The notes below the pieces were generated by a model that was not told the DNA's origin, did not search any database, and worked only from the letters and a program-made list of their open reading frames with translations. The translations under genes were made by a program, and so were the position numbers. This document shows positions 1 to 64,000 of a stretch of 64,000 bases of DNA, in pieces. The first letter of the stretch is position 1. Every line of letters begins with the position of its first letter. Origin of the DNA: Chloroflexi bacterium 54-19 (lineage in GTDB: Bacteria; Chloroflexota; Chloroflexia; Chloroheliales; Chloroheliaceae); assembly GCA_001898225.1 (NCBI GenBank), contig MKTJ01000034.1:13871-77870 (forward strand), in the 5' to 3' direction.

Positions 1-19
1 TCACCAATTTTAGCGTAAC

Positions 20-53
20 AAAAAAGCAGCCTCCTACTTTTGTGGGAAGCTGC
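20..53 (-). terminator. Rho-independent terminator downstream of secF
   Basis: Hairpin at 26-53 (GCAGCCTCC...GGGAAGCTGC, one mismatch and one G-U). It is followed on the minus strand by a T-run (A-run 20-25 on the + strand) and lies ~80 nt after the secF stop. Confidence 0.55.
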
Positions 54-62
54 TTTTTCTTT

Positions 63-117
63 GTCATTCCGAGCGAAGTCGAGAAATCTCAGCGCCGTTG
101 GCGCAAGTTAAATCCTG
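63..117. repeat. Dispersed repeat copy A (GTCATTCCGAGCG-AAGTCGAGAAATCTC-hairpin)
   Basis: About 45 nt closely resemble 45582-45622. Both copies start GTCATTCCGAGCG, contain GAG(A/G)AATCTC and end in a small stem with a GTT loop (GCGCC-GTT-GGCGC here). Confidence 0.6.
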
Positions 118-132
118 ATTGAACACACGAAA

Positions 133-1200
133 CTAGCGGGCGCTGGTGACCGGCTGCCGGGTGGGGGCATCGGTTTTGGGACCATTTTTGCGGCCACCAA
201 AGAAACGCCGGAATTCGCCTTTCTCCCAGATTACCAGCAGCATCGAGGCGTTAAAGATACTCGAATAAGTCCCGCTGATAATACCAATCAGGAGCGCCAG
301 CACGAAGTTGCGGACGGTAGCGCCACCAAAGAGGTACAGGGCCGAAAGGGTAAAGATAACCGTCAGCGAGGTGTTTAGGGACCGGACCAGGGTCTGGACC
401 AGGCTATGGTTGACCAGCGAGTCGAACGGTTCGCCGGGAGTGCGAATCTGGTTCTCCCGAATACGGTCGAAGACTACAATCGAGTCGTGAACCGAGAAAC
501 CGATGACCGTTAGCAGGGCCGTAACAAACAGGGAGTCAATTTCCACCCCGAAGAAGTAGCCCAGGATGGCGAAGATACCCAGCACCACCAGCACGTCATG
601 GACCATCGCGAAGATAGCGCAGAGACCATAACGCCAGGGCCGTTTCACCTTGCGGAAGGCGTAAGCCAGGTAAGCCAGGATACCAATCGAAGCCAGGATT
701 ACCGCGACAAAGGACCGGGTAGTCACTTCCCCGGCGACGGTCGGGCCGGAAGTGGTCAGGCCGAGTTTCTGAGGGTCGAAGCCATTGGCGGTGCCGAACT
801 TCTGGGTCAGGGCGTTGGTCAGGACCGTCTTTTCGTCGGTATTGTCGAAAATCTGGCCGGTGCGGACTACTACCAGGCCGTTATCGCTTTGCTGGGCGAT
901 AGCCTGGAAAGCCTGGCGCTGGCGCTGGGCCAGCAGGTCCAACTCCGCCTGGTTTTTGTCTGGTTTGGTCTGCAACTGGGTTATAAAAGTGGCGTCGGCG
1001 CTCTTTAAGGTGTTTTCGATGTCTGCCCCGGCGGGAACCTTGTCTTTATTGAAATAGATGTCCCAGGAGGTACCCCCGGTGAAGTCAATACTGGCCCGCA
1101 ACCCGCCCAGCAGGATAAAGATTACCCCAGGAAGGATAATTACCAGCGAGATAACGATAAAGGTCCAGCGGTGTTTAACTAAATCAAGCGACTTTTTCAT
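133..1200 (-). CDS. secF: Protein translocase subunit SecF
   Basis: 355 aa. An N-terminal TM segment and periplasmic domain are followed by a C-terminal 5-TM bundle with typical SecF strings (IDFTGGT, GFSVHDSIVVFDRIREN). It lies directly downstream of secD. Confidence 0.93.
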   Translation of the reverse strand: MKKSLDLVKHRWTFIVISLVIILPGVIFILLGGLRASIDFTGGTSWDIYFNKDKVPAGADIENTLKSADATFITQLQTKPDKNQAELDLLAQRQRQAFQAIAQQSDNGLVVVRTGQIFDNTDEKTVLTNALTQKFGTANGFDPQKLGLTTSGPTVAGEVTTRSFVAVILASIGILAYLAYAFRKVKRPWRYGLCAIFAMVHDVLVVLGIFAILGYFFGVEIDSLFVTALLTVIGFSVHDSIVVFDRIRENQIRTPGEPFDSLVNHSLVQTLVRSLNTSLTVIFTLSALYLFGGATVRNFVLALLIGIISGTYSSIFNASMLLVIWEKGEFRRFFGGRKNGPKTDAPTRQPVTSAR

Positions 1201-1270
1201 TCTAAATTCTTTCTCTTTCCTCTTTCAAAGGTAGCGCCGGGATGCTTTGCATTAAACCCGGCGTCTCCTT

Positions 1271-2950
1271 TTAGACCTGCTGAACCTCTTCTGCTTGCCG
1301 CCGGGTCCGGTTCATACCGAACCACCAGCCGCCCCTGGTCAGGTGGCGCTGGCTGCCGGTTATCAGGAACATCAGGCGCAGGAAAGTGTGGGTGACCGTG
1401 ATAGCCGTGAACATACTGCACAACACACCGATAGCCAGGGTCAGGGCGAAGCCTTTAATGGTACTGGTGCCGGTGAAGTCGCCAAACCAGTAAAGGATAC
1501 CGCAGGTAATCAGGGTCGAGATGTTGCTATCCCGGATGGAGGGCCAGGCGTTGCGGAAGCCTTCTTCGACGGCCCTTTCAATCGAGCGGCCCAGACGTAA
1601 CTCTTCCTTCATGCGGGCGAAGATAAGCACGTTAGCGTCTACAGCCATACCAATTGAAAGAATAAACCCGGCGATACCGGCCAGGGTCAGCACCACGCCC
1701 AAGAGCTTAAAGAGGGCGAAGTTGATAATCGAGTAGATTACCAGCGCAAAGACGGCCAGCAGGCCGGGCAGGCGGAAGTACAAAATCATGAAAGCCGCCA
1801 CGATACCAAGACCGACAATACCGGCAATAAGGCTGCGGTCAATCGAGTCGGTGCCGAGGGTCGCGCCGACCTTGCGGCTGGCGATAACATCGAGTTGGAC
1901 CGGCAAGGAGCCATACTTGAGTTGCAAAACCAGGTTCTGGGCATCAGCTTTACCGGCAGCAGTCTGCCAGTTCGGGCTGGTGATTTCACCCTGGTTCGAG
2001 ATAACGCCCTGGATGGTCGCGGCAGAAATAACCTGCCCGTCGAGGACGATAGCCATTTGCTGGCCGAGGTGCTGGCTGGTGAAGTTGCTAAAGGTGTTAG
2101 TGGCATCGGCTTTTACACCAAACAGCACTTTGTAGCCGCCGCCCGTATCGGCAAACCCGATGTCAATCTTGGCCGGATCCAACTGATCACCGGTAATAAC
2201 GGTCTGGAAAGGTTGGTTGCTGGCGTTCAGCTTGCCGGGTGCGGGCGTAGCGGTCGCCGAAACCGTCGGAGACGCGCCGGGAGTGGTCGAAGCCCCACCG
2301 GCAGCCGCCGTGGTCGCACCGGGGGTAGTCGCCGCAGTCGCGGTCGCACCGGGAGTGGTGCCGGTGGTTGCACCGGGCGTAGTGGCACCAGGGGTACCGC
2401 CCGGACCAATCGCTTCATTCGAAGGGGTGCTGGGGGTAGTGCTGGTCGTACTGGTAGCGGTGGTGCTGCTGGTTACGCCGGTCCCGCACAGGTTAGGCGC
2501 GGCCTGGTAGAGCGAGCCGGTCGTACAATAGGTCGTCTGGACGGTATCACCGGTATTAAGCTGGGTAGTACCCGCGTCGATAAATTCGAGGCGGCCCGTG
2601 CTACCGATAGCTTTCTTCACGGCATTTTCGTCGGTCACACCGGGCAATTCCACGCTGATGCGGTTGTTACCCTGGATAGTGATGCTGGGTTCGTTGGTCC
2701 CCAGGCCGTTCACGCGTTTTTCAATAATCTGGCGGGCGGCTTGCAGGCGGTCAGCCGTAACATTGTTGTCGCGGGCTTGCAGCAAGATTTGATAGCCGCC
2801 TTGCAGGTCGAGGCCCTCTTTGACGCTTAAATCTAGCGAACCGCCCAGGATATTTTCGGTGCGGTTGCCACCAAAAACAATCCAGGCGGCTACGGCCACG
2901 ATCAGGGCAATACCCAGCAAGGCTAAAAGGTTGTTCCTAACTCGATGCAC
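1271..2950 (-). CDS. secD: Protein translocase subunit SecD, with a Thr/Pro/Gly/Ala-rich insertion in the periplasmic domain
   Basis: SecD hallmarks are present (LDLQGG, RVNGLG, ISVELPG, GRLEF, C-terminal GMAVDANVLIFARMKEE). The longest ORF reaches a TTG at 3013 that has no RBS. GTG at 2950 is preceded by GGAGAG at 9-nt spacing, so I prefer that start. Confidence 0.9.
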   Translation of the reverse strand: MHRVRNNLLALLGIALIVAVAAWIVFGGNRTENILGGSLDLSVKEGLDLQGGYQILLQARDNNVTADRLQAARQIIEKRVNGLGTNEPSITIQGNNRISVELPGVTDENAVKKAIGSTGRLEFIDAGTTQLNTGDTVQTTYCTTGSLYQAAPNLCGTGVTSSTTATSTTSTTPSTPSNEAIGPGGTPGATTPGATTGTTPGATATAATTPGATTAAAGGASTTPGASPTVSATATPAPGKLNASNQPFQTVITGDQLDPAKIDIGFADTGGGYKVLFGVKADATNTFSNFTSQHLGQQMAIVLDGQVISAATIQGVISNQGEITSPNWQTAAGKADAQNLVLQLKYGSLPVQLDVIASRKVGATLGTDSIDRSLIAGIVGLGIVAAFMILYFRLPGLLAVFALVIYSIINFALFKLLGVVLTLAGIAGFILSIGMAVDANVLIFARMKEELRLGRSIERAVEEGFRNAWPSIRDSNISTLITCGILYWFGDFTGTSTIKGFALTLAIGVLCSMFTAITVTHTFLRLMFLITGSQRHLTRGGWWFGMNRTRRQAEEVQQV

Positions 2951-3299
2951 TTTTGTGCTCTCTCCTCTACTTGATTTCCCATTGGGGGTTAAGGTTAGAT
3001 TTTTTGCCCTCAAAAGGGCCGAATAAGTGCGGTCCGCTCAGATTTATAAGGATTTTTGGATATTAGCTGTGGACAGCATTCCAAATTATAGTGGACGGAG
3101 GGGGGAGTGTCAATTATCAGGTAAGGACAAAACCACCCGGCCTGGTTGGCAGCGATTAGAAATCAATTAGCATTTTATAAATTTTTTAGCAAAGAATTAG
3201 GGGCAGGAAGCAAACCAAACGGAGTTGCACCTTAAATCAAACTAAAAAAATAAAAGGTTGAGTTAAAGCGGTTAAAACAAGTTTTAAGTTTAACGGAAT

Positions 3300-3521
3300 C
3301 TAGGCAGGGTTCTCGATACGGGCAATCAGGCGGCTATTCTGTTCCATCATGGACTCAACCTGATTCATGACGGCCATCAGGCGCTCGGTATAGTCGGGAT
3401 AAACTTCCATAAGAGATACACAATCCATCAGGAGTTTGTTACAAAGTTGTTGCTGGGTCTTGAGGCGAGAAAGACGCTGGTTAGGGGTCTCTTTGCCGCT
3501 AATGGAACTGGTGCTGGTCAT
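3300..3521 (-). CDS. Small hypothetical protein (73 aa, predicted helical)
   Basis: ATG is preceded by AAGGAAA at ~10 nt. The ORF is isolated between two AT-rich spacers and I recognise no similarity. Confidence 0.4.
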   Translation of the reverse strand: MTSTSSISGKETPNQRLSRLKTQQQLCNKLLMDCVSLMEVYPDYTERLMAVMNQVESMMEQNSRLIARIENPA

Positions 3522-3685
3522 GCTAAAAACGTTTCCTTAAAAATCGTACTACAATAACTATATCAGGTACTGGTTTAAAGGTTAAAGCGTTCCGTGTTGG
3601 ATTAATAAAAATATAACAAATTCACGCGAGTAAATCAATTCAAATGCGTTAAGAGTTTATGTCTTTTTGTTTAGAAAATTTTAAC

Positions 3686-4870
3686 TCAGTATTTCGCCCG
3701 TGTTACCGGGTTCTGGCGAAAGCGGGCCCGTTCGGAAGAGTCGAGCATCCGGTAATCATCGGCCTGTAATAGAATGGTCCGGCACAATTCCCGGTCGTAC
3801 AGACGGGAGCGAATCCGCCCATCCAGGCTATCCAGGTCGTTATTGGTCGTAATCACCGTCGGCAGTTTGGCATTATAGCGGTGATTGATTATCTGGTAAA
3901 GCTTCTCGCGCGCCCAGGGCTTGGCGTTTTCGGTGCCGAGGTCGTCAAGAATCAAGAGCGGCACGTTCCGAATCATTTCGAAACGCTGGTCGTAACTGGC
4001 CTCACTGTTGGGGTCGAAGGTGGAGCGCAAATAGTCGAGCAGGTCGGGCACGACCGCAAAATAGAGCCGGATATGCCGGTTGAGCGCCTCGTTGGCAATA
4101 GCGGCGGCCAGGTGGGTTTTGCCGCACCCGTAGTTCCCGATGAAAAGCAGCCAGTCGCTGGGGTCTTTGGCATATTTCAGGGCGGCTTCGTAGGCATCGC
4201 GGGTCTTGGGTACACGCGGGTTAAAGGTTTCGAAGGTCAGGTCGCGGAAAAGCTCGATATTACTGGTTTTTTTCAACTCCTCGAAAGCCTTGCGGTCTTT
4301 GAGGGCCATTGTACATTCGCAGGGAACCAGCTTGCCGAAATTCTGGTCACCGACGGGCGAATCTAGACGCAGCCAACCGCTACCCTTACAAAACTGGCAG
4401 ACATTCTCCTCGATATAGGGCTCGAAATTGTCCTCGATAGGTGCGAAGGGGCTGGTTGCCGAGGTCGCGAAATTGTTCAGGTGGACGACCTTGGCCGGTT
4501 CAGGCGGGGTAGGGCGCTGGGATGGCACGACCTCCCGGCCCTGGGCGGACGCAGGCGCAACCCGGTTTGGCGTAGGTGGGTTGCCCAGCGGTGGGTTAGT
4601 CCTGGGAGCCTGGTTCAGTGAGGTGGGCATATTTCCCGGTCGTATATTTAGTGAAGTCAATAGGTCCTCGGCGGCTAGAGGGCGTGGAAGATCCTCCCGA
4701 CGTGCCGTTGGCCGGGCCGGGCGCTGTTGTTCCTGGCGCAGCCGTTCCATCTCCTGCCAGACCCGTTCGTCCATTTCCTCTTGCTCGTTGCGCAGCGGAG
4801 TTACCCTGGCCGGGTTTCGGTCGCGACCGCTCGGCTGACCGTTCGACAGTTTGATTTCGTTCTCGTCCAT
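3686..4870 (-). CDS. DnaC/DnaI-like AAA+ helicase loader with an N-terminal Cys-cluster (zinc-ribbon-like) region
   Basis: Walker A is GNYGCGKTHLAAAIANE and Walker B is LLILDDLGTE, in an IstB/DnaC-like C-terminal half. CQFCKGSG...VPCEC lies upstream of the ATPase. ATG at 4870 has a GGAG 11 nt upstream and G/C-rich third codon positions from the first codon. An alternative ATG lies at 4630. Confidence 0.85.
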   Translation of the reverse strand: MDENEIKLSNGQPSGRDRNPARVTPLRNEQEEMDERVWQEMERLRQEQQRPARPTARREDLPRPLAAEDLLTSLNIRPGNMPTSLNQAPRTNPPLGNPPTPNRVAPASAQGREVVPSQRPTPPEPAKVVHLNNFATSATSPFAPIEDNFEPYIEENVCQFCKGSGWLRLDSPVGDQNFGKLVPCECTMALKDRKAFEELKKTSNIELFRDLTFETFNPRVPKTRDAYEAALKYAKDPSDWLLFIGNYGCGKTHLAAAIANEALNRHIRLYFAVVPDLLDYLRSTFDPNSEASYDQRFEMIRNVPLLILDDLGTENAKPWAREKLYQIINHRYNAKLPTVITTNNDLDSLDGRIRSRLYDRELCRTILLQADDYRMLDSSERARFRQNPVTRAKY

Positions 4871-5669
4871 TGGTTACCCAGTTCTCCAAAATACGAATAA
4901 TATATGCCCAGCTACGCCGGTTATAGTTGACTGCTTCGGCGAAAGCTTCCTCAATCCAGGCCGCCGGGTAAAGGTTCTCGGCTTCCCGCAATCTTTCGCT
5001 TAAAATAGGAGTGAGCGCCCCGATGTTTTGCTCATATAAGGTGTATATATCGGGCCGGGAGGAACGCACCCGCCACTGGCGTTGTTTGTTCCACTTTTTG
5101 ATTTCAGAAAGGGCCGCACTGTTGCGGGGTGTCTCCCCGCTGGCCGCAGCGTCCGGCAACGGTTTGTCCCAGAGGTCTACCCCGACCAGCAGGTTAGTAT
5201 CCTCGATTTGAATCTCGCCTTTTTCCAGACCCGCCAGGAACTCGCGATTCCCCGCCGTATTGAGCAGGAACCAGGTCACTGTTACGGGTTCCAGGTCGCC
5301 TTTTACCGGGCCGTTGCCAAAAAATTCGGGCGGCGGCGGGGCGGCTTCCACCCGCAGCAGGCTCCCACGGGCCATACATAGTTCGAGGGCTTCGCGGAGA
5401 TGTTCTATAGCCGGGCGAGGGTCGCCCCCCTTGCGCAGCCCGGTCAATAATTCGGTGGATTCGGCTAATTCCCAGTAGCCGACCCATTTCGGCTCACCCC
5501 GTTTTTGTCCGGCCAGGAACATAAAATAAAGCAGGGTCTTAAGTTCGTTAGGGTTGGAAATCTGGGGCAAAAGCTGGGTGAAGAAAGCCCCCGGCACCCC
5601 GGTCAGGCGGCGGTCTCGTTCGCTATTGGGTCCACTCAGGCTATCAAAACCTACAAACTTACTCGGCAT
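4596..5669 (-). CDS. DnaD-domain replication initiation / helicase-loading protein
   Basis: The N-terminal region looks like a winged helix. The string YPAAWIEEAFAEAVNYNRRSWAYIIRILENW matches the DnaD/DnaB_2 C-terminal domain pattern. The gene sits between dnaB and the AAA+ loader, and its low-complexity tail overlaps the loader ORF. Confidence 0.7.
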   Translation of the reverse strand: MPSKFVGFDSLSGPNSERDRRLTGVPGAFFTQLLPQISNPNELKTLLYFMFLAGQKRGEPKWVGYWELAESTELLTGLRKGGDPRPAIEHLREALELCMARGSLLRVEAAPPPPEFFGNGPVKGDLEPVTVTWFLLNTAGNREFLAGLEKGEIQIEDTNLLVGVDLWDKPLPDAAASGETPRNSAALSEIKKWNKQRQWRVRSSRPDIYTLYEQNIGALTPILSERLREAENLYPAAWIEEAFAEAVNYNRRSWAYIIRILENWVTNGRERNQTVERSAERSRPKPGQGNSAAQRARGNGRTGLAGDGTAAPGTTAPGPANGTSGGSSTPSSRRGPIDFTKYTTGKYAHLTEPGSQD

Positions 5670-5788
5670 CGTCTCTTTAAAAATCCTTTCGCCCCTTTTA
5701 GTAAGTACAACCGCCGTTTTTCCAGCCAGGTTGCGGGTCGCAAGCGCAAAGGCAAGTTAACACTGCTAAGACCCGGTCGGACGGCTAA

Positions 5789-7246
5789 CTAACGACCGGG
5801 CGCGCGATAAGGTTCACAATCGGCAAAGCGGGTGGTTTTGTGGTGGAAGTAAAGCGGCACCACGTCCACCGGCCCGTTGCGGTGTTTGGCGACGTGAATC
5901 TCGGCGATATTTTTCTTCTCGGTCTCCGGGTTATATAACTCTTCCCGGTAGATAAACATTACAATATCGGCGTCCTGCTCGATGGCGCCAGACTCGCGAA
6001 GGTCGGAAAGTTGCGGGACGTGGCTGGTGCGGTTCTCAACGGCGCGGCTCAACTGGCTCAGACAGATAACCGGGATATTGAGTTCGCGGGCCAACCCCTT
6101 CAGGTTACGCGAGATTTCCGAGACTTCCTGGACGCGGTTGTCGGTTTTACCGCCGCTCATCAATTGTAAGTAGTCGATAATCAGCATTTCGATGCCGTAT
6201 TCGGCGTGGAGGCGGCGGGCTTTCGAGCGCAACTCCTGAATGGAGATACCGGCGGAGTCGTCGATGTAGAGCGGGGCAGTCGCCAGGCGTCCAAAGGCCC
6301 GGCTGATTCTATCCCACTCGGTTTCGTCGATGTAGCCCGTGCGGAGACGGTGGGAGTCGACACCGGTTTCCATCGCCAGCATACGTTGGACCAGTTGTTC
6401 CCGCGACATTTCCAGGCTGAAGACCCCGACCGGGCGCTTGTATTTCATTACGATGTTGTAGGCGACACCCATCGCGAAAGAGGTTTTACCGACCGAGGGA
6501 CGGGCGGCCAGGATTATCAGGTCGGACTGCTGGAAACCACCGGTCAGTTTGTCGAGATCGGTAAAGCCGCTCGGCACCCCGACCAGTTCGCCTCGGTGTT
6601 CATGGAGGAAGGCCAGGCGGTCGAAATATTCTTCCAGGATGGAGCCAACTTTGACGGCGTCCTTTTTGACACCCTGCTGGACCACGTTGTGAATGAGTTG
6701 CTGGGCCTGGTCGACCATGTCCTGGGTTTCGAGGCTCTCGTCAAAGCCGAGGGAGGTCACCTGGGCCCCGGCGCCAATCAAACGGCGCATGACCGAGTAG
6801 CGCAGGACGATTTTGGCATAGTGTTCGACGTGGACCGGGCTGGCGGTGCTGCGCATCAGGTTTAAAAGGTAAGAAGCTTTAACCTGGCCCTCGCCTTCAC
6901 CGAGCTTGCCGCGTCGCCGGAGTTCGTCACGCAGGGTGATTACATCGCTGGGAGTGCGCTGTTCATAAAGGTCCATGACCGCTTCGTAGACGGCGGCCCG
7001 TTCTTCGCCAAAGAAGTCCGCCGGGCGAAGCATTGGGGCGACCTTGATAATGGTGTCGCGGTCAATCAGAAGGGCGCCGATGACGGCTTCTTCCGCCTCA
7101 AGGTTATGGGGGATAGCTTTTTCGGCCCCCGGATTGGAGGTAACCTGAAATCCGGCCCCGCTGTTGTTGCGGCGGCGACCGTTATCGCGTTCGTATGGAG
7201 GGATACTATCGGAAGTGGAAAAAGGAAGTGTTGTCTCGCTTGACAT
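5789..7246 (-). CDS. dnaB: Replicative DNA helicase DnaB
   Basis: 485 aa with NLEAEEAVIGALL at the N-terminus, Walker A ARPSVGKTSFA, IIDYLQLM and the SQLSRAVE motif. No intein-sized insertion. It follows rplI, as in many bacteria. Confidence 0.95.
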   Translation of the reverse strand: MSSETTLPFSTSDSIPPYERDNGRRRNNSGAGFQVTSNPGAEKAIPHNLEAEEAVIGALLIDRDTIIKVAPMLRPADFFGEERAAVYEAVMDLYEQRTPSDVITLRDELRRRGKLGEGEGQVKASYLLNLMRSTASPVHVEHYAKIVLRYSVMRRLIGAGAQVTSLGFDESLETQDMVDQAQQLIHNVVQQGVKKDAVKVGSILEEYFDRLAFLHEHRGELVGVPSGFTDLDKLTGGFQQSDLIILAARPSVGKTSFAMGVAYNIVMKYKRPVGVFSLEMSREQLVQRMLAMETGVDSHRLRTGYIDETEWDRISRAFGRLATAPLYIDDSAGISIQELRSKARRLHAEYGIEMLIIDYLQLMSGGKTDNRVQEVSEISRNLKGLARELNIPVICLSQLSRAVENRTSHVPQLSDLRESGAIEQDADIVMFIYREELYNPETEKKNIAEIHVAKHRNGPVDVVPLYFHHKTTRFADCEPYRAPGR

Positions 7247-7581
7247 AGCCGCTATCTACCTCACGATGCGTTATTACGAAACGCGATAGCCCGACTATAT
7301 CTCAAAATAACCAAAAGCCGCCGTTTGGCATCCGGTTCCGGGCTATGCCGCCTAAGCCTATCTTTTGAATCAAAAGAGGCCAGCCAACTTTAATACCGGA
7401 CCGGTAGCGGATAAGGGATGGCCGTGTCTAAAGCAATTGACCCAAATCCCGGTAGCTTTGGCGGTGTAGTCAGGCCCGTATCCACTGAGCGTCGGGAACA
7501 GAGGGGCGGAACCGGACTACCTGCTAAATGCTTAAATTTTTAATTCGTTGGGGTACGGCCAGGGCTACACCCCATCAAAAT

Positions 7582-8091
7582 CTAACTCTGGACGGTATCG
7601 GCACCGCTATCGACCACTTCGGGAGTGGCAGGAGTTGCGGTGGCAGCTTCGTCCTCGACAATAACTTTCACTTTGGGAGCCAGGCGACCCACCAACCGGA
7701 CCGTTACATCGTATTCACCCACGCTGTGGATGTTTTCAGGCAGTTCCACCTTGCGGCGGTCAATTTCCTGGCCGAGTTTGGCGCTGAGGGCATCGGCAAT
7801 CTGGGCGCTGGTGATGGAACCGTACAGGCGGCCATTCTGGCCGACGCGGGCGGTCAGGCGAACAGTCTGCTGCTCGATTTGACCGGCCAAAGCGCGATTT
7901 TCTTCCTCGGCGCGGGCGATTTTCTTTTCGTCGGCAGCTTTTTTCTGCTCGATCAGTTTGACGGTACCGGGAGTTGCCGGTTTCGCCAGGCCACGCGGTA
8001 AGAGGTAGTTGCGAGCGTAACCATTTTTAACTTCCTGGATGGTTCCGGTAGTACCCAGGTTTTGTACATCTTCGGTCAGAATAACCTTCAT
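7582..8091 (-). CDS. rplI: 50S ribosomal protein L9
   Basis: The protein starts MKVILTEDVQNLGTTGTIQEVKNGYARNYLLPRGLA, the canonical L9 N-terminus. It has a short acidic/Ala-Thr C-terminal extension. Confidence 0.93.
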   Translation of the reverse strand: MKVILTEDVQNLGTTGTIQEVKNGYARNYLLPRGLAKPATPGTVKLIEQKKAADEKKIARAEEENRALAGQIEQQTVRLTARVGQNGRLYGSITSAQIADALSAKLGQEIDRRKVELPENIHSVGEYDVTVRLVGRLAPKVKVIVEDEAATATPATPEVVDSGADTVQS

Positions 8092-8337
8092 TTTAAGACA
8101 ATCAGCTCCTTCAATTCGTTACGGGTCTTGCCTTTAGCTCCATCGGTTAAAATCAGAGGAGCAGGGCGGAATCGTTAATTTTTATAATCAAGCCATTATA
8201 ACATCTCAGGCCCGCAGCGTCTAGTCGTAGGTGGCTCTTTTTTAGGCGGATAAGGATACAGCCTCGTGGGGAAATGTAGACAACCTCTTGATAAACCCCG
8301 TGGAAAAGTTGATAACCCCTAACCACAAGAAATTCTT

Positions 8338-9378
8338 TTAGGGTTCACCGATGGCGTAAAGGGTCCCGTCATTTGCCCCGACACAAATTATCCCGCCGGG
8401 GCCGATAACCGGGTTAGAGCTAAGCTCGTTCCTGGTGTCAAAAGTCCATTTTTCGGTGCCGTCCGGGTTAAGCGCGTATAAGATACCCTGTTCGGAAGTG
8501 AAATAAAGGATACCGTCAGAGGTGAGGCCGGGGCTGGAAAAGATGCCGCTACCGGCCTGGAAAGCCCATTCCTTGTGACCGGACGAGTTTAGCGCGTATA
8601 AATTGCCATCGTCCGAACCGAAATAAAGCATATTGTCCTGGCTCAGGGCGGGTCCGGCGTGAATAACTCCACCAGCTTTGAAAGACCAGCGCAAATTGCC
8701 CCTGTTATCCAGGGCGTACAGAGTGCCGTCTTCCGAAGCCGCGTGAATAGTGCCGTCCAAACCTACGGCAATAGGACCAAAAATGCTACCCTGGGCCTTA
8801 TAACTCCATAACTGGTTGCCTTCTAAATCCAGGGCATAAATTTGGCCGTCCGAGGAACCAAAATATAAGATTTGACTGTTGATGCTGAGTGCCGGACTGT
8901 TATAAACTTCGCCTGGTATGGGGAAACTCCATAGCAAAGAACCATTTGTATCAAGCGTGTAAAGTTTATCGGCGCATAAATAAAGATAACCTTCACTGGT
9001 TACCGTTGGTGGCGTAGGTATGCCGTTTACCTCAAATACCCAGAGTTTCTTGCCAGTAGAGTTAAGCGCATAGAGAAGACCGTCATCGGTGGGTACATAA
9101 ATAAAGCTTTGCCGGTTAGCAAAGGTGACGCCGTGGCAGCAATTATTGGTCTTAAAGGACCATTTTTGGTTTCCGGTTAGCCCGTTGATGGCATAACAAC
9201 CGTCCTCGCTCCCAACGTAAATAGTGCCATATTCATTTATGGCGACTTCCTGAATCATTAAATCACTTACCTTTAATTTCCAGCGTAAGTGCGGTTTCGA
9301 AATACTGCGTTCCGAGCTTTGGCCGGAATGCTGGTTATCCCCACGAAATTGCGGCCAGGATTGTTCAGCAACCAACAT
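8338..9378 (-). CDS. PQQ-like (BamB/YVTN-type) beta-propeller repeat protein
   Basis: 346 aa of repeated ~40-aa units (G.LYALD..G...W.F). I see no obvious signal peptide. Confidence 0.7.
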   Translation of the reverse strand: MLVAEQSWPQFRGDNQHSGQSSERSISKPHLRWKLKVSDLMIQEVAINEYGTIYVGSEDGCYAINGLTGNQKWSFKTNNCCHGVTFANRQSFIYVPTDDGLLYALNSTGKKLWVFEVNGIPTPPTVTSEGYLYLCADKLYTLDTNGSLLWSFPIPGEVYNSPALSINSQILYFGSSDGQIYALDLEGNQLWSYKAQGSIFGPIAVGLDGTIHAASEDGTLYALDNRGNLRWSFKAGGVIHAGPALSQDNMLYFGSDDGNLYALNSSGHKEWAFQAGSGIFSSPGLTSDGILYFTSEQGILYALNPDGTEKWTFDTRNELSSNPVIGPGGIICVGANDGTLYAIGEP

Positions 9379-9385
9379 TTTCCCT

Positions 9386-11266
9386 TTATTCTAACCAGCC
9401 CTTATCCTTAAGCAATTTATTCCCAAGCAAGCCTAAAAGGACCTCGTAGCTGGTGCCTTTGTTTTCGGGATGGTATTCGAAGCGGTTGCGCTCGAAATAT
9501 TGCACCGTGTAGGTTTTGCCGTCTTCGGGGTTGACCTCGTCGAATTCCTCGGAAATGGGGTAGCCGTAAATCGCCAGCCCACCGTTCGCCTCCCAGTAAG
9601 ACTTGAACCCGGCACTCAGGTTGTGCCCGGTCTGCGCGAAGAATTGACCGCCAGGATAATTCCGGTTTTCGGTTGGGACAAAGGCCGGGGTTCCGGCGTC
9701 GCGCTGTTTGGCGGTTAGCTGATTGCCCAGCAGCCCAAGTTGGACCTCATAAGGCGTCCCCTTGTTTTCGGGGTGATACTCGAAGCGATTGCGCTCGAAA
9801 TACTGGACCGTGTAGAGTTTCCCGTCTGCCGCATTTATCTCGCGAAAGGGCTCGGTCCGGGGAAAGCCGAACTGGGCTAACCCGCCGTGAGCCTGCCAGT
9901 AGGCGCGGAAGCTTCCGCCCAGGTTATGCCCAGTTTCGGGGAAAAAGAGACTACCGTCCGAACGGTCAGGCGGCACATTTGCCAGTAAAGCCTTCCCGGT
10001 TTGGCCGATTTCGAGCGAATATAACTTGCGGGTCTTGATGCCGATAAGGGTCAGGGGCGCATAGGGGCTGATTTTAAGGTCTGGCATGTTCTTGACCAGG
10101 GTTTGCCAGGTCATACCACCATCACCGGAATAATAAATATCCCCGGTGCCGTCCGTAAACTCCATAAAAAGGTTGGCAGGGGCCCAATCGACTTGCAGCA
10201 GCGTGACCGGCCTGCCGAATTCATCTTTAAGGCTTAGCGGGTCGTTGACCAGGCCGGATGGTACGGGTAACGGTTGCCAGGTCTTGCCCCAGTCGGTCGA
10301 GCGGTCAATCGCCAGGACGCGGGAATAGCGGTTGCTTATCCTTAGAAAACTCTGCCCGGTAAAGAAAAACTTGCGGTTGTCAGGGCTAGGTTTTTGATAG
10401 TTGAGGTTGTTTTGCTCAAGCTGGACAAAGTTGCGCCCACCGTCGCTCGAAAGTAGGGTAGTGGTCTGGTAAGTCCCGGTCGATTTGAGGGTGACATAAA
10501 GGAGCAAGGCGTCCACCGGGGCAGCCTGGCCTAGCCCGGCCTGGATTACCAGCGAGGTTGTATTCGAATAGTTGGCCTGGTAGCGTTTTTCCCAGGTTTG
10601 AGCGGCGTTGGGCGAGAAAAAGAGGGCATAGGTATCCTCGGTGGCCGAGAATTTAGTCTTGACCAGGGCATAAACTGAACGGGCATCCTTCTGGCTGGCG
10701 CTGACCACTAAAATGCCGGGGCCTAACGCCTGGCCGCGCTCCTGCCAGTCGAAGCCGCCGTTCGTGCTGGCAAACAGTTTTTTGCTGGCGATAGCGTAGA
10801 CAAGGTCGCTGCTGTCATTGCTGATTTCGTCGGGGGTATAGAGAATAGTCTGGCCGTCCGGCGTCAGGCTGGTAAACTGGGCCGCTCCTTCGGTCCCTTT
10901 GGCGTTGGCGTAGAGCCGCCCGTTGCTTTCATTGCACAGGCTGAAGGGATTCTGGTTTAGCTGGGTGCGCTGGCCGGATAGCCAGTCGTAGGAGTAGGTC
11001 CCGGCGGGCAAATCGTTGGAGCCCTTGCTGGCAGCCAAAAGTTTGCCGGGCTGGAGTCCATCGAAACAGGTCAGGGGTGAACCGGTCGGGAGACTGAGGT
11101 TAGTATCCTTCCAGCTAAGAGTTTCGCTGGTGTCGCTGGCGGCTAACGCGGTCGGGGGTGACGTAAAACTGGTAAAGATAGTTAAGAGAGGAAGCAGCAA
11201 GGTGTAAACGGCAAAAGTCAATCCCGGCTTTTTAAGAAGTGTGCGCACCCGGCAGGCTCCCTCCAC
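9386..11266 (-). CDS. Secreted BNR/Asp-box beta-propeller protein with two C-terminal ~75-aa repeat modules
   Basis: A signal peptide is present (...PPTALAAS). There are five Asp-box-like motifs (STNGGFDW, SPNAAQTW, SSDGGRNF, STDWGKTW, SGDGGMTW). The C-terminus carries two copies of F.(E/Q)TGHNL..(F)..YW...GGL...G(Y/F)P....F.E....DGK.YTVQYFERNRFEYHPENKGT.YEV.LGLLG. Confidence 0.75.
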   Translation of the reverse strand: MEGACRVRTLLKKPGLTFAVYTLLLPLLTIFTSFTSPPTALAASDTSETLSWKDTNLSLPTGSPLTCFDGLQPGKLLAASKGSNDLPAGTYSYDWLSGQRTQLNQNPFSLCNESNGRLYANAKGTEGAAQFTSLTPDGQTILYTPDEISNDSSDLVYAIASKKLFASTNGGFDWQERGQALGPGILVVSASQKDARSVYALVKTKFSATEDTYALFFSPNAAQTWEKRYQANYSNTTSLVIQAGLGQAAPVDALLLYVTLKSTGTYQTTTLLSSDGGRNFVQLEQNNLNYQKPSPDNRKFFFTGQSFLRISNRYSRVLAIDRSTDWGKTWQPLPVPSGLVNDPLSLKDEFGRPVTLLQVDWAPANLFMEFTDGTGDIYYSGDGGMTWQTLVKNMPDLKISPYAPLTLIGIKTRKLYSLEIGQTGKALLANVPPDRSDGSLFFPETGHNLGGSFRAYWQAHGGLAQFGFPRTEPFREINAADGKLYTVQYFERNRFEYHPENKGTPYEVQLGLLGNQLTAKQRDAGTPAFVPTENRNYPGGQFFAQTGHNLSAGFKSYWEANGGLAIYGYPISEEFDEVNPEDGKTYTVQYFERNRFEYHPENKGTSYEVLLGLLGNKLLKDKGWLE

Positions 11267-11285
11267 TTAAAGGCTAATAAACTCG

Positions 11286-11981
11286 TTATTTCAGGTGGTC
11301 TTTGAGGAACTGGACCGCTTTCGGCCAGGCTACTTTGGCCGATGCTTCGTCGCCCATACCGTGGTCGGGGTTGATAAAGGCGTGCCCGGCGTCGTACACG
11401 TCGACGGTAATATCTTTCCCGGCGTCTTTATAGAACTTTTCGATTTTGGCGATTTGCTCCGGGGGGACCGAGGCGTCTTTCGAGCCGTAAGTAGCCAGGA
11501 CCGGGGCATTGACCTTGGCGACATCTTCGGGTGTCGGGTCGTAACCGGCCCCGTAGAAGGTGGCTACCGCGCCGAGGTCGCTATAACGCGAGGCGACGGT
11601 CCAGGCCAGGAAGCCGCCCACGCAAAAGCCCATGATGCCGAGCTTCTTAGGGTTGACGCTGGGGTTTGTTTTGAGGGTTTCGAGCGCGCCCACGATTTCG
11701 GACACGGCCTTATCGACGTTTTGGACCAGCATCATAACCGCCTTTTGGGCATCGTTCGGCTCGGTCGCTACCTGGCCGTGATAGAGGTCAGGTACGGCTA
11801 CCACGAAACCGTCGGCGGCAAGTTTCTGGGCCAGGTCAATAATGTGCGCTTCGATGCCCCACCATTCCTGGATAAGGACCATACCGGGGTGAGTGTTGTC
11901 GTCGTCGGGCTGGGCCACAAAAGCGTAAGCGCCGCTGCCGTTTACTTTCAGGTCAACTTTGGAGGTACGAATTACCGCCAT
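11286..11981 (-). CDS. Dienelactone hydrolase family protein
   Basis: 231 aa. It has the nucleophile elbow GFCVGG, HPGMVLIQEWWG and the C-terminal GAGHAF typical of the DLH family. Confidence 0.8.
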   Translation of the reverse strand: MAVIRTSKVDLKVNGSGAYAFVAQPDDDNTHPGMVLIQEWWGIEAHIIDLAQKLAADGFVVAVPDLYHGQVATEPNDAQKAVMMLVQNVDKAVSEIVGALETLKTNPSVNPKKLGIMGFCVGGFLAWTVASRYSDLGAVATFYGAGYDPTPEDVAKVNAPVLATYGSKDASVPPEQIAKIEKFYKDAGKDITVDVYDAGHAFINPDHGMGDEASAKVAWPKAVQFLKDHLK

Positions 11982-12199
11982 GCTAATTTCCTTTCATTTC
12001 AATTTTTCGTCTATTGTTATTGGGCTATGCGATTTCTACTATAGCCAAACGCAGGTTGAAAGGTCAAATAAATGGGCGGTTTCAAATTTATAGAGGCCGG
12101 TTTAGAGCAGAACCTTAACAGAATTGACAACTTATACCTACTATTGTATAGTAACCATATAATAGTAAGTTGTTAACCGGAACAAGGAGTAAGTTTTTA

Positions 12200-12655
12200 A
12201 TGATTCATCATATTTCAATTCCAGCCGAAAATCCCCGGCAAGTGGTCGAAGTTTTAGCAAGGTTACTGAATGGTCGTATAACCGGTTTCGGACCCTATGG
12301 TAATTCTTTTATTGCCTGGGCCGGCGACGAGGTAGGGACAGCTATCGAAGTCTACCCGTCCGGGACCGAACTATTCCCCGACCAGGGTGAGGGCCAGGCT
12401 AATTTCCGGCACAACCCGGTCAGCAGCGGATTTACCGCGACCCATGCTACTATTTCGGTGAAACTGACTATTGGTGAAATCCTGGACCTGGCAAAAAAGG
12501 CCGGTTGGCGAGCAATTCAATTGTCGCGTGGGCCTCATGATGTAATTGAATTTTGGATAGAAAACCGGGTCATGCTGGAAGTAATGACTAAAGAGATGGC
12601 CGAAGATTATTTAAAATCGGTCGGGGGAAATCGTGCTATCCTTGAAACCCTCTAA
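12200..12655 (+). CDS. Glyoxalase/VOC-like small protein
   Basis: ATG at 12200 is preceded by AAGGAG at ~10 nt. The ORF track start at 12170 has no RBS. The N-terminus MIHHISIPAENP resembles the metal-binding start of the VOC fold. Confidence 0.55.
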   Translation: MIHHISIPAENPRQVVEVLARLLNGRITGFGPYGNSFIAWAGDEVGTAIEVYPSGTELFPDQGEGQANFRHNPVSSGFTATHATISVKLTIGEILDLAKKAGWRAIQLSRGPHDVIEFWIENRVMLEVMTKEMAEDYLKSVGGNRAILETL

Positions 12656-12750
12656 AAGCCACTAATTACAGAGGTTGCGAAAAGTAGCTTCTGATGATTT
12701 ATCCAAACCGTTGTAACCAGGATAAATCATCAGAAGTATTTTTATGCTGG

Positions 12751-15700
12751 CTACCTGGCGCTGCCCATTGCCTCGCGGTCGATAGTGGAATAATACTTGG
12801 CGTCGGGGTGATGCACCACCAGGGCGGCGGTAGACTGCTCCGGGTCAAGCTGATGCGCCTCGGTGATTGTAACGCCGATTTCGTCAGCGACCGGCATCAA
12901 CTCGAACAGCTTTTGCTGATCTTCCAGGTCGGGACAGGCCGGGTAGCCCCAGCTATACCGCTTTCCCTGGTGTTCTTCCATCCCCAACTCCTGCCGGATG
13001 CGGTTGTGGACGTAGTCGGCGGCGGCTTCGGCCAGGCTGCTGGCGAGGCCGTGGACGAAATAGGCCCGGCTGTAGTCCCCGGCCTTGTTGAGTTTTTCGC
13101 AATACTCGCTGGCACTCTGTCCTGCCGTTACGACCTGCAAAGGCAGCACGTCAGGCCGGTTATCGGGCCAGTCCTGGGCGAAGTAGTCGGCCAGGCAGAG
13201 TTTCTCGCCGCCCGGTTGGCGCGGGAAACTAAAGGTTGTAAGGACAGTGTTGAGCTGGTCCGGGTTATGGACTGCCAGCAGCCCCTCGTTCGAGCCCGGC
13301 ACCACCGGCACCGCCTTGACCGGGAAGTAGCCGTAGATGGCCTTGGGCGTTAGAAAACCCTCGGTCTCGGCATCCTGGCGGAGTTGGGCCAGTAAAGGCT
13401 CGAATTCTTCTTTCACCAGGCGGTCGTACTCACCGGGGCCGCGTTTTTTGTCGCTACCGCCGCCCCAGTGGAGCCGGAACAGTGTATTCTTGTCGAGCAA
13501 GGCGAAAAGCTCGTCCAGCGGCAATTTATCTAGCGTTTTGAAGCCCCAGAACGGAACCTGCGGGATAGCGGCGTCGGGCACGCCGCTCGGCCTTTTCGAG
13601 CCGTTAGCCTCGGCCAGGCTGGCCGTTTCGGCGGCGATACGGGCCTGGGTCGCCGCGATTTTAGCGTCGCGTTCGGCCTGGCGGGTCAGGGCGTTATAGG
13701 CGTCTTCCAGGTTCTGCCTGGCGTAATTCTCGCGGGCCTCGGTGTCGGTCAGTTTGTCCATGACCGCCAGCCCTTCGAAGGCGTCTTTACAGTAAAAGAC
13801 CCCGCCGTCATAGGGGTGGTTGGTGTCGGCATCCACGAAAGCGGTGCGGTAGCCGTAGGGCCGGTTGATGGCCGCGCCGCCGATGAGGACCGGGAATTTC
13901 AGGCCGCGCTGGTCCAATTCTTTCACGCACAACGGCATCTGCTTGGATGTGCTGACCAGCAGGGCCGAGAGACCAATCGCGTCCGCCCCAACCTCAACCG
14001 CCTTTTCAATGATAGTATTGACCGGGACCTGTTTGCCCAGGTCGTAGACGGTGTAGCCGTTGTTGGTCAGGATGGTATTGACCAGGCTCTTGCCGATGTC
14101 GTGGACGTCGCCAAAGACGGTTGCCAGCACTACCTTGCCCTTGGTGTAGCCTTCCTTCTTTTCCAGGTAAATCTCCACCTGGGCCACCGCCTTTTTCATT
14201 ACCTCGGCGGATTGCAGCACGAACGGCAAAATCAGTTCGCCCGCCCCGAATTTGTCGCCTACCTCTTTCATGGCCGGGAGCAATACCTCGTTGAGGGTCG
14301 GGACCGCGCCCCGGTTGGCAACTTCGAGGTCAATCAACGCCTCAATGCCTTCTTTTTTGCGGTGGACAATCTGGTAATGAATCTTCTCGGCAGGAGTCAT
14401 CCCGGCGGTAGCGTCCTCGGCCTCCTGTTTTTGCCCGGCCCCGGAGTTCTGCTCGAAATACTCGATAAAGCGGGGTAGCGCCTGGACATCGGTGTTGAAA
14501 ATCAGGTCGTTGGCGAGTTTGCGCTGTTCTTCCGGGATTTCGGCGTAAGGCGTGATATGGGCGGCGTTCACAATCGCCATATCGAGCCCCGCCTGGACCG
14601 CGTGGTGCAAAAAGACCGAGTTGAGGACGGCCCGCGCCCGTGGCGTTACTCCGAACGACACGTTGCTGACCCCCAGGATGGTCAGACATTCCGGCAGCGC
14701 CTGTTTGACCAGGCGGATACCTTCGAGGGTTGCCGCGGCGTCCTCGCGCAGGTCTTCCTGGCCGGTCGTGACCGGGAAGGTCAGCACGTCGAAAATCAGG
14801 TCGTGGTCGGGCAGGTTGTACTCGTTATGGACAATCTCGCGGATACGCCTTGCGACTTCCAGTTTGTGGGCGGCGGTGTGGGCCATGCCGACCTCGTCAA
14901 TGGTCAGGGCGATGACCGCCGCGCCGTGTTCGCGCACCACCGGCAGGACCGAGTCAATCCGTTCGCGGCCCCGCTCCATGTTTATCGAGTTGATAATCAC
15001 CCGGCCCGGCGCGGCCTTGAGGGCCTCGGCAATTACGTTGGCTTCGGTCGAGTCAATCACAAGGGGTGCATCAATCGAGGTTGAGAGCTTCTTGATGGTC
15101 TGCCACATCTGTTTGGCTTCGTCGGGGCGTTCGGTCAGGGCCACCTGCACGTCGAGGGTGTGGGCCCCACCGTCCACCTGTTCGCGGGCGATATTCATCA
15201 GCCCTTCGTAGTCGTCGGCCAGGAGCATCTTCTTGGCTTTTTTGCTCCCCTGGGCGTTGACCCTTTCGCCGACCAGCATCGGGGCCGGTTCCTGGCGCAT
15301 GGTGGTAGCCCGGATTCCGCTTGACAGCATTGGTTCGCTCTTGAACTCGCGTTCGGGCCGTTTCGCCCCTTTGACCGCTTCGACCACCTTGCGAATATGT
15401 TCGGGGGTGGTGCCGCAACAGCCGCCGACAATGTTCAGGCCGAGTTCGGCCACGAAACTGCGGTGGGCGTCGGCCAGGCCGTCCGGGGTCAGGGGGTAGA
15501 TCGCCTTGCCACCTTCGTTGAGGGGAAGCCCGGCGTTTGGCAGGCAACTTAACATAACGCTTGAATGTTCGGAGAGATAGCGGAGCGGTTCGCGCATCAG
15601 GTCGGGTCCGGTCGAGCAGTTGAGGCCGATAATATCGGCTTCGAGACTTTCGAGGGTGGTCATAACCGCCGCGATGTCGGTGCCGAGCAACATGGTACCG

Positions 15701-16356
15701 CTGGTATCAATGAGGGAGACCTGGGCCTGGATGGGCACCCAGCGTCCGAGGGCGTGCATGGCGGCCCGGCAGCCGAAGATGGCCGCTTTTACTTCCAGGA
15801 TGTCCTGGCTGGTCTCGATTAACAGCACGTCCGCGCCGCCATCCAGGAGAGCGGTCGCCTGCTCGGTAAAGACCTCGACCAGTTGGTCGAAACTGACGCT
15901 ACCCAGGACCGGGTCTTCGGTCGAGGGCAAAAACCCGGTTGGCCCAATTGAACCGGCCACGAAACGAGGCTGGGAGGGGTCGGCAGTGGTAAAGCGGTCG
16001 GCCACTTTGCGGGCGATTGCGGCGGCCTGTTTGTTTATTTCGTAGGTCTTTTCGCCCAGTTTGTATTCGTCGAGCTTTAGGCGGCTGGCCGTAAAGGTGT
16101 CGGTTTCGACTACATCCGCGCCGACTTCAAAATATTTAGAGTGGATTTCTTCGATAACGTCGGGCCGGGTCAGCACCAGGGCCTCGTTGCAGCCTTCGTA
16201 TTCGGCCCCGCCAAAATCGGCGGCGGTGAGTTCGTAGGTCTGGAGCAGGCTACCCATTGCGCCGTCATAAATCAGGACGCGTTTTTGGAGTTCCTGCCAG
16301 AAAAGGCTGTCAGTATAATTTTTAGTAATATTTTTTGTGTTTGAAGTCGTAGTCAC
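12751..16356 (-). CDS. metH: Cobalamin-dependent methionine synthase MetH (full length: Hcy, pterin, B12 and AdoMet-activation domains)
   Basis: About 1200 aa. It carries GLNCSTGP, GGCCGTTPEHI, the B12-binding DVHDIGK...GLS(A)LL motif and a C-terminal activation domain. The ORF extends to a TTG at 16365 that abuts the AAGGAG; GTG at 16356 has 9-nt spacing from it. Confidence 0.95.
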   Translation of the reverse strand: MTTTSNTKNITKNYTDSLFWQELQKRVLIYDGAMGSLLQTYELTAADFGGAEYEGCNEALVLTRPDVIEEIHSKYFEVGADVVETDTFTASRLKLDEYKLGEKTYEINKQAAAIARKVADRFTTADPSQPRFVAGSIGPTGFLPSTEDPVLGSVSFDQLVEVFTEQATALLDGGADVLLIETSQDILEVKAAIFGCRAAMHALGRWVPIQAQVSLIDTSGTMLLGTDIAAVMTTLESLEADIIGLNCSTGPDLMREPLRYLSEHSSVMLSCLPNAGLPLNEGGKAIYPLTPDGLADAHRSFVAELGLNIVGGCCGTTPEHIRKVVEAVKGAKRPEREFKSEPMLSSGIRATTMRQEPAPMLVGERVNAQGSKKAKKMLLADDYEGLMNIAREQVDGGAHTLDVQVALTERPDEAKQMWQTIKKLSTSIDAPLVIDSTEANVIAEALKAAPGRVIINSINMERGRERIDSVLPVVREHGAAVIALTIDEVGMAHTAAHKLEVARRIREIVHNEYNLPDHDLIFDVLTFPVTTGQEDLREDAAATLEGIRLVKQALPECLTILGVSNVSFGVTPRARAVLNSVFLHHAVQAGLDMAIVNAAHITPYAEIPEEQRKLANDLIFNTDVQALPRFIEYFEQNSGAGQKQEAEDATAGMTPAEKIHYQIVHRKKEGIEALIDLEVANRGAVPTLNEVLLPAMKEVGDKFGAGELILPFVLQSAEVMKKAVAQVEIYLEKKEGYTKGKVVLATVFGDVHDIGKSLVNTILTNNGYTVYDLGKQVPVNTIIEKAVEVGADAIGLSALLVSTSKQMPLCVKELDQRGLKFPVLIGGAAINRPYGYRTAFVDADTNHPYDGGVFYCKDAFEGLAVMDKLTDTEARENYARQNLEDAYNALTRQAERDAKIAATQARIAAETASLAEANGSKRPSGVPDAAIPQVPFWGFKTLDKLPLDELFALLDKNTLFRLHWGGGSDKKRGPGEYDRLVKEEFEPLLAQLRQDAETEGFLTPKAIYGYFPVKAVPVVPGSNEGLLAVHNPDQLNTVLTTFSFPRQPGGEKLCLADYFAQDWPDNRPDVLPLQVVTAGQSASEYCEKLNKAGDYSRAYFVHGLASSLAEAAADYVHNRIRQELGMEEHQGKRYSWGYPACPDLEDQQKLFELMPVADEIGVTITEAHQLDPEQSTAALVVHHPDAKYYSTIDREAMGSAR

Positions 16357-16464
16357 GTATCCCAACTCCTTGTCGGTTTGGTGGCCGAGAAAACCCCCGG
16401 TTGATTTCGCACTAAACTATTCGATCCAACGGGCGTAGCTCCGGCGAATGCCAATTTCTGGAAC

Positions 16465-16494
16465 TAAAAAAACCTTCCGGCAATTGGAAGGTTT
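16465..16494 (-). terminator. Intrinsic terminator forming the expression platform of the SAM-I riboswitch
   Basis: The minus strand reads AACCTTCC-AATTGCC-GGAAGGTT followed by TTTTTTT. It lies ~25 nt downstream of the aptamer and ~100 nt upstream of the metH start. Confidence 0.8.
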
Positions 16495-16519
16495 CCAGGT
16501 TCCCGCCGCCTAAACGGGC

Positions 16520-16611
16520 CTATCGTTCCCTGCCGGGCTGGAGAGCACCTTATCGCTTTTGACAGGTTGCTAGAGGTTCAGCGGGCCAGTTCCCTCACCT
16601 CTTCTTGATAG
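16520..16611 (-). promoter_or_regulatory. SAM-I (S-box) riboswitch aptamer in the metH leader
   Basis: The minus strand reads CUAUCAAGAAGAGGUGAGGGAACUGGCCCGCUGAACCUCUAGCAACC...AGGUGCUCUCCAGCCCGGCAGGGAACGAUAG. This follows the S-box consensus almost position for position (cUUAUCAAGAGaGGuGGAGGGAcUGGCCCgaUGAAaCC..GCAACC...GGUGCcAAuuCC...GAUAAG), including the closing P1 CUAUC/GAUAG. Confidence 0.9.
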
Positions 16612-16653
16612 TTTGCTATTCTATTGTACAAGCAATGATTGCCTGTAAAGGCA

Positions 16654-16682
16654 ATTGTACCACGCCGGGGCCTGGCGGTCAA
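16654..16682 (-). promoter_or_regulatory. Candidate sigma70-type promoter for the riboswitch-metH transcript
   Basis: The minus strand reads TTGACC-N17-TACAAT. A second TACAAT at 16623-16628 lies closer to P1 with a weaker -35 (TTTACA at 15-nt spacing), so the exact start site is uncertain. Confidence 0.35.
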
Positions 16683-16865
16683 TTTTGTTCTGGGGAGTGA
16701 AAATGGTATAATTGTTAAATCATGATTTTCTGTTTGGGCCTGGGAAATTAAGGAATCTCCTTAAAAATAAAAAGGTGTTTCAAGCGAAATTCTAAAAAAC
16801 TGGTAACGTCGAAATTTGGGTTGTTTGGTAAACCTGTTTGGTTGAACTTAGTAGAAGGACAAATT

Positions 16866-17573
16866 ATGGCCGGACCGTTGATACTGGTAATAGATGACGA
16901 GACTAATATCTCCGACCTGGCGAAAATGTACCTGTCCAAAGAAGGTTTTGACGTTATTACCGCCGATGATGGCTACGAAGGGCTGCGGATGTTCCGCACC
17001 CGCAAGCCGACCCTGATTGTCCTTGACCTGATGTTGCCGGGAGTGGATGGCCTCGAAATCTGCCGCCAGGTCCGCCGCGAAAGCGGTATCCCTATCATTA
17101 TGCTCACCGCCCGTGGCGACGATATAGACCGGATTGTCGGGCTCGAAATTGGGGCTGACGACTACCTGACCAAGCCTTTTAACCCCCGCGAACTGGTGGC
17201 CCGTGTCAAAGCGGTCTTGCGGCGTTACAACCCGAATTCGACCCTGGATAACGAGAAGGTTGCCGCCCAGGACAGGGAGCGGATTGTCTTTGGCGACCTG
17301 ACGATTGACCTCAAACAACGCACCGTCCAGGTAGGGGACCGCCAGGTAGATTTGCGGGCCAAGGAGTTCGACTTGCTGGCGACTTTTGCCCAGAGCCCGA
17401 ACGCGGTTTTTGACCGGGAAAAGCTTCTAAACCAGGTCTGGGGTTACGATTATTACGGCGACACCCGCACGATAGATGTCCACGTCACTCACCTGCGCGA
17501 GAAGTTGGAAGGTAGCCGGGTCAAAATCCAGACTGTCTGGGGTGTCGGCTATAAGCTGGTCGAAGGGGCCTAG
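16866..17573 (+). CDS. OmpR/PhoB-family response regulator
   Basis: The receiver domain has ILVIDDE...DLMLPG..G...TA(R)...KPF, followed by a winged-helix output domain (...TVWGVGYKL). ATG at 16866 has GAAGGA 6 nt upstream. The track start at 16821 adds 15 unlikely residues. Confidence 0.9.
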   Translation: MAGPLILVIDDETNISDLAKMYLSKEGFDVITADDGYEGLRMFRTRKPTLIVLDLMLPGVDGLEICRQVRRESGIPIIMLTARGDDIDRIVGLEIGADDYLTKPFNPRELVARVKAVLRRYNPNSTLDNEKVAAQDRERIVFGDLTIDLKQRTVQVGDRQVDLRAKEFDLLATFAQSPNAVFDREKLLNQVWGYDYYGDTRTIDVHVTHLREKLEGSRVKIQTVWGVGYKLVEGA

Positions 17574-17576
17574 GCG

Positions 17577-18323
17577 GTGGCGGGGTTGCTAGCCGAGGTA
17601 GCGCACCGGCCTTACCCGATATCAAAAGGGCCCTGGGTAATGCGCCAGGTCTGGAACGACCTGCTTTTCGCCCACTGGCCGGTGCCGCCCGAAGTCATGC
17701 GCCCTCTAATTCCGCCCCAGCTTGACCTCGATACCTTCGAGGGTTCCGCCTGGGTGGGCGTGGTGCCCTTCCACATGAGCGGGGTCCGTCTCCGGGCTTT
17801 CACCCCTGTTCCCTATACCCATGCTTTTTCCGAATTAAATGTCCGCACCTACGTCACCTTCGGGGGACGCCCGGGGGTCTACTTCTTTAGCCTGGACGCG
17901 GCCAGCCCTCCAGCGGTCTGGGCCGCGCGCAATTTCTTTCACCTGCCCTATTTCAACGCCCGGATGCCTTTCACGGTCGAGGGCGATACCGTGACCTATT
18001 CTTCCACCCGCACCCACCGCCATGCCCCACCTGCTCACCTGGAAGCGACCTACGGCCCGACCGCCCCGGTCTTTCAAGCTCAGCCCGGTAGCATCGAGGA
18101 CTGGCTGACCGCCCGGTACTGCCTCTATACCACGGATAAGCGCGAGAAAGTTTATCGCGGCGAAATCCACCATCGCCCCTGGCCGCTCCAACCGGCCCGG
18201 GCCATTTTCACCGAAAACAGCATGGCCGGGGCTGCCGGGATTAGCCTGCCCGACCAGGAACCACTTTTGTATTTCGCCAGACGCCTCGATGTCCTCATCT
18301 GGCCGCTCCAAACGGTGGGTTAA
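17577..18323 (+). CDS. DUF2071 (YqjF-like) family protein
   Basis: The pattern W.DLLFAHWPV.P..L..L.P..L.LD.F.G.AWV..VPF.M matches what I recall of DUF2071. GTG start lies 4 nt after the regulator stop. Confidence 0.6.
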   Translation: MAGLLAEVAHRPYPISKGPWVMRQVWNDLLFAHWPVPPEVMRPLIPPQLDLDTFEGSAWVGVVPFHMSGVRLRAFTPVPYTHAFSELNVRTYVTFGGRPGVYFFSLDAASPPAVWAARNFFHLPYFNARMPFTVEGDTVTYSSTRTHRHAPPAHLEATYGPTAPVFQAQPGSIEDWLTARYCLYTTDKREKVYRGEIHHRPWPLQPARAIFTENSMAGAAGISLPDQEPLLYFARRLDVLIWPLQTVG

Positions 18324-18538
18324 GTTTGGGAGTCAGGTTAATAAATCGGGGAACTTTAGCCTCCGGCAGGTTGAATTTCCATTGACAAAAGCAATTTGTT
18401 GATTCACTATAATGGTGGCGCTGATAATCCTGCCTTTAACTTATTTTTCTTATAAAAATTCCCTTCACGCAAACCCTAAACCTCACCCAGGGCGGTAACC
18501 TTTTCTAAAACAAACGAATATACCAGAAGGAGTCTGCA

Positions 18539-20533
18539 ATGCCTCGTGATATTCCCGTTGGTAACGGCAACCTTTTGTTAAATTTTGACTCTCGCTATAA
18601 CCTGCGCGATATTTATTACCCCTATGTCGGTCAGGAGAACCAGACTGTTGGAGACATATCCCACTTTGGTATCTGGTTAGAAGGCACGATGGCCTGGAGT
18701 GACTCCGATATTTGGGACCAGCGTAAGATGGTTTACGAGGCCGAAACCCTGGTTACCCAGGTCACACTCGCTTCTTCCCAACTTCAACTGAAGTTGATTT
18801 GCCGGGACGTAGTTGACCTGGCCCGCAACGTCTATATCAAAAAAATCGAACTCTACGATGAAAGCGGGCGCGAACGCGAGGTCCGGCTCTTTTTCCATTT
18901 CGACGCTCACCTGATGGGGAATAATGTCGGGGATAGCGCCTATTTCGAGCCGCGTTACCGCGCCATCATCCACTACAAAAATAAACGCTATTTCTGGTTG
19001 TGCGGCCAGTCAGGGAACCAGATTGGCCTGGACGAGTTTTCAATCGGGGTCAAGGAAGTCGGCGGTATGGAAGGCACCTGGCGCGACGCCGAGGACGGTC
19101 GTCTGGGGATGAACCCGGTGGCCCAGGGTTCGATTGATTCGACCGGGATGATAAAGGTCCAGTTGCCCGGTAACGCCGAGGCCTCGGCCTACTTCTGGCT
19201 GGGCGCAGGCGAAAACTTTGACGCCGTAAATGAAACCGCCGACTTGATGGCCCGCAATTCCCTGGAACGCTATATCTCGCGCACCCGCAATTACTGGCGG
19301 CTCTGGGTCAACAAGGTGGTGCTGGAACCGGACGGCTTGCCTGTACCCCTGGTAAACCTCTATAAAAACAGCCTGTTAATTTTGCGGACCCAGATTGACA
19401 ACCGGGGCGCGATTATCGCCGCGAACGACGCCGATATTATGCTCTTTGGCCGCGATACCTACAGCTACATGTGGCCGCGGGACGGGGCGCTGGTCGCCAA
19501 TGCCCTCATCCTGGCCGGGTATCCCGACCTGGCCGAGCGCTTCTTTAACTTTTGCACCGAGCATCTTTCAAAGGACGGTTACTTGCTCCACAAGTACAAC
19601 CCGGACGGCTCGATTGGTTCGAGCTGGCACGCCTGGACCACCTCCGATTACCAGTTGCAACTGCCGATTCAGGAGGATGAAACCGGGCTGGTCCTTTACG
19701 CCCTCTGGCAATATTATGAAAAATACCGCAACCTGGAATATGTCCAGAAAATCTACCGGCCCCTGGTCTTACAGGCGGCGGACTTCCTGGCCTCCTTCCG
19801 GGACGAGCGGACCAAACTGCCGCTCCCTTCGCACGATTTGTGGGAGGAGCGGCGGGGCATCCTGGCCTTTACGGTCGGGGCGGTCTGGGGCGGCCTGATG
19901 GCGGCGGCCAACTTTGCCGAGTTTTTCTCCGAGCCGGAACCAGCCCTCCGCTACCGCCAGGCCGCCACGGAAATCAAGCAGGCCGCTTACCAGTACCTGT
20001 GGGACCCCGAACGCAACCGCTTTAGCCGCATGATAAATTTCGACAAACGGCACAACCTTTTCCGCGACTCGACGATTGACAGTTCGCTTTACGGCCTGTT
20101 CCAGTTTGGCATGCTGTCACCCACCGACCCGCACGTGGTCGCCACGATGGAGGCGGTCGAAAGCCGGCTCTGGTGCAAGACCGAGGTCGGCGGGGTGGCC
20201 CGTTACGAGGACGATTACTATTACCAGATTAGCAACGACCTCCAAAACGTGCCCGGCAACCCCTGGTTTATCTGCACGCTGTGGCTGGCCCAGTGGTATA
20301 TCGCCAAGGCCAAAAGCCGGGAGGAGTTGGGCCGGGCCCGCGACCTGCTCAACTGGGTCTGCGACCACGCCCTGCCGAGTGGCAGTCTGGCCGAGCAGAT
20401 TCATCCTTACAGCAACGCGCCTCTGAGTGTCAGCCCGCTAACCTGGAGCCACGCCACCTATGTCACCTGTATCCAGGAATACCTGGCGAAGTACCGCGAA
20501 CTCGACCCATCTGGCCTGGGAGGCATGATATAG
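18539..20533 (+). CDS. Glycoside hydrolase family 15 (glucoamylase/glucodextranase-like)
   Basis: 664 aa. An N-terminal beta-sandwich precedes a C-terminal (alpha/alpha)6 region with YSYMWPRDGA, LWEER and EQ...G.......LTWSHA motifs typical of GH15. A strong AGGAG RBS is present. Confidence 0.85.
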   Translation: MPRDIPVGNGNLLLNFDSRYNLRDIYYPYVGQENQTVGDISHFGIWLEGTMAWSDSDIWDQRKMVYEAETLVTQVTLASSQLQLKLICRDVVDLARNVYIKKIELYDESGREREVRLFFHFDAHLMGNNVGDSAYFEPRYRAIIHYKNKRYFWLCGQSGNQIGLDEFSIGVKEVGGMEGTWRDAEDGRLGMNPVAQGSIDSTGMIKVQLPGNAEASAYFWLGAGENFDAVNETADLMARNSLERYISRTRNYWRLWVNKVVLEPDGLPVPLVNLYKNSLLILRTQIDNRGAIIAANDADIMLFGRDTYSYMWPRDGALVANALILAGYPDLAERFFNFCTEHLSKDGYLLHKYNPDGSIGSSWHAWTTSDYQLQLPIQEDETGLVLYALWQYYEKYRNLEYVQKIYRPLVLQAADFLASFRDERTKLPLPSHDLWEERRGILAFTVGAVWGGLMAAANFAEFFSEPEPALRYRQAATEIKQAAYQYLWDPERNRFSRMINFDKRHNLFRDSTIDSSLYGLFQFGMLSPTDPHVVATMEAVESRLWCKTEVGGVARYEDDYYYQISNDLQNVPGNPWFICTLWLAQWYIAKAKSREELGRARDLLNWVCDHALPSGSLAEQIHPYSNAPLSVSPLTWSHATYVTCIQEYLAKYRELDPSGLGGMI

Positions 20534-20587
20534 CCAGGGTCAGGGCTACAGGCGGCGCTATGTTATAATTTGGGTGATGAATAAATA

Positions 20588-20622
20588 GGGCGGGGTCGTC
20601 TGACCCTGCCCGGTCTTTTTTC
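20588..20622 (+). terminator. Rho-independent terminator after the GH15 gene
   Basis: A 10-bp stem GGGCGGGGTC/GACCCTGCCC (one G-U) has a 4-nt loop. A TTTTTT run follows 4 nt downstream. Confidence 0.6.
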
Positions 20623-20634
20623 GATTTGGAATCT

Positions 20635-21069
20635 ATGGTGGAAGACTGTATTTTTTGCAAGATTGTGGCGAAAGAAGCCCCGGCCAGTGTTCTCTTTGAA
20701 GACGACCGGGTCTTAGCTTTCATGGACATCCTGCCAATTAACCCCGGCCATTTGCTCGTTATTCCCAAAGAACACCTGCCCGAACTGGAAGATTTAGACG
20801 AAGAATTGGCCGGGTATCTTTTTAAAATTGCCCTGCGGTTGGAAAAAGCCCTGCGCCGGTCAGGATTGCCGGTCGAAGGCGTAAACCTGTTCCTGGCCGA
20901 TGGCGAGGTGGCCTTCCAGGAAGTCTTTCATACCCACCTGCATGTTATCCCCCGCCTGAAGGGAGATTCCTTCAAAATAACCGCCGCTTGGAGCGTTTCT
21001 CCTACCCGCGAAGAACTCGACCGGGTGGCCGGGCAGATTCGGGATGCGGTTAAACTTCTCCCAGGCTAA
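20635..21069 (+). CDS. HIT (histidine triad) family hydrolase
   Basis: It has CIFCKI at the N-terminus, NPGHLLVIP and the triad HTHLHVIP. The track start at 20626 is a TTG; the in-frame ATG at 20635 is more likely. Confidence 0.88.
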   Translation: MVEDCIFCKIVAKEAPASVLFEDDRVLAFMDILPINPGHLLVIPKEHLPELEDLDEELAGYLFKIALRLEKALRRSGLPVEGVNLFLADGEVAFQEVFHTHLHVIPRLKGDSFKITAAWSVSPTREELDRVAGQIRDAVKLLPG

Positions 21070-21131
21070 AACCCCTAAATGAGACTTGAAGACTGTCAGC
21101 CTTTGGTTAAGTTTTTCAAAACTAGAAGAAA

Positions 21132-21665
21132 TTAGCGGAAGGTGCGAAGAATTTTATCTTTTTCCAACAAGTTTAAATCCCCGGTGGTTGTGTCAATTGC
21201 TAAAGAATAGTCCGAGTCATTAACCGAGAAATTGGGAACATTAGTTATGGTAGCCATTGCCTGCGGGCAAACTATATCCCCGATTAAGCACCTGTAAACG
21301 TTGAAAGAGACAAAACATTCAATTGAGCAACCGGAAGAAACCACCAGAAGGAATTTAGTATCCTTATAAGTTACCGGATTTACTTTATAATAATTATCAA
21401 TCCCACCCAGTGTTGCCGTCACTAAGCTAACAAAAATAGTTAGAAACCAGACGAAAGTTGCCATTTTAAGTACTATGCCAGGCTGTGGTCTGGCAAGTTT
21501 TCTTTTTTGACGAGTCCAGAAGAAAATTATTAAACCTACCAGATTTACCAGGGTAAATGCCCAGCCTACCTCAGCTCTGATATTGACAAGCGGCCATATA
21601 AACCAGAACAGAAGGGGGATAACCAGGTAAATTAAGCTCAAGCCCAGCACAATTGCAGGTTTCAA
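21132..21665 (-). CDS. Low-GC orphan membrane protein (3 predicted TM segments plus a Cys-containing C-terminal domain)
   Basis: TTG start is preceded by AAGGAG at 8 nt. Hydrophobic N-terminal segments are present and I recognise no family. A counted 60-nt line (21301-21360) is ~37% G+C. Confidence 0.55.
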   Translation of the reverse strand: MKPAIVLGLSLIYLVIPLLFWFIWPLVNIRAEVGWAFTLVNLVGLIIFFWTRQKRKLARPQPGIVLKMATFVWFLTIFVSLVTATLGGIDNYYKVNPVTYKDTKFLLVVSSGCSIECFVSFNVYRCLIGDIVCPQAMATITNVPNFSVNDSDYSLAIDTTTGDLNLLEKDKILRTFR

Positions 21666-21680
21666 AATATTTACTCCTTA

Positions 21681-21749
21681 CAAAAAATCCTTATTCTCTT
21701 AAAGAGTGTAACCCTGGTAAAAGTTGCACTTAAGAAAATAAGGATTTTT
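21681..21749 (-). terminator. Long-stem terminator after ftsK
   Basis: A 20-bp inverted repeat AAAAATCCTTATT(C/T)TCTTAA (21683-21702 and 21730-21749, one mismatch) has a 27-nt loop. A T-run follows on the minus strand, and the structure sits between the ftsK stop and the next gene's RBS. Confidence 0.6.
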
Positions 21750-21774
21750 AGCGTTCGAGATTTGAATTCCTGGC

Positions 21775-24700
21775 CTAAATCGGCGGGTCGGCGTCGAAAT
21801 AGCCCTGGGCCGGACGCGACCGGGTAGGCGCTGGCTCCGGCGTAGCCGGTTCGACTTTGCGCAAGACCGGCGGCGGCACGTTTGGCACCCTGGGTTGTGG
21901 TTGGGCCTGCCCGCCGTTATTCTGGGACGGCAGGTTTGGCAAGGTCGGCAGAGGCGCGGGTTGGGCGTAGACCGGGTTGGTTGGCGGCGGCGTTTGCGCC
22001 TGGGCCGGGCCGGGGTTCGGGTTGTAAACGGGCGCAGGCGTAATTTCGACCGGGGCCGGTACGAAGTCGTTGGCGGCGGCCAGGAGCGAGGCCGGACCGT
22101 TCAGGTCTTCTTCCGCAATCAGGACCGGGCGCGGTTTGCTCCCGTCGGCCTGCCCGATGATACCGGCCTGGGCCAGTTCTTCGATTAAACGAGCCGCCCG
22201 GTTGTAGCCAACCCTGAGCTTGCGCTGTAAGAGCGAGGTCGAGGCGCTGCGGGCCTCGCGGACCACTTGCAGGGCTTCCTCGAAAAGCTCGTCGGTATCG
22301 TCAGCCTGGCTTTCGGCCTCAATTTCCTGCAAATCTTTCGGCCACATCTGGGTCTGGTTGAAGTCCTTTTTATCCCCTTTCAGGAAATCGGTTTGCTGCC
22401 GCCAGTGCTGCACCAGCGAGTCAATTTCCTCGTCACTGACATAGACGCCCTGGACCCGGATAGGTTTGGAGGCGTCCGCGCTGAGATAGAGCATGTCGCC
22501 CCGGCCCAGCAGTTTTTCGGCCCCGGCCATATCGAGGATAACCCGGCTGTCAATCTGGCTGGTTACGGCGAAGGTAATCCGGCTGGGGAAGTTCGCTTTG
22601 ATGAGGCCGGTCACCACGTCCACCGAAGGGCGCTGGGTCGCCAGGATAAGGTGTATCCCGACGGCGCGGGCTTTCTGGGCCAGGCGGCAAATCGCGGCCT
22701 CGGCTTCTTCCGGCGCGACCATCATCAGGTCGGCCAACTCGTCCACAATCAGCACCAGGTACGAGAGTTTTTCCAGGTCGTTATTGACCCCGGCGGCTTT
22801 GTTCCAGCTTTCGATGTTGCGGTGGCCGTAGAGGGACAACTGCTTGTAGCGCCGCTCCATTTCGCGGATAGACCACTTCAAGACGCTCATCACGGTCGGG
22901 GTGCGGTCGCTGCTCTTGCGTTCTTTCTCAGGGTCGGCCTCAATCTGGGTCACGACCGGGAAGCGCAGGTGCGGGATACCGTTGTAGGTGCTGAGTTCGA
23001 CCATCTTGGGGTCAACCATGATGAACTGCAACTCACTGGGGCGGTATTGCAAGAGGTAGGAGGCCACAATCGCGTTGAGACAGACGCTCTTACCGGACCC
23101 GGTGCTGCCCGCAATTAAAAGGTGCGGCATCTTGGCGAGGTCGGCCACCATCGGTTGCCCGGCTACGTCCCGGCCCAGGCCAAACTTGAGACGACCGGGT
23201 TTCTTGCCGTATTCCTCTGACTCCATAATCTCGCGCAGCCCGACCGTCGCAATTTTGGTGTTTGGTACCTCGATGCCGACGCGGGATTGGCCGGGGACCG
23301 GGGCCTCGATCCGGATAGCCGGGGCTGCCAGCGCCAGGGCCATGTCGTTCGCCAGGGCGGTAATCCGGGCTACCTTCACGCCAATCCCCGGTTCCAGGGC
23401 GAACTGGGTCACGGTCGGGCCGGTGTTGACCTCGCGCACGTAGGCTTCCACCCCGAAACTGGACAGGGTATTTTCAATCAGGCGCGCTTTTTTGCGCAAC
23501 TCCTGCGGGTTTACCTCGACATCCGAGAAACTCGCCAGGATATTTATGCTAGGAATGGACCATTCGCGGTGCGGCAGGTCGGGCGGGTTGGCGGTGCCGT
23601 CGTCACGCTGCCAGTTTTGCTGCAAAGGTTTGGCCGCTTTTTCACCCGCAACCGCCGGGACCGGCAATATAGTTCCTTCAAGGGGTGTCGCGGTCAAGGG
23701 CGCGGGAGCCAGCGCGCCGCCTTTAGGCTCGACCAGGGGAGCCAGCGGCACCGGGTCGGCGGCATCTTCTTCGGTAAAGCTGAAAGAGTGGGTAAAGGTC
23801 TTTTCCGCTTCGAGGGGTCCGGCAGCTTTGCGGCCCCGGCTGTTCTGCCCGTTCAGGAGCAGGTCGTCCAGGAAATCGTCGTCCGACTGGTGGGCGGCCA
23901 GTTTGCCGCGTTTGCCCGGTTTCGGGTTGTAGTCAAAGTTATCCAGGTCGTCAAAGTCGTCGAAATCGCCATCGAGCGGCTCCCCGGCTACCAGCGGGGC
24001 CTGACCGCGGGCCCAGCGCACGGTATTGCGCAGGTGGAGCCCCATATCTTTGAGCGACATCTGCAAAAGCAGCATCAGACCGACCAGGAAGAAAGCCAGC
24101 CACATCACGCCGACCCCAAAGCCGGTGATAATGCTGCTCAGGAATTCGTTGATATAGTAGGCGAAGTAGCCGCCCCCGCCGCCATCATCGGCCAGCGACT
24201 TGGGGTTCCCGGCTGCCAGGTGGGTCAATGAGACAAAGCTCACTACCATGAAGATAAGGCCGGTGATGCGGGTCTGGTTGAAGCGTTCGCGGTTGGTCAA
24301 CCCTTCCCAGATGTAGGTGCCGCCCATAATTATGACCAGCGGCGGAACGATAAAAGCGCCCAGGCCAATCAACTTTTTGAGGTTTTTACCGATTTCGGCC
24401 ACGACCCCCTGGTCGGCCATCAGGCCAAAGAGCAAAATCAGGCCCAGGACAATCAGGACAATCCCGGTAATTTCGTGGCGGACGCCATCGGAAAGAGGCG
24501 GTACATGGTCGGTTTCGTGAAAGCTTGGCGGAGCCGACTGGCGCGAACGGCTGGCGCGACCTTCCCCGGACGCGGGACTGCTCGAACGGCGCGGCGAAGC
24601 GCTACCACCTTTGGGGCCGGGCGTGGTGGAAGAAGGGCGGCGGCCCGTGGTGCTGCTTTTGATAATAATTTCAGGTTCGGAATCTTTTGCTTTATCCCGG

Positions 24701-24921
24701 TCCTTGTCCTTGCCGGTTTTCTTTTCGGCGGGAGGGTCCAGGGTCAGGGTATCGGCGGCCTTTTTGGCGGCGGCGTTCTTGCGCGGTTTCGAGTTGCGCG
24801 ATTTGATAACGATATTATCCTGTTCCGGGACAAGCGTACGAAAAGTAGTGGTAAGGGGTTGGGATTTTTCGGCAGGTTGGTTGGCCGGTTCTTGTTGAGG
24901 AACTGCTTTTCTGGTAGGCAT
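21775..24921 (-). CDS. ftsK: DNA translocase FtsK/SpoIIIE
   Basis: 1048 aa. A low-complexity N-terminus and 4 TM segments are followed by a long acidic/Pro linker. The motor domain has PHLLIAGSTGSGKSV and LVLIVDELADLMM, and a C-terminal gamma-like winged helix is present (LLQRKLRVGYNRAARLIEEL). Confidence 0.93.
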   Translation of the reverse strand: MPTRKAVPQQEPANQPAEKSQPLTTTFRTLVPEQDNIVIKSRNSKPRKNAAAKKAADTLTLDPPAEKKTGKDKDRDKAKDSEPEIIIKSSTTGRRPSSTTPGPKGGSASPRRSSSPASGEGRASRSRQSAPPSFHETDHVPPLSDGVRHEITGIVLIVLGLILLFGLMADQGVVAEIGKNLKKLIGLGAFIVPPLVIIMGGTYIWEGLTNRERFNQTRITGLIFMVVSFVSLTHLAAGNPKSLADDGGGGGYFAYYINEFLSSIITGFGVGVMWLAFFLVGLMLLLQMSLKDMGLHLRNTVRWARGQAPLVAGEPLDGDFDDFDDLDNFDYNPKPGKRGKLAAHQSDDDFLDDLLLNGQNSRGRKAAGPLEAEKTFTHSFSFTEEDAADPVPLAPLVEPKGGALAPAPLTATPLEGTILPVPAVAGEKAAKPLQQNWQRDDGTANPPDLPHREWSIPSINILASFSDVEVNPQELRKKARLIENTLSSFGVEAYVREVNTGPTVTQFALEPGIGVKVARITALANDMALALAAPAIRIEAPVPGQSRVGIEVPNTKIATVGLREIMESEEYGKKPGRLKFGLGRDVAGQPMVADLAKMPHLLIAGSTGSGKSVCLNAIVASYLLQYRPSELQFIMVDPKMVELSTYNGIPHLRFPVVTQIEADPEKERKSSDRTPTVMSVLKWSIREMERRYKQLSLYGHRNIESWNKAAGVNNDLEKLSYLVLIVDELADLMMVAPEEAEAAICRLAQKARAVGIHLILATQRPSVDVVTGLIKANFPSRITFAVTSQIDSRVILDMAGAEKLLGRGDMLYLSADASKPIRVQGVYVSDEEIDSLVQHWRQQTDFLKGDKKDFNQTQMWPKDLQEIEAESQADDTDELFEEALQVVREARSASTSLLQRKLRVGYNRAARLIEELAQAGIIGQADGSKPRPVLIAEEDLNGPASLLAAANDFVPAPVEITPAPVYNPNPGPAQAQTPPPTNPVYAQPAPLPTLPNLPSQNNGGQAQPQPRVPNVPPPVLRKVEPATPEPAPTRSRPAQGYFDADPPI

Positions 24922-25102
24922 GGTGTCGGGTCCGCCTTTTCGATATTAAGCTATCAAACTAAGCTTTTATGCAAAGCCCTTAAAATTGCCAGCCGCAAAC
25001 TGGCCCAACTATACCTACCATACTAGCACTTGCGTTCTTGGGCGTCAAGATACACATTAGAGCCGACCTATTCACAAAGCCGGATATTGGTGGAAAACTT
25101 GC

Positions 25103-26374
25103 TTATTTTAAGGCTAATTCCGGCTCCGGTCCGGCGACAACTTTTTCGGGATGGGCCTGGGCCACCGGGGTAAACAGACCGATGAGGGCCACCGAGGCCG
25201 TGAAAATGCCGATACCCACGATTACCGGGACGCTCCCGGTCTTTTCCGCGATGGCGGTCGCGATAGCCGCCCCGACCGGACCAGGGAACGACTGCAAAGT
25301 CCAGAAGATTGCCGTCACCCGGCCCAGCATGTGGTTCGGGGTGATGGTCTGGCGCAGGCTCATCGAGACGGGACCGTGAACGCCCTGGGAATAGGTAAAG
25401 AAAATCCCCATCAGGCAGATTATGAAGAAGGTGGGCGCAAGACCGAGCATGGCCGTCGAAAGTCCTCCAAACCCGATTCCGCCCAGGAAACACGCCCCAA
25501 AACCAAGATGCTCGCGCAGCCACGACACCGTAATCCCACCCGCCACAAAACCGATACTGCTAAACCCCAGCATGATACCGACCGCGTTGTCGTCGAGTTG
25601 CCAGTCATGTTTGAGGTGAAAGATAAAAAGGTCCAGGCTGGCTGTATTTACCAGCGAGAAGAAGCCGAGAATAATCGTCACGGTCCGCAAGACCGGCTGG
25701 TTCCAGAGGAATTTAAGGCCGGAGAGCCACTCTTGCAATAAATTTTTAGGTTCGCTCAGTTCGATGTGTTCGCTTGCCACCGGGCGGAACCGCACCAGCA
25801 CCAGCGATACCGCCGAGAATCCAAACGACAGCGCATTGATACCGACCGTAGTGGCGGGACCAAACTGGGCCGAGGCGAACCCGGCCAGCATCGGCCCGGC
25901 CACGAAGGCAAAGCCAAAAGAGGTTTGAAGCCGCCCGTGAGCCTCGGTTAGCTGCTCTTTGTTGACGAGGTGGGTTATCGCTGTGATGTAGCTGACCGAG
26001 AAAAATGAGCCGAGCGAGGCGCTGACCGCCGTCACCACATAGATGAGCCAGATTTGCGGCCCCATCAGCCACCAGGCCAGCGGTATCAACCCGTTTACAA
26101 GTAACCGGCCCAGGTCGCACCAGATCATCAGCAGGCGGCGATCCACCCGGTCTACCACCACACCGGAAATCAGATTTGTCACCAGGTTGCTGATACCAAA
26201 GGTGCCGGTGACGAGGCCCATCTGGGCGACCGACCCGGTGGCCTGTAAGACCAGCAGGGGGAGGGCAATCATCGCGAACGAATCACCCAGGTTTGAAAAA
26301 GTCTGGCCCGACCAGAAGATGTTAAAGTTGCGGTTGCGCCAGAGGTTAGAAGGCAATAAAGGATAATTTTGCAT
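25103..26374 (-). CDS. MFS transporter (EntS/MFS_3-like)
   Basis: 423 aa with ~12 TM segments. The N-terminus LWRNRNFNIFWSGQTFSNLGD is typical of this subfamily. Confidence 0.8.
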   Translation of the reverse strand: MQNYPLLPSNLWRNRNFNIFWSGQTFSNLGDSFAMIALPLLVLQATGSVAQMGLVTGTFGISNLVTNLISGVVVDRVDRRLLMIWCDLGRLLVNGLIPLAWWLMGPQIWLIYVVTAVSASLGSFFSVSYITAITHLVNKEQLTEAHGRLQTSFGFAFVAGPMLAGFASAQFGPATTVGINALSFGFSAVSLVLVRFRPVASEHIELSEPKNLLQEWLSGLKFLWNQPVLRTVTIILGFFSLVNTASLDLFIFHLKHDWQLDDNAVGIMLGFSSIGFVAGGITVSWLREHLGFGACFLGGIGFGGLSTAMLGLAPTFFIICLMGIFFTYSQGVHGPVSMSLRQTITPNHMLGRVTAIFWTLQSFPGPVGAAIATAIAEKTGSVPVIVGIGIFTASVALIGLFTPVAQAHPEKVVAGPEPELALK

Positions 26375-26438
26375 TAGAATTAACCTGCACCGTTGCCGGT
26401 ATTAACCCGCCAGGGTTGTATGTGATGTATGCCGATAA

Positions 26439-27869
26439 TTAATTCCCGAAACTCAGGTCGGGATGCCGGTCCGCCCAGGGCTGGACCTTTTCAAAGGCTG
26501 CCGCCGCCCGGAGCAAATTCGCCTCGGCCAGTCGCCTCCCCACAATCTGGATACCCACCGGCAACCCGCTTTTGGAAAAGCCGCAGGGAATTACCAGGGA
26601 AGGGAGACCAGTCAGGGTGATAGCGTAGGTCAGGCCGAGCCATTCAACGTAATTTTCCATCTTGCGCCCGCCGACTTCGGGTGGGCTGATGGTTTCCACC
26701 GGGAAAGGTAGCGTTCCCGCCGCCGGGACCAATAGCAAGTCGTAATTCTCGAAGAAACGCCGGACCCTGTCCCAGAGCTTACCCCTGGCTATCTCGGCCC
26801 GACCAACCTCGACCCCGCTCAGGGTCAGGCCGTACTCGGTGTTCCAGACCAGGTTGGGCTGCATTTTGTCGCGCCATTGGGGCAGGAAGTCGCCGTAGGT
26901 GGCGGCCATGCGTACACCCCGTAAGACCTGGAAAATCTGGGGCGCGTCCGAGAAGTCAGGCGCGGCTTCCTCGACTTTGCAGCCAAGTTCGTTAGCAAAG
27001 ACCTGGGCCGCTTGCTGGCAAATCTCGACCACCTCCGAATCTACAGGGGCAAAACCGAGGTCGGGACTCCAGGATACTTTCCAGCCGGAAATATCGGCTT
27101 GCTCGACAGCCGCAAGATACTCCACCGGGTGGCCCGGCTCGGAAATAGGGGCGCTGTGGTCCGGCCCGGCGATAACCGAAAGGAGCAAAGCGGTATCCCG
27201 CACATCGCGGGCCATCGGGCCGCTGGCTGAGAGGTTATCCCAGGGTAGATTGGTCGGGTATTCGGGCACGAGTCCCCAGGAAGGCCGGAAGCCGAGCACG
27301 TTGCAAAAACTGGCCGGGGTACGTAACGAACCGCCCAGGTCGGTGCCGGTTGCCAGGGGCGCCAGACCCGCCGCCAGGGCGACCGCGCTCCCGCCACTCG
27401 ACCCGGCAGGGGTCAACCGGGTATCCCAGGGGTTGCGAGTAATGCCGAAAAGGGTATTATGCGTCTGCGCCCCGGCCCCGAACTCCGGCGTATTGGTCTT
27501 GCCAAGCACGATGGCCCCCGCCGCTTTCAGGTGGGCTACAATTGCGGCGTCTTCTCCCGGCATGTTGTCGGCGTAAATGTGGGAGCCGTAGGTGGTGCGA
27601 ATCCCGGCGGTCGGCGTCAAATCCTTTATCGCGACCGGCACACCGTGCAGCGGACCGACATGGTGGCCGTGCAGGACTTCGCTTTCGGCCTGTTTGGCGG
27701 CGGCCAGGGCCATTTCGCTCGCCACAGTTACGTAGGCCAGCAGGTGCGGGTTGAGCCGTCCAATCCGGTTGAGAAAATATTCGACCACCTCTACCGGGGA
27801 GATTTGGCCCTGCCGGATGAGCCCAGCCAGTTCCGCCGCCGGGGTAAACGCTAAATCTGACTTTTCCAT
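26439..27869 (-). CDS. Amidase-signature family amidase (GatA-like)
   Basis: 476 aa with the amidase signature GGSSGGSAVALAAGL..LATGTDLGGSLR and an upstream KD..... motif. Confidence 0.88.
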   Translation of the reverse strand: MEKSDLAFTPAAELAGLIRQGQISPVEVVEYFLNRIGRLNPHLLAYVTVASEMALAAAKQAESEVLHGHHVGPLHGVPVAIKDLTPTAGIRTTYGSHIYADNMPGEDAAIVAHLKAAGAIVLGKTNTPEFGAGAQTHNTLFGITRNPWDTRLTPAGSSGGSAVALAAGLAPLATGTDLGGSLRTPASFCNVLGFRPSWGLVPEYPTNLPWDNLSASGPMARDVRDTALLLSVIAGPDHSAPISEPGHPVEYLAAVEQADISGWKVSWSPDLGFAPVDSEVVEICQQAAQVFANELGCKVEEAAPDFSDAPQIFQVLRGVRMAATYGDFLPQWRDKMQPNLVWNTEYGLTLSGVEVGRAEIARGKLWDRVRRFFENYDLLLVPAAGTLPFPVETISPPEVGGRKMENYVEWLGLTYAITLTGLPSLVIPCGFSKSGLPVGIQIVGRRLAEANLLRAAAAFEKVQPWADRHPDLSFGN

Positions 27870-28084
27870 AGTTTCCCAATGATTTCTTTTTTGTCGGGCA
27901 TCACGAGCATCAACATCACATCAAATGAAAGTGGCAAAATAAAGACCTGGCCTTATTTCAGGTTGACCAGGTCTATTTTGGAACGTTTCTCCGGTTCGCG
28001 CAACGGCCAAAAGGCTGAACTTTCAGTTTCTATCTGATTTACCCCTTTAGTTCGGTTTTTTCGGACCCCCGCGCCCTTCAGGGT

Positions 28085-28103
28085 GAACGTTCAACGTTGT
28101 TTC
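28085..28103. repeat. AACGTT-N-AACGTT dispersed quasi-palindrome (copy 1)
   Basis: The sequence is GAACGTTCAACGTTGTTTC, starting 3 nt beyond the polA stop codon. The 18-mer AACGTTCAACGTTGTTTC is identical to the reverse complement of 45515-45532. Confidence 0.65.
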
Positions 28104-28105
28104 TT

Positions 28106-31100
28106 TTAACGCGGAATCTTGTAACTTTCCATGTCGCGCCAGTTAAGACCTACTTTGAGGTCGGCTTTGAGCGGCACCGAGAGTTGGACCACGCCTTCCA
28201 TGTTCCGTTTGACCAGTTCGGCCAGCACCGCCAACTCCGAGCGAGGCGCTTCAAAGACCAGTTCGTCGTGGACCTGCAACAGCAGTTTTGAGCGCAAATT
28301 CTTCTCGGCCACCTCTTTTGCCACCCGCACCATCGCTATTTTCACAATGTCGGCGGCGGTACCCTGGACCGGCATATTAATAGCCTGGCGTTCGGCGGCC
28401 TGCCGGACGACCACGTTCGAATTTTTGAGTTCTGGCATGTAGCGGCGGCGGCCCAGGATAGTCTGAACATAGCCGGTTTCGCGGGCCTGGTCGGGCGTCT
28501 GGTCGAGATAAGCCTTGATAGACGGATAGCGTTCGTTGTAGTCCTTGATAAAAGTCCCGGCCTCTTTGACCGAAAAGCCGGTGCGCTGGGCTAGACCAAA
28601 GGCGCTCAGGCCGTAGATAATCCCGAAGTTGACCGTCTTTGCCAGGCGGCGCATATCGGGGGTTACCTCATTTTCGGCTACTCCGAAGACATCCGAGGCT
28701 GTCGCGGCGTGAATATCCTTGTCGTTCTGGAAGGCATCCACCAGGCGCGGGTCCTGGGTCAGGTGTGCTAGGATACGCAACTCGATTTGGGAGTAGTCGG
28801 CGGCGAACAGAACGCTTTCCTCGTTTTTCCAGAAGCGGTGGTCCGAGAAATTGTCGGCTACAAAGGCCCGCCGGATTTCACTGCCGGCGTCGGTGCGAAT
28901 CGGAATATTTTGCAGGTTCGGGTCGCTGCTCGAAATACGCCCGGTAGCTGACCCAATCTGGTGGAAGGAGGTGTGTATCCGGCCTGTCTCCGGGTTAATC
29001 AGGAGCGGCAGGGCATCCACATAGGTTGATTTGAGCTTGCCAAAGTGGCGGAAATCGAGGATTTTGCCGACTGCCGGGTCCTGGTCGCGCAGACCTTCCA
29101 GGATTTCTTTGGTGGTCGAATATTTGCCGGTCGAGGTCTTTTTGCCGCCCGGCAGACCAAGTTTGCCAAAGAGAGCTTCGCCCAACTGGTCCGGCGAGTT
29201 GATATTGAACTTGTAACCGACCGACTCGTAAATCTCTTTTTCGAGCTGCTCCATTTTTTTGAAAAGCCCGGTCGAAATCGACTGAAGGCTCGGTACGTCC
29301 ACCGTGATACCGCATAATTCCATGGTTGCCAGGACCGGCACGAGTGGCATTTCGACTTCCACGAAAAGTTGGGCCAGACCGTCTCGCTCCAGTTGGGGTG
29401 CGAGGTCGTCCACCAGGCGCAGGGTCATGTCGGCGTCGGCCCCGGCGTACGCTACCACGTTTTCGACCGGAGCCAGGTCAATCGTGATTTGCTTCTTCCC
29501 GGTCCCGATAAGGGCCTCGATATGGGTCATTTCTTCGCCGAGCCGGTTAAAAGCCAGGTCTTTCAGCCCCGCCTTGAGCATGCCGACCAGTTGGGCCGCA
29601 ATCATCACGTCGAAATCGACGTTAATCTTAAACAGGTTTAACCCGGCCCGGTGCAAGATTTCCAGGTCGTACTTGGCGTGGTGAGCTGCCTTAAAGATTT
29701 TCTGGTCGTAAAAGACCGCTTCCAGGGCTTCGCGGGCCTCGTTCCAGTCAAGTTGGTCGGGCGCTAATTCGGTGACGCTGGCGAGATTGCCCGTCACCGG
29801 CAAGCGGTGGGCGACCGGGATATAGTAGGCTTCGCCGGGGGCCGGGGAAATGGACACGCCGACCAGTTCGGCCCGGATGGTATCCAGGGCGGTTGTTTCG
29901 GTATCGAAGGCAAACCGGCCCGTCTCCTTTATCCGGCCAATCATCCGGTCGAGGTCGGGGCGGGTGCGGACGGCCAGGTACTTCACGTTATCCGGCAGTA
30001 CCGGCGCGGGCATTTGGGGAATAACCAGGCTGTTTTTAGCGGCGGAGGCAGTAACAAGCGCTTCCGGCCCGATAGATTCGCTATCAGCGGGACTGTCGGC
30101 TGGCCGGTCCAGGTCAAACATCGACATCTGACCGCGTTGGCCCGGTTTCCAGGGTTGGACCTGGGCGGCGTTTTCGGCTTTTCCTTTGGCGGCAGGCGCG
30201 GGCGGTGCGGAAGGCGTGCCCGGGGCCGACTCGGCGGGAGATCCCGCGCTCGAAGACTGGCCGAGTTTGAGGTTATTGATTTTGGGGACCAGCGTATTAA
30301 ATTCCAGTTCGCGGAAAAGCTCAATCAACTTCTCGCGGTTGGCCTGGCCCGCTTTGGCTGTGGCAATATCGAGTTGGACCGGCACTTCGGTCACAATCGT
30401 GGCGATGCGTTTGCTCTGGTGCACCTGGTCAAGGTGGCTTCTCAGGGCTTCGGCTACTTTCGGTTTGAGGTCGTCGAGATGTTCGAGGATATTCTCGACC
30501 TTACCATAGGTTGTAATCAGGTCGGTGGCGGTCTTTTCGCCCAGGCCCGGCACGTTGGGAATATTGTCGCTTTTATCGCCCACAATCGCCTTGTAATCCG
30601 GCACAAATTCAGGACCAAAGCCGTAGCGGTCAATTACGCCCTGCACGTCATAATAGCGGGCATCGCTGAAGCGGGCGCGCGGCCCCGCTCCCGGCAGGAC
30701 GGCGCGGGTCTGGTCATTGACCAGTTGGAGTAAGTCGTTATCGCCGGTTACAATGAGGGCTTCCAGGCCGCGTTCGTTGGCCTGGCGGGCCAGTGTCCCG
30801 ATAACATCATCGGCCTCAAACCCGGCCTGTTCGTAGATGGTGATGCCGAGAGCCTCTACCACCTCGCGGATACGCCCGATCTGGTTCGCCAGGTCGTCCG
30901 GCATTTCGGCGCGATTGGCCTTATATTCGACAAATTCTTCGTGGCGGAAGGTGTGGCCGCCCTCGAAGGCCAGCACGATATAGTCGGGGGTATCACGGCG
31001 CAGCACTTCCAGGAGCATCGAGGTAAACCCGAAAGTGGCGTTGGTTAGCTCGCCTTTGCTGGTTGCCAGCCCCGATTTTATCGCGTGATAAGCCCGGAAA

Positions 31101-31195
31101 ATGATGCCGAAGCCGTCAATCAAGACCAGGCGTCCTTGCAGTTTTTCGTCCGGTTTGGGTGTATCCGCCAATTTTTCACCTGCGGTTTGTGCCAT
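28106..31195 (-). CDS. polA: DNA polymerase I (5'-3' exonuclease, 3'-5' exonuclease-like and polymerase domains)
   Basis: The 5' nuclease has LIDG..FRA.(H)A and GDKSDNIPGVPG-like strings. The polymerase motifs are DYSQIELR, R...K..NFG..YG and QVHDELVFE. ATG at 31195 is preceded by AGGAGG at 9 nt; the track start at 31219 is a TTG. Confidence 0.95.
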   Translation of the reverse strand: MAQTAGEKLADTPKPDEKLQGRLVLIDGFGIIFRAYHAIKSGLATSKGELTNATFGFTSMLLEVLRRDTPDYIVLAFEGGHTFRHEEFVEYKANRAEMPDDLANQIGRIREVVEALGITIYEQAGFEADDVIGTLARQANERGLEALIVTGDNDLLQLVNDQTRAVLPGAGPRARFSDARYYDVQGVIDRYGFGPEFVPDYKAIVGDKSDNIPNVPGLGEKTATDLITTYGKVENILEHLDDLKPKVAEALRSHLDQVHQSKRIATIVTEVPVQLDIATAKAGQANREKLIELFRELEFNTLVPKINNLKLGQSSSAGSPAESAPGTPSAPPAPAAKGKAENAAQVQPWKPGQRGQMSMFDLDRPADSPADSESIGPEALVTASAAKNSLVIPQMPAPVLPDNVKYLAVRTRPDLDRMIGRIKETGRFAFDTETTALDTIRAELVGVSISPAPGEAYYIPVAHRLPVTGNLASVTELAPDQLDWNEAREALEAVFYDQKIFKAAHHAKYDLEILHRAGLNLFKINVDFDVMIAAQLVGMLKAGLKDLAFNRLGEEMTHIEALIGTGKKQITIDLAPVENVVAYAGADADMTLRLVDDLAPQLERDGLAQLFVEVEMPLVPVLATMELCGITVDVPSLQSISTGLFKKMEQLEKEIYESVGYKFNINSPDQLGEALFGKLGLPGGKKTSTGKYSTTKEILEGLRDQDPAVGKILDFRHFGKLKSTYVDALPLLINPETGRIHTSFHQIGSATGRISSSDPNLQNIPIRTDAGSEIRRAFVADNFSDHRFWKNEESVLFAADYSQIELRILAHLTQDPRLVDAFQNDKDIHAATASDVFGVAENEVTPDMRRLAKTVNFGIIYGLSAFGLAQRTGFSVKEAGTFIKDYNERYPSIKAYLDQTPDQARETGYVQTILGRRRYMPELKNSNVVVRQAAERQAINMPVQGTAADIVKIAMVRVAKEVAEKNLRSKLLLQVHDELVFEAPRSELAVLAELVKRNMEGVVQLSVPLKADLKVGLNWRDMESYKIPR

Positions 31196-31302
31196 GTGGG
31201 TGTGCCTCCTGTAGCTCAATAACGATTGCCCGCATTATACACTAAATGATTGGCGGACCTCTTTTTATCAACATATCCCCATTTTTAGGCAATTGTGCCA
31301 AA

Positions 31303-31332
31303 TTGACTCTTTCCGCTTTATACAAGTATAAT
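31303..31332 (+). promoter_or_regulatory. Candidate sigma70-type promoter for serA
   Basis: The sequence is TTGACT-N18-TATAAT. It would give a ~175-nt leader that contains the AACGTT repeat cluster. Confidence 0.4.
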
Positions 31333-31379
31333 TTATCACAATGATTGAAGCGGGAAACGTGCCCCCAGGGGTTTTTAAG

Positions 31380-31502
31380 ACGTTGAACGTGAAAGAAGAC
31401 TCTTAATTCAGAGACAAATTAACCAGTTTGGGGATACCAGAATATTTTTGGATAATAACGTTCAACGGGTGATGGACGACATCTAACGTTCAACGTTCAA
31501 CG
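31380..31502. repeat. Cluster of AACGTT-N-AACG(TT) motifs in the serA leader
   Basis: ACGTTGAACGT lies at 31380-31390 in inverted orientation. AACGTTCAACG lies at 31457-31467. A tandem AACGTTCAACGTTCAACG at 31485-31502 abuts the serA RBS GAGGAAAG. Confidence 0.65.
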
Positions 31503-31513
31503 AGGAAAGATAA

Positions 31514-33157
31514 ATGTTTAAGGTTTTGGTAAGCGACCCTATAGCAAAAGAAGGGTTGGAACGCCTGCGCGAGGCCGGGGCGAACATTGACCTCCAGGTG
31601 GATGTTAAGACCGGGCTTCCCAAAGACGAACTCTTAAAGATTGTGGCCGCTTATGATGGTTTGATTGTCCGCAGTGAGACCAAAGTTACGGCGGAAGTAA
31701 TCCGGGCTGCGACCAACCTGAAAGTGGTTGCCAGGGCCGGGGTCGGCGTGGATAACGTGGATGTCCCGGCGGCGACCGAACGCGGTATCATCGTGGTCAA
31801 CACTCCCACCGGTAACACGATTGCCGCCTGTGAACAGGCTTTTACCCTGCTCCTGGCAACCGCCCGCAAGCTCGGTCAGGCCAACATCAGTATGAAAGCC
31901 GGGCGCTGGGACCGCAAGCAGTTCATGGGGGTGGAACTGGCCGGTAAGACCCTCGGTATCATCGGCCTGGGCCGCATCGGGACCGAACTGGCGAAACGGG
32001 CCGCTGCTTTTGGCATGACCCCGGTTGCCTACGACCCCTTCGTCCAGCCCGCCTACGCTGAGAAGCAGGGGATTATCCTGACCTCTCTCGACGAGGTTTA
32101 TCGCCGGGCCGACTTCATTTCGGTCCACTCGCCGCTCTTACCCGAAACCTTCCATATGATCGGGACAGCCGCCTTCGAGAAGATGAAGCCGGGCGTCCGC
32201 ATTATCAACGCGGCCCGCGGCGGTATTATTGACGAGGACGCCCTTTACGAAGCCCTGAAAAGCGGCAAGGTCGCAGCGGCGGGTCTCGATGTTTTCGAAA
32301 AAGAGCCGGTTGACCCCGAAAGTCCCCTGGTGAAACTGGAAAACGTGGTAGCGGCACCACACCTGGGCGCCAGCACCGAGGAAGCCCAGGTCAAAGTGGC
32401 TATTGACGCCGCCGAGTCGGTCGTGGCCGCCCTCAACGGTGAACTGGTGCCGAACGCGGTCAACCTGCCGGGTCTTAGCAGCGAGGCCCTGGCCGAACTC
32501 AAGCCTTACCTCAACCTGGCGACCAAATTGGGCCGCCTGGCGACCTCGCTTTCGGATGGTCCTATCAGCAATGTTGAAATCTGGACCCTTGGCAACGTGT
32601 TGCCCGACCACGCCCGCCTTATCAGCATGGCCGCTCAGCAGGGTCTTTTGGAAAACCAGCCCGGCCTCGATGGGCCGGTCAACCTGGTAAATGCCCGCTC
32701 AATGGCCGCCCGGAACGGTCTCGAAGTCGTCGAAAAGACCACCACCGAATCCGGTCCGTTCACCGGGCTGACTATCTCGCTGCGGGTCCAGACCGGTGGC
32801 TCCGCCAGCAACGGTGACCAGGCCTTACAACCGCTGGGTCTGCGTGTCTTCGATGGTACGGTTATCAACGGCCAGCCGCGTATCGTCAGTCTCAACGGCC
32901 TGATGGTAGACGTGGAGCCGAGCGGTTACATGCTGGTCAGCCGCCACATTGACCGCCCCGGTATGATTGGTCGGGTCGGTACGGCCCTGGGTAGCTACGG
33001 CATCAATATTGCCCGCATGGAAGTCGGCCGGCGCGAGAGAGCCGGTGAGGCGGTCATGATTCTGGCGATTGACGAGCCGGTGAACCAGGCGATTATGGAA
33101 GAGCTAAGCAAGATTGACGGCGTCGAGAATTTGCGCTTTGTCAGCCTGGGCGATTAA
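31514..33157 (+). CDS. serA: D-3-phosphoglycerate dehydrogenase (long form with ASB and ACT domains)
   Basis: 547 aa. NAD binding GIIGLGRIG and catalytic RGG..DE...L...H.G.ST.EAQ are present. The C-terminal ACT-like region reads (H.DRPG.IG.VG..LG..GINIA.M.VGR). Confidence 0.93.
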   Translation: MFKVLVSDPIAKEGLERLREAGANIDLQVDVKTGLPKDELLKIVAAYDGLIVRSETKVTAEVIRAATNLKVVARAGVGVDNVDVPAATERGIIVVNTPTGNTIAACEQAFTLLLATARKLGQANISMKAGRWDRKQFMGVELAGKTLGIIGLGRIGTELAKRAAAFGMTPVAYDPFVQPAYAEKQGIILTSLDEVYRRADFISVHSPLLPETFHMIGTAAFEKMKPGVRIINAARGGIIDEDALYEALKSGKVAAAGLDVFEKEPVDPESPLVKLENVVAAPHLGASTEEAQVKVAIDAAESVVAALNGELVPNAVNLPGLSSEALAELKPYLNLATKLGRLATSLSDGPISNVEIWTLGNVLPDHARLISMAAQQGLLENQPGLDGPVNLVNARSMAARNGLEVVEKTTTESGPFTGLTISLRVQTGGSASNGDQALQPLGLRVFDGTVINGQPRIVSLNGLMVDVEPSGYMLVSRHIDRPGMIGRVGTALGSYGINIARMEVGRRERAGEAVMILAIDEPVNQAIMEELSKIDGVENLRFVSLGD

Positions 33158-33175
33158 ATTCTTCTATTAATGTTT

Positions 33176-33210
33176 AGCGAGGATATTTTTATCTTCGCTT
33201 TTCTTTATTT
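33176..33210 (+). terminator. Rho-independent terminator after serA
   Basis: A 9-bp stem AGCGAGGAT/ATCTTCGCT (one G-U) has a 6-nt loop and is followed by TTTTCTTTATTT. It lies 19 nt after the serA stop. Confidence 0.6.
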
Positions 33211-33363
33211 ATATAAATACTTTATTTTGGGCAAATCTTCAGTCCCAATTAAAATGGGTCAACGTACTTTATTTAAAGAAGTATTAAGAAAACAACCTTT
33301 GATTTAGAATTTAAAGAGGTAAAGAATTTTATTAACCTTTTAAAATTCTTTTCACTATGACTC

Positions 33364-33392
33364 TTTACACCATGAAATTTCCAAGCTATAAT
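33364..33392 (+). promoter_or_regulatory. Near-consensus sigma70-type promoter of the AT-rich three-gene cassette
   Basis: The sequence is TTTACA (33364-33369), 17 nt, then TATAAT (33387-33392). It lies ~70 nt upstream of the first cassette ATG. Confidence 0.5.
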
Positions 33393-33462
33393 CAATTCAG
33401 GATAATTATCCGATGCCATTCGTGAATATCTGAGCAACCCAAGAAAAGGATACAATTCCCCA

Positions 33463-34209
33463 ATGGGTGAACAATATGCAAATCCTCCTTTAATTGAAGC
33501 CTTCTGTCAATTTAATTTTGAGCAAGACACTGATTGGGATGCTACAATGCCCGGTCTTGTTTTTAATCAACTAAAAGACGAAGGATTTACTAAAAAGAAG
33601 CAAGCCAACAAAATAGGTTTTGAAATCCAAGTTGTAGGGAATCAATCTAACCCACAACTTATACCCGTTGCGGATAGAGTTCAATTTTATAATGAGGAAG
33701 AAACGGCTTTATTCCAAGTTGGACCTTATTTCCTGGCAATAAATGTGTTAAAACCCTATCCTTCTTGGATTACTTTTAAGGATTTGATTAGTAAGGGTTT
33801 ACAAGCTTATCTAAATGTTACTGAAGCTAAAACTTTTAAGACCGTCTCTTTGAGATATATTAATGACTTTGAGTTTGAAGGAATAAATATTTCTCTTGAA
33901 AAAAATTTTGACTTCAGGCCTCATTTCCCCCAAGGATTTCCAGAAAATTATGGACCTTTCTTATTAGGTTCACAATTTAATTATGATGAAGGGCAAAATC
34001 AACTTCAAATACAGTTAACAACTGTAGAAAATGGTCCTGACAAGACAAAGTTAAGGCTTGATCTTGTGTATGCAACTCAGAACCTTGAAGGTCTTAAGTC
34101 TGAAGAAATATTGAACTGGTTAGAGCTTGCCCATGACCGAATCGAGTTTGGATTTGAACATTCCCTTAAAGAAGATTTAAAAAGAACATTTGGGATAAAG
34201 GAAGGTTAA
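33463..34209 (+). CDS. TIGR04255-like family protein (function unknown), cassette gene 1
   Basis: 248 aa. The N-terminal Y.NPPLIEAFCQFNF and the internal SLRYINDFEF fit my recollection of the sporadically distributed TIGR04255 family (PL.EV..E.RF ... LRYiN). The gene is low in GC. Confidence 0.65.
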   Translation: MGEQYANPPLIEAFCQFNFEQDTDWDATMPGLVFNQLKDEGFTKKKQANKIGFEIQVVGNQSNPQLIPVADRVQFYNEEETALFQVGPYFLAINVLKPYPSWITFKDLISKGLQAYLNVTEAKTFKTVSLRYINDFEFEGINISLEKNFDFRPHFPQGFPENYGPFLLGSQFNYDEGQNQLQIQLTTVENGPDKTKLRLDLVYATQNLEGLKSEEILNWLELAHDRIEFGFEHSLKEDLKRTFGIKEG

Positions 34210-34212
34210 ACT

Positions 34213-34773
34213 TTGGAGCGAAATAGCTATTTCCTTTTGGATTCTCCAAAACTCACAAATGAAGCCACAGTTTCGGAAGGTAGGACTCTGTTCAATCCAA
34301 ATAATTTTAAGAACCATAGAGGGGTTGAATTATTAAGAAATCTTGACACTTTGATTAGTGATGCAGCAATTTTAACAGGAAGAGAATCTAATATAGTACT
34401 TCAGGATTTGAGAAACGAGACAACATCGATTACCTATACAATACACCGAAAGCTTTCTGTAATAGACAAATTGAACTTTTCTTATAAAGAAAAAGAAAGG
34501 GTTATTGATTACCTAAAACAAAATACAGAACTCCTAGATTTAATTATTGAAAGTTATTCCGTGATAAGAAACCACTTTAGGTTTGACCCATTAACCCTAA
34601 AGTTACATTCCGATACGGAAACTGGGTACGAAGATTACCTTATTTTAACGATTTTAACTGGATTAAAGGCAACCGAGGCTATCAAAGAATTAGATAAGAT
34701 AGATGACGAATGGTGGCTAAATAATTTCCACCGCGCAAATGATAAACTTTCAATTGATTTGGTGTATAGATGA
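34213..34773 (+). CDS. Orphan hypothetical protein, cassette gene 2
   Basis: 186 aa. TTG start lies 3 nt after the gene 1 stop, with AAGGAAGG ~8 nt upstream. Its stop overlaps the gene 3 ATG (ATGA). I recognise no motif. Confidence 0.6.
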   Translation: MERNSYFLLDSPKLTNEATVSEGRTLFNPNNFKNHRGVELLRNLDTLISDAAILTGRESNIVLQDLRNETTSITYTIHRKLSVIDKLNFSYKEKERVIDYLKQNTELLDLIIESYSVIRNHFRFDPLTLKLHSDTETGYEDYLILTILTGLKATEAIKELDKIDDEWWLNNFHRANDKLSIDLVYR

Positions 34774-35210
34774 GTTTCGATTGGATAAATTATCTTAGTC
34801 TAGCAGAAGAGCTTTCAAAAACACCGAATGAAACGCCTAATAAAGAGGCGACATCTAGAGCCGCAATTAGTCGTGCTTATTATGCTGCTTTCAAGAAAGC
34901 AGAGGAGTTTGTTGTTAGAAGGGATGGCTTTGTAGTTCAAAAGCCAAAACCTAGAGGCAGTCGAAGCCAACAAGATAGTAACGAGGAAGAACAAAATCTG
35001 GGAAGTAGCCATGTAAGAGTAATTAGACAATTTACTAGGCAGGGTTCAAACCAATATCGTATCAAAATAGGGGTTACTTTACGAAGAATAAAACATCATC
35101 GTGAAAGTGCTGATTATGATGCTGATTATGACGGCAATATTGATGAAGCGCTAAACGAGACTTTAATTAAAGCAAAAGAAATAATTAGTAAGCTGAAAGT
35201 TGCAGTCTAA
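34770..35210 (+). CDS. HEPN-domain protein (putative RNase toxin/effector), cassette gene 3
   Basis: 146 aa. It has the N-terminal helix pair W.NYL.LAEEL...SRAAISRAYYAAFKKAEEFV, then GSSH..VI..F and LRRIKHHRESADYD (R-x4-H plus the R..ADY signature), and a C-terminal helix EAL...KAKEII.KL. This is the classic HEPN four-helix pattern. Confidence 0.7.
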   Translation: MSFDWINYLSLAEELSKTPNETPNKEATSRAAISRAYYAAFKKAEEFVVRRDGFVVQKPKPRGSRSQQDSNEEEQNLGSSHVRVIRQFTRQGSNQYRIKIGVTLRRIKHHRESADYDADYDGNIDEALNETLIKAKEIISKLKVAV

Positions 35211-35216
35211 GTAATT

Positions 35217-35259
35217 CAAGAAAAAGGCGCATTTCCCGCGAAAGGAGATGCGCCTTTTT
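35217..35259. terminator. Bidirectional intrinsic terminator between the cassette and the convergent Gly-rich protein gene
   Basis: An 11-bp stem GGCGCATTTCC/GGAGATGCGCC (one G-U) at 35226-35254 is flanked by an A-run on the left and a T-run on the right. Confidence 0.7.
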
Positions 35260-35274
35260 GTTCCTAAGAAAATC

Positions 35275-36216
35275 CTAGCTGAGCGTGATAGTGATTGCCT
35301 GGGGTGGCGCGTCGGTGGTAGCGGGCCGCGATACAATCGAGACATTCGCCCCTGCTTTCAGGTCGTCCGCAGTGCCTGCCGCCTGTTTTTCTAACACGGT
35401 GCTGTCGCTGAGGGTAGCGGTAATGGCCTGGCCGGTCGCGTCAGTGCCGGTGAGTTTGTTACCCTGCAAAGTGGCCTGCCGGATGATTACCCCACCATTG
35501 GCCCCACCAAAACCACCTGCTCCACCAAAGCCGCCCGCGTTGCCCCGGTTCGTACCGGTGCCGCCCGCTGCGGGAGTGCCATTAGCCCCCCTACCGCTCG
35601 CGCCAGGAGTGCCATTAGCCCCGGCCCGGCCACCAAAACCGCCGGTCCCGGCATTCCCACCACCAAAGGCGGTCACATCCACCACCATCAGGTTGGTGGC
35701 GGTATAGGTGCCGTCACTACCTTTGGTGCCGGTCAGGAGAACAATCGCGTTATTCCCCAGGGCGCTGCTGAAGTCGGCGGAAGCCAGCTTTTCGGTCTTG
35801 GTCACGCGGGCATTGCTGGCGTCGAACTGCTGGTCCTTGCCCGAAGCGTCCTTTACGGTCAAAATTTTGTTGCTGGTGTCGTAAGACGAAATGGTGCCGG
35901 TTACCGGGGCGGTGCGTTGAAACCCGCCCTGCCCACCTGTACCAGTCCCGGAAGCGCCGGTATTACCCTGGGCCTGTCCGCCCACGCCAGGCGTAGTGCT
36001 GGCACCAGTGCCGTTGTTTGTCGAAGGCGTAAAGGTTGGTATAGGGGTGGGTCGGGCCGCCCCCTGGCCCTGGTTGGCCTGGGCGGCTGCCGGAGCAGAC
36101 GTGGCCGCGCTGGTATTGTAAGGATTCGTAGCGGTAGCAACCGCCCAGCCGATAGCGACGGCAGCCCCGATTATAACCAGGGCAATAATTGTTTTAATAA
36201 GACCTTTGAAAGTCAT
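35275..36216 (-). CDS. Secreted or membrane-anchored Gly/Thr/Ala-rich protein with two small beta-rich domains
   Basis: An N-terminal TM/signal anchor is present (IIALVIIGAAVAIGWAV). Long low-complexity runs occur (GGFGGRAGANGTPGASGRGANGTPAAGG...GGFGGAGGFGGANGG). Two ordered segments read VTGTISSYD..NKILTVKD and ATLQGNKLTG.D..G..ITATLSD. Confidence 0.6.
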   Translation of the reverse strand: MTFKGLIKTIIALVIIGAAVAIGWAVATATNPYNTSAATSAPAAAQANQGQGAARPTPIPTFTPSTNNGTGASTTPGVGGQAQGNTGASGTGTGGQGGFQRTAPVTGTISSYDTSNKILTVKDASGKDQQFDASNARVTKTEKLASADFSSALGNNAIVLLTGTKGSDGTYTATNLMVVDVTAFGGGNAGTGGFGGRAGANGTPGASGRGANGTPAAGGTGTNRGNAGGFGGAGGFGGANGGVIIRQATLQGNKLTGTDATGQAITATLSDSTVLEKQAAGTADDLKAGANVSIVSRPATTDAPPQAITITLS

Positions 36217-36430
36217 CGAGCGCGGCTCCCTGTTCCTGATAAATAATCACTCGTAGCACGTAAAAATGGGACGCAAGTTCAAACAAAAACGCAGAACGCC
36301 GCCTGAGAAAAAACTAACCTTCTACAGTTTTCCGGTGTTAATCGTTGCTACATTGGTCGCCCTACGTTCAACGAATTTTAACACTAACTTTTTATAAAGT
36401 TGGCAAAAAATCGCAAAGGTTTCTTTACGT

Positions 36431-37477
36431 TTAAACTCCGATATAACGGGCGTAAAGCGTTTTCGCTACGTTCGGGTCGTCGGTACCCTTGATGATAGCG
36501 CGGGCGTCGGGGAACAGGGTCCATTCGTAGCCATCCAGCCTGTAGCGGAGCAAAAATTCGTTTTCGAGCATATCCTCGGCCCCGGCAGCCACGAGTCGCC
36601 CGGCAAATTCCGGCAAGTCCAAACTTGGGGTCGGGCGGATAGTCACCTGGATGGCGTTCCGACCACACAGCGAGGCGACCCGGCTGCCCCGTTCGCCCGC
36701 CGCTTCCAGGAATTCAAAGTCACGCTGCCCGCAGCAAGGGCAGTCTGGCTGGCGGTCTTCTACCGGAAGGCGGTCGAACGTCAACTGCCACAGGTCAATA
36801 GAGGTCAGCCCCCGGTTAAGCTTTCCCTGGCCGGTCAAATACTTGATGGCTTCCCCGGCGGCAAAGGCCCCCATCATCCCGACAATCGGCCCGACAATTC
36901 CGGCGGTATCGCAGGTCGGGGTCGTGCCGGGCGGTGGTGGGTCGGGGAACAGGCAGCGAAAGCAGGGAGTATCGCCGGGTAGAATCGTGCTGGTGATGCC
37001 GTAGGCCGCGATAACCCCGCTGTAAATCCAGGGCTTGCCCAGTTTCACGCAGGCGTCGTTGAGCAGATAGCGCGTTTCGAAATTGTCGGTGCCGTCCAGT
37101 ACGATGTCGGCAGCCCCGACAAGGCGCTCGATATTTTCGTAGTTCAGGTCTTCGACAAGACCCTCGACCTCGATTTCCGAGTTAATCAGGCGCAGTTTGT
37201 TGGCGGCGGCTACCGCTTTGGGCAAATTTTGATGGAAATCTTCTTCGTCGTAGAGGGTCTGGCGTTGCAGGTTGTTCAACTCGATAAAGTCGCGGTCTAT
37301 AATTGTTACGTGCCCAACCCCGGCCCGACCCAACAGGTTCGCGATAGCCGTACCAAGCGCACCACAACCCACAATTAGCGCCCGCGCTGCCAGCAGTTTA
37401 CGCTGTCCTTCCGTGCCGACCCCCCTGAAAATAGTTTGCCGGATATAACGTTCCAGCCCGGTTTTATTTTCTGCCAT
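36431..37477 (-). CDS. thiF: ThiF/MoeB-family adenylyltransferase, B. subtilis ThiF-type with a C-terminal extension
   Basis: The sequence is colinear with B. subtilis ThiF as I remember it: RY.RQ..F..(I)G..GQ.KL, GCGALGTA, NLQRQ.LY.E.D....PKA.AA, CDTAGI, CP.CG, (L)CGRN..Q(V/I)..., and ending ...GT.D...A...Y.RY.G. ATG at 37477 is preferred over TTG at 37495. Confidence 0.75.
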   Translation of the reverse strand: MAENKTGLERYIRQTIFRGVGTEGQRKLLAARALIVGCGALGTAIANLLGRAGVGHVTIIDRDFIELNNLQRQTLYDEEDFHQNLPKAVAAANKLRLINSEIEVEGLVEDLNYENIERLVGAADIVLDGTDNFETRYLLNDACVKLGKPWIYSGVIAAYGITSTILPGDTPCFRCLFPDPPPPGTTPTCDTAGIVGPIVGMMGAFAAGEAIKYLTGQGKLNRGLTSIDLWQLTFDRLPVEDRQPDCPCCGQRDFEFLEAAGERGSRVASLCGRNAIQVTIRPTPSLDLPEFAGRLVAAGAEDMLENEFLLRYRLDGYEWTLFPDARAIIKGTDDPNVAKTLYARYIGV

Positions 37478-37630
37478 AAAATTTCTCTTTTCCAACCCGC
37501 CGCCGTTTTTATATATGCAGGGAAAATTGGCTGCCGGGCGCTTTTTAATGTGTTACTATGTATAGATAGTGTAGTACTGCTAATTATAGTCCTTTTGAAA
37601 AATTCGTGCGGAGAGGGGCCGGGAGTAAGT

Positions 37631-38437
37631 ATGCATCATGTCGAGATAAACGGTTTTCGGATGGCCTACCGCGACGAAGGGAGCGGTCCGGTTGTGTTGC
37701 TGGCCCACGCTTTTCCCCTGGCGGCGTTGATGTGGAACCCGCAAATAGAAGTGTTGCGCTACAACTACCGGGTGCTGGCACCCGATTTGCGCGGTTTCGG
37801 CCAGAGCAAAGGCGCACCCCTGGACCGTTACGCCACCGTCGAGGAATACGCCGACGACCTGGCGGCTTTCCTCCAAAAGCTCGGCCTGGACCGGGAAAAG
37901 GTGGTCTTTATCGGGCTCTCGATGGGCGGTTATATCGCCTTTGCCTTTTACCGCAAGTACGCCCAACTGGTGCGGGCGCTGGTGTTGTGCGATACCCGCA
38001 GCGAACCGGATACCGAACAGGCCCGCCAGAACCGTTTTAAGTTGATAGAAGATTTGCGAGAACGGGGCATGGAAGCGGCGGTCGAAGCCAACCTGCCCAA
38101 ACTTCTTTCGGCGGAAAATTATGTCCAGCGCGAGGACCTGGTGGCCGACCTCTCCCGGACCATCTACCTGAACGACCCGGCAGGTACCATTGCCGCCACC
38201 GGGGCGCTGGCCCACCGGCCCGATTCGACGCCTCTCCTGGCCGAAATCGCGGTCCCGACCCTGGTCATTCACGGCAAGGACGATCAACTTATTCCGGTCG
38301 AAAGCGCCCGCCAGATGGCCCAGGCTATTCCCGACTGGCAACTTTCGGTAGTACCGCGCGCCGGGCACCTCTCGAACCTGGAAAACCCGGTCTTTTTCAA
38401 CCAGGCCCTCGAAACCTTTTTAAAAGAACTGAAATAG
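37631..38437 (+). CDS. Alpha/beta-fold hydrolase
   Basis: It has the oxyanion region HAFPL and the nucleophile elbow GLSMGG. Late DD...P and GH.SN(L)E motifs are present. ATG at 37631 has a GGAG RBS; the track ORF start at 37436 overlaps thiF and is implausible. Confidence 0.85.
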   Translation: MHHVEINGFRMAYRDEGSGPVVLLAHAFPLAALMWNPQIEVLRYNYRVLAPDLRGFGQSKGAPLDRYATVEEYADDLAAFLQKLGLDREKVVFIGLSMGGYIAFAFYRKYAQLVRALVLCDTRSEPDTEQARQNRFKLIEDLRERGMEAAVEANLPKLLSAENYVQREDLVADLSRTIYLNDPAGTIAATGALAHRPDSTPLLAEIAVPTLVIHGKDDQLIPVESARQMAQAIPDWQLSVVPRAGHLSNLENPVFFNQALETFLKELK

Positions 38438-38522
38438 CGCCGGTTTAGCAGAATTTTCCTCAACACATAAGATAGATTTAAAAATTTGTAGCCTTATCGG
38501 TAGACTAGAAGAAAAGGATAAA

Positions 38523-39494
38523 GTGAGAGCATTAGTTTTTGATGGCAACTTAAAGGTGGAAGAACAGCGCCCGGCTCCTCGGATTCAGCCAGGCGAAGCC
38601 CTTATCGAGGTGCGGCGGGCCGGGATTTGCAATACCGACCTGGAAATCACGCGGGGTTACCTCGATTTTCACGGCGTCCTCGGCCACGAATTTGTCGGCA
38701 CGGTCCGGGAAGTGGCCTCCCCCGAAGATAAAGATTGGCTGGGCAAACGGGTCGTGGGCGAGATAAATGCCGCCTGCGGCCACTGCCCGACCTGCCGGGC
38801 CAACCGTCCGACCCACTGTCCCAACCGGACCACCCTCGGCATCGGTGGCCTGGACGGCGCTTTTGCCGACTATTTGCGGCTCCCGGTGGTGAACCTGGTA
38901 GAAGTCCCGGCCTCTGTGCCGGACGAACAGGCTGTCTTTACCGAACCGCTGGCCGCTTCCCTCGAAATTTTGGAACAAATTCATATCCGCCCTACCGACC
39001 GCACTCTGGTCGTCGGTGACGGCAAAATGGGTCTTTTAATCAGCCAGGTCTTGCGTCTGACCGGGGCGGAAGTGGGGTTATTGGGCCGCCATCCCGAAAA
39101 AGCGGCCCTGGTCGAGCGGCAAGGTGTCACCTTTCACCAGGGCTTGGAGCTTGCACCCGGCGAGATGGGCTATGACGTGGTGGTGGAGTGTACCGGGAAT
39201 GGCGAAGGGCTGGAGACTGCCCGCAGCCTGGTCCGACCCAGAGGCACTCTCGTCCTGAAAAGCACCTATCACGGTACTCCGTCCGTCCCCCTGAGCATGT
39301 ACGTTGTGGACGAAATCAACGTGGTCGGGTCGCGCTGCGGGCCATTCGCCCCGGCCTTGCGCCTGCTGGAACGCCGCCTGATTGATGTCGAACCGTTAAT
39401 CTCGGCGGAATTTTCCCTCAAAGACGGTCTTTCCGCTTTTGATGCCGCGTTTGGCAAAGGCAATATCAAAGTTTTACTAAAGGTAAACTCCTAG
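38523..39494 (+). CDS. Zinc-dependent alcohol dehydrogenase family (MDR) oxidoreductase
   Basis: It has catalytic zinc motifs GICNTD and GHEF.G. The structural zinc cluster CGHCPTCRANRPTHC and a Rossmann motif VVGDGKMG are also present. Confidence 0.88.
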   Translation: MRALVFDGNLKVEEQRPAPRIQPGEALIEVRRAGICNTDLEITRGYLDFHGVLGHEFVGTVREVASPEDKDWLGKRVVGEINAACGHCPTCRANRPTHCPNRTTLGIGGLDGAFADYLRLPVVNLVEVPASVPDEQAVFTEPLAASLEILEQIHIRPTDRTLVVGDGKMGLLISQVLRLTGAEVGLLGRHPEKAALVERQGVTFHQGLELAPGEMGYDVVVECTGNGEGLETARSLVRPRGTLVLKSTYHGTPSVPLSMYVVDEINVVGSRCGPFAPALRLLERRLIDVEPLISAEFSLKDGLSAFDAAFGKGNIKVLLKVNS

Positions 39495-39505
39495 TTTTTG
39501 GGAAA

Positions 39506-39546
39506 TAAAAAGGGTGAGGTTTTCGGCCCCACCCCTTTTATTTTCG
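39506..39546. terminator. Bidirectional terminator between convergent ADH and NHL-repeat genes
   Basis: The hairpin GGGTGAGG...CCCCACCC (39512-39535, one mismatch) is flanked by AAAAA on the left and TTTTATTTT on the right. Confidence 0.5.
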
Positions 39547-39575
39547 GGCATAACGCGGGCGTGCAACACAGGTGT

Positions 39576-41066
39576 TTAACGCTGGCGGTATTTCTGGACC
39601 GCGCTATTGAGATAGCCGGAACTGGCAATCAAGACATTGCCCTGCGAGTCGGTGGCGATACCCGAAATCCCGGCCAGGCCGAACATCTGCTTGCCTGCCT
39701 CGTAAATAACATGACCGCTGGGGTCGTATTTGGTAAAGGTATTGCCGGTTGGCCCGATGCCGCCCAGGTAGATGTTGCCCTCTTTGTCGGCTCCGAGCGC
39801 GGTCGGGATACCAATGCTCCATTTGATCAGGAATTTGCCGTTATTATCAAATTTCTGGATGGTGCTGGCCCTTTCGTCGCTGGCATCGTTGGTAACATAG
39901 ACGTTGCCCTGCCCGTCCACCGCCAGGTCGGCAGGACCGCCTAAGTGCAGCCTTTTATCGCCTTTGAGGAATTGGCCGTCACCGGTTCCTTCGCTGCCCC
40001 ATTTGAGCAGGAACTTGCCGTTGTTATCGAACTTCGTAATCCGCAGGTTGCCGGGATCGGCCACGAAAAGGTTACCCTGGCCGTCTACCGCAATACTGCG
40101 AATAGCCGCGAATTGCCCGTCACCGTCACCCTTGGTGCCCCACCGGTTTATGACCTGCCCTTTAGAGTCGAACCTGGTTATCATGAAACGGTCGGCCACG
40201 AAAACGTTCCCCTGGCTATCCACGGCAATACCGCGTGGGTCCTGGAACTGGCCGGGATTGTCACCCCAACTGCCCCAATCGGCCAGGTAGCGCAGGGACG
40301 AGTCATATTTGAAGACGTGGCGGATGTCGGCGTTTACTACATAGACGTTGTCCTGGTGGTCGGTCGCCACGCTGACGGTAAAGCGCTGCCCGGTCTGCTG
40401 GGCCTGGAAAGCCAGCGGCCCCCAGAACTGTTTGCCCAATAGACCAAGCTCGACCTCGTACCTGGTCCCGGCGAATTCAGGGTGCTGTTCGAAGCGGTTG
40501 CGCTCGAAATACTGGACGGTGTAAGTCTTGCCGTCTTCCGGGTTTAGTTCCTGGAATTCCTCGCTCAACGGGTAGCCGAACTGGGCCAACCCACCGTGAT
40601 TTTCCCAGTAAGCCTTAAACGTGCCGCCCAGGTTGTGTTTGGTTTCTGGAAAATAGACATTCCCTGACTGGCCGGAAGGTTGCGCTTCCTCAAAGGCGGA
40701 GAGGTCTTGCCGGGTTGCAACCAACTGCTTACCCAGCAGTCCCAGCAAAACTTCGTACCTGGTCCCGGCGTTTTCGGGGTGGAGTTCAAAGCGGGCCCGT
40801 TCGAACCACTGGGTCAGGAAGGATTTACCCGTTTCAGGGTCAACCTCTTGTTGCGGGTCCGAAATCGGGTAGCCGTAAATGTCGAGTCCGCCATTATTGC
40901 GCCAGTATTGCAGAAAAGACCCGCTGACGCTGTGCCCGGTCTCCTGGAAGTATTGGGTTTCCCCGGCGGCGGAAGCCCCGGCAGGAGCCAGCATCCCGGT
41001 GCCCAGCCCCAAGAAGGCCAGCATTACTAACCACAAACTTAAAAACCTCGTTCTGCTACCAATCAT
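39576..41066 (-). CDS. Secreted protein: two N-terminal ~75-aa repeat modules plus an NHL-type six-bladed beta-propeller
   Basis: A signal peptide is present (...PAGASAAG). It carries two copies of the same module found at 9413-9946. Repeated units follow of the form (P.GIAVD..GNV(Y/F)VAD..N.RI.KFD..GKF...WG..G.G.GQF), typical of NHL repeats. Confidence 0.8.
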   Translation of the reverse strand: MIGSRTRFLSLWLVMLAFLGLGTGMLAPAGASAAGETQYFQETGHSVSGSFLQYWRNNGGLDIYGYPISDPQQEVDPETGKSFLTQWFERARFELHPENAGTRYEVLLGLLGKQLVATRQDLSAFEEAQPSGQSGNVYFPETKHNLGGTFKAYWENHGGLAQFGYPLSEEFQELNPEDGKTYTVQYFERNRFEQHPEFAGTRYEVELGLLGKQFWGPLAFQAQQTGQRFTVSVATDHQDNVYVVNADIRHVFKYDSSLRYLADWGSWGDNPGQFQDPRGIAVDSQGNVFVADRFMITRFDSKGQVINRWGTKGDGDGQFAAIRSIAVDGQGNLFVADPGNLRITKFDNNGKFLLKWGSEGTGDGQFLKGDKRLHLGGPADLAVDGQGNVYVTNDASDERASTIQKFDNNGKFLIKWSIGIPTALGADKEGNIYLGGIGPTGNTFTKYDPSGHVIYEAGKQMFGLAGISGIATDSQGNVLIASSGYLNSAVQKYRQR

Positions 41067-41395
41067 TTTACTGTTTCCTCTGCTAAAAGCTTTCTTTGTA
41101 GGAATGTAAGAAGCCCGTCATTCAATTTATATTCCCTTCACAAATAACCGATAAGCCGACTTTTCCCGGCGTTATTTAGAATGCAATTGGGCCGGGAATT
41201 GTTACGGTTGGAATTACTTATCTTTGGGATTTTATTTAGTAGCTTCGAAATTTACCGGCTAAGTAATATTGACTATTCCCGGTATTTTTATCTTATCTCG
41301 CCAGGCAATTAGAACGTTAGTGTTGAAATTACTCGCAGGTTGCGGTACGATTATTTTATTAACCGTTCAAATCAAGTCGAAAGGGGCCGTTATTC

Positions 41396-42115
41396 ATGCT
41401 TAATGTCACGCCGGAAGTTGAGGAACTTTTTGAGCAGGCTCGCCAGGCAGTCCTGGGATTACCGGAAGCCGAGGAAAATACTCACTGGGGAACCTGTACT
41501 TTCTCGCGGGAGCTAAAAGGCAATAATTTCCTTTTCCTTTATCCGAAAAAAGACTGCCTGGAATTGCTTTTCAAGGTGCCGGCCCGGGAAAAAGAAGCGG
41601 CCCTGAGCCTGCCTTTTATTGAGAAGAATAAGGGTATGGAGCAGCGGAGTTGGCTCCTGGCTACAGTCAAAACGCCCGGTGAATTGGCCCAGGTAGTGCC
41701 CATGCTACACCAGAGTTACGCCATGTCGAAGCCTTTCCGGGGTCCTGCCGATGCGCTGCCCGGTGAAAACTCTCGTGTCCTCGAAATGCTCGAAGCGGTG
41801 CGCCAGGCCGCCCATAAGTATGACGATGTCGAGGAATATTTCCCCTATGGTACCAGGGCTTTCCGACCCCGCAAAGGCCAGCTATTTCTCTACGCCAGCG
41901 AAAGTGACGACTGGCTCAATGTAAACGTGCGCCTGCCTTTTGGTGAACGTGAGTATGCCCTTACCCTGCCCAACGTAGAAGTCCCCAAGTATATCGGGCA
42001 TAAAGGCTGGGTGGCCGTCAAAGTTCATGACCAGGACGACCTGGACCTGGTATTGGCCTGGATAGCCATGAGTTTTGACGAGAACCGGCCCAAACGCAAG
42101 AGCAAGAAAAGCTAA
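41396..42115 (+). CDS. Tandem MmcQ/YjbR-like (DUF419-type) domain protein
   Basis: The two halves share one pattern (...E....G...F.....K.FL(F/Y).......L...V.....E.A L.LP............GW(L/V)AV(K/V)......L..V......S(Y/F)), reminiscent of the YjbR fold family. The assignment is by eye only. Confidence 0.45.
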   Translation: MLNVTPEVEELFEQARQAVLGLPEAEENTHWGTCTFSRELKGNNFLFLYPKKDCLELLFKVPAREKEAALSLPFIEKNKGMEQRSWLLATVKTPGELAQVVPMLHQSYAMSKPFRGPADALPGENSRVLEMLEAVRQAAHKYDDVEEYFPYGTRAFRPRKGQLFLYASESDDWLNVNVRLPFGEREYALTLPNVEVPKYIGHKGWVAVKVHDQDDLDLVLAWIAMSFDENRPKRKSKKS

Positions 42116-42379
42116 ACACAAATTCCTGATACAGATAAGACTGTTCTATTCGCCACTGGCACCCGTATAACGCCTGATGCGAGGAAAGAAATTTCTTGAT
42201 TACGCTCGCGCCCTTGCGATGTGAAATAACTAAACACTGAAAACCAAACACTAAACACTTTGCAAGTATGTTTCTTACCAACTTTTAGTGGTAATAAAGT
42301 TTGGTTGTGCTAAAATAGGGCCAAGACCCGTTTATATAAGTATCGGTTTGTTTTTTTGTTGGGTACATATTTTTTGCGA

Positions 42380-42895
42380 ATGGATTTTGTTCTATTACTC
42401 ATAGAACTGAAAAAGCTGGCCTTGCGCGCTTTGCGCCTGGCGGTCGGTTTGGTGTTGCCCCTGGCAATCCTGAACCTGTCGCTCGGTGCGACTATCATGC
42501 TGGCAACTCCGCCCGGTTTTGAGACCAGCCTGGCGACCGGCGACGACCGCGAAATCGCCTTGGTCCACATGCAGATGTTCGGCGGTCTTATCCACCTGCA
42601 CGATGGCTCCGACGCCAACCATCTCCATCACGCTAACCCCATTTTACCGCCCGGTGTGACCGAAGAAGATACCGGTCAGGTCGTCCCGACCGGGATAAAC
42701 CCCGCCTGGAATGTGACGGTTAACGGCGCGGACTCGGCTGCTAACTTCTGGCAAGACCTGACGGTACGCGGTCAGGCCAATCCTATCGCTGTCCCCAACT
42801 TTTATTTACCTCGCCTGGGTCGCGAGATTTCAGGGGCCTGGCCCCATCCGACTGCTCCTTACCTGGCGGTCCCGCTCCAACCCCCTACCCTCTAA
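42380..42895 (+). CDS. Hypothetical membrane-anchored protein with a His-rich segment
   Basis: The N-terminus is hydrophobic and a HLHDGSDANHLHH cluster is present. I see no RBS, and the start (ATG 42380 versus TTG 42356) is uncertain. Confidence 0.35.
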   Translation: MDFVLLLIELKKLALRALRLAVGLVLPLAILNLSLGATIMLATPPGFETSLATGDDREIALVHMQMFGGLIHLHDGSDANHLHHANPILPPGVTEEDTGQVVPTGINPAWNVTVNGADSAANFWQDLTVRGQANPIAVPNFYLPRLGREISGAWPHPTAPYLAVPLQPPTL

Positions 42896-43034
42896 CTTAC
42901 CGAAAATAAGGGCCGCCCGGCCTTATTACAAGGCCAGGGCTCCCCTTGGATTGGCCGTTCCTGTTTGGTCCGGCTTACACCTGTGATTTTTGGAATATTC
43001 AGCTTTAATTGAAGAAGTTAGAGGATAAATTATT

Positions 43035-43766
43035 ATGCGAACGAGCTTTATTAAACGTGCAACCGGCTCTGTCCTGGCGGCCTTGGTGGTTTTCGGTTTG
43101 CTGGTGGCCCTGACCCCCGGCCAGGCTTCGGCCCATGGTCGTAAAGACCTGGTGGGCGGTAAATACCAGATTATCTTCGGGTTCCTGACCGAACCGGCCT
43201 TTTCCGGGCAGCGCAACGGAATTGACCTGACGGTTTGCCTCGGCCCCTGCGAGAACAACGCCGATGGCACCCTCAAAAATCCGGTGACAGGTGCGGATAA
43301 GACAATCAAGGCGGAAGTGACCTACGGCAGTTCAACCGTACCGGTGACATTGGCCCCCCGTTTCCGGGCCGATGGTAAGTACGACGGCTATTTCTTTCCG
43401 TCCAAGGCGGGCGAGTATACTTTCCACTTTACCGGCAATATCAACGGTGACACCATCGACCAGAAGGTAGTTTCCGCCAGGGACGGCTTTAACTCGGTCT
43501 CCGACCCGCTTATGATACCCGCCTCCGGTTCCGATACTGCCGGTGGCCTGGCTGAGGCCCAACAGGCGGCTCAATCGGCTAAAGATTCGGCCAGCACTGC
43601 CACGATTTTCGGTATTGTCGGGATTGTAGTGGGTGTGCTGGGGCTGGCTTTGGCGGGGTTTGCCCTGACCCGCCGCCCGAAAGTCGTCGCGGCTAACGGC
43701 GCTACGGCAGCGGTACCCGCCGAGCCGGTAGCTAGCCGCCGGGGCAGCGGACCGGAAGGGGGTTAA
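43035..43766 (+). CDS. Secreted, C-terminally membrane-anchored protein with a predicted N-terminal His after signal cleavage
   Basis: The signal peptide ends ...GQASA|HG. A beta-rich ~130-aa domain and an Ala/Ser/Gln linker follow. The C-terminal TM anchor is IFGIVGIVVGVLGLALAGFAL followed by TRRPK. This architecture resembles YcnI/CopC-type metal-binding proteins, but I could not confirm sequence similarity. Confidence 0.6.
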   Translation: MRTSFIKRATGSVLAALVVFGLLVALTPGQASAHGRKDLVGGKYQIIFGFLTEPAFSGQRNGIDLTVCLGPCENNADGTLKNPVTGADKTIKAEVTYGSSTVPVTLAPRFRADGKYDGYFFPSKAGEYTFHFTGNINGDTIDQKVVSARDGFNSVSDPLMIPASGSDTAGGLAEAQQAAQSAKDSASTATIFGIVGIVVGVLGLALAGFALTRRPKVVAANGATAAVPAEPVASRRGSGPEGG

Positions 43767-43790
43767 TCCGGCCCTTTAACTGAAAAGACA

Positions 43791-43828
43791 GGGCACTTGC
43801 ACGAGGTGGCAGGTGCCCTGTTCTTTTA
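43791..43828 (+). terminator. Rho-independent terminator after the 43035-43766 gene
   Basis: A 10-bp stem GGGCACTTGC/GCAGGTGCCC (one G-U) is followed by TGTTCTTTT. Confidence 0.6.
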
Positions 43829-43905
43829 CTGTGACCAAACGAGGGCCGGGCAATGGTGCTATAATTCAGGCCCAAACCGGAAACTATTTATTGATTAAAC
43901 AGGCG

Positions 43906-45495
43906 ATGCTAAAACAGGACTCCACCCAGGCGGCTTTACCCGGCCCCAGCGGCCCGGCCCGGAATTTCAGGGCAGTTATAAAATATTTCACCGGCTGGCC
44001 CGGTCTCTTTTGCGTGGCCGTCCTGGTAATCGGCCTGGTCAACCTGGGCCATTTAATCCTGAAAGCCCTCAACCCGCTCCAACTCGACTACAGCGAAGGG
44101 TTGGTCTTGAGCGGGATTCACCGTTTACTCGACCATCCCGCCCTCGGCGACACCTATTCCTTTAACACCGCCTTCTACGATACGACCGACCTGGCTTATC
44201 CGCCCGTCTTTCCCTACCTGGGGGCCTTGTTCGACCGGCTTTTACATGCTTTGCCCGGTCTGAACACCCGGCCTGAATTTGATGTTTCGGTCTACGCGGT
44301 CCGGGCCCTGACGCTGATTGGGCTGTTGAGTTCAGTGGCCCTGGTCTACGCTACGACCCGCCTGTTTAAGACGCCGCGCCCGGTCGCGCTGGCTGCCGGG
44401 ATATTATTTTTCTGTTTTCACCCGGTCATCTACTGGGGTGATGCGGGCCGGGTGGACGCGCTGGGGTTGGCTTTTGTCCTGGCTGGGGTCTATCTTTTCT
44501 GCCGGGTCGAAGTTTTGCGGTCCCAAAGCCTGGTCTACCTGTGGTCGCTACCCTTCTTCTACCTGGCTTTTTTCACCAAGCAGTCGCTTCTGGCCGCTGC
44601 TGCCGCTGTAGTGCTCTATCTTCTGGTATCGCGCCGGTTCAAACAGGCCGTTATTTTTGCCGGGCTATTGGGGGCCGGTATCGGGCTCGGACTGGCCGGG
44701 CTAAACCTTGCGACGGGTGGCAACTATCTTTTCTTCGTAACCATGGAGCGGTTTACCCCGTTTTCGCCCGGCCAACTGGTTACGACATGGGCCCTGTCGC
44801 TGCTGCTCTACGGGCCGCTTATTGGGCTGTCTGTCTGGCAGGGAATTTCTTACTTTCGGCAGGGTGGGCCGCGCCGCTTTCTGGTCATCTGGGGCGGGTG
44901 CGCTTTCCTGGTATCGCTCACGGTCGGTAAAGCCGGGGCCGCCGACTATTATTTCTTTGAGTTCTTTGCGTTCCTGGGCATAATGGCCGGGCTGGCCCTC
45001 TCGCCCACTTCCCCCGTAAACGTCCGGCACCTTTTGCCAAAAGTTATGCTCGGCCTGCAAATCTTGATTCTGCTGGTCCTGGCGGTCACCTTAAATTTCC
45101 AGTCGGACCGGCAGGCTAACCTTGGCCCGGCTTATAATGAGGCCGTACGTGTCCTGGCCGGGTATCCCGCAGGGACACCGCTCTTTGCCGAGTTAAGCGG
45201 CCCGGCCATGGCTTCGGGCCATTTCGACCAGGTCTTCGACCATTTTCTTTTTCGCCAGTTGTCCAATGCCGGGGTCCGCGACGGTCAGGCCCTGGTCCGG
45301 GATGTCGCCGGGCAAAAGTTCAAGGTTATGCTGATGGGCTACGATGTCTTGAAGCTGAATGCGACGGTCGGGTATGTACCGTCCACGCCCTGGCCGCCCG
45401 GTTTCGAGGAAGCTGTCCGGGATCATTATCGCCTCCTGGAAACCTTGCAGGGGCAGGACGGCCAGGATTACGCCTGGCTGCTGGTGCCGAAATAG
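43906..45495 (+). CDS. Polytopic membrane protein, probable GT-C-type glycosyltransferase (ArnT/PMT-like)
   Basis: About 12 TM segments are predicted, with an early DYSEG loop motif after TM1. The track start (GTG 43813) lies inside the upstream terminator hairpin, so I chose ATG 43906. Confidence 0.55.
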   Translation: MLKQDSTQAALPGPSGPARNFRAVIKYFTGWPGLFCVAVLVIGLVNLGHLILKALNPLQLDYSEGLVLSGIHRLLDHPALGDTYSFNTAFYDTTDLAYPPVFPYLGALFDRLLHALPGLNTRPEFDVSVYAVRALTLIGLLSSVALVYATTRLFKTPRPVALAAGILFFCFHPVIYWGDAGRVDALGLAFVLAGVYLFCRVEVLRSQSLVYLWSLPFFYLAFFTKQSLLAAAAAVVLYLLVSRRFKQAVIFAGLLGAGIGLGLAGLNLATGGNYLFFVTMERFTPFSPGQLVTTWALSLLLYGPLIGLSVWQGISYFRQGGPRRFLVIWGGCAFLVSLTVGKAGAADYYFFEFFAFLGIMAGLALSPTSPVNVRHLLPKVMLGLQILILLVLAVTLNFQSDRQANLGPAYNEAVRVLAGYPAGTPLFAELSGPAMASGHFDQVFDHFLFRQLSNAGVRDGQALVRDVAGQKFKVMLMGYDVLKLNATVGYVPSTPWPPGFEEAVRDHYRLLETLQGQDGQDYAWLLVPK

Positions 45496-45514
45496 GCGGG
45501 GATGATGAGACAAC

Positions 45515-45532
45515 GAAACAACGTTGAACGTT
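45515..45532. repeat. AACGTT-N-AACGTT dispersed quasi-palindrome (copy 6)
   Basis: The sequence GAAACAACGTTGAACGTT is the exact reverse complement of 28086-28103. Confidence 0.65.
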
Positions 45533-45581
45533 AAACTTATTGGAACCGGTTATACAAAGTACGAATAAAGACACTATCGTT

Positions 45582-45622
45582 GTCATTCCGAGCGCAGCGA
45601 GGAATCTCCGGTCCGTTGGACA
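45582..45622. repeat. Dispersed repeat copy B (GTCATTCCGAGCG-CAGCGAGGAATCTC-hairpin)
   Basis: It matches 63-117. The terminal mini-hairpin here is GGTCC-GTT-GGAC, so two stem positions covary relative to copy A. Confidence 0.6.
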
Positions 45623-45641
45623 ATATCACGGTCATTGGGGT

Positions 45642-47339
45642 ATGGGATCAAGGAATCTTGGTTCACTCGTACCCACCGGAATAAAGCAAGTGATAATTTC
45701 CACCTCAATCGAAAAAAAGAAATGGCTTGACCTTACCGCCCAACAACGCTGGGTGGTAGGGTGGATTTTACTTACCCTCGGCCTGGCAACCCTACCCTTC
45801 GTGTGGGGTTGGCTGAGCGCACCGCCGGGCCAGGAGTTTAGCGGCTTTTTGTTAAACGCCAGCGACGGCAATACCTATCTCTCCAAGATGGAAGAAGGGC
45901 GGCAGGGTAGCTGGCATTTCTACCTCATTTATACCGGCGAGCAAGGCGGCACCGGGGCTTATACCTACCTCTTTTACCTGCTCCTGGGCAAACTGGCCGG
46001 GTTGTTGAGTCTGCCGAATATTTTAATCTTTCACCTGGCCCGGTTGGCCGGGGGTCTGGCTCTCTTGCTGACCAGTTTCCGGTTTATCCGGCTCCTTTTT
46101 AGTAACCCGGCCCGGCAGCGTTTCGCCTTCCGGCTGGTCTGTCTTTCGGCGGGGTTGGGCTGGCTGCTGGTCCTCGTCGTGCCAAACCCGCCCGATTTCT
46201 GGGTGGCTGAAGGCTATACTTTCCAGACTATTTTCGTCAATCCGCATTTCCCGGTGGCGACGGCCCTGCTCATTTTTATCATTACCGAAGCGATGCTGGA
46301 CCTGGAAAGGTCGAATTTCAAGGTTTACTGGAAAGCCTGGCTGGCCTCATTCGCGCTTGGATTTGTCCATCCTTTTCTGCTTTTCACCCTGGCCGGGGTG
46401 CTGGGAGTAATCTGGCTGCGGCGGGTTATCGCTTTTAGAAAACCGGACTGGCCCGGTTTTGCCGGGCTAGTCCTTATCGGGGCATCCGGTACACCTGGCC
46501 CTCTTCTTACATGGTGGGGTACCACCCGCGACCCCTTGCTCAACCGCTGGATGGCCCAGAATCAGACCCCCTCGCTCGATTTACCGACGATGCTTGGTGC
46601 CTATGGGCTACTTATCCCTTTAGCGCTGGTTGGGTGCTGGTGGGTGGAAAGAATTTTAAGCCGCCGGTCGGACGTTGAAGGCGTGGTGGAGAAAGCGACC
46701 GAAACCTGGTGCTGGCAGGTGGCTACGACCTGGCTGCTGGTTACGGTCGTGCTGCTGGCCTTGCCCTTTAGCTTCTCACGCCGGTTTTTGGAGGGGATTC
46801 ACCTGCCGTTGTGCTGCCTGGCGACAGCGGGGTACTACACGCTCTTTCCAAAAGCAGGCGACCGCCTCAAAGAAAAAGCCCTTACCTGGTTTTTCTCTCT
46901 TTCGAGCCTGGGACTGGTGATAATAGCGGTGGCGCTGCTCTATCTACCACATGACGACCTCTACGACCCGATTCATTCGCCCTATCTCAGCCAGGGCGAG
47001 GTAGCCGCCATAAACTGGCTCAACCATAACACCCAACCGGGCGAGGTTATCCTGACCGGCCCGGTGCTGGGGAATGTGCTGCCGGGGCGGGTCTTGCGCC
47101 CGGTCTTTTACGGCCACCTCTACGAAACGCTCGACTCTCAGCGCAAACTGGGGCAGGTCCGGCAATTTTTCGACGCGGCTACTCCTATGGTGTTCAGGGA
47201 AGGGTTAATCCGGGACGAGCGTTTGAGTTACCTGGTTTACGGCTGGCGGGAAAAACGGTTGGGCGGATTCGACCCGGCCTCGGCGGGCTGGCCGCTCCTG
47301 TTTAGCCAGGACGAGGTCCAGATTTATCGCCTGAACTGA
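45642..47339 (+). CDS. Polytopic membrane protein, possible second GT-C-like glycosyltransferase
   Basis: More than 10 TM segments are predicted, followed by a C-terminal soluble domain. The track start at 45540 would translate the dispersed repeat (..VIPSAARNL..). The real start is uncertain: ATG 45642 or a later GTG. Confidence 0.5.
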   Translation: MGSRNLGSLVPTGIKQVIISTSIEKKKWLDLTAQQRWVVGWILLTLGLATLPFVWGWLSAPPGQEFSGFLLNASDGNTYLSKMEEGRQGSWHFYLIYTGEQGGTGAYTYLFYLLLGKLAGLLSLPNILIFHLARLAGGLALLLTSFRFIRLLFSNPARQRFAFRLVCLSAGLGWLLVLVVPNPPDFWVAEGYTFQTIFVNPHFPVATALLIFIITEAMLDLERSNFKVYWKAWLASFALGFVHPFLLFTLAGVLGVIWLRRVIAFRKPDWPGFAGLVLIGASGTPGPLLTWWGTTRDPLLNRWMAQNQTPSLDLPTMLGAYGLLIPLALVGCWWVERILSRRSDVEGVVEKATETWCWQVATTWLLVTVVLLALPFSFSRRFLEGIHLPLCCLATAGYYTLFPKAGDRLKEKALTWFFSLSSLGLVIIAVALLYLPHDDLYDPIHSPYLSQGEVAAINWLNHNTQPGEVILTGPVLGNVLPGRVLRPVFYGHLYETLDSQRKLGQVRQFFDAATPMVFREGLIRDERLSYLVYGWREKRLGGFDPASAGWPLLFSQDEVQIYRLN

Positions 47340-47340
47340 T

Positions 47341-48102
47341 TTAGCCAGCTTTTTCAAGGCGCAGTTGCACCAGCAGGTCGTTAAGGTCTTCGCGCGCCTG
47401 GGAGGACGGTGTTTCTGGGAGTTTGGTCTTCTCGGCGGCGGTTTCGAGTTTTGCCATCAGTCGCAGAAATTCCTTTTCGAAAAAGGGATAGTCGTCCGGC
47501 AGCAGGGTGCCTTTTTCCGGCCCGGCCAGTTTGCGGGCGACCAGGTCGTCAATGTACGGCAGCTTGAATTCCCTGTTCAGGCTTAAAAGATTAGCCTCGA
47601 CCCGTCCGCTCCGCATCAGGTGAATCCCGGTCAGCAGCACTCGGAAGACATAGAGCAGGGGTTTGACCCGGCGCGGGTCTTCTTTTTCAAATAACTTCCA
47701 CTGGTTCGAGGCCATACCGAGATAGTGATGGCTGTGCCGCCGGGTGATACAATCCCTGGCAATTTCTTTCAGGCGGTCGTGGGCGGGCGAGGTCCGCATG
47801 ACCAGGGGCGAGTAAATTTGCTCCAGGACATAGCCGTTTCTTTTCAGCACCATCTGGAAATATTTCTTCAGGTCGTGCGTGACCAGGTCAATTTCCAGGC
47901 TGTCCCGTATTACCGTGGTTTCGATGGTCTCGCGCCCTTGCTTGAGGCCGATTATTTCTCCCAGGGGTAGCCTGTGCAGACCCCGCAGGTCGTAATCGGA
48001 GTCTGGCGACGGGAAGCCGTAAAGATGCGCCCCGCTCACCGTGACAAAGATTAAAGGGTAAGGTTGGAGGTCTATTTCGTTTTCCAGGCGGTCATCGAAC
48101 AA
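47341..48102 (-). CDS. Pol-beta-superfamily nucleotidyltransferase (PF10127-like), paralog 1
   Basis: The N-terminus has VSGAHLYGFPSPDSDYDLRG (G-[GS]...D.D NTase signature), followed by a helical C-terminal domain. TTG start has AAGGGA 7 nt upstream. Confidence 0.7.
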   Translation of the reverse strand: MFDDRLENEIDLQPYPLIFVTVSGAHLYGFPSPDSDYDLRGLHRLPLGEIIGLKQGRETIETTVIRDSLEIDLVTHDLKKYFQMVLKRNGYVLEQIYSPLVMRTSPAHDRLKEIARDCITRRHSHHYLGMASNQWKLFEKEDPRRVKPLLYVFRVLLTGIHLMRSGRVEANLLSLNREFKLPYIDDLVARKLAGPEKGTLLPDDYPFFEKEFLRLMAKLETAAEKTKLPETPSSQAREDLNDLLVQLRLEKAG

Positions 48103-48141
48103 AGCAGTTTCCCTTCTATCAAAAACCTGAAGCCAAAGAAC

Positions 48142-48849
48142 TCAAAGGGCCGCGCGCCGGGCTTTTATAAGAAAAGTGTTGGCGCGACCGTAGTCGGGCA
48201 GGTCGGGCAAGCGGGTGCTGCTAAAGGCATCTTCTAATTGGCGGTGAAGCTCTAACCGCCAGCGGTCGATGGCGGGCCAGGCCATTTCACCACGCCGGAT
48301 TGCCAGCAGATTGTCGCGGTCCGGGCCTTCCGGCACTCGCACCGGCAAATAGCCCTCCCGCAGGGCCGTTATCGCCGACAGCAGCAAGCGGACCAGGTGC
48401 ATGGCGTGTTTAGGCCGGATTGCCCCCCGCGTCCGTTGGTCCTGTTCGAGCTTTCTAAACTGAGAGAGTGCGTAGCCGTTGAAAGTCTGGTAGATAAGTT
48501 TGGACAGGAAGACCTGGCGCATGTCGAGCAGTTCCTGAGCCAGGGGGGTGACTTTTTCGACCAGGGGTGAATAAAGACATTCCAGTACGCCGGGGTTAGC
48601 TTTGAGGGCCAGCACTAGGAACTTTTGAAGCTCCCAGTAAACTTCTTCGCTGGCCGGGTTTTCCAGTTGTTCCGGCACGCCGCTCAGCGACCACTGCCGT
48701 TCGGCGGGAGGTGGATAGCAACCGCGCCTGTCCCAGTCCGAGCCGGGAATATCCAGTCCATAAGCCCGCGAGCCTACCACACAGCCATAAATTACATAGG
48801 AATAGAGGGCCGAGCTTTCGCTTTCCCTGCCGGTTGAGTTGAAAGCCAT
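48142..48849 (-). CDS. Pol-beta-superfamily nucleotidyltransferase (PF10127-like), paralog 2
   Basis: The N-terminus has VGSRAYGLDIPGSDWDRRG, and the layout matches the neighbouring paralog. It lies 39 nt upstream of paralog 1. Confidence 0.7.
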   Translation of the reverse strand: MAFNSTGRESESSALYSYVIYGCVVGSRAYGLDIPGSDWDRRGCYPPPAERQWSLSGVPEQLENPASEEVYWELQKFLVLALKANPGVLECLYSPLVEKVTPLAQELLDMRQVFLSKLIYQTFNGYALSQFRKLEQDQRTRGAIRPKHAMHLVRLLLSAITALREGYLPVRVPEGPDRDNLLAIRRGEMAWPAIDRWRLELHRQLEDAFSSTRLPDLPDYGRANTFLIKARRAAL

Positions 48850-48894
48850 TTAGTTTCCCTGGGAATAACGGGGCCACGCTGCCCTGTTTTGCGC

Positions 48895-49692
48895 CTAGAC
48901 GCCCGGTTTAGCCGGGACCGCCACGGTTAAAGGGGTCGCGCCCTCGGTTATATCGAGTTTGTAACCGACGCCAAAAATGGTGTGGATGTAGCGGGGCCGG
49001 GAGGGGTCCGGCTCAATCTTCTCACGCAGCCAGCGGATATGTACGTCTACTGTGCGGGTACCGCCGGTATAGTCGTAATCCCAGACCCGTTCGAGCAGCA
49101 TTTCGCGGGTCAGTACCTGGCCGGGATGGCGCGCCAGGAAGGCCAGCAAATCAAATTCTTTCGGTTTGAGAGCGATAGAACGGTCGCCCAGGGTGACGGT
49201 GTGCTGGCTGGAATTTATCAGCAGGTCGCCCACCTTAATCTGGTTCTGGGTCTCCCGGTTGGCCCCATTTTTGGCTTCCCCGTTGCCCGGTTCTTCCGCG
49301 ACCATGTTCGAGGTGGTGTTGGACTGAATCATTTCCATGCGCCGTAACATGGCCCGCACCCGCGCAATCACCTCGCGCAGGTTAAAGGGTTTGGTCATAT
49401 AGTCGTCCGCGCCGAGTTCGAGGCCCAGGATTTTATCCACTTCCTCCTCGCGGGCGGTCAACATCAGGATAGGTACAATCGAGAACTGGCGTATCTGGCG
49501 GCAAAGGTCCAGGCCGTTCATGCCCGGCAGCATCAGGTCTAAAATGACCAGGTCCGGTTTTTCCTGTTTGAAAATCTCAAGGGCCCGGCGACCATCGCCG
49601 GTAGTCATAACATCGTAACCTTCGCGAACGAGATTATATTTTAAGGTCGAGGCGATATTTTCCTCGTCTTCGACCACCATAATTTTAGTCAT
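48895..49692 (-). CDS. OmpR/PhoB-family response regulator with an extended interdomain linker
   Basis: The receiver has IMVVEDE...DLMLPG..G...TA(R)..KPF. A ~30-aa Asn/Glu-rich linker precedes the winged helix (...TIFGVGYKL). ATG at 49692 is preferred over the track start at 49728. Confidence 0.88.
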   Translation of the reverse strand: MTKIMVVEDEENIASTLKYNLVREGYDVMTTGDGRRALEIFKQEKPDLVILDLMLPGMNGLDLCRQIRQFSIVPILMLTAREEEVDKILGLELGADDYMTKPFNLREVIARVRAMLRRMEMIQSNTTSNMVAEEPGNGEAKNGANRETQNQIKVGDLLINSSQHTVTLGDRSIALKPKEFDLLAFLARHPGQVLTREMLLERVWDYDYTGGTRTVDVHIRWLREKIEPDPSRPRYIHTIFGVGYKLDITEGATPLTVAVPAKPGV

Positions 49693-49979
49693 AAACGCGG
49701 CCCCTGTGACCACCCGCCGCCCTTTCACGGCTGACTGACACCCTGGAAAGTGGCCCGGTTCTCCGCAACCTCCTCTGGTTTAACTCCTGGTATCTAAAAA
49801 ATTACAATTGCTCCCTGGTAAAAAGCCGGTCCACGCAAGAAATCCCGGCGAGTTGACCTTTCTATCCTACGCATATCCACAACCATTATAAGGGGCAAGT
49901 CCGTCCGACCGCAACCGGGGCGACTCCTCATCTTTCCCGCTCTGCAACTTTTATCTTTTATCCTTCTTATCGAAAACCC

Positions 49980-51278
49980 CTATACCTCGCTCGACAGGCT
50001 GGCCTCAGGGCTGGTCCCCGGCTCCGGTTCGGCTGAGATAGCCTCTACCCGCCGCAGCGCTACCGAGAATAGCAGAACCAGCCCGGCGGCAAATTCCCCG
50101 GCCACCGCAATTCCCAACGTCAGGCGCAAACCCACCAGGGTGCCAAGAATACCGCCCAGCACCGCCCCGATGGGCGCGGCTCCCTGTGAGGCGAACGTAA
50201 AGACCGAGTTGACCCGCCCCAGCATTTCGCCGGGTGCGCGTGACTGGCGCAAACTGTACTGGTTGATGTTGTAATTGGTCGCGCCGATACCGAAAAGAAA
50301 CTGCCCGATTAAAAGGGCCAGGACGATCATAAACATGTCGCCGCCCGCCAGCACGATGCAAAAATCACCCGTTGCCATCACCAGCAACCCCAGGATAGCC
50401 GCTTTTCCCAGGTTTAAGCGGCGGCTGACACGTTTGGCCGTGAGCGCCCCAATCATAAACCCGACGCTCCCCGCTCCGAAAATCAGGCCGAACCAGCCCG
50501 GCGCCACCCCCAGGTCGCGGGTGGCATAGAGCAGCAAAGTGGCGTCAAGGATGTGACTGAAAAAGTTCATTATCAGGCTGGAAATGAGCAGCCGGAACAA
50601 CACGCTATCCCGGTGAATAACCGCGATGCCCTTTTTGATTTCGCCCCACAACGACGGTTTTGAGGCCGGACCAATCTCCGGCTCTTTTTTTACTTTGGGT
50701 AACCGTTGGAAAAAGAAGGCTGAAAAAAGAAAGGATACCGCGTCCACGATGATGGCGAAAGGGGCGGTCAGTACCTGGATGAGCAGCCCCGCTAACCCCG
50801 GCCCGGCAATCTGGACCGCCGAGCGGCTGATTTCGAGCTGGCTGTTGGCATCAACCAACTCCTGGCGGCTCAAAAGACCGGGTAAAACCGAGCGATAGGC
50901 AATCGAGAAAAGAATGTCGAAAATGCCGACCGCGAAGTTGATTGCCAGCAAAAGCGACAGGTTCAACCAGCCGGTCAGGGCCGAAAGAGGTATCAAAAAG
51001 AGCAAAAAGGCCCGCGCCAGGTCGCAGATTATAATGATGCGGCGTTTTTCGAAACGGTCCACCCAGACCCCACCCGGCAGGGCGAACACCAGGGCCGGGA
51101 GAGTGCCGAAAGCGCCGAGCAACCCTACTTCCCAGGCTGAACCGTGTAAGGTCAGCACCAGGACCAGCGGCAGGGCCAAGAAGGTGACCTGGGAGCCTAC
51201 CAGCGAGATTAACTGACCGGCCCAGAGGTTAACGAAAGCCCGGTTTCGCCATAGACTCTTTTCGGTTGGTTTAAGCAT
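49980..51278 (-). CDS. MFS transporter (EntS/MFS_3-like), paralog of 25103-26374
   Basis: 432 aa with ~12 TM segments. The N-terminus is LWRNRAFVNLWAGQLISLVGSQ. Confidence 0.8.
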   Translation of the reverse strand: MLKPTEKSLWRNRAFVNLWAGQLISLVGSQVTFLALPLVLVLTLHGSAWEVGLLGAFGTLPALVFALPGGVWVDRFEKRRIIIICDLARAFLLFLIPLSALTGWLNLSLLLAINFAVGIFDILFSIAYRSVLPGLLSRQELVDANSQLEISRSAVQIAGPGLAGLLIQVLTAPFAIIVDAVSFLFSAFFFQRLPKVKKEPEIGPASKPSLWGEIKKGIAVIHRDSVLFRLLISSLIMNFFSHILDATLLLYATRDLGVAPGWFGLIFGAGSVGFMIGALTAKRVSRRLNLGKAAILGLLVMATGDFCIVLAGGDMFMIVLALLIGQFLFGIGATNYNINQYSLRQSRAPGEMLGRVNSVFTFASQGAAPIGAVLGGILGTLVGLRLTLGIAVAGEFAAGLVLLFSVALRRVEAISAEPEPGTSPEASLSSEV

Positions 51279-51519
51279 TGAGAAAAAGACTCCTGTAGGG
51301 GATTTCTAGCACTCTCTATGGCAGAGTGCTAATAATTCAATATTAGCACCCGGTTTAAATTGAGTCAATAAAAGCTTAATAAAATCAAAACGAGTCCGTT
51401 TACTGCCAGGTTTTTTTATTAGTCCACCTGACTCCTCTGATTGGTTGCCTGGTTGTATAATGCTAACATGAAGGAACGGGATTCTACCATAAATCAAAAG
51501 GATAAGATAGAGGAAACTA

Positions 51520-53283
51520 ATGCAAAATTTGGAAAATTTACTTGGGCCGGACATAATTGTCGAAAAGAATATCCTGGTGAAAATGCGGGATGGCGTTCAC
51601 CTCGCTACCGATGTCTACCGTCCACCATCGGACGAGCCAATCCCGGCCCTGGTCATTCGCCAGCCTTACAGCAAAGAGGGGTTGGAGTTCCTGGATTTTA
51701 ACCTGAAACTCAAAAAGGTTTTTGCTGCTGGTTATGCTATCGTTTTTCAGGACACGCGGGGCCGGTTTGCCTCGGAAGGGGTCTTTTACCCGGTCGAAAA
51801 TGAAGGCCCGGATGGGAAGGATACCCTGGATTGGGTTGCCGCCCGGCCCTGGTGTAGCGGCCAGGTCGGTATGACCGGCGTTTCCTACCAGGGGATGGTC
51901 CAGTGGCAAGCCGCCGCCGCGCAACCGGAGTCTTTACGGGCTATCGCGCCTACCCACGGCCCCATCACGACTTACACCCACCGGCAGGGGGCGTACCTGC
52001 TCGAAACTTTTACGACCTGGGCGGTATTCCAGGGGGCTGTCCGGGAGTTGGACCGGCGCCAGCAGCAGGGCCAGGACGTGACCACCCAGGCGGCGGCCCT
52101 GACAGCCCTTACCGCGGACCCACGGGCCCTGTACAAACGCCTTCCTTTGAGCGAGATGCCAGAACTTGAGGGGGTCGCGCCCTATTACGGGGATTTTCTA
52201 AAACAGCCCGCGGATTGGCCGGGCCGGAACCAGGTCGAAATTTATCAAAAGACGCGGGTGCCGGTGCTGAATATTGGCGGCTGGTACGACAATTTTCTTT
52301 ACCACACCCTGGCGAACTATACCGGCCTGAAGCAACACGGCGGCAGCAAGTTAGCCCGGCGGCAGTCGCGGTTAATTGTCGGTCCCTGGGCGCATGTAAA
52401 TTTCCCCGGTATGTTCCGGGAGCGCGATTACGGGCCGCAGGCCACCATGGATAGTATCGACCTGACCGGGCGACAACTGCGCTGGTTCGACCGCTGGGTT
52501 AAGGGTGAGGATAACGGGGTAGACCGGGAAGAAAAGCGGGTCCTTCTGTTTGTGATGGGGGCCGACGAATGGCGCGAGGAAACGGATTGGCCCCTCCCCG
52601 ATACCGAATACCGACCCTATTACCTGCACAGCGGGGGTCGCGCCAATACTTTGCAGGGGGATGGTCTTCTTTCGGTTGGGTTACCGGGCGACGAACCTTC
52701 CGATATTTATGAGTATGACCCCTTGAACCCGGTGCCCACTGTCGGAGGAGCGATACTGTTGGAAGAACAGCCCGGTACTTTCCGGTTTAATACCGGCCCG
52801 CTCGACCAGCGCATGGTCGAGGCGCGGGGAGATGTATTGTGCTATACCAGCCCACCTTTGGAGCAAGCCCTCGAAGTAACCGGGCCGGTCGAACTGGTCC
52901 TTTATGTTTCTTCCTCGGCGTTGGACACAGATTTTACCGGCAAACTGGTGGATGTCTATCCCGATGGCCGGGCCGAAATCCTGTGCGACGGGCTGTTGCG
53001 GGCGCGGTATCGCCATTCGCTGGCGGAGCCCGCAATGTTGGAACCGGGACAGGTCTACGAACTGCACATCAGCCTGGAAGCGACCTCGAACCTTTTCCAA
53101 GCGGGACACCGTATCCGGCTGGACATTTCGAGCAGCAACTTCCCCCGGTTCGACCGGAATACCAATACCGGCGGTCCAATTTTTACCGAAAGCGCCGCTA
53201 ACGTAAAAACCGCGCGGAATACGGTCTATCACGACCGGCAATATCCCTCGCGGCTAGTTTTGCCTGTTATTGAGCGGGCTTAG
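51520..53283 (+). CDS. CocE/NonD-family hydrolase (X-Pro dipeptidyl-peptidase S15-like)
   Basis: 587 aa. It has DG..L..D.YRP, the nucleophile motif G.SY.G and a C-terminal beta-sandwich with NFPRFDRN..TG. Confidence 0.85.
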   Translation: MQNLENLLGPDIIVEKNILVKMRDGVHLATDVYRPPSDEPIPALVIRQPYSKEGLEFLDFNLKLKKVFAAGYAIVFQDTRGRFASEGVFYPVENEGPDGKDTLDWVAARPWCSGQVGMTGVSYQGMVQWQAAAAQPESLRAIAPTHGPITTYTHRQGAYLLETFTTWAVFQGAVRELDRRQQQGQDVTTQAAALTALTADPRALYKRLPLSEMPELEGVAPYYGDFLKQPADWPGRNQVEIYQKTRVPVLNIGGWYDNFLYHTLANYTGLKQHGGSKLARRQSRLIVGPWAHVNFPGMFRERDYGPQATMDSIDLTGRQLRWFDRWVKGEDNGVDREEKRVLLFVMGADEWREETDWPLPDTEYRPYYLHSGGRANTLQGDGLLSVGLPGDEPSDIYEYDPLNPVPTVGGAILLEEQPGTFRFNTGPLDQRMVEARGDVLCYTSPPLEQALEVTGPVELVLYVSSSALDTDFTGKLVDVYPDGRAEILCDGLLRARYRHSLAEPAMLEPGQVYELHISLEATSNLFQAGHRIRLDISSSNFPRFDRNTNTGGPIFTESAANVKTARNTVYHDRQYPSRLVLPVIERA

Positions 53284-55214
53284 ATAACCGCTTTTTCCTG
53301 GGGCTGGTTGGGCAGTGTAACCGTAAAGGTGCTGCCCTCATTCAATTTGCTGTTTAGCGCAATGGTGCCACCGAGGCGGCGGACCAGCCGCCGGGCCAGG
53401 GCCAGTCCCAGACCGGCCCCGCCAAACTGGCGGGTGCTGCTGCCGTCTACCTGCCGGAATTCCTCGAAGACATGCTCGAATTCTTTCTCGGCAATACCGA
53501 TACCCGTATCCGACACCGAGATATAAAAAGCTTCCGGGCTTAGCTCCTGGGCCATGTCGCCAATTGCCCCGGCCCCGATAGTCACGGCAATGCCGCCATT
53601 CGAGGTAAATTTGACCGCGTTCGACATCAAAATATCAATGATTTGTTGCAACCGTTTGACATCGGTGCGAATAATGCGGGGCGCGCCCGGCGTTATTTTG
53701 GCTGAGAACTCCAAACCCTTGTCCTGGGCGGCGGTCTGGCCGGTCAGGCACAGCACTTCCAGCAGGTCTGAGGTGCTGGTTTCTTCTACCATCAGGCGCA
53801 AGCGCCCGGTTTCCAGGTTAGCCAGGTCCAGCACGTCGTTAATCAGGCCCATCAACCGCCGCCCGTTGCGGTAGATTCGTTCGAGCGGGTCGTTCATTTC
53901 GGGCGGAATATCGCCGTAAAAGCCGGACTGAATCATATCGACATAGCCGACCACCGAGTTTAGGGGGGTCCGCAGTTCGTGGCTGACATTCGATAGGAAC
54001 TCACTTTTTAGCCGGTTAGCCTCGGCGAGAGCCTGGTTGATTTCCTCCAGTTCTTTGCTCTGGCGCTGTAAGTCCGAAAAACGGCGGGCGTTGGTCAGGG
54101 CCACGCTGGTCTGGTCGGCCAGGGTTTTTAGCAAAATAATATCGTCGTCTTCGAAAACCTTCGAACCGTCGCTAATCACGTCCAGCACGCCGATGACCTG
54201 GCCGCTCGAACGCAGCGGGATAATCACTTCGGCCTTGGTATTGGGGATTTCGGGAAGCGGCATGAAACGCGGCTCAACCGAAACATCCGATACCACAATC
54301 ATTTCGCCAGTCCGGGCGCTATGGCAGGCCAGCGAGTTAGTCGTTTCCAGCGGCCAATGATACTTCTTCCCGGCGGTCGCTGGGGTTGACCCCATAATTA
54401 AAGTCAGGTTATCGCCTTCGAGCAGACCAATATTGACGCTGTAGAGGTTCAGGCTCTGGCGGACGGGGCCGGTTACCCGCTCGATAATCTGGTCCACTTC
54501 CAGGGCGGCAGCCAGGTCGCGCCCGACGTGATTAAGCAGGGCCAGTTGGGAGAGGCGGCGTTTTTCGCGTTCGTGGGCCAACGCCTGGGCCACGGCCAGG
54601 GTCACGTGTTCGGCCAGGGCTACGGCCAGTTTGTAGTCGCGTTCGTCCAGCTTGCGGCCCGGACCGGACTCGATGGAGAGGGTGCCCAGGACTTCTTTGC
54701 CCGGCCCCAGGAGTGGCACACAAATCGCGCTGGTGACTTCCGGGGAGGCGAAAATATTATCGGGATACTTTTTTACATCCGCTATGAGGATGCCTTTGCC
54801 TGAATAAGCGACCCGGCCTGTAACGCCCTGGTTCAGGATGATGGTTTCGGTGAACTGGACGTAGCCAAATTGGGCCTGGAGGCGCAACTCGGTGTTGTCC
54901 ACCAGGCTGTAGGCGCTAACAAACTCGAAGTTAAAGATGGTGGCAATACTTTCGACGGCGGTCAGATAGATTTCGGCCAGGTCATTGACCCCGACCAGGG
55001 CGGTCCGCATTTCGTGGAGCAGGCGCAACTCGCGGGCCTGCCGCTCTACCTCGGAAATAAGCTGGCTTCGGCTGGCAAGGTAGGGCGAATTGACCTCATG
55101 AATCGGTCTGAGGGGTGCGGTAAGGGCTTTTCGCCGGTCCGGTTGGGTCGGTGAAATCTGGTCAGAAAGTTTATTCACAAAAGTATCGTCCGAATCTTGT
55201 TCCGAGTTTGACAT
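53280..55214 (-). CDS. Cytoplasmic sensor histidine kinase with tandem GAF domains
   Basis: Two GAF-like segments are followed by HisKA (FLSNVSHELRTPLNS) and HATPase_c (N, G1 DTGIGI, G2 GGAGLGLA boxes). I see no TM segments. Its stop overlaps the convergent CocE gene by 4 nt. Confidence 0.88.
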   Translation of the reverse strand: MSNSEQDSDDTFVNKLSDQISPTQPDRRKALTAPLRPIHEVNSPYLASRSQLISEVERQARELRLLHEMRTALVGVNDLAEIYLTAVESIATIFNFEFVSAYSLVDNTELRLQAQFGYVQFTETIILNQGVTGRVAYSGKGILIADVKKYPDNIFASPEVTSAICVPLLGPGKEVLGTLSIESGPGRKLDERDYKLAVALAEHVTLAVAQALAHEREKRRLSQLALLNHVGRDLAAALEVDQIIERVTGPVRQSLNLYSVNIGLLEGDNLTLIMGSTPATAGKKYHWPLETTNSLACHSARTGEMIVVSDVSVEPRFMPLPEIPNTKAEVIIPLRSSGQVIGVLDVISDGSKVFEDDDIILLKTLADQTSVALTNARRFSDLQRQSKELEEINQALAEANRLKSEFLSNVSHELRTPLNSVVGYVDMIQSGFYGDIPPEMNDPLERIYRNGRRLMGLINDVLDLANLETGRLRLMVEETSTSDLLEVLCLTGQTAAQDKGLEFSAKITPGAPRIIRTDVKRLQQIIDILMSNAVKFTSNGGIAVTIGAGAIGDMAQELSPEAFYISVSDTGIGIAEKEFEHVFEEFRQVDGSSTRQFGGAGLGLALARRLVRRLGGTIALNSKLNEGSTFTVTLPNQPQEKAVI

Positions 55215-55463
55215 AAGATAAAAGTTATCCAGCTTTTTGGCTGGTGTAAGAGGTGTTTAGCAAGTTAATATCGGGCCTAAGGTGGGAAAAAGGAGCATAT
55301 ACCGAGCAAATCTACAGCCAGCCACCTTGCCTTATTTTAGCATCAGTCCGTCAGACCGGGCAAGAAGCAGTTTCAAATTGTAATGATAATGAAACATTTT
55401 AGACCTTTCAAGAGTATTACTTACTAGAGTATATCCTGGAAAAAGGCCCTATCGGAGCAACCT

Positions 55464-58190
55464 TTGAAAAGACTAAATTTTTACCTTAAATATGCCGCCC
55501 GCTCCATCCGGCGCGGTGGGCAGCGCTCGTTTTTTGCGATTCTTTGTGTGGCGGTAGGGGTGGCGGCCCTGGTAGCTTTGCAATCCCTGGCCGTAAGTAT
55601 CAAGGACACCCTGACCGGCGACATCCAGGCCCGCGCCGGGGGTGACGTGGTGGCCCGTTATTCGCCGGATAGCACCACTTCCGACGGTCTATCCACCTCG
55701 AACCGCCAGTTCCTGGATGGGTTGAAAGGTGATGGCACTATCCAGGACTGGACGACCCTTTCCAGCAATAGTTTCCAGATAAAGGGTTATTTTAGCTTCC
55801 CACCCACGGTTTACTCGATTGACCCGGCCAAATTTCCGCTTTACGGCAAGGTAACTTTGCTCCAGCCCTCCGGGGGCGATTTCCAAAAGATGCTGGCTGA
55901 ACCGAATACGATTGTCCTCAGCAAATATTTGTGGGAAAAGAACGATTACAAAATCGGCCAGGAAATTGAGGTTACCGGCTTTTCGACCGACTCCGGGAAC
56001 GCCGCGAAGTCGGCCAAACTCAAAATCGTGGGGGAGGTCCAGACCGATGTCCCCGGCCTGGCGATTGACCCCGGCCTGATTTTTGGGTTTGGAATCACCT
56101 CGCAGCAGACCGCTGCCGCCTTCCTTTCTCCCAGCGATAGCTCTTCCAGCACCCAGGAGCCCTCCGTCTATCTCAAGACGGCCCCCGGCACCGATAATGA
56201 CCGGCTGGCCGAGCGACTACAGGACTTTACCAACAGCGCTTATACCGGCGCCAACTTCGACTCTTACCAGGGTTTCAATAACGTCACGACCGCCCTCAAA
56301 CTGCAACAGACCCTGGCCGATAACCTGACTTACGTGGATGATTTGCTCTCGTATGTGGGGTTGCTGGCGATTCTGATTGGCGGCATCGGGGTGGTCAATA
56401 CCATGCTGGTGGTCATCGGGCGGCGCACCACCGAAATTGCTACTGTCAAGGCCCTCGGTCTCAAGACGCGCCAGACCCTGACCATTTTCACGCTCGAAGC
56501 CCTCATGCTGGGGGTGATGGGGAGCATTTTAGGGGTGGTGCTGGGGGTGGCTTTAGGATTTGGCGTTAAAGGGGTGGCCGAAGGGCTTTTCTTCCGGCCT
56601 CTCAACTGGGGTATCTACCCGCAGCCGATTCTGATTGGCCTACTGGTCGGGACCGTTACCGCCGGGGTTTTCGGCTTCCTGCCCGCCTACGCTGCCGGGA
56701 AAGTCCGCCCGGCGGTAGTGTTGCGCCAGCAAAGCAGCGCCCTACCCCGGATTGGCGGCCCGGCCTCAATTGTCCTGTTAATCCTGATGACGATAGCCCT
56801 GGGCCTGATTGCCGGGGTTTTGCTGCACGGCCTCATGATCGGATTGATTGTCAGTTTTATCACGCTGCTGGTGTGTCTTTTGATGACGGCGATAATGTAC
56901 CTGGTCGTTTTTCTTGTTGGCAAGCTGCCCGCGCCTTTTGGTCCTGGCTTCAAAATGGCTCTGCGCAGTTTCAGCCGCCACCGGGGCCGCACCGCCACTA
57001 CCCTGCTGGTTATGACCATCGGTCTCTTTTTTATCAGCTTTATTGTCATCATTTCGGATAGCATCAAAACCTCTTTCCGGGAGACTTTCGACCTGAACCT
57101 CGGTTTTAACGTGATTGCCCTGAACCTTGTCGGCGGGCAGACCCCGCAGATTCAGTCGAACCTGGAAAAGAATGTGCCCGGCGTCAAGCAGGTCTTTGCC
57201 TCGACCAGTGGCCGGGCCTACCTCAACAGTATCGACGGCAAATCTCTCAATGATAACCCGACCTTTGGCTACAGCCCTCGCATCAACCTGAGCGGGCGCA
57301 GCCTGGCAAAGGGGGTCAGCGTCAGCCCCAATGGCCCGGTCCGGCTGGTCAGCGGGCGCGATTTTACCCCGGCTGATGTCAATAAGCCTGTCTTGCTGGT
57401 CTACGAGGACGAAGCCGCCAAATACGGCCTCAAAGTGGGCGACAAAGTTAACCTTTCTTTTTCCGGCAGCAGCCTGACCCAGGGCCAGATTGGTCCCGGA
57501 ACCCGCCAGGTAACTAGCGGCAGCTCGCAGACCGAGGATTTTGAGGTTATCGGCATCGTTACACCGACCAGCAGTACGGTCCAGTTCGAACGCGGCTGGG
57601 TTGCGCCTTACAACGTGGTCAGCGCTGCCGGGAGTGGGTTCAGCATCCTTTATATGCTGGTGGACCGCTCCCAAATTAAGACGACCCTGACCCAGGTCCA
57701 GGGGCAACTGCTGGGCGGTTTTGTCTTCGACCTGGGCGACCTGATTGATACTTTCTCACGCATCCTGGACCAGATTCTGGCCTTTCCTTTGCTGTTAAGC
57801 TTGCTAAGCCTGTTCAGCGGGGCTATTTTGATAGCCAACAATGTCGCGCTGGCGATGCTCGAACGCCGGACCGAAATCGGCGTTTTGAAGGCCATCGGGG
57901 CCAAGCGGCGGCGGGTCTTGAGTATGCTGGTCTGGGAAAGCACCCTGGTGGGCCTGTTGGGCGGCATCATTGGGGTGGGGACCGGAATTCTCCTCTCCCT
58001 CTTGATCCCGGTATTTATAAGTGCGACTTCCAGGGGCGGCAGCCGGGCCAGCTTTTTTAACATTACCTGGTCGCCCCTGACTGCCGTTTTGCTCCTGGCA
58101 CTCGGCGCGGGCCTGGCGATTGTAGCGACCCTGATCAGCGCCTGGGGCGCGGTCCAGGAGAAACCCCTGGTGGTATTGCGTTACGAGTAA
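55464..58190 (+). CDS. ABC transporter permease with duplicated FtsX domains (MacB/YbbP-like)
   Basis: 908 aa. Two 4-TM FtsX modules are each preceded by a large extracytoplasmic domain. TTG start has GGAG 7 nt upstream. Confidence 0.8.
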   Translation: MKRLNFYLKYAARSIRRGGQRSFFAILCVAVGVAALVALQSLAVSIKDTLTGDIQARAGGDVVARYSPDSTTSDGLSTSNRQFLDGLKGDGTIQDWTTLSSNSFQIKGYFSFPPTVYSIDPAKFPLYGKVTLLQPSGGDFQKMLAEPNTIVLSKYLWEKNDYKIGQEIEVTGFSTDSGNAAKSAKLKIVGEVQTDVPGLAIDPGLIFGFGITSQQTAAAFLSPSDSSSSTQEPSVYLKTAPGTDNDRLAERLQDFTNSAYTGANFDSYQGFNNVTTALKLQQTLADNLTYVDDLLSYVGLLAILIGGIGVVNTMLVVIGRRTTEIATVKALGLKTRQTLTIFTLEALMLGVMGSILGVVLGVALGFGVKGVAEGLFFRPLNWGIYPQPILIGLLVGTVTAGVFGFLPAYAAGKVRPAVVLRQQSSALPRIGGPASIVLLILMTIALGLIAGVLLHGLMIGLIVSFITLLVCLLMTAIMYLVVFLVGKLPAPFGPGFKMALRSFSRHRGRTATTLLVMTIGLFFISFIVIISDSIKTSFRETFDLNLGFNVIALNLVGGQTPQIQSNLEKNVPGVKQVFASTSGRAYLNSIDGKSLNDNPTFGYSPRINLSGRSLAKGVSVSPNGPVRLVSGRDFTPADVNKPVLLVYEDEAAKYGLKVGDKVNLSFSGSSLTQGQIGPGTRQVTSGSSQTEDFEVIGIVTPTSSTVQFERGWVAPYNVVSAAGSGFSILYMLVDRSQIKTTLTQVQGQLLGGFVFDLGDLIDTFSRILDQILAFPLLLSLLSLFSGAILIANNVALAMLERRTEIGVLKAIGAKRRRVLSMLVWESTLVGLLGGIIGVGTGILLSLLIPVFISATSRGGSRASFFNITWSPLTAVLLLALGAGLAIVATLISAWGAVQEKPLVVLRYE

Positions 58191-58296
58191 TCTATTGCGC
58201 ATAATCTTTTGCAAATAAGAAATAAGGAACAGGAATAACCTGGGAACCGTCCAATATAAAAACGTGGAATCTGAAGGAAAAGAAGGGGATTAACTT

Positions 58297-59022
58297 TTGC
58301 AGCCATTTATTAATCCAAACCAGCCGTCGCAGCCCGGTCCGGTGCTCGAACAGCGCCCTATTCTCGAAGTGCGCAACCTGGTCAAGGAATTGCCGATGGG
58401 TCGGGAAAAGCTGGCTATCCTCAAAGGTGTGAATATGAGCGTGCAGCCCGGCGAAATTGTGGCGATTGTCGGCCCGTCCGGGTCGGGCAAGACCACTTTG
58501 CTGGGTCTTATCGGGGGGCTGGATACGCCGACCAGCGGCTCGATAGTGCTGGCGGGTCAGGAAATAAGCAAACTCGGCGAGGATAAACTGGCCGACGTGC
58601 GCAACCGGACCATCGGCTTCGTCTTCCAGTTCTTTAACCTGGTTTCGACCCTGACCGCCCTCGAAAACGTGATGCTGCCGGTGCAGTTTGACGACAAGAG
58701 CCGGTTCAAGCCTGAAAAACGGGCCAGAGAATTGCTGGAACTGGTCGGGCTTGGCCATCGTCTAAACCATAAACCCAGGGAACTTTCCGGCGGGGAGCAA
58801 CAGCGCGTCGCGATTGCCCGTGCCCTGGCGAACCAACCGGCCATTCTTTTGGGTGACGAGCCGACCGGCAACCTCGACAGCGAACGGGGCGAAGAAATTC
58901 TAAACCTGATTCAGCAGTTGCGGCGCGACCTCGGCCTGACGGTCATCCTGGTCACGCACGACCCTAAAGTCGCCAGCCGTTCCGACCGCACCCTGACCAT
59001 GAAGGACGGCAACTTTATTTAG
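58297..59022 (+). CDS. ABC transporter ATP-binding protein (MacB/LolD type)
   Basis: Walker A is GPSGSGKTT, the signature is [15 protein letters not shown] and Walker B is [12 protein letters not shown]. The H-loop reads VTHD. Confidence 0.92.
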
Positions 59023-59031
59023 GTTACTAAG

Positions 59032-59430
59032 ATGGCTTCCGATAGATTAAGCCGCCAGAAAAATAATATTAAAAGGCGTTGGGCCAGGCGATTGGCCCTG
59101 CTGGGCGGTCTTGTTCTATTGGTGTGGGGTTGTTATATGGCCCTTGGAACTTTGTTTGTTCCGGGAATGCGGGGCGCATCCGGTTTAATCGGACCTTACG
59201 CCGGGGTATTTGGGGGCGCGATTTTAATCCTGGCGGGGTTGTTGGCGCTATTTGCCGGGTGGCTGGTTATAAAACACTCCACCATCGGATTTGGCCTGTT
59301 GTTACCCATTTGTCTTTTGATGTTGTTTGTTATTCCTCTGACTTTTTCCTCAGCCTGGTTTCTGGTCAGTTATCCCCTGGCTTTTATTGTATTTGCCGGT
59401 TGCTTTTTAGCTTTTAAAGGGCAATCTTAA
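59032..59430 (+). CDS. Small integral membrane protein (4 predicted TM segments)
   Basis: It lies 9 nt after the ABC ATPase stop and is strongly hydrophobic. I recognise no family. Confidence 0.5.
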   Translation: MASDRLSRQKNNIKRRWARRLALLGGLVLLVWGCYMALGTLFVPGMRGASGLIGPYAGVFGGAILILAGLLALFAGWLVIKHSTIGFGLLLPICLLMLFVIPLTFSSAWFLVSYPLAFIVFAGCFLAFKGQS

Positions 59431-59867
59431 GCAGGTAGCTCTGTTAAATTAATTAGCCCGGCCAGGGTCGGTTTGAAGCCGCAGCTTTTATAGAAACCGT
59501 CCAAGTGCGGTTCGTAGTCGACGTGGACCCATTCCAGGCCGCGCTGATGGGCCAGTTCGACGGCGTGTCGGACCAACTCCCGCCCGATACCCCTCCGTTT
59601 GAAAGCCGGGTGGACCGTTGGGTCGAGCAGGAATGCGTGGACTCCACCATCCCAGGCCAGGTTTACATAACCCACCAGTTTTTCACCGGCATAGGCGCAA
59701 AAGAAGCCCAGGCTTCGTTCGTGGATGGGTTGGAAGTCGTAGACAACCACCCGCTCTCTTTCCCAGCCGAGCGCGTACAATTCGCTCAAATCCTCGTTCG
59801 AGACTACCGGGTTGAGCTTATAAGTTATAGTTTGCTCTGTCATATCCCCATTATAAGGTTTTGTCAC
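59427..59867 (-). CDS. GNAT-family N-acetyltransferase
   Basis: The acetyl-CoA-binding motif V.P..(K)RRGIGR.L(V)..A is present. The start is uncertain (GTG 59867 or ATG 59843). Confidence 0.75.
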   Translation of the reverse strand: MTKPYNGDMTEQTITYKLNPVVSNEDLSELYALGWERERVVVYDFQPIHERSLGFFCAYAGEKLVGYVNLAWDGGVHAFLLDPTVHPAFKRRGIGRELVRHAVELAHQRGLEWVHVDYEPHLDGFYKSCGFKPTLAGLINLTELPA

Positions 59868-59984
59868 TCATTTTAATAGACCGGTTCAGCCTCATTTACC
59901 GGGAAACTGGCCGGGTGTGCTACAATCCATACAAATTGCCAGAGTGGAAACCTAGAAAATGCCTAGAATAGAAAGAAAACCCAG

Positions 59985-60632
59985 GTGCTAACCGCTTATC
60001 GAACCTTGCACGGACCGGGCGAGGATACCCTTATCATAAAGAAGTCCCGCTTTATCGGTTATGCCCGGCCAGTCGAAACCGAGGCCGAAGCGGTCCAGTT
60101 TATCGAGAGTATCAGGAAGAAACACTGGGACGCCAACCACAACTGCTACGCCTACCAGCTAGGGTATAACGACGAAATCCAGAAGTCGAATGACGCCGGG
60201 GAACCCGCCGGGACTGCCGGGCGGCCCATCCTCGAAGTCATCAAGAAAGAAAACCTGAAAAATGTCGTGGTGGTCGTGACTCGTTACTTTGGGGGCACTT
60301 TGCTGGGGGCAGGCGGCCTCATTCGGGCCTACGGGCAGACCGCCGGGGCCGCTTTACAGGCGGCGGGCGTCGTGACCCGCTCCCTTTTCCAACTGGTCAG
60401 GGTTGATATAGATTATACCTGGCTGGGCCAGGTCGAGAATGAAACCCTGGGCGGTGGTTTTTTTATTGACCATACCGATTACCAGGACCGGGTTACGGTG
60501 GCGGTGCTGGTCCCGGTCGAACAGGTTGACGCTTACACCACCCTCATTACCGACGCCACCAACGGGCAGGCTGTTATCACCCCAGGCGAACAGGTCTATG
60601 CCTCGGTTGCGGACGGCAAACTGGTTAAGTGA
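59985..60632 (+). CDS. YigZ/IMPACT-family (UPF0029) protein
   Basis: It has IKKSRFIGYA.PV..E.EA..FI......H.DA.H.CYAY, then DDGEP-like NDAGEPAGTAG.PIL and VVVTRYFGG..LG.GGL.RAY. Confidence 0.88.
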   Translation: MLTAYRTLHGPGEDTLIIKKSRFIGYARPVETEAEAVQFIESIRKKHWDANHNCYAYQLGYNDEIQKSNDAGEPAGTAGRPILEVIKKENLKNVVVVVTRYFGGTLLGAGGLIRAYGQTAGAALQAAGVVTRSLFQLVRVDIDYTWLGQVENETLGGGFFIDHTDYQDRVTVAVLVPVEQVDAYTTLITDATNGQAVITPGEQVYASVADGKLVK

Positions 60633-60851
60633 TTTCCCCTCAAAATTTATTTGAATAGCCGCCAACCTGGGTCATTTCTGAAGGCAAAATCCGGCTGGTT
60701 TCAACAAAAGACCCGGGTTAAGTTTTGATATATCAAAATATTATAAAATTGTAATATAAAGTACTATAGGGCTGACAACATTCTTATGCTAAACTTTTTT
60801 TATAACTGCTACGAAAGGTTTTATCATTTAATAACATAAAAAGATTTGAGT

Positions 60852-62543
60852 ATGTATTCTTTTACTCCCTACGCCCTACCTTTTTTTTTGGCAGCCCTGG
60901 TGCCTTTTTCGGTGGCGATTTATAGTTGGAAATTACGTCAAATTAAAGGTATTTTCGCTTTTTACCTGGTCTTGATTTTAGCGGGCACCTGGGCCCTGGT
61001 TTCCGGGCTGGATACCCTCACTGCCGACCTCTCCCTCAAGCTTTTCTATATGCAGATGAAGATTACCACCGGGGCATTGCTGCCGGTCTGCTGGTTAATC
61101 ATGAATTTTACCCTGGTCGGTAAACGGTACCTATTAAAAGGTTATTGGTCGACCCTTTTGCTGGTTATCCCTATGGTGACAATTGGTTTAGCCTGGACAA
61201 TCAACCAGCATAATTTCTTGCGCTTTGATTTCTCGGTGGATACGAGTAATGTCTTCCCGGTTTTTGAATTCAAAAACGGACCCTGGTGGTTCGTCCACAT
61301 TATCTATAGCTATATATTGATGGCAGGTAGTGTTGCAATTCTGGTTAATACTTTGCGGGACTCCCGCAACCTGTATGGGCGGCAGGCTATCAGCCTGCTT
61401 TTTTGCATAATTATCCCGTCCATTCCCGACTTTTTGTTTAACATGGTTGTTTCGCCGGTCCCCGGTTTTAATTTTACCCCGGCCACCTATTCAATAGTGT
61501 GTTTACTACTCGGTTGGGCCCTTTTTCGCTATCAGTTGTTCGACCTGGCCCCGATTGCCCGCGATACCCTTATCGAGACCATCCAGGATTTGATGCTGGT
61601 CTTTGATACGAATAATCGCCTGGTGGATTTTAACCCGGCGGCCCGGAAGAATCCCGACCTCCAATTTGGACTGTCGCTCGGCAGCTCCCTGGCCCAGGTC
61701 TTTGCGTTTTACCCCGAATTGCTAAAAGCTTCGCTGGATGAGGGGCTGGAAAAGTACGAAATAAAGACTTCCACAAACGGCACTACCAATTTTTACAACC
61801 TGGAAGTAACTCACCTGACGACCACTCATACCGGGATGCCGCTGGGCCGGTTGTTTCTGTTGCGGAAAACCACTTCCCAGAAGAACGCCACCGAAGAATT
61901 AAAGCTGGCGAACGAACAGTTGCAAAATAAGTTGCTGGAAATCGAGCAGTTGCAGACCATCCTGCGCGACGAGGCTATCCGGGACCGCCTGACCGGTCTC
62001 TATAACCGGCGGTATCTCGATGAAACGTTACAGCGCGAGGTAGCCAGGGTCGAGCGGAGCGGTGGCAAATTGAGCGTGGTTATGCTCGATATTGACCACT
62101 TCAAAAATGTAAATGATACTTTCGGCCACCAGGTCGGTGATGTTATGTTGCAGCACCTGGGCCGCATGTTAAAGGACTATACGCGCAACTCGGACATTGC
62201 ATGTCGCTATGGCGGGGAAGAATTTGCCCTGGTGATGCCCGGTATGAGCATGGCTAAGACCTATCAGCGCATCGAGGAGTTACGCGAGGCTTTTGAGAGA
62301 ATAAAATTGAATTGCGGTGGGGTAGCTTTGCAAGCCACTTTTTCTGCCGGGATTGCGATTTACCCGGACCACGCGGTTACGGGCGAAGAACTACTTCACC
62401 TGGCCGACCAGGCCCTTTACCAGGCTAAGACTGCCGGGCGGAATTGCGTCAAAGTTTACGATAAACCGACCATTTACAACTTTACCCGCTATACCAAAAC
62501 TGAGAATTTGCATAAGGTAAAAGAGTTTAATCTTACAAAATAG
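60852..62543 (+). CDS. Membrane-bound diguanylate cyclase (N-terminal 7-TM sensor module, coiled coil, GGDEF)
   Basis: About 7 TM segments are predicted. The cyclase region has RD.LTGLYNRRYL, an intact RYGGEEF active site and the RxxD I-site context. A counted 60-nt line (61201-61260) is ~45% G+C. Confidence 0.88.
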   Translation: MYSFTPYALPFFLAALVPFSVAIYSWKLRQIKGIFAFYLVLILAGTWALVSGLDTLTADLSLKLFYMQMKITTGALLPVCWLIMNFTLVGKRYLLKGYWSTLLLVIPMVTIGLAWTINQHNFLRFDFSVDTSNVFPVFEFKNGPWWFVHIIYSYILMAGSVAILVNTLRDSRNLYGRQAISLLFCIIIPSIPDFLFNMVVSPVPGFNFTPATYSIVCLLLGWALFRYQLFDLAPIARDTLIETIQDLMLVFDTNNRLVDFNPAARKNPDLQFGLSLGSSLAQVFAFYPELLKASLDEGLEKYEIKTSTNGTTNFYNLEVTHLTTTHTGMPLGRLFLLRKTTSQKNATEELKLANEQLQNKLLEIEQLQTILRDEAIRDRLTGLYNRRYLDETLQREVARVERSGGKLSVVMLDIDHFKNVNDTFGHQVGDVMLQHLGRMLKDYTRNSDIACRYGGEEFALVMPGMSMAKTYQRIEELREAFERIKLNCGGVALQATFSAGIAIYPDHAVTGEELLHLADQALYQAKTAGRNCVKVYDKPTIYNFTRYTKTENLHKVKEFNLTK

Positions 62544-63034
62544 CCCTATCTTCTCAAATAAACCCGGCTGGCTTTCCTCTAAAACCGGACCCTATATAAG
62601 AGCTACTCCCCAAAAGGGTATTTCTCTTAATTCTCATCTGCCTTAAAAGAGCCTGTCTCATCCTCTCCCGAATAACCCTTTCTAGAAAGGCAGCCCCAAG
62701 GTTTACCCCGGTTTGACGCGAAAGGCCCAATACTGTCCTTTAGGACAGGACGCAACTGTACCCAGGTGGGATGCTTTAGGGCGGCCTTTGAAGTATCTTT
62801 TTGGTAGGGAACTCGCTTTTTGAGTGACCTGTTGCTTTTGGGGAAAAGTAACCTGACGAGGAAAATAGGTAGGTCGTCTGGCCGCCGGTTTTCTTCTCAC
62901 CAGCGGGTGCGGGCGTCGAACTTGGGGTTTTACGTCCGCACCCTTGCTAGAAATTCTTCCGGTAAAAATTGCGCCCCCTATTTATAATAAATTATTGAGA
63001 GTCACTTATTAAGAAAGAATTACAGGAGTTTTAG

Positions 63035-63445
63035 ATGAGCGTTTTTACGGATAAAGAATTGGAATACCTGGCCTCGCAAAAGTTGGGCCGCCTGGCAACG
63101 GTCAACCCGAAAGGCCAACCCCAGAATGCCCCGGTCGGGTTTCGTTATAACGCCGAGTTGGACGTGATTGAAATCGGCGGTCGCTTTATGAGCACCTCCC
63201 AGAAATACCGCAATATTTCAAAAAATCCCCTGGTGGCCTTCGTGGTGGACGACGTTTTGCCTCCCTGGACAGTCCGCGCGGTCGAAATCCGCGGCACCGC
63301 CGAGACCCTGCCCACCGGCGGCAAGGCGATATTTGGCCCGAATTATGCCGCCGACGAAGCGATTATTCGTATCAAACCGACCCAGATTATAAGCTGGGGG
63401 CTGGAAACGGCACCTTACAAGAACTATAACCGTAAAGTCTCCTAG
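63035..63445 (+). CDS. PPOX-class (pyridoxamine 5'-phosphate oxidase-like) probable F420/FMN-dependent protein
   Basis: 136 aa. It has ELEYL...(K)LGRLATV...G.P...PV.F....... with the split-barrel family pattern. An AGGAG RBS is present. Confidence 0.75.
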   Translation: MSVFTDKELEYLASQKLGRLATVNPKGQPQNAPVGFRYNAELDVIEIGGRFMSTSQKYRNISKNPLVAFVVDDVLPPWTVRAVEIRGTAETLPTGGKAIFGPNYAADEAIIRIKPTQIISWGLETAPYKNYNRKVS

Positions 63446-63516
63446 CCGGGCGGTTTTTCTGAAAAGCCGGGTTACGTGCTGTGCCGCCCGGTTTATTAAG
63501 ATTACGGTCGAGTGAG

Positions 63517-63855
63517 TTAAATATGACCGCCAACGAAGGCAGCCCGGATAAATTCCCTGGCATCCTGGTTTCCCCGGAGGCGCAGCCAGCAGGGGCCGAG
63601 GTCCGGCTCGAAGACCAGTTCGAAGCGGAGAAAACGGCAGCACTCACGCTCGTTTTTGATAAATTCCAGGATAGGGCCAGCCGCCAACTCAACTTTGTCG
63701 AAGCGAAAGGCATAGCCGTCCGCCAGTTCTACCACCTGGGCGCACTCTTTGAAAAAACCGGCGTTTTCGTCCTTGCGCTTGTTCAGTTCGTTGGGAGAGA
63801 GACTGCATACTACCGGCAAATCTACATTCAAATCTTCATTCAGGCTATTACTCAT
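63517..63855 (-). CDS. Small hypothetical protein with a conserved-looking ECC motif
   Basis: 112 aa with the string ERECCRFLRFEL. I recognise no family. A dyad-containing promoter-like sequence lies upstream. Confidence 0.5.
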   Translation of the reverse strand: MSNSLNEDLNVDLPVVCSLSPNELNKRKDENAGFFKECAQVVELADGYAFRFDKVELAAGPILEFIKNERECCRFLRFELVFEPDLGPCWLRLRGNQDAREFIRAAFVGGHI

Positions 63856-64000
63856 AGAGGCTCCTCTTTCGACTTACAATTGGTCTTGTGACCGTTGCCT
63901 TTCTTCACTTCTCATGCTAGGGTAACAGTTAAAGTTGACTTTAAGTCAAGACCCAGATTTAAACTGAGTTTATAAAATGTTTGTAGGCTATAACAGGCAG

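Follow-up and report, generated by a model that had tools for sequence, protein, structure and literature searches.

What is the three-gene operon of foreign composition that lies behind serA in Chloroflexi bacterium 54-19, and does it belong to any described toxin–antitoxin (TA) or defence system? We examined it within a 64,000-nucleotide stretch of contig MKTJ01000034.1 (the window; all positions below refer to it) and through its relatives in other genomes and metagenomes. A sequence-only reading had proposed a candidate toxin or defence cassette made of a TIGR04255-like gene, an orphan and a HEPN gene.

A self-contained operon of foreign composition

The segment at 33207–35259 has 34.4% G+C, compared with 60.1% in serA, 61.9% in the downstream gene and 55% in the whole window, and is the sole stretch of the window to stay below 45% G+C over about 2 kb. 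The 60-nt line counts that had drawn attention to it (about 35% against about 62%) held on recounting, at 35.0% inside the segment and 61.7% in serA. At the left edge, G+C drops from about 60% to about 30% at the serA terminator (33176–33210, forward strand), a 10-pair stem-loop (33176–33199) followed by a T-run. The right edge is a bidirectional terminator common to the convergent downstream gene (35218–35262), an inverted repeat between an A-run and a T-run, with 19-nt arms that are 89% complementary and 7 nt apart (CAAGAAAAAGGCGCATTTCCCGCGAAAGGAGATGCGCCTTTTTGTT); it is absent from the list returned by a simple terminator scan. Terminators at both ends, as first proposed, were thereby confirmed.

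The near-consensus promoter that had been claimed fared less evenly. Its sequence and position stood: TTTACA-N17-TATAAT (33364–33392, forward strand) agrees with the consensus at 11 of 12 positions, lies about 70 nt 5′ of gene 1 and is the best-scoring promoter-like site of the region. However, such sites are no commoner in the AT-rich stretch than in shuffled sequence (8 observed, 6.9 ± 2.3 expected), so that this one is a plausible but unproven promoter.

Three genes fill the segment on the forward strand. Gene 1 (33463–34209) encodes 248 amino acids (aa). Its TAA stop is followed after 3 nt by the TTG start of gene 2 (34213–34773, 186 aa), which AAGGAAGG precedes; N-terminal residues conserved in a second locus (L002) support this start. 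Gene 2 comprises a poorly conserved, S/T/N-rich N-terminal extension (approximately residues 1–73; 34213–34431) and a C-terminal domain that we call X (approximately residues 74–186; 34432–34773). A 4-nt ATGA stop/start overlap joins it to gene 3 (34770–35210, 146 aa), and the tight packing described earlier, with junctions of 3 and −4 nt, is therefore real. The remaining open reading frames (ORFs) of at least 40 aa in the cassette include none able to encode a nucleotidyltransferase (NTase).

No integrase or transposase was found among the neighbouring called genes (polA, serA, a ThiF-family gene and a hydrolase), no tRNA within 9 kb on either side and no convincing direct repeat at the segment edges, in agreement with the sequence-only reading. 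All contigs with the identical serA also have the cassette. Together, these data identify the segment as a self-contained, compositionally foreign three-gene operon. It was probably acquired horizontally; across 56 related loci, cassette G+C lies more than 5 points below that of its own flanks in 41.

Gene 3 encodes a HEPN protein with a predicted non-canonical active site

Gene 3 has 146 homologues, many of them named UPF0332 or HEPN. The gene 3 protein alone reaches no Pfam threshold, but among 25 aligned members of its family 16 match PF05168 (best E = 3.3 × 10^−8), and the family profile finds PDB entries 9xbd (E = 1.9 × 10^−8), 36ht, the retron-Kva2 HEPN (E = 0.009), and 2hsb, AF0298 (E = 0.03). 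By this transitive homology, gene 3 can be assigned at family level to the PF05168/UPF0332, AF0298-like HEPN clade, in keeping with the HEPN assignment made initially. The gene 3 subfamily also has features of its own: a conserved N-terminus, MSFDW..YL, and, at residues 57–80 of the window protein, an inserted charged stretch of roughly 20 aa, absent from most family members.

The residues first proposed as its signature, R105-x4-H110, did not survive alignment. Neither is conserved in the family. Across 25 diverse sequences the invariant residues are R30, S34, R35, Y37, Y38, H81, R111, D115 and Y116. The histidine of the canonical Rx4-6H motif is not conserved among these members; D115 and Y116 occupy its region, giving the motif R111-x3-D115-Y116 (R111-E-S-A-D-Y) with no conserved histidine inside it. 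Instead, a second conserved histidine, H81, lies N-terminal to R111 (predicted active-site codons at 35010–35012 and 35100–35102, respectively), as in alternative HEPN active sites. In the alignment with the retron-Kva2 HEPN, a tRNase, H81 and R111 correspond to its validated catalytic pair H64 and R122, and Y37/Y38 to Y41/Y42, which contact the RNA. The conserved set matches the non-canonical active-site arrangement known from AF0298-type and retron type IX HEPNs. An alternative active site had been predicted for the AF0298 clade (Anantharaman et al. 2013, PMC3710099), and the H64A/R122A form of the retron-Kva2 HEPN serves as a catalytically dead control; the synthetic triggers used there induce RNA fragments with the wild-type protein alone (PMC13405049).

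X is a domain from a large family, with a new predicted fold

Gene 2 had been taken for an orphan; this proved wrong, as the X family comprises 1,663 cluster representatives at E ≤ 1 × 10^−3. No Pfam, NCBIfam or PDB sequence relative was found for X, and gene 2 and 53 X-family members had no Pfam or NCBIfam match to an NTase. The AlphaFold2 (AF2) model of X is confident (pLDDT 96, pTM 0.86), with the N-terminal extension of gene 2 modelled at low confidence. Foldseek comparison of the X model with the PDB returned no match at E ≤ 1 × 10^−3 (TM ≤ 0.43) and no nucleotidyltransferase in the best 50 matches listed; against BFVD, a phage nucleotidyltransferase-domain protein appeared at rank 10 (E = 0.064, TM 0.33). 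We considered whether X might be a minimal nucleotidyltransferase (MNT) and rejected this, as it has no NTase fold, motif or family match. The absence of the classical MNT partner, which the sequence-only reading had remarked on, therefore holds: neither gene 2 nor the X family matches an NTase, and no other ORF fits. X is, on the evidence of the model, a new α/β fold, uncurated in the libraries, in the place normally held by an MNT antitoxin.

Within the close family, E113, R119, F122, D164, W167, W168 and K178 are invariant. Type II antitoxins mostly carry a DNA-binding domain; unlike them, gene 2 has no detectable helix–turn–helix, ribbon–helix–helix or AbrB-type domain, which leaves autoregulation unaccounted for.

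X–HEPN is an invariant core and TIGR04255 an accessory first gene

We surveyed loci from a HEPN-motif seed, taking the best 80 metagenomic loci by similarity to the gene 3 protein. X lay directly upstream of the HEPN gene on the same strand in all 80, and within the surveyed and related loci each of 100 X ORFs was followed by a HEPN gene. Given this linkage, the core is an X–HEPN pair that resembles a TA module. Some loci contain arrays of as many as five tandem pairs. The layout is that of type II TA systems: co-oriented, overlapping small genes that strictly co-occur, with lower G+C, tandem arrays and a plasmid copy. The last is a pair on a conjugative Gloeothece plasmid, where it adjoins the replication gene; another pair is found in Nostoc sphaeroides.

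The identity of gene 1 was borne out by a full-length match to NCBIfam TIGR04255 (positions 1–252 of 252; E = 7.5 × 10^−35; 120.9 bits, with a cut-off of 30). Gene 1 has no Pfam match at E ≤ 1 and no PADLOC or PHROG relative, its profile finds no PDB chain at E < 0.6, and the term TIGR04255 is absent from the literature searched. In its family P9, E12, Y99, W102, A223 and F231 are invariant, and conservation reaches at least 90% at Y5, P8, E16, F42, Q85, P98, F105, R131, Y132, N134 and H224.

Dereplication left 22 triads, 28 dyads without TIGR04255 and 17 loci that could not be scored. The three genes had been presented as one unit: the triad does recur, with TIGR04255 directly upstream of X–HEPN in 22 of the 50 scorable loci, but it is not obligate, the other 28 being dyads. 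X–HEPN is therefore the invariant core, and TIGR04255 an accessory first gene. The module recurs across bacterial phyla; the 22 triads include those of the Thermus brockianus plasmid pTB1 and of an Acidobacteriota metagenome-assembled genome, and one triad and one dyad are on IMG/VR viral contigs. Across triads the three proteins diverge in step, their pairwise identities being correlated (Spearman 0.57–0.75), most strongly for X and TIGR04255 (0.75).

In triads, the junction between gene 1 and X is mostly 0–20 nt or overlapping, with the Shine–Dalgarno sequence inside gene 1, and 30–156 aa separate the TIGR04255 stop from the X core (median 70, 22 triads). Every triad (n = 22) has an X extension of at least 26 aa, the shortest being that of locus L088, which has 26 aa when counted from its first start codon. 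For 11 of 26 dyads an extension longer than 23 aa is impossible, although dyad start codons are uncertain, with upper bounds of up to 135 aa, and the contrast in length is blurred accordingly. The closest dyad, L012, has an X that is 65% identical to the window X, begins at the equivalent of gene 2 residue 59 and lacks both the extension and TIGR04255; its own TTGACA-N17-TATAAT lies upstream of X. In a further locus (P0235), the first ~21 TIGR04255 residues are joined in frame to X, in what looks like a deletion scar.

Relation to known systems

The cassette matched no named system in Pfam or PHROGs, and PADLOC-DB v2 and the literature searched likewise yielded none. In PADLOC-DB v2.0.0, genes 1 and 2 had no match and gene 3 had a weak match to HEPN_IX (E = 0.01); homologues from other loci behaved in the same way. 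The earlier statement that no described system has this gene composition can be upheld for these sources, and the HEPN module with an X partner and an optional TIGR04255 gene is new to them, HEPN toxins themselves being known.

Type VII HEPN–MNT (HepT/MntA) systems share with the cassette a small HEPN gene that stands second in a two-gene operon, overlapped by a small partner gene in the antitoxin position; both are also abundant, horizontally mobile and sometimes arranged in tandem arrays, and both HEPNs have a conserved tyrosine near the catalytic arginine. They differ in that X is not an MNT, that the window HEPN is of PF05168/AF0298 type with a split H...R pair whereas HepT is of DUF86 type with Rx4HxY, and that X–HEPN loci often have TIGR04255 as a third gene. 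Neither an adjacent MNT of polymerase-β fold with G-S...DxD nor a toxin with the Rx4HxY motif is present in the cassette.

Retron-Kva2, a type IX retron, provides the closest characterised HEPN by profile search, with H64/R122 in the place of H81/R111 and an RNA-contacting YY motif in common, and its HEPN is a dimeric toxic RNase that partner components keep inactive (PMC13405049). The sequence similarity is weak, however (profile E = 0.009), and the cassette lacks a reverse transcriptase, an ncRNA and a winged-helix protein: none of the three ORFs is either protein by Pfam, and the Rfam search gave no family above its gathering score. X, and not an msDNA ribonucleoprotein as in the retron, would be the sequestering partner. 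The AF0298/UPF0332 HEPN-T clade (PF05168; 2hsb, 9xbd) is the same sequence family as gene 3, with the SRAYYA helix motif and a conserved histidine N-terminal to R-x-x-x-D-Y in place of the canonical one; the window subfamily differs in its MSFDW..YL N-terminus and its strict linkage to X. Precedents for HEPN toxins with upstream non-MNT partners exist in ParA/Soj–HEPN (MAE_18760) dyads and RnlAB-type systems (PMC3710099), but the partners there come from families with no relation to X, and the HEPNs from other clades.

In the tripartite toxin–antitoxin–chaperone (TAC) systems of Mycobacterium tuberculosis the third gene is a SecB-like chaperone. The resemblance would be one of logic only, a third gene accompanied by a poorly structured antitoxin extension that occurs only alongside it. 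TIGR04255 matched no Pfam family or PDB chain (SecB profiles were not compared directly), is the first gene rather than the last, and accompanies an antitoxin extension that is N-terminal in the window.

A predicted TA-like core with an optional third component

On balance, we consider it probable that the cassette is a horizontally acquired operon with a TA-like X–HEPN core, in which the HEPN RNase is the toxin, X the antitoxin and TIGR04255 an optional third component. HEPN RNases act as dimers, and we infer that gene 3 is toxic in this form, with an active site that H81 and R111 compose across the dimer interface and with Y37/Y38 contacting RNA; by analogy with retron-Kva2, tRNA would be a plausible substrate. 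Gene 2 is translationally coupled to gene 3, and direct binding (type II-like), not AMPylation (type VII-like), is the most probable way in which X would neutralise the HEPN. Gene 1 is in turn translationally coupled to gene 2; as a working model, TIGR04255 would act through the disordered N-terminal extension of X, either stabilising or chaperoning the antitoxin, or sensing a trigger and controlling when the antitoxin frees the RNase; toxin release would then be conditional, for example on phage infection or stress.

A dedicated anti-phage role is possible, if rather doubtful: the cassette would be an abortive-infection system and not an addiction or stress TA module, with TIGR04255 sensing a phage component and acting on the X extension to free the HEPN RNase and arrest translation. 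This reading overlaps with the TA-like one, the main differences being the biological role and the sensor function given to TIGR04255. The nearest characterised relative of the HEPN, the retron-Kva2 effector, belongs to a defence system, which speaks for this reading, as do the weak PADLOC HEPN_IX matches, the triad and dyad on IMG/VR viral contigs and the neighbours of some triads (VapBC, a DNA methylase and cas6 on pTB1; in the Acidobacteriota genome, a methylase-like fragment on one side and a 926-aa helicase-like ORF on the other). In Pantoea, TIGR04255 is also the first gene of another three-gene cassette, which occupies sites where prophages classically carry accessory genes: between lysis genes and terminase, and beside an integrase. 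Yet a defence-island setting was not evident. Among the 126 nearest flanking ORFs of dereplicated loci, a census with no baseline for comparison, housekeeping families dominate and a handful match defence models (occasional restriction–modification, Hma, DRT and Thoeris), so that context gives no support for a defence role; 50,697 phage genomes gave no matches, and genes 1 and 2 match no PADLOC model. Dyads are, moreover, at least as common as triads, so that the module does not depend on a dedicated sensor. It is quite unlikely that the HEPN is no toxin at all and instead a non-catalytic RNA- or nucleotide-binding subunit of a small regulatory or RNA-handling complex, with or without TIGR04255. 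The absence of the Rx4-6H histidine, with D115/Y116 in its region, would suit such a complex, as would the stable presence of the cassette with the identical serA and the existence of MNT-linked HEPNs that lack conserved candidate active-site residues (PMC3710099). Against it, H81 and R111 are invariant in 25 diverse members and align with the residues whose mutation kills retron-Kva2 HEPN catalysis (PMC13405049); HEPN proteins without the motif proved effective toxins in a genome-scale screen, according to the 2013 census (PMC3710099); and the 4-nt overlap, tandem paralogous arrays, low G+C and plasmid replication gene neighbour are features that TA modules commonly show.

MNT antitoxins AMPylate a tyrosine beside the HepT active site, and X or TIGR04255 could in principle be an enzyme that modifies the HEPN covalently at Y116 in this type VII style. 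Y116 is invariant and close to the arginine of R111-E-S-A-D-Y, the deposited sequences of 9xbd and 9xbc differ in the aligned region by Y to F at its equivalent, hinting that the depositors probed this residue, and conserved polar positions of TIGR04255 (invariant E12, with E16, Q85, R131, Y132, N134 and H224) could form an active site. We nonetheless hold such modification to be very unlikely: X has no nucleotidyltransferase fold or motif, neither protein matches any catalytic family, and Y116 is equally invariant in dyads without TIGR04255, so that its conservation is independent of that gene. Hardly credible is the remaining idea that gene 1 is a neighbour of unrelated function and genes 2 and 3 alone form the unit. 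The predominance of dyads (28/50) and the autonomy of L012, with its own promoter, would fit this, but the comparative data already contradict it: TIGR04255 stands immediately upstream in 22 dereplicated loci of distant lineages at mostly short or overlapping junctions, co-diverges with X, always comes with the X extension and is linked to X by its N-terminus in the P0235 scar.

Beyond the TA-like reading itself, we entertain an unlikely extension of it, in which TIGR04255 would be a general plug-in control module for TA pairs, reading a short motif at the very N-terminus of a disordered antitoxin extension and gating antitoxin stability or toxin release in response to a trigger, for example phage infection. 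The result would be a new tripartite logic, SecB-TAC-like but built of unrelated parts, and the toxin so controlled would be a HEPN that cleaves tRNA and is restrained by an antitoxin of new fold. The motif in question, M-x-[Y/H]-hydrophobic-[S/T], is found at the X N-terminus in many triads and also on the middle proteins, unrelated to X, that the prophage cassettes of Pantoea encode.

A three-gene operon fills the AT-rich segment

The segment at 33207-35259 has a G+C content of 34.4%, against 60.1% in the serA flank and 61.9% in the convergent downstream gene, and a scan of the window found no other stretch of about 2 kb below 45%. Two 60-nt counts from an earlier sequence-only reading (about 35% inside the segment and 62% in serA) were recomputed as 35.0% and 61.7%. 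As that reading proposed, the segment is filled on the ORF listing by three plus-strand genes: gene 1 (33463-34209; 248 aa, TIGR04255), gene 2 (34213-34773; 186 aa, TTG start) and gene 3 (34770-35210; 146 aa, HEPN). Their layout is that of an operon, with both junctions as first described: TAA, 3 nt and a TTG start with AAGGAAGG upstream between genes 1 and 2, and an ATGA stop/start overlap between genes 2 and 3. Both claimed terminators were found: a terminator scan recovered that of serA (33176-33199 plus a T-run), and an inverted repeat with 19-nt arms and A- and T-runs either side (35218-35262) forms the right end of the segment. The sequence read as the cassette's own promoter, TTTACA-N17-TATAAT at 33364-33392, was likewise recovered by scanning (11 of 12 consensus positions), but such sites are no commoner in the segment than in shuffled sequence (8 versus 6.9 ± 2.3).

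No tRNA gene lies within 9 kb on either side of the cassette, no recombinase or integrase is found among the neighbouring genes and no meaningful direct repeat flanks the segment edges, in agreement with the earlier reading; mobile-element boundaries were rejected on these grounds. An Rfam search gave no family at threshold. The suggested comparison with sister strains yielded no cassette-free strain: the cassette is present on all public contigs encoding an identical SerA, and the comparison revealed no empty site.

A 45-aa ORF (33170-33307, plus strand) called in some public annotations of the contig is probably a spurious gene, since it overlaps both the serA terminator and the leader of the AT-rich segment. 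The 313-aa product of the convergent downstream gene (35275-36216, minus strand) has no Pfam family on record; it is hydrophobic at its N-terminus and contains long low-complexity runs rich in Gly, Ala and Thr (GGFGG repeats).

Gene 3 is a HEPN protein with a predicted split active site

Gene 3 has 146 detectable homologues, many of them named UPF0332 or HEPN. The window protein by itself has no Pfam match; 16 of 25 aligned relatives match PF05168, and the family profile matches PDB entries 9xbd and 9xbc ('HEPN domain-containing protein', E = 2e-8), the retron-Kva2 HEPN (E = 0.009) and AF0298/2hsb (E = 0.03), bearing out the HEPN assignment first made by eye. Literature searches found no publication behind 9xbd and 9xbc, and no paper on HEPN with UPF0332 or COG1895.

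R105 and H110, put forward earlier as the HEPN signature, vary freely in the family alignment, where the invariant polar residues are R30, S34, R35, Y37, Y38, H81, R111, D115 and Y116. In the AF0298-type HEPN-T clade the motif histidine is absent, and an alternative active site pairs the basic residue of the motif with another conserved histidine that precedes it in the sequence (Anantharaman et al., PMC3710099); conservation in the gene 3 family fits this pattern. On HMMER alignment, H81, R111 and Y37/Y38 correspond to H64, R122 and Y41/Y42 of the retron-Kva2 HEPN, whose active site consists of H64 and R122 contributed by two monomers and whose Y40-42 are placed to engage RNA (PMC13405049). 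Because these residues align, we consider a predicted RNase site, other than the one first proposed, to be well grounded in gene 3. The alignments establish the family as HEPN, with a conserved, predicted split active site matching that of a validated tRNase.

Directly before the predicted catalytic H81, residues 57-80 (window 34938-35009) form an insertion of some 20 aa, KPKPRGSRSQQDSNEEEQNLGSS, that is charged and probably disordered. It is confined to the closest relatives; most family members are about 125 aa long and lack it. A collection search with the window HEPN gave no plasmid or phage match, and one with a typical family member gave four plasmid records.

Gene 2 carries a widespread C-terminal domain

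Gene 2 had been taken for an orphan, and a word-index search found just four relatives. That view was overturned when HMMER was run exhaustively against 1.84 billion cluster representatives: 1,663 relatives reached E <= 1e-3, 198 of them E <= 1e-10, and every one aligned to the C-terminal ~100 residues of gene 2. This domain of about 110 aa, here called X, is always C-terminal in its relatives, proteins of 99-297 aa labelled 'hypothetical protein' in public sources. Searches with 53 members found no match in Pfam and none in NCBIfam except one fusion artefact, and the X profile matched no PDB sequence.

AlphaFold2 on full-length gene 2 with a 4-sequence alignment gave an unusable model (pLDDT 39); X remodelled from 53 sequences reached pLDDT 96 and pTM 0.86, with a predicted alpha-beta-alpha-alpha-beta-beta-alpha-beta topology. 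Foldseek of this model against the PDB returned nothing at E <= 1e-3; the best TM-scores, about 0.4, were to OsmC/Ohr and tautomerase-like proteins, and there was no nucleotidyltransferase among the matches listed. In BFVD, one unnamed viral protein shares the modelled fold (TM about 0.7). On the profile, AlphaFold2 and Foldseek results, X is a widespread, uncurated domain without a characterised structural relative.

The reported absence of a minimal nucleotidyltransferase (MNT) partner stood, as X shows no nucleotidyltransferase match in sequence or structure. A degenerate or cryptic MNT was rejected, there being no such sequence match and the confident model having no significant PDB neighbour; profile and model together argue firmly that X is not a nucleotidyltransferase.

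X and HEPN are strictly adjacent, and TIGR04255 joins them repeatedly

Among close gene 3 homologues, L002 and L011 are full TIGR04255-X-HEPN triads, and L001, L012 and L013 are pairs in which a 115-129-aa protein, aligning to the C-terminal two-thirds of gene 2, overlaps the HEPN start. Metagenomic loci were collected via the conserved HEPN peptide R[AT]AISRAYY, the 80 most similar to the window protein being retained. An X ORF lies immediately 5' of HEPN on the same strand in 80/80, and HEPN is the next ORF after X for 100 of 100 X ORFs in these and related loci. The two genes are strictly adjacent and overlapping; that HEPN implies X is well supported for this HEPN subfamily, and X implies HEPN within loci collected through HEPN. 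The Nostoc sphaeroides chromosome carries the pair too, as does a conjugative plasmid of Gloeothece citriformis, where it adjoins the replication gene. Tandem arrays hold two to five pairs. L062 (1193-5105) has five in succession on one strand, diverged paralogues that group together on the HEPN tree; arrays also lie at L049-L053, L041/L042 and L054, and several contigs other than L062 carry two pairs.

Dereplication at 90% HEPN identity left 67 pairs. Of these, 22 are triads, 28 are dyads that lack TIGR04255 although 1.2 kb or more of sequence precedes them, and 17 could be assigned to neither class. A sizeable minority of loci has TIGR04255 directly before X, so the triad recurs, the point that the earlier reading had asked to be checked, but the 28 dyads make it non-obligate. 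Triads are spread over distant lineages and include one on Thermus brockianus plasmid pTB1 (its X-like gene listed as a hypothetical protein), one in an Acidobacteriota MAG and one on IMG/VR contig L098. Their TIGR04255-to-X junctions are mostly 0-20 nt or overlapping, with a Shine-Dalgarno sequence within the end of gene 1, and their three proteins co-diverge (Spearman 0.57-0.75, highest for X versus TIGR04255). Triads and dyads are intermixed on the HEPN tree, with 12 inferred changes versus 16.5 ± 1.9 under shuffled labels. Gain or loss of TIGR04255 has hence been a repeated event, although the pattern retains some clade structure.

The pTB1 locus holds a clear 130-aa HEPN ORF with a GTG start (L014:6303-6695; plasmid record 201170-201562, minus strand; MAFDWEEYL...SRAYYAAF...RNDCDYD) that abuts the annotated X homologue. 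The plasmid gene table used does not list this ORF, perhaps because it was never annotated, perhaps simply because that table is incomplete.

TIGR04255 is tied to an extension on X

Gene 1 matches the TIGR04255 HMM over its full length (E = 7.5e-35), and the resemblance noted earlier is, by this profile match, unambiguous membership. TIGR04255 has no match in Pfam, PADLOC or PDB sequences, and its sole PHROG match was a weak one, from a homologue to one PHROG of unknown function. Profiles of 4 and 22 sequences found no solved-structure relative, hhalign of the two halves revealed no internal duplication, and kinship between X and the C-terminal half was rejected (BLAST E about 0.07; profile-profile probability 1.2%). 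No paper naming TIGR04255, CHP04255 or IPR026349 was found in the searchable literature. A collection search with gene 1 matched two plasmids and no phage, and a TIGR04255 search of genome contigs recovered one locus. Gene 1 contains a 19-nt direct repeat in three copies (33508-33526, 33682-33700, 33973-33991; 79-84% identity), each encoding Q-F-(N/Y)-x-(E/D)-E; these may be chance in AT-rich coding sequence, or repeated TIGR04255 structural elements.

The extension comprises about residues 1-73 of gene 2. In triads, 30-156 aa (median 70) lie between the TIGR04255 stop and the X core, with 26 aa ahead of the core in triad L088 counted from the first start codon; in dyads, the longest possible ORF leaves <=23 aa ahead of the core in 11/26. 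L012, the window's nearest dyad relative (X core 65% identical; HEPN 65% over the portion present), starts X at the equivalent of gene 2 residue 59 and has its own TTGACA-N17-TATAAT promoter and no trace of TIGR04255; its cassette is likewise an insert, with 37% G+C against 60% in the gene before it. The extension is weakly conserved and S-, T-, N-, P- and Q-rich. By inspection, its tip in triad middle proteins is often M-x-[Y/H]-hydrophobic-[S/T], which could be a short motif common to TIGR04255-led middle proteins. Examples are MTYSTN, MLYIST and MPYLAN; the window reads ..NSYFLLDS (34213-34245) and a Pantoea cassette, described below, MEYAFSS.

Protein P0235 has the look of a deletion scar, its X following in frame on the first ~21 TIGR04255 residues. 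P0167 fuses a HEPN N-terminus (MSFDWLQYL...) to X, and P0127 is a tandem X-X fusion; all three appear to have arisen from triads and tandem arrays by deletion or recombination.

The cassettes are scattered and low in G+C

The 126 nearest flanking ORFs of the dereplicated loci, scanned with Pfam and PADLOC, were mostly of housekeeping families, and the defence-island context that the earlier reading had wanted checked was rejected on this aggregate. Occasional matches (raw counts, no baseline) were to type I/III R-M, HmaC, DRT, ThsB and HEC-06. Individual triads do have defence genes as neighbours: the pTB1 triad adjoins VapBC, a methylase and cas6; the Acidobacteriota triad has a methylase-like fragment on one side and a large helicase-like ORF on the other, identities inferred from sequence appearance. 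Cassettes lie more than 5 G+C points below their flanks in 41/56 loci (median -7 points), that of the window, at -22 points, being among the most extreme surveyed. This context fits scattered, horizontally acquired toxin-antitoxin (TA)-like modules. Neither gene 1 nor gene 2 has a model in PADLOC-DB v2, and no description of the cassette was found in the searchable literature, in line with the earlier statement that no described system has this composition.

A predicted HEPN module with a non-MNT keeper

Few toxins or effectors are commoner in prokaryotic conflict systems than HEPN RNases, which are canonically kept by the MNT nucleotidyltransferase. We consider it probable that X-HEPN is a TA-like module with TIGR04255 as an accessory. 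The HEPN dimer would act as an RNase toxin, and X would neutralise it by binding, like a type II antitoxin, rather than by AMPylation. TIGR04255 might use the X extension to stabilise, chaperone or sense, making toxin release conditional; we hold any specific role for it with much less confidence than the core reading.

A dedicated abortive-infection system with TIGR04255 as the sensor overlaps this explanation and is possible, if doubtful; the flanks surveyed are mostly housekeeping. A non-toxic RNA-binding complex is unlikely beside a predicted site matching a validated tRNase. That X or TIGR04255 covalently modifies Y116, which is invariant in the family, seems quite improbable. Least credible is gene 1 as an unrelated neighbour: dyads do lack it, but the comparative data contradict this, the TIGR04255 linkage being recurrent, co-diverging and tied to the X extension.

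The TA-like module is predicted to work as other HEPN TA pairs do, but it has neither the MNT nor the Rx4HxY motif that define HEPN-MNT (type VII). Its active site is of the type seen in the retron type IX HEPN, but the cassette lacks both reverse transcriptase and ncRNA; it resembles TAC systems in logic only. New TA and defence modules are frequently reported. The present one, HEPN-based and of TA or defence type, is solid as a finding, and both its keeper family and its accessory component are new. A whole HEPN subfamily would be kept by a large non-MNT family unnamed in Pfam and NCBIfam, its fold confidently predicted and with no solved analogue, and a keeper other than MNT implies a different neutralisation mechanism. 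TIGR04255, until now uncharacterised, gains its first functional context as the lead gene of three-gene cassettes, with a tie to the extension on the middle protein. With three genes in about 1.8 kb, the system is compact and open to direct testing, and its natural two- and three-gene versions at 65% identity form a ready-made deletion series. Once it is recognised, gene pairs now listed by the thousand as 'hypothetical protein / HEPN domain-containing protein' would be better annotated, and TA and defence-finder databases could gain one system.

Related cassettes

More distant HEPN relatives on IMG/VR contigs (L100:3210-3995, L103:3229-3999, L106:3184-3999, L105:2581-4351) likewise lack an MNT, and a 255-271-aa protein overlaps the HEPN start. 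Partners at these four loci have no significant similarity to X or TIGR04255. L105, with the order 286 aa, 181 aa, HEPN, resembles a diverged triad; its 286-aa protein matches TIGR04255 marginally (E = 0.01, probability 4%).

A second, conserved TIGR04255-led triad (266 aa, TIGR04255; 189 aa; 149 aa) occurs in a prophage region on a Pantoea sp. Lij88 plasmid (L015:5001-6849) and on two IMG/VR contigs (L109:2075-3923, L110:1-1850), between lysis genes and terminase or beside an integrase; it was not found in the E. coli genomes searched. Its 189-aa and 149-aa proteins have no detectable similarity to X or HEPN. The 189-aa protein has a weak PADLOC PDC-M32A match (E = 4e-4). This middle protein begins MEYAFSS or MNYAISN. 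This one further cassette type is a hint that TIGR04255 serves as a reusable module, combined with more than one kind of downstream pair.
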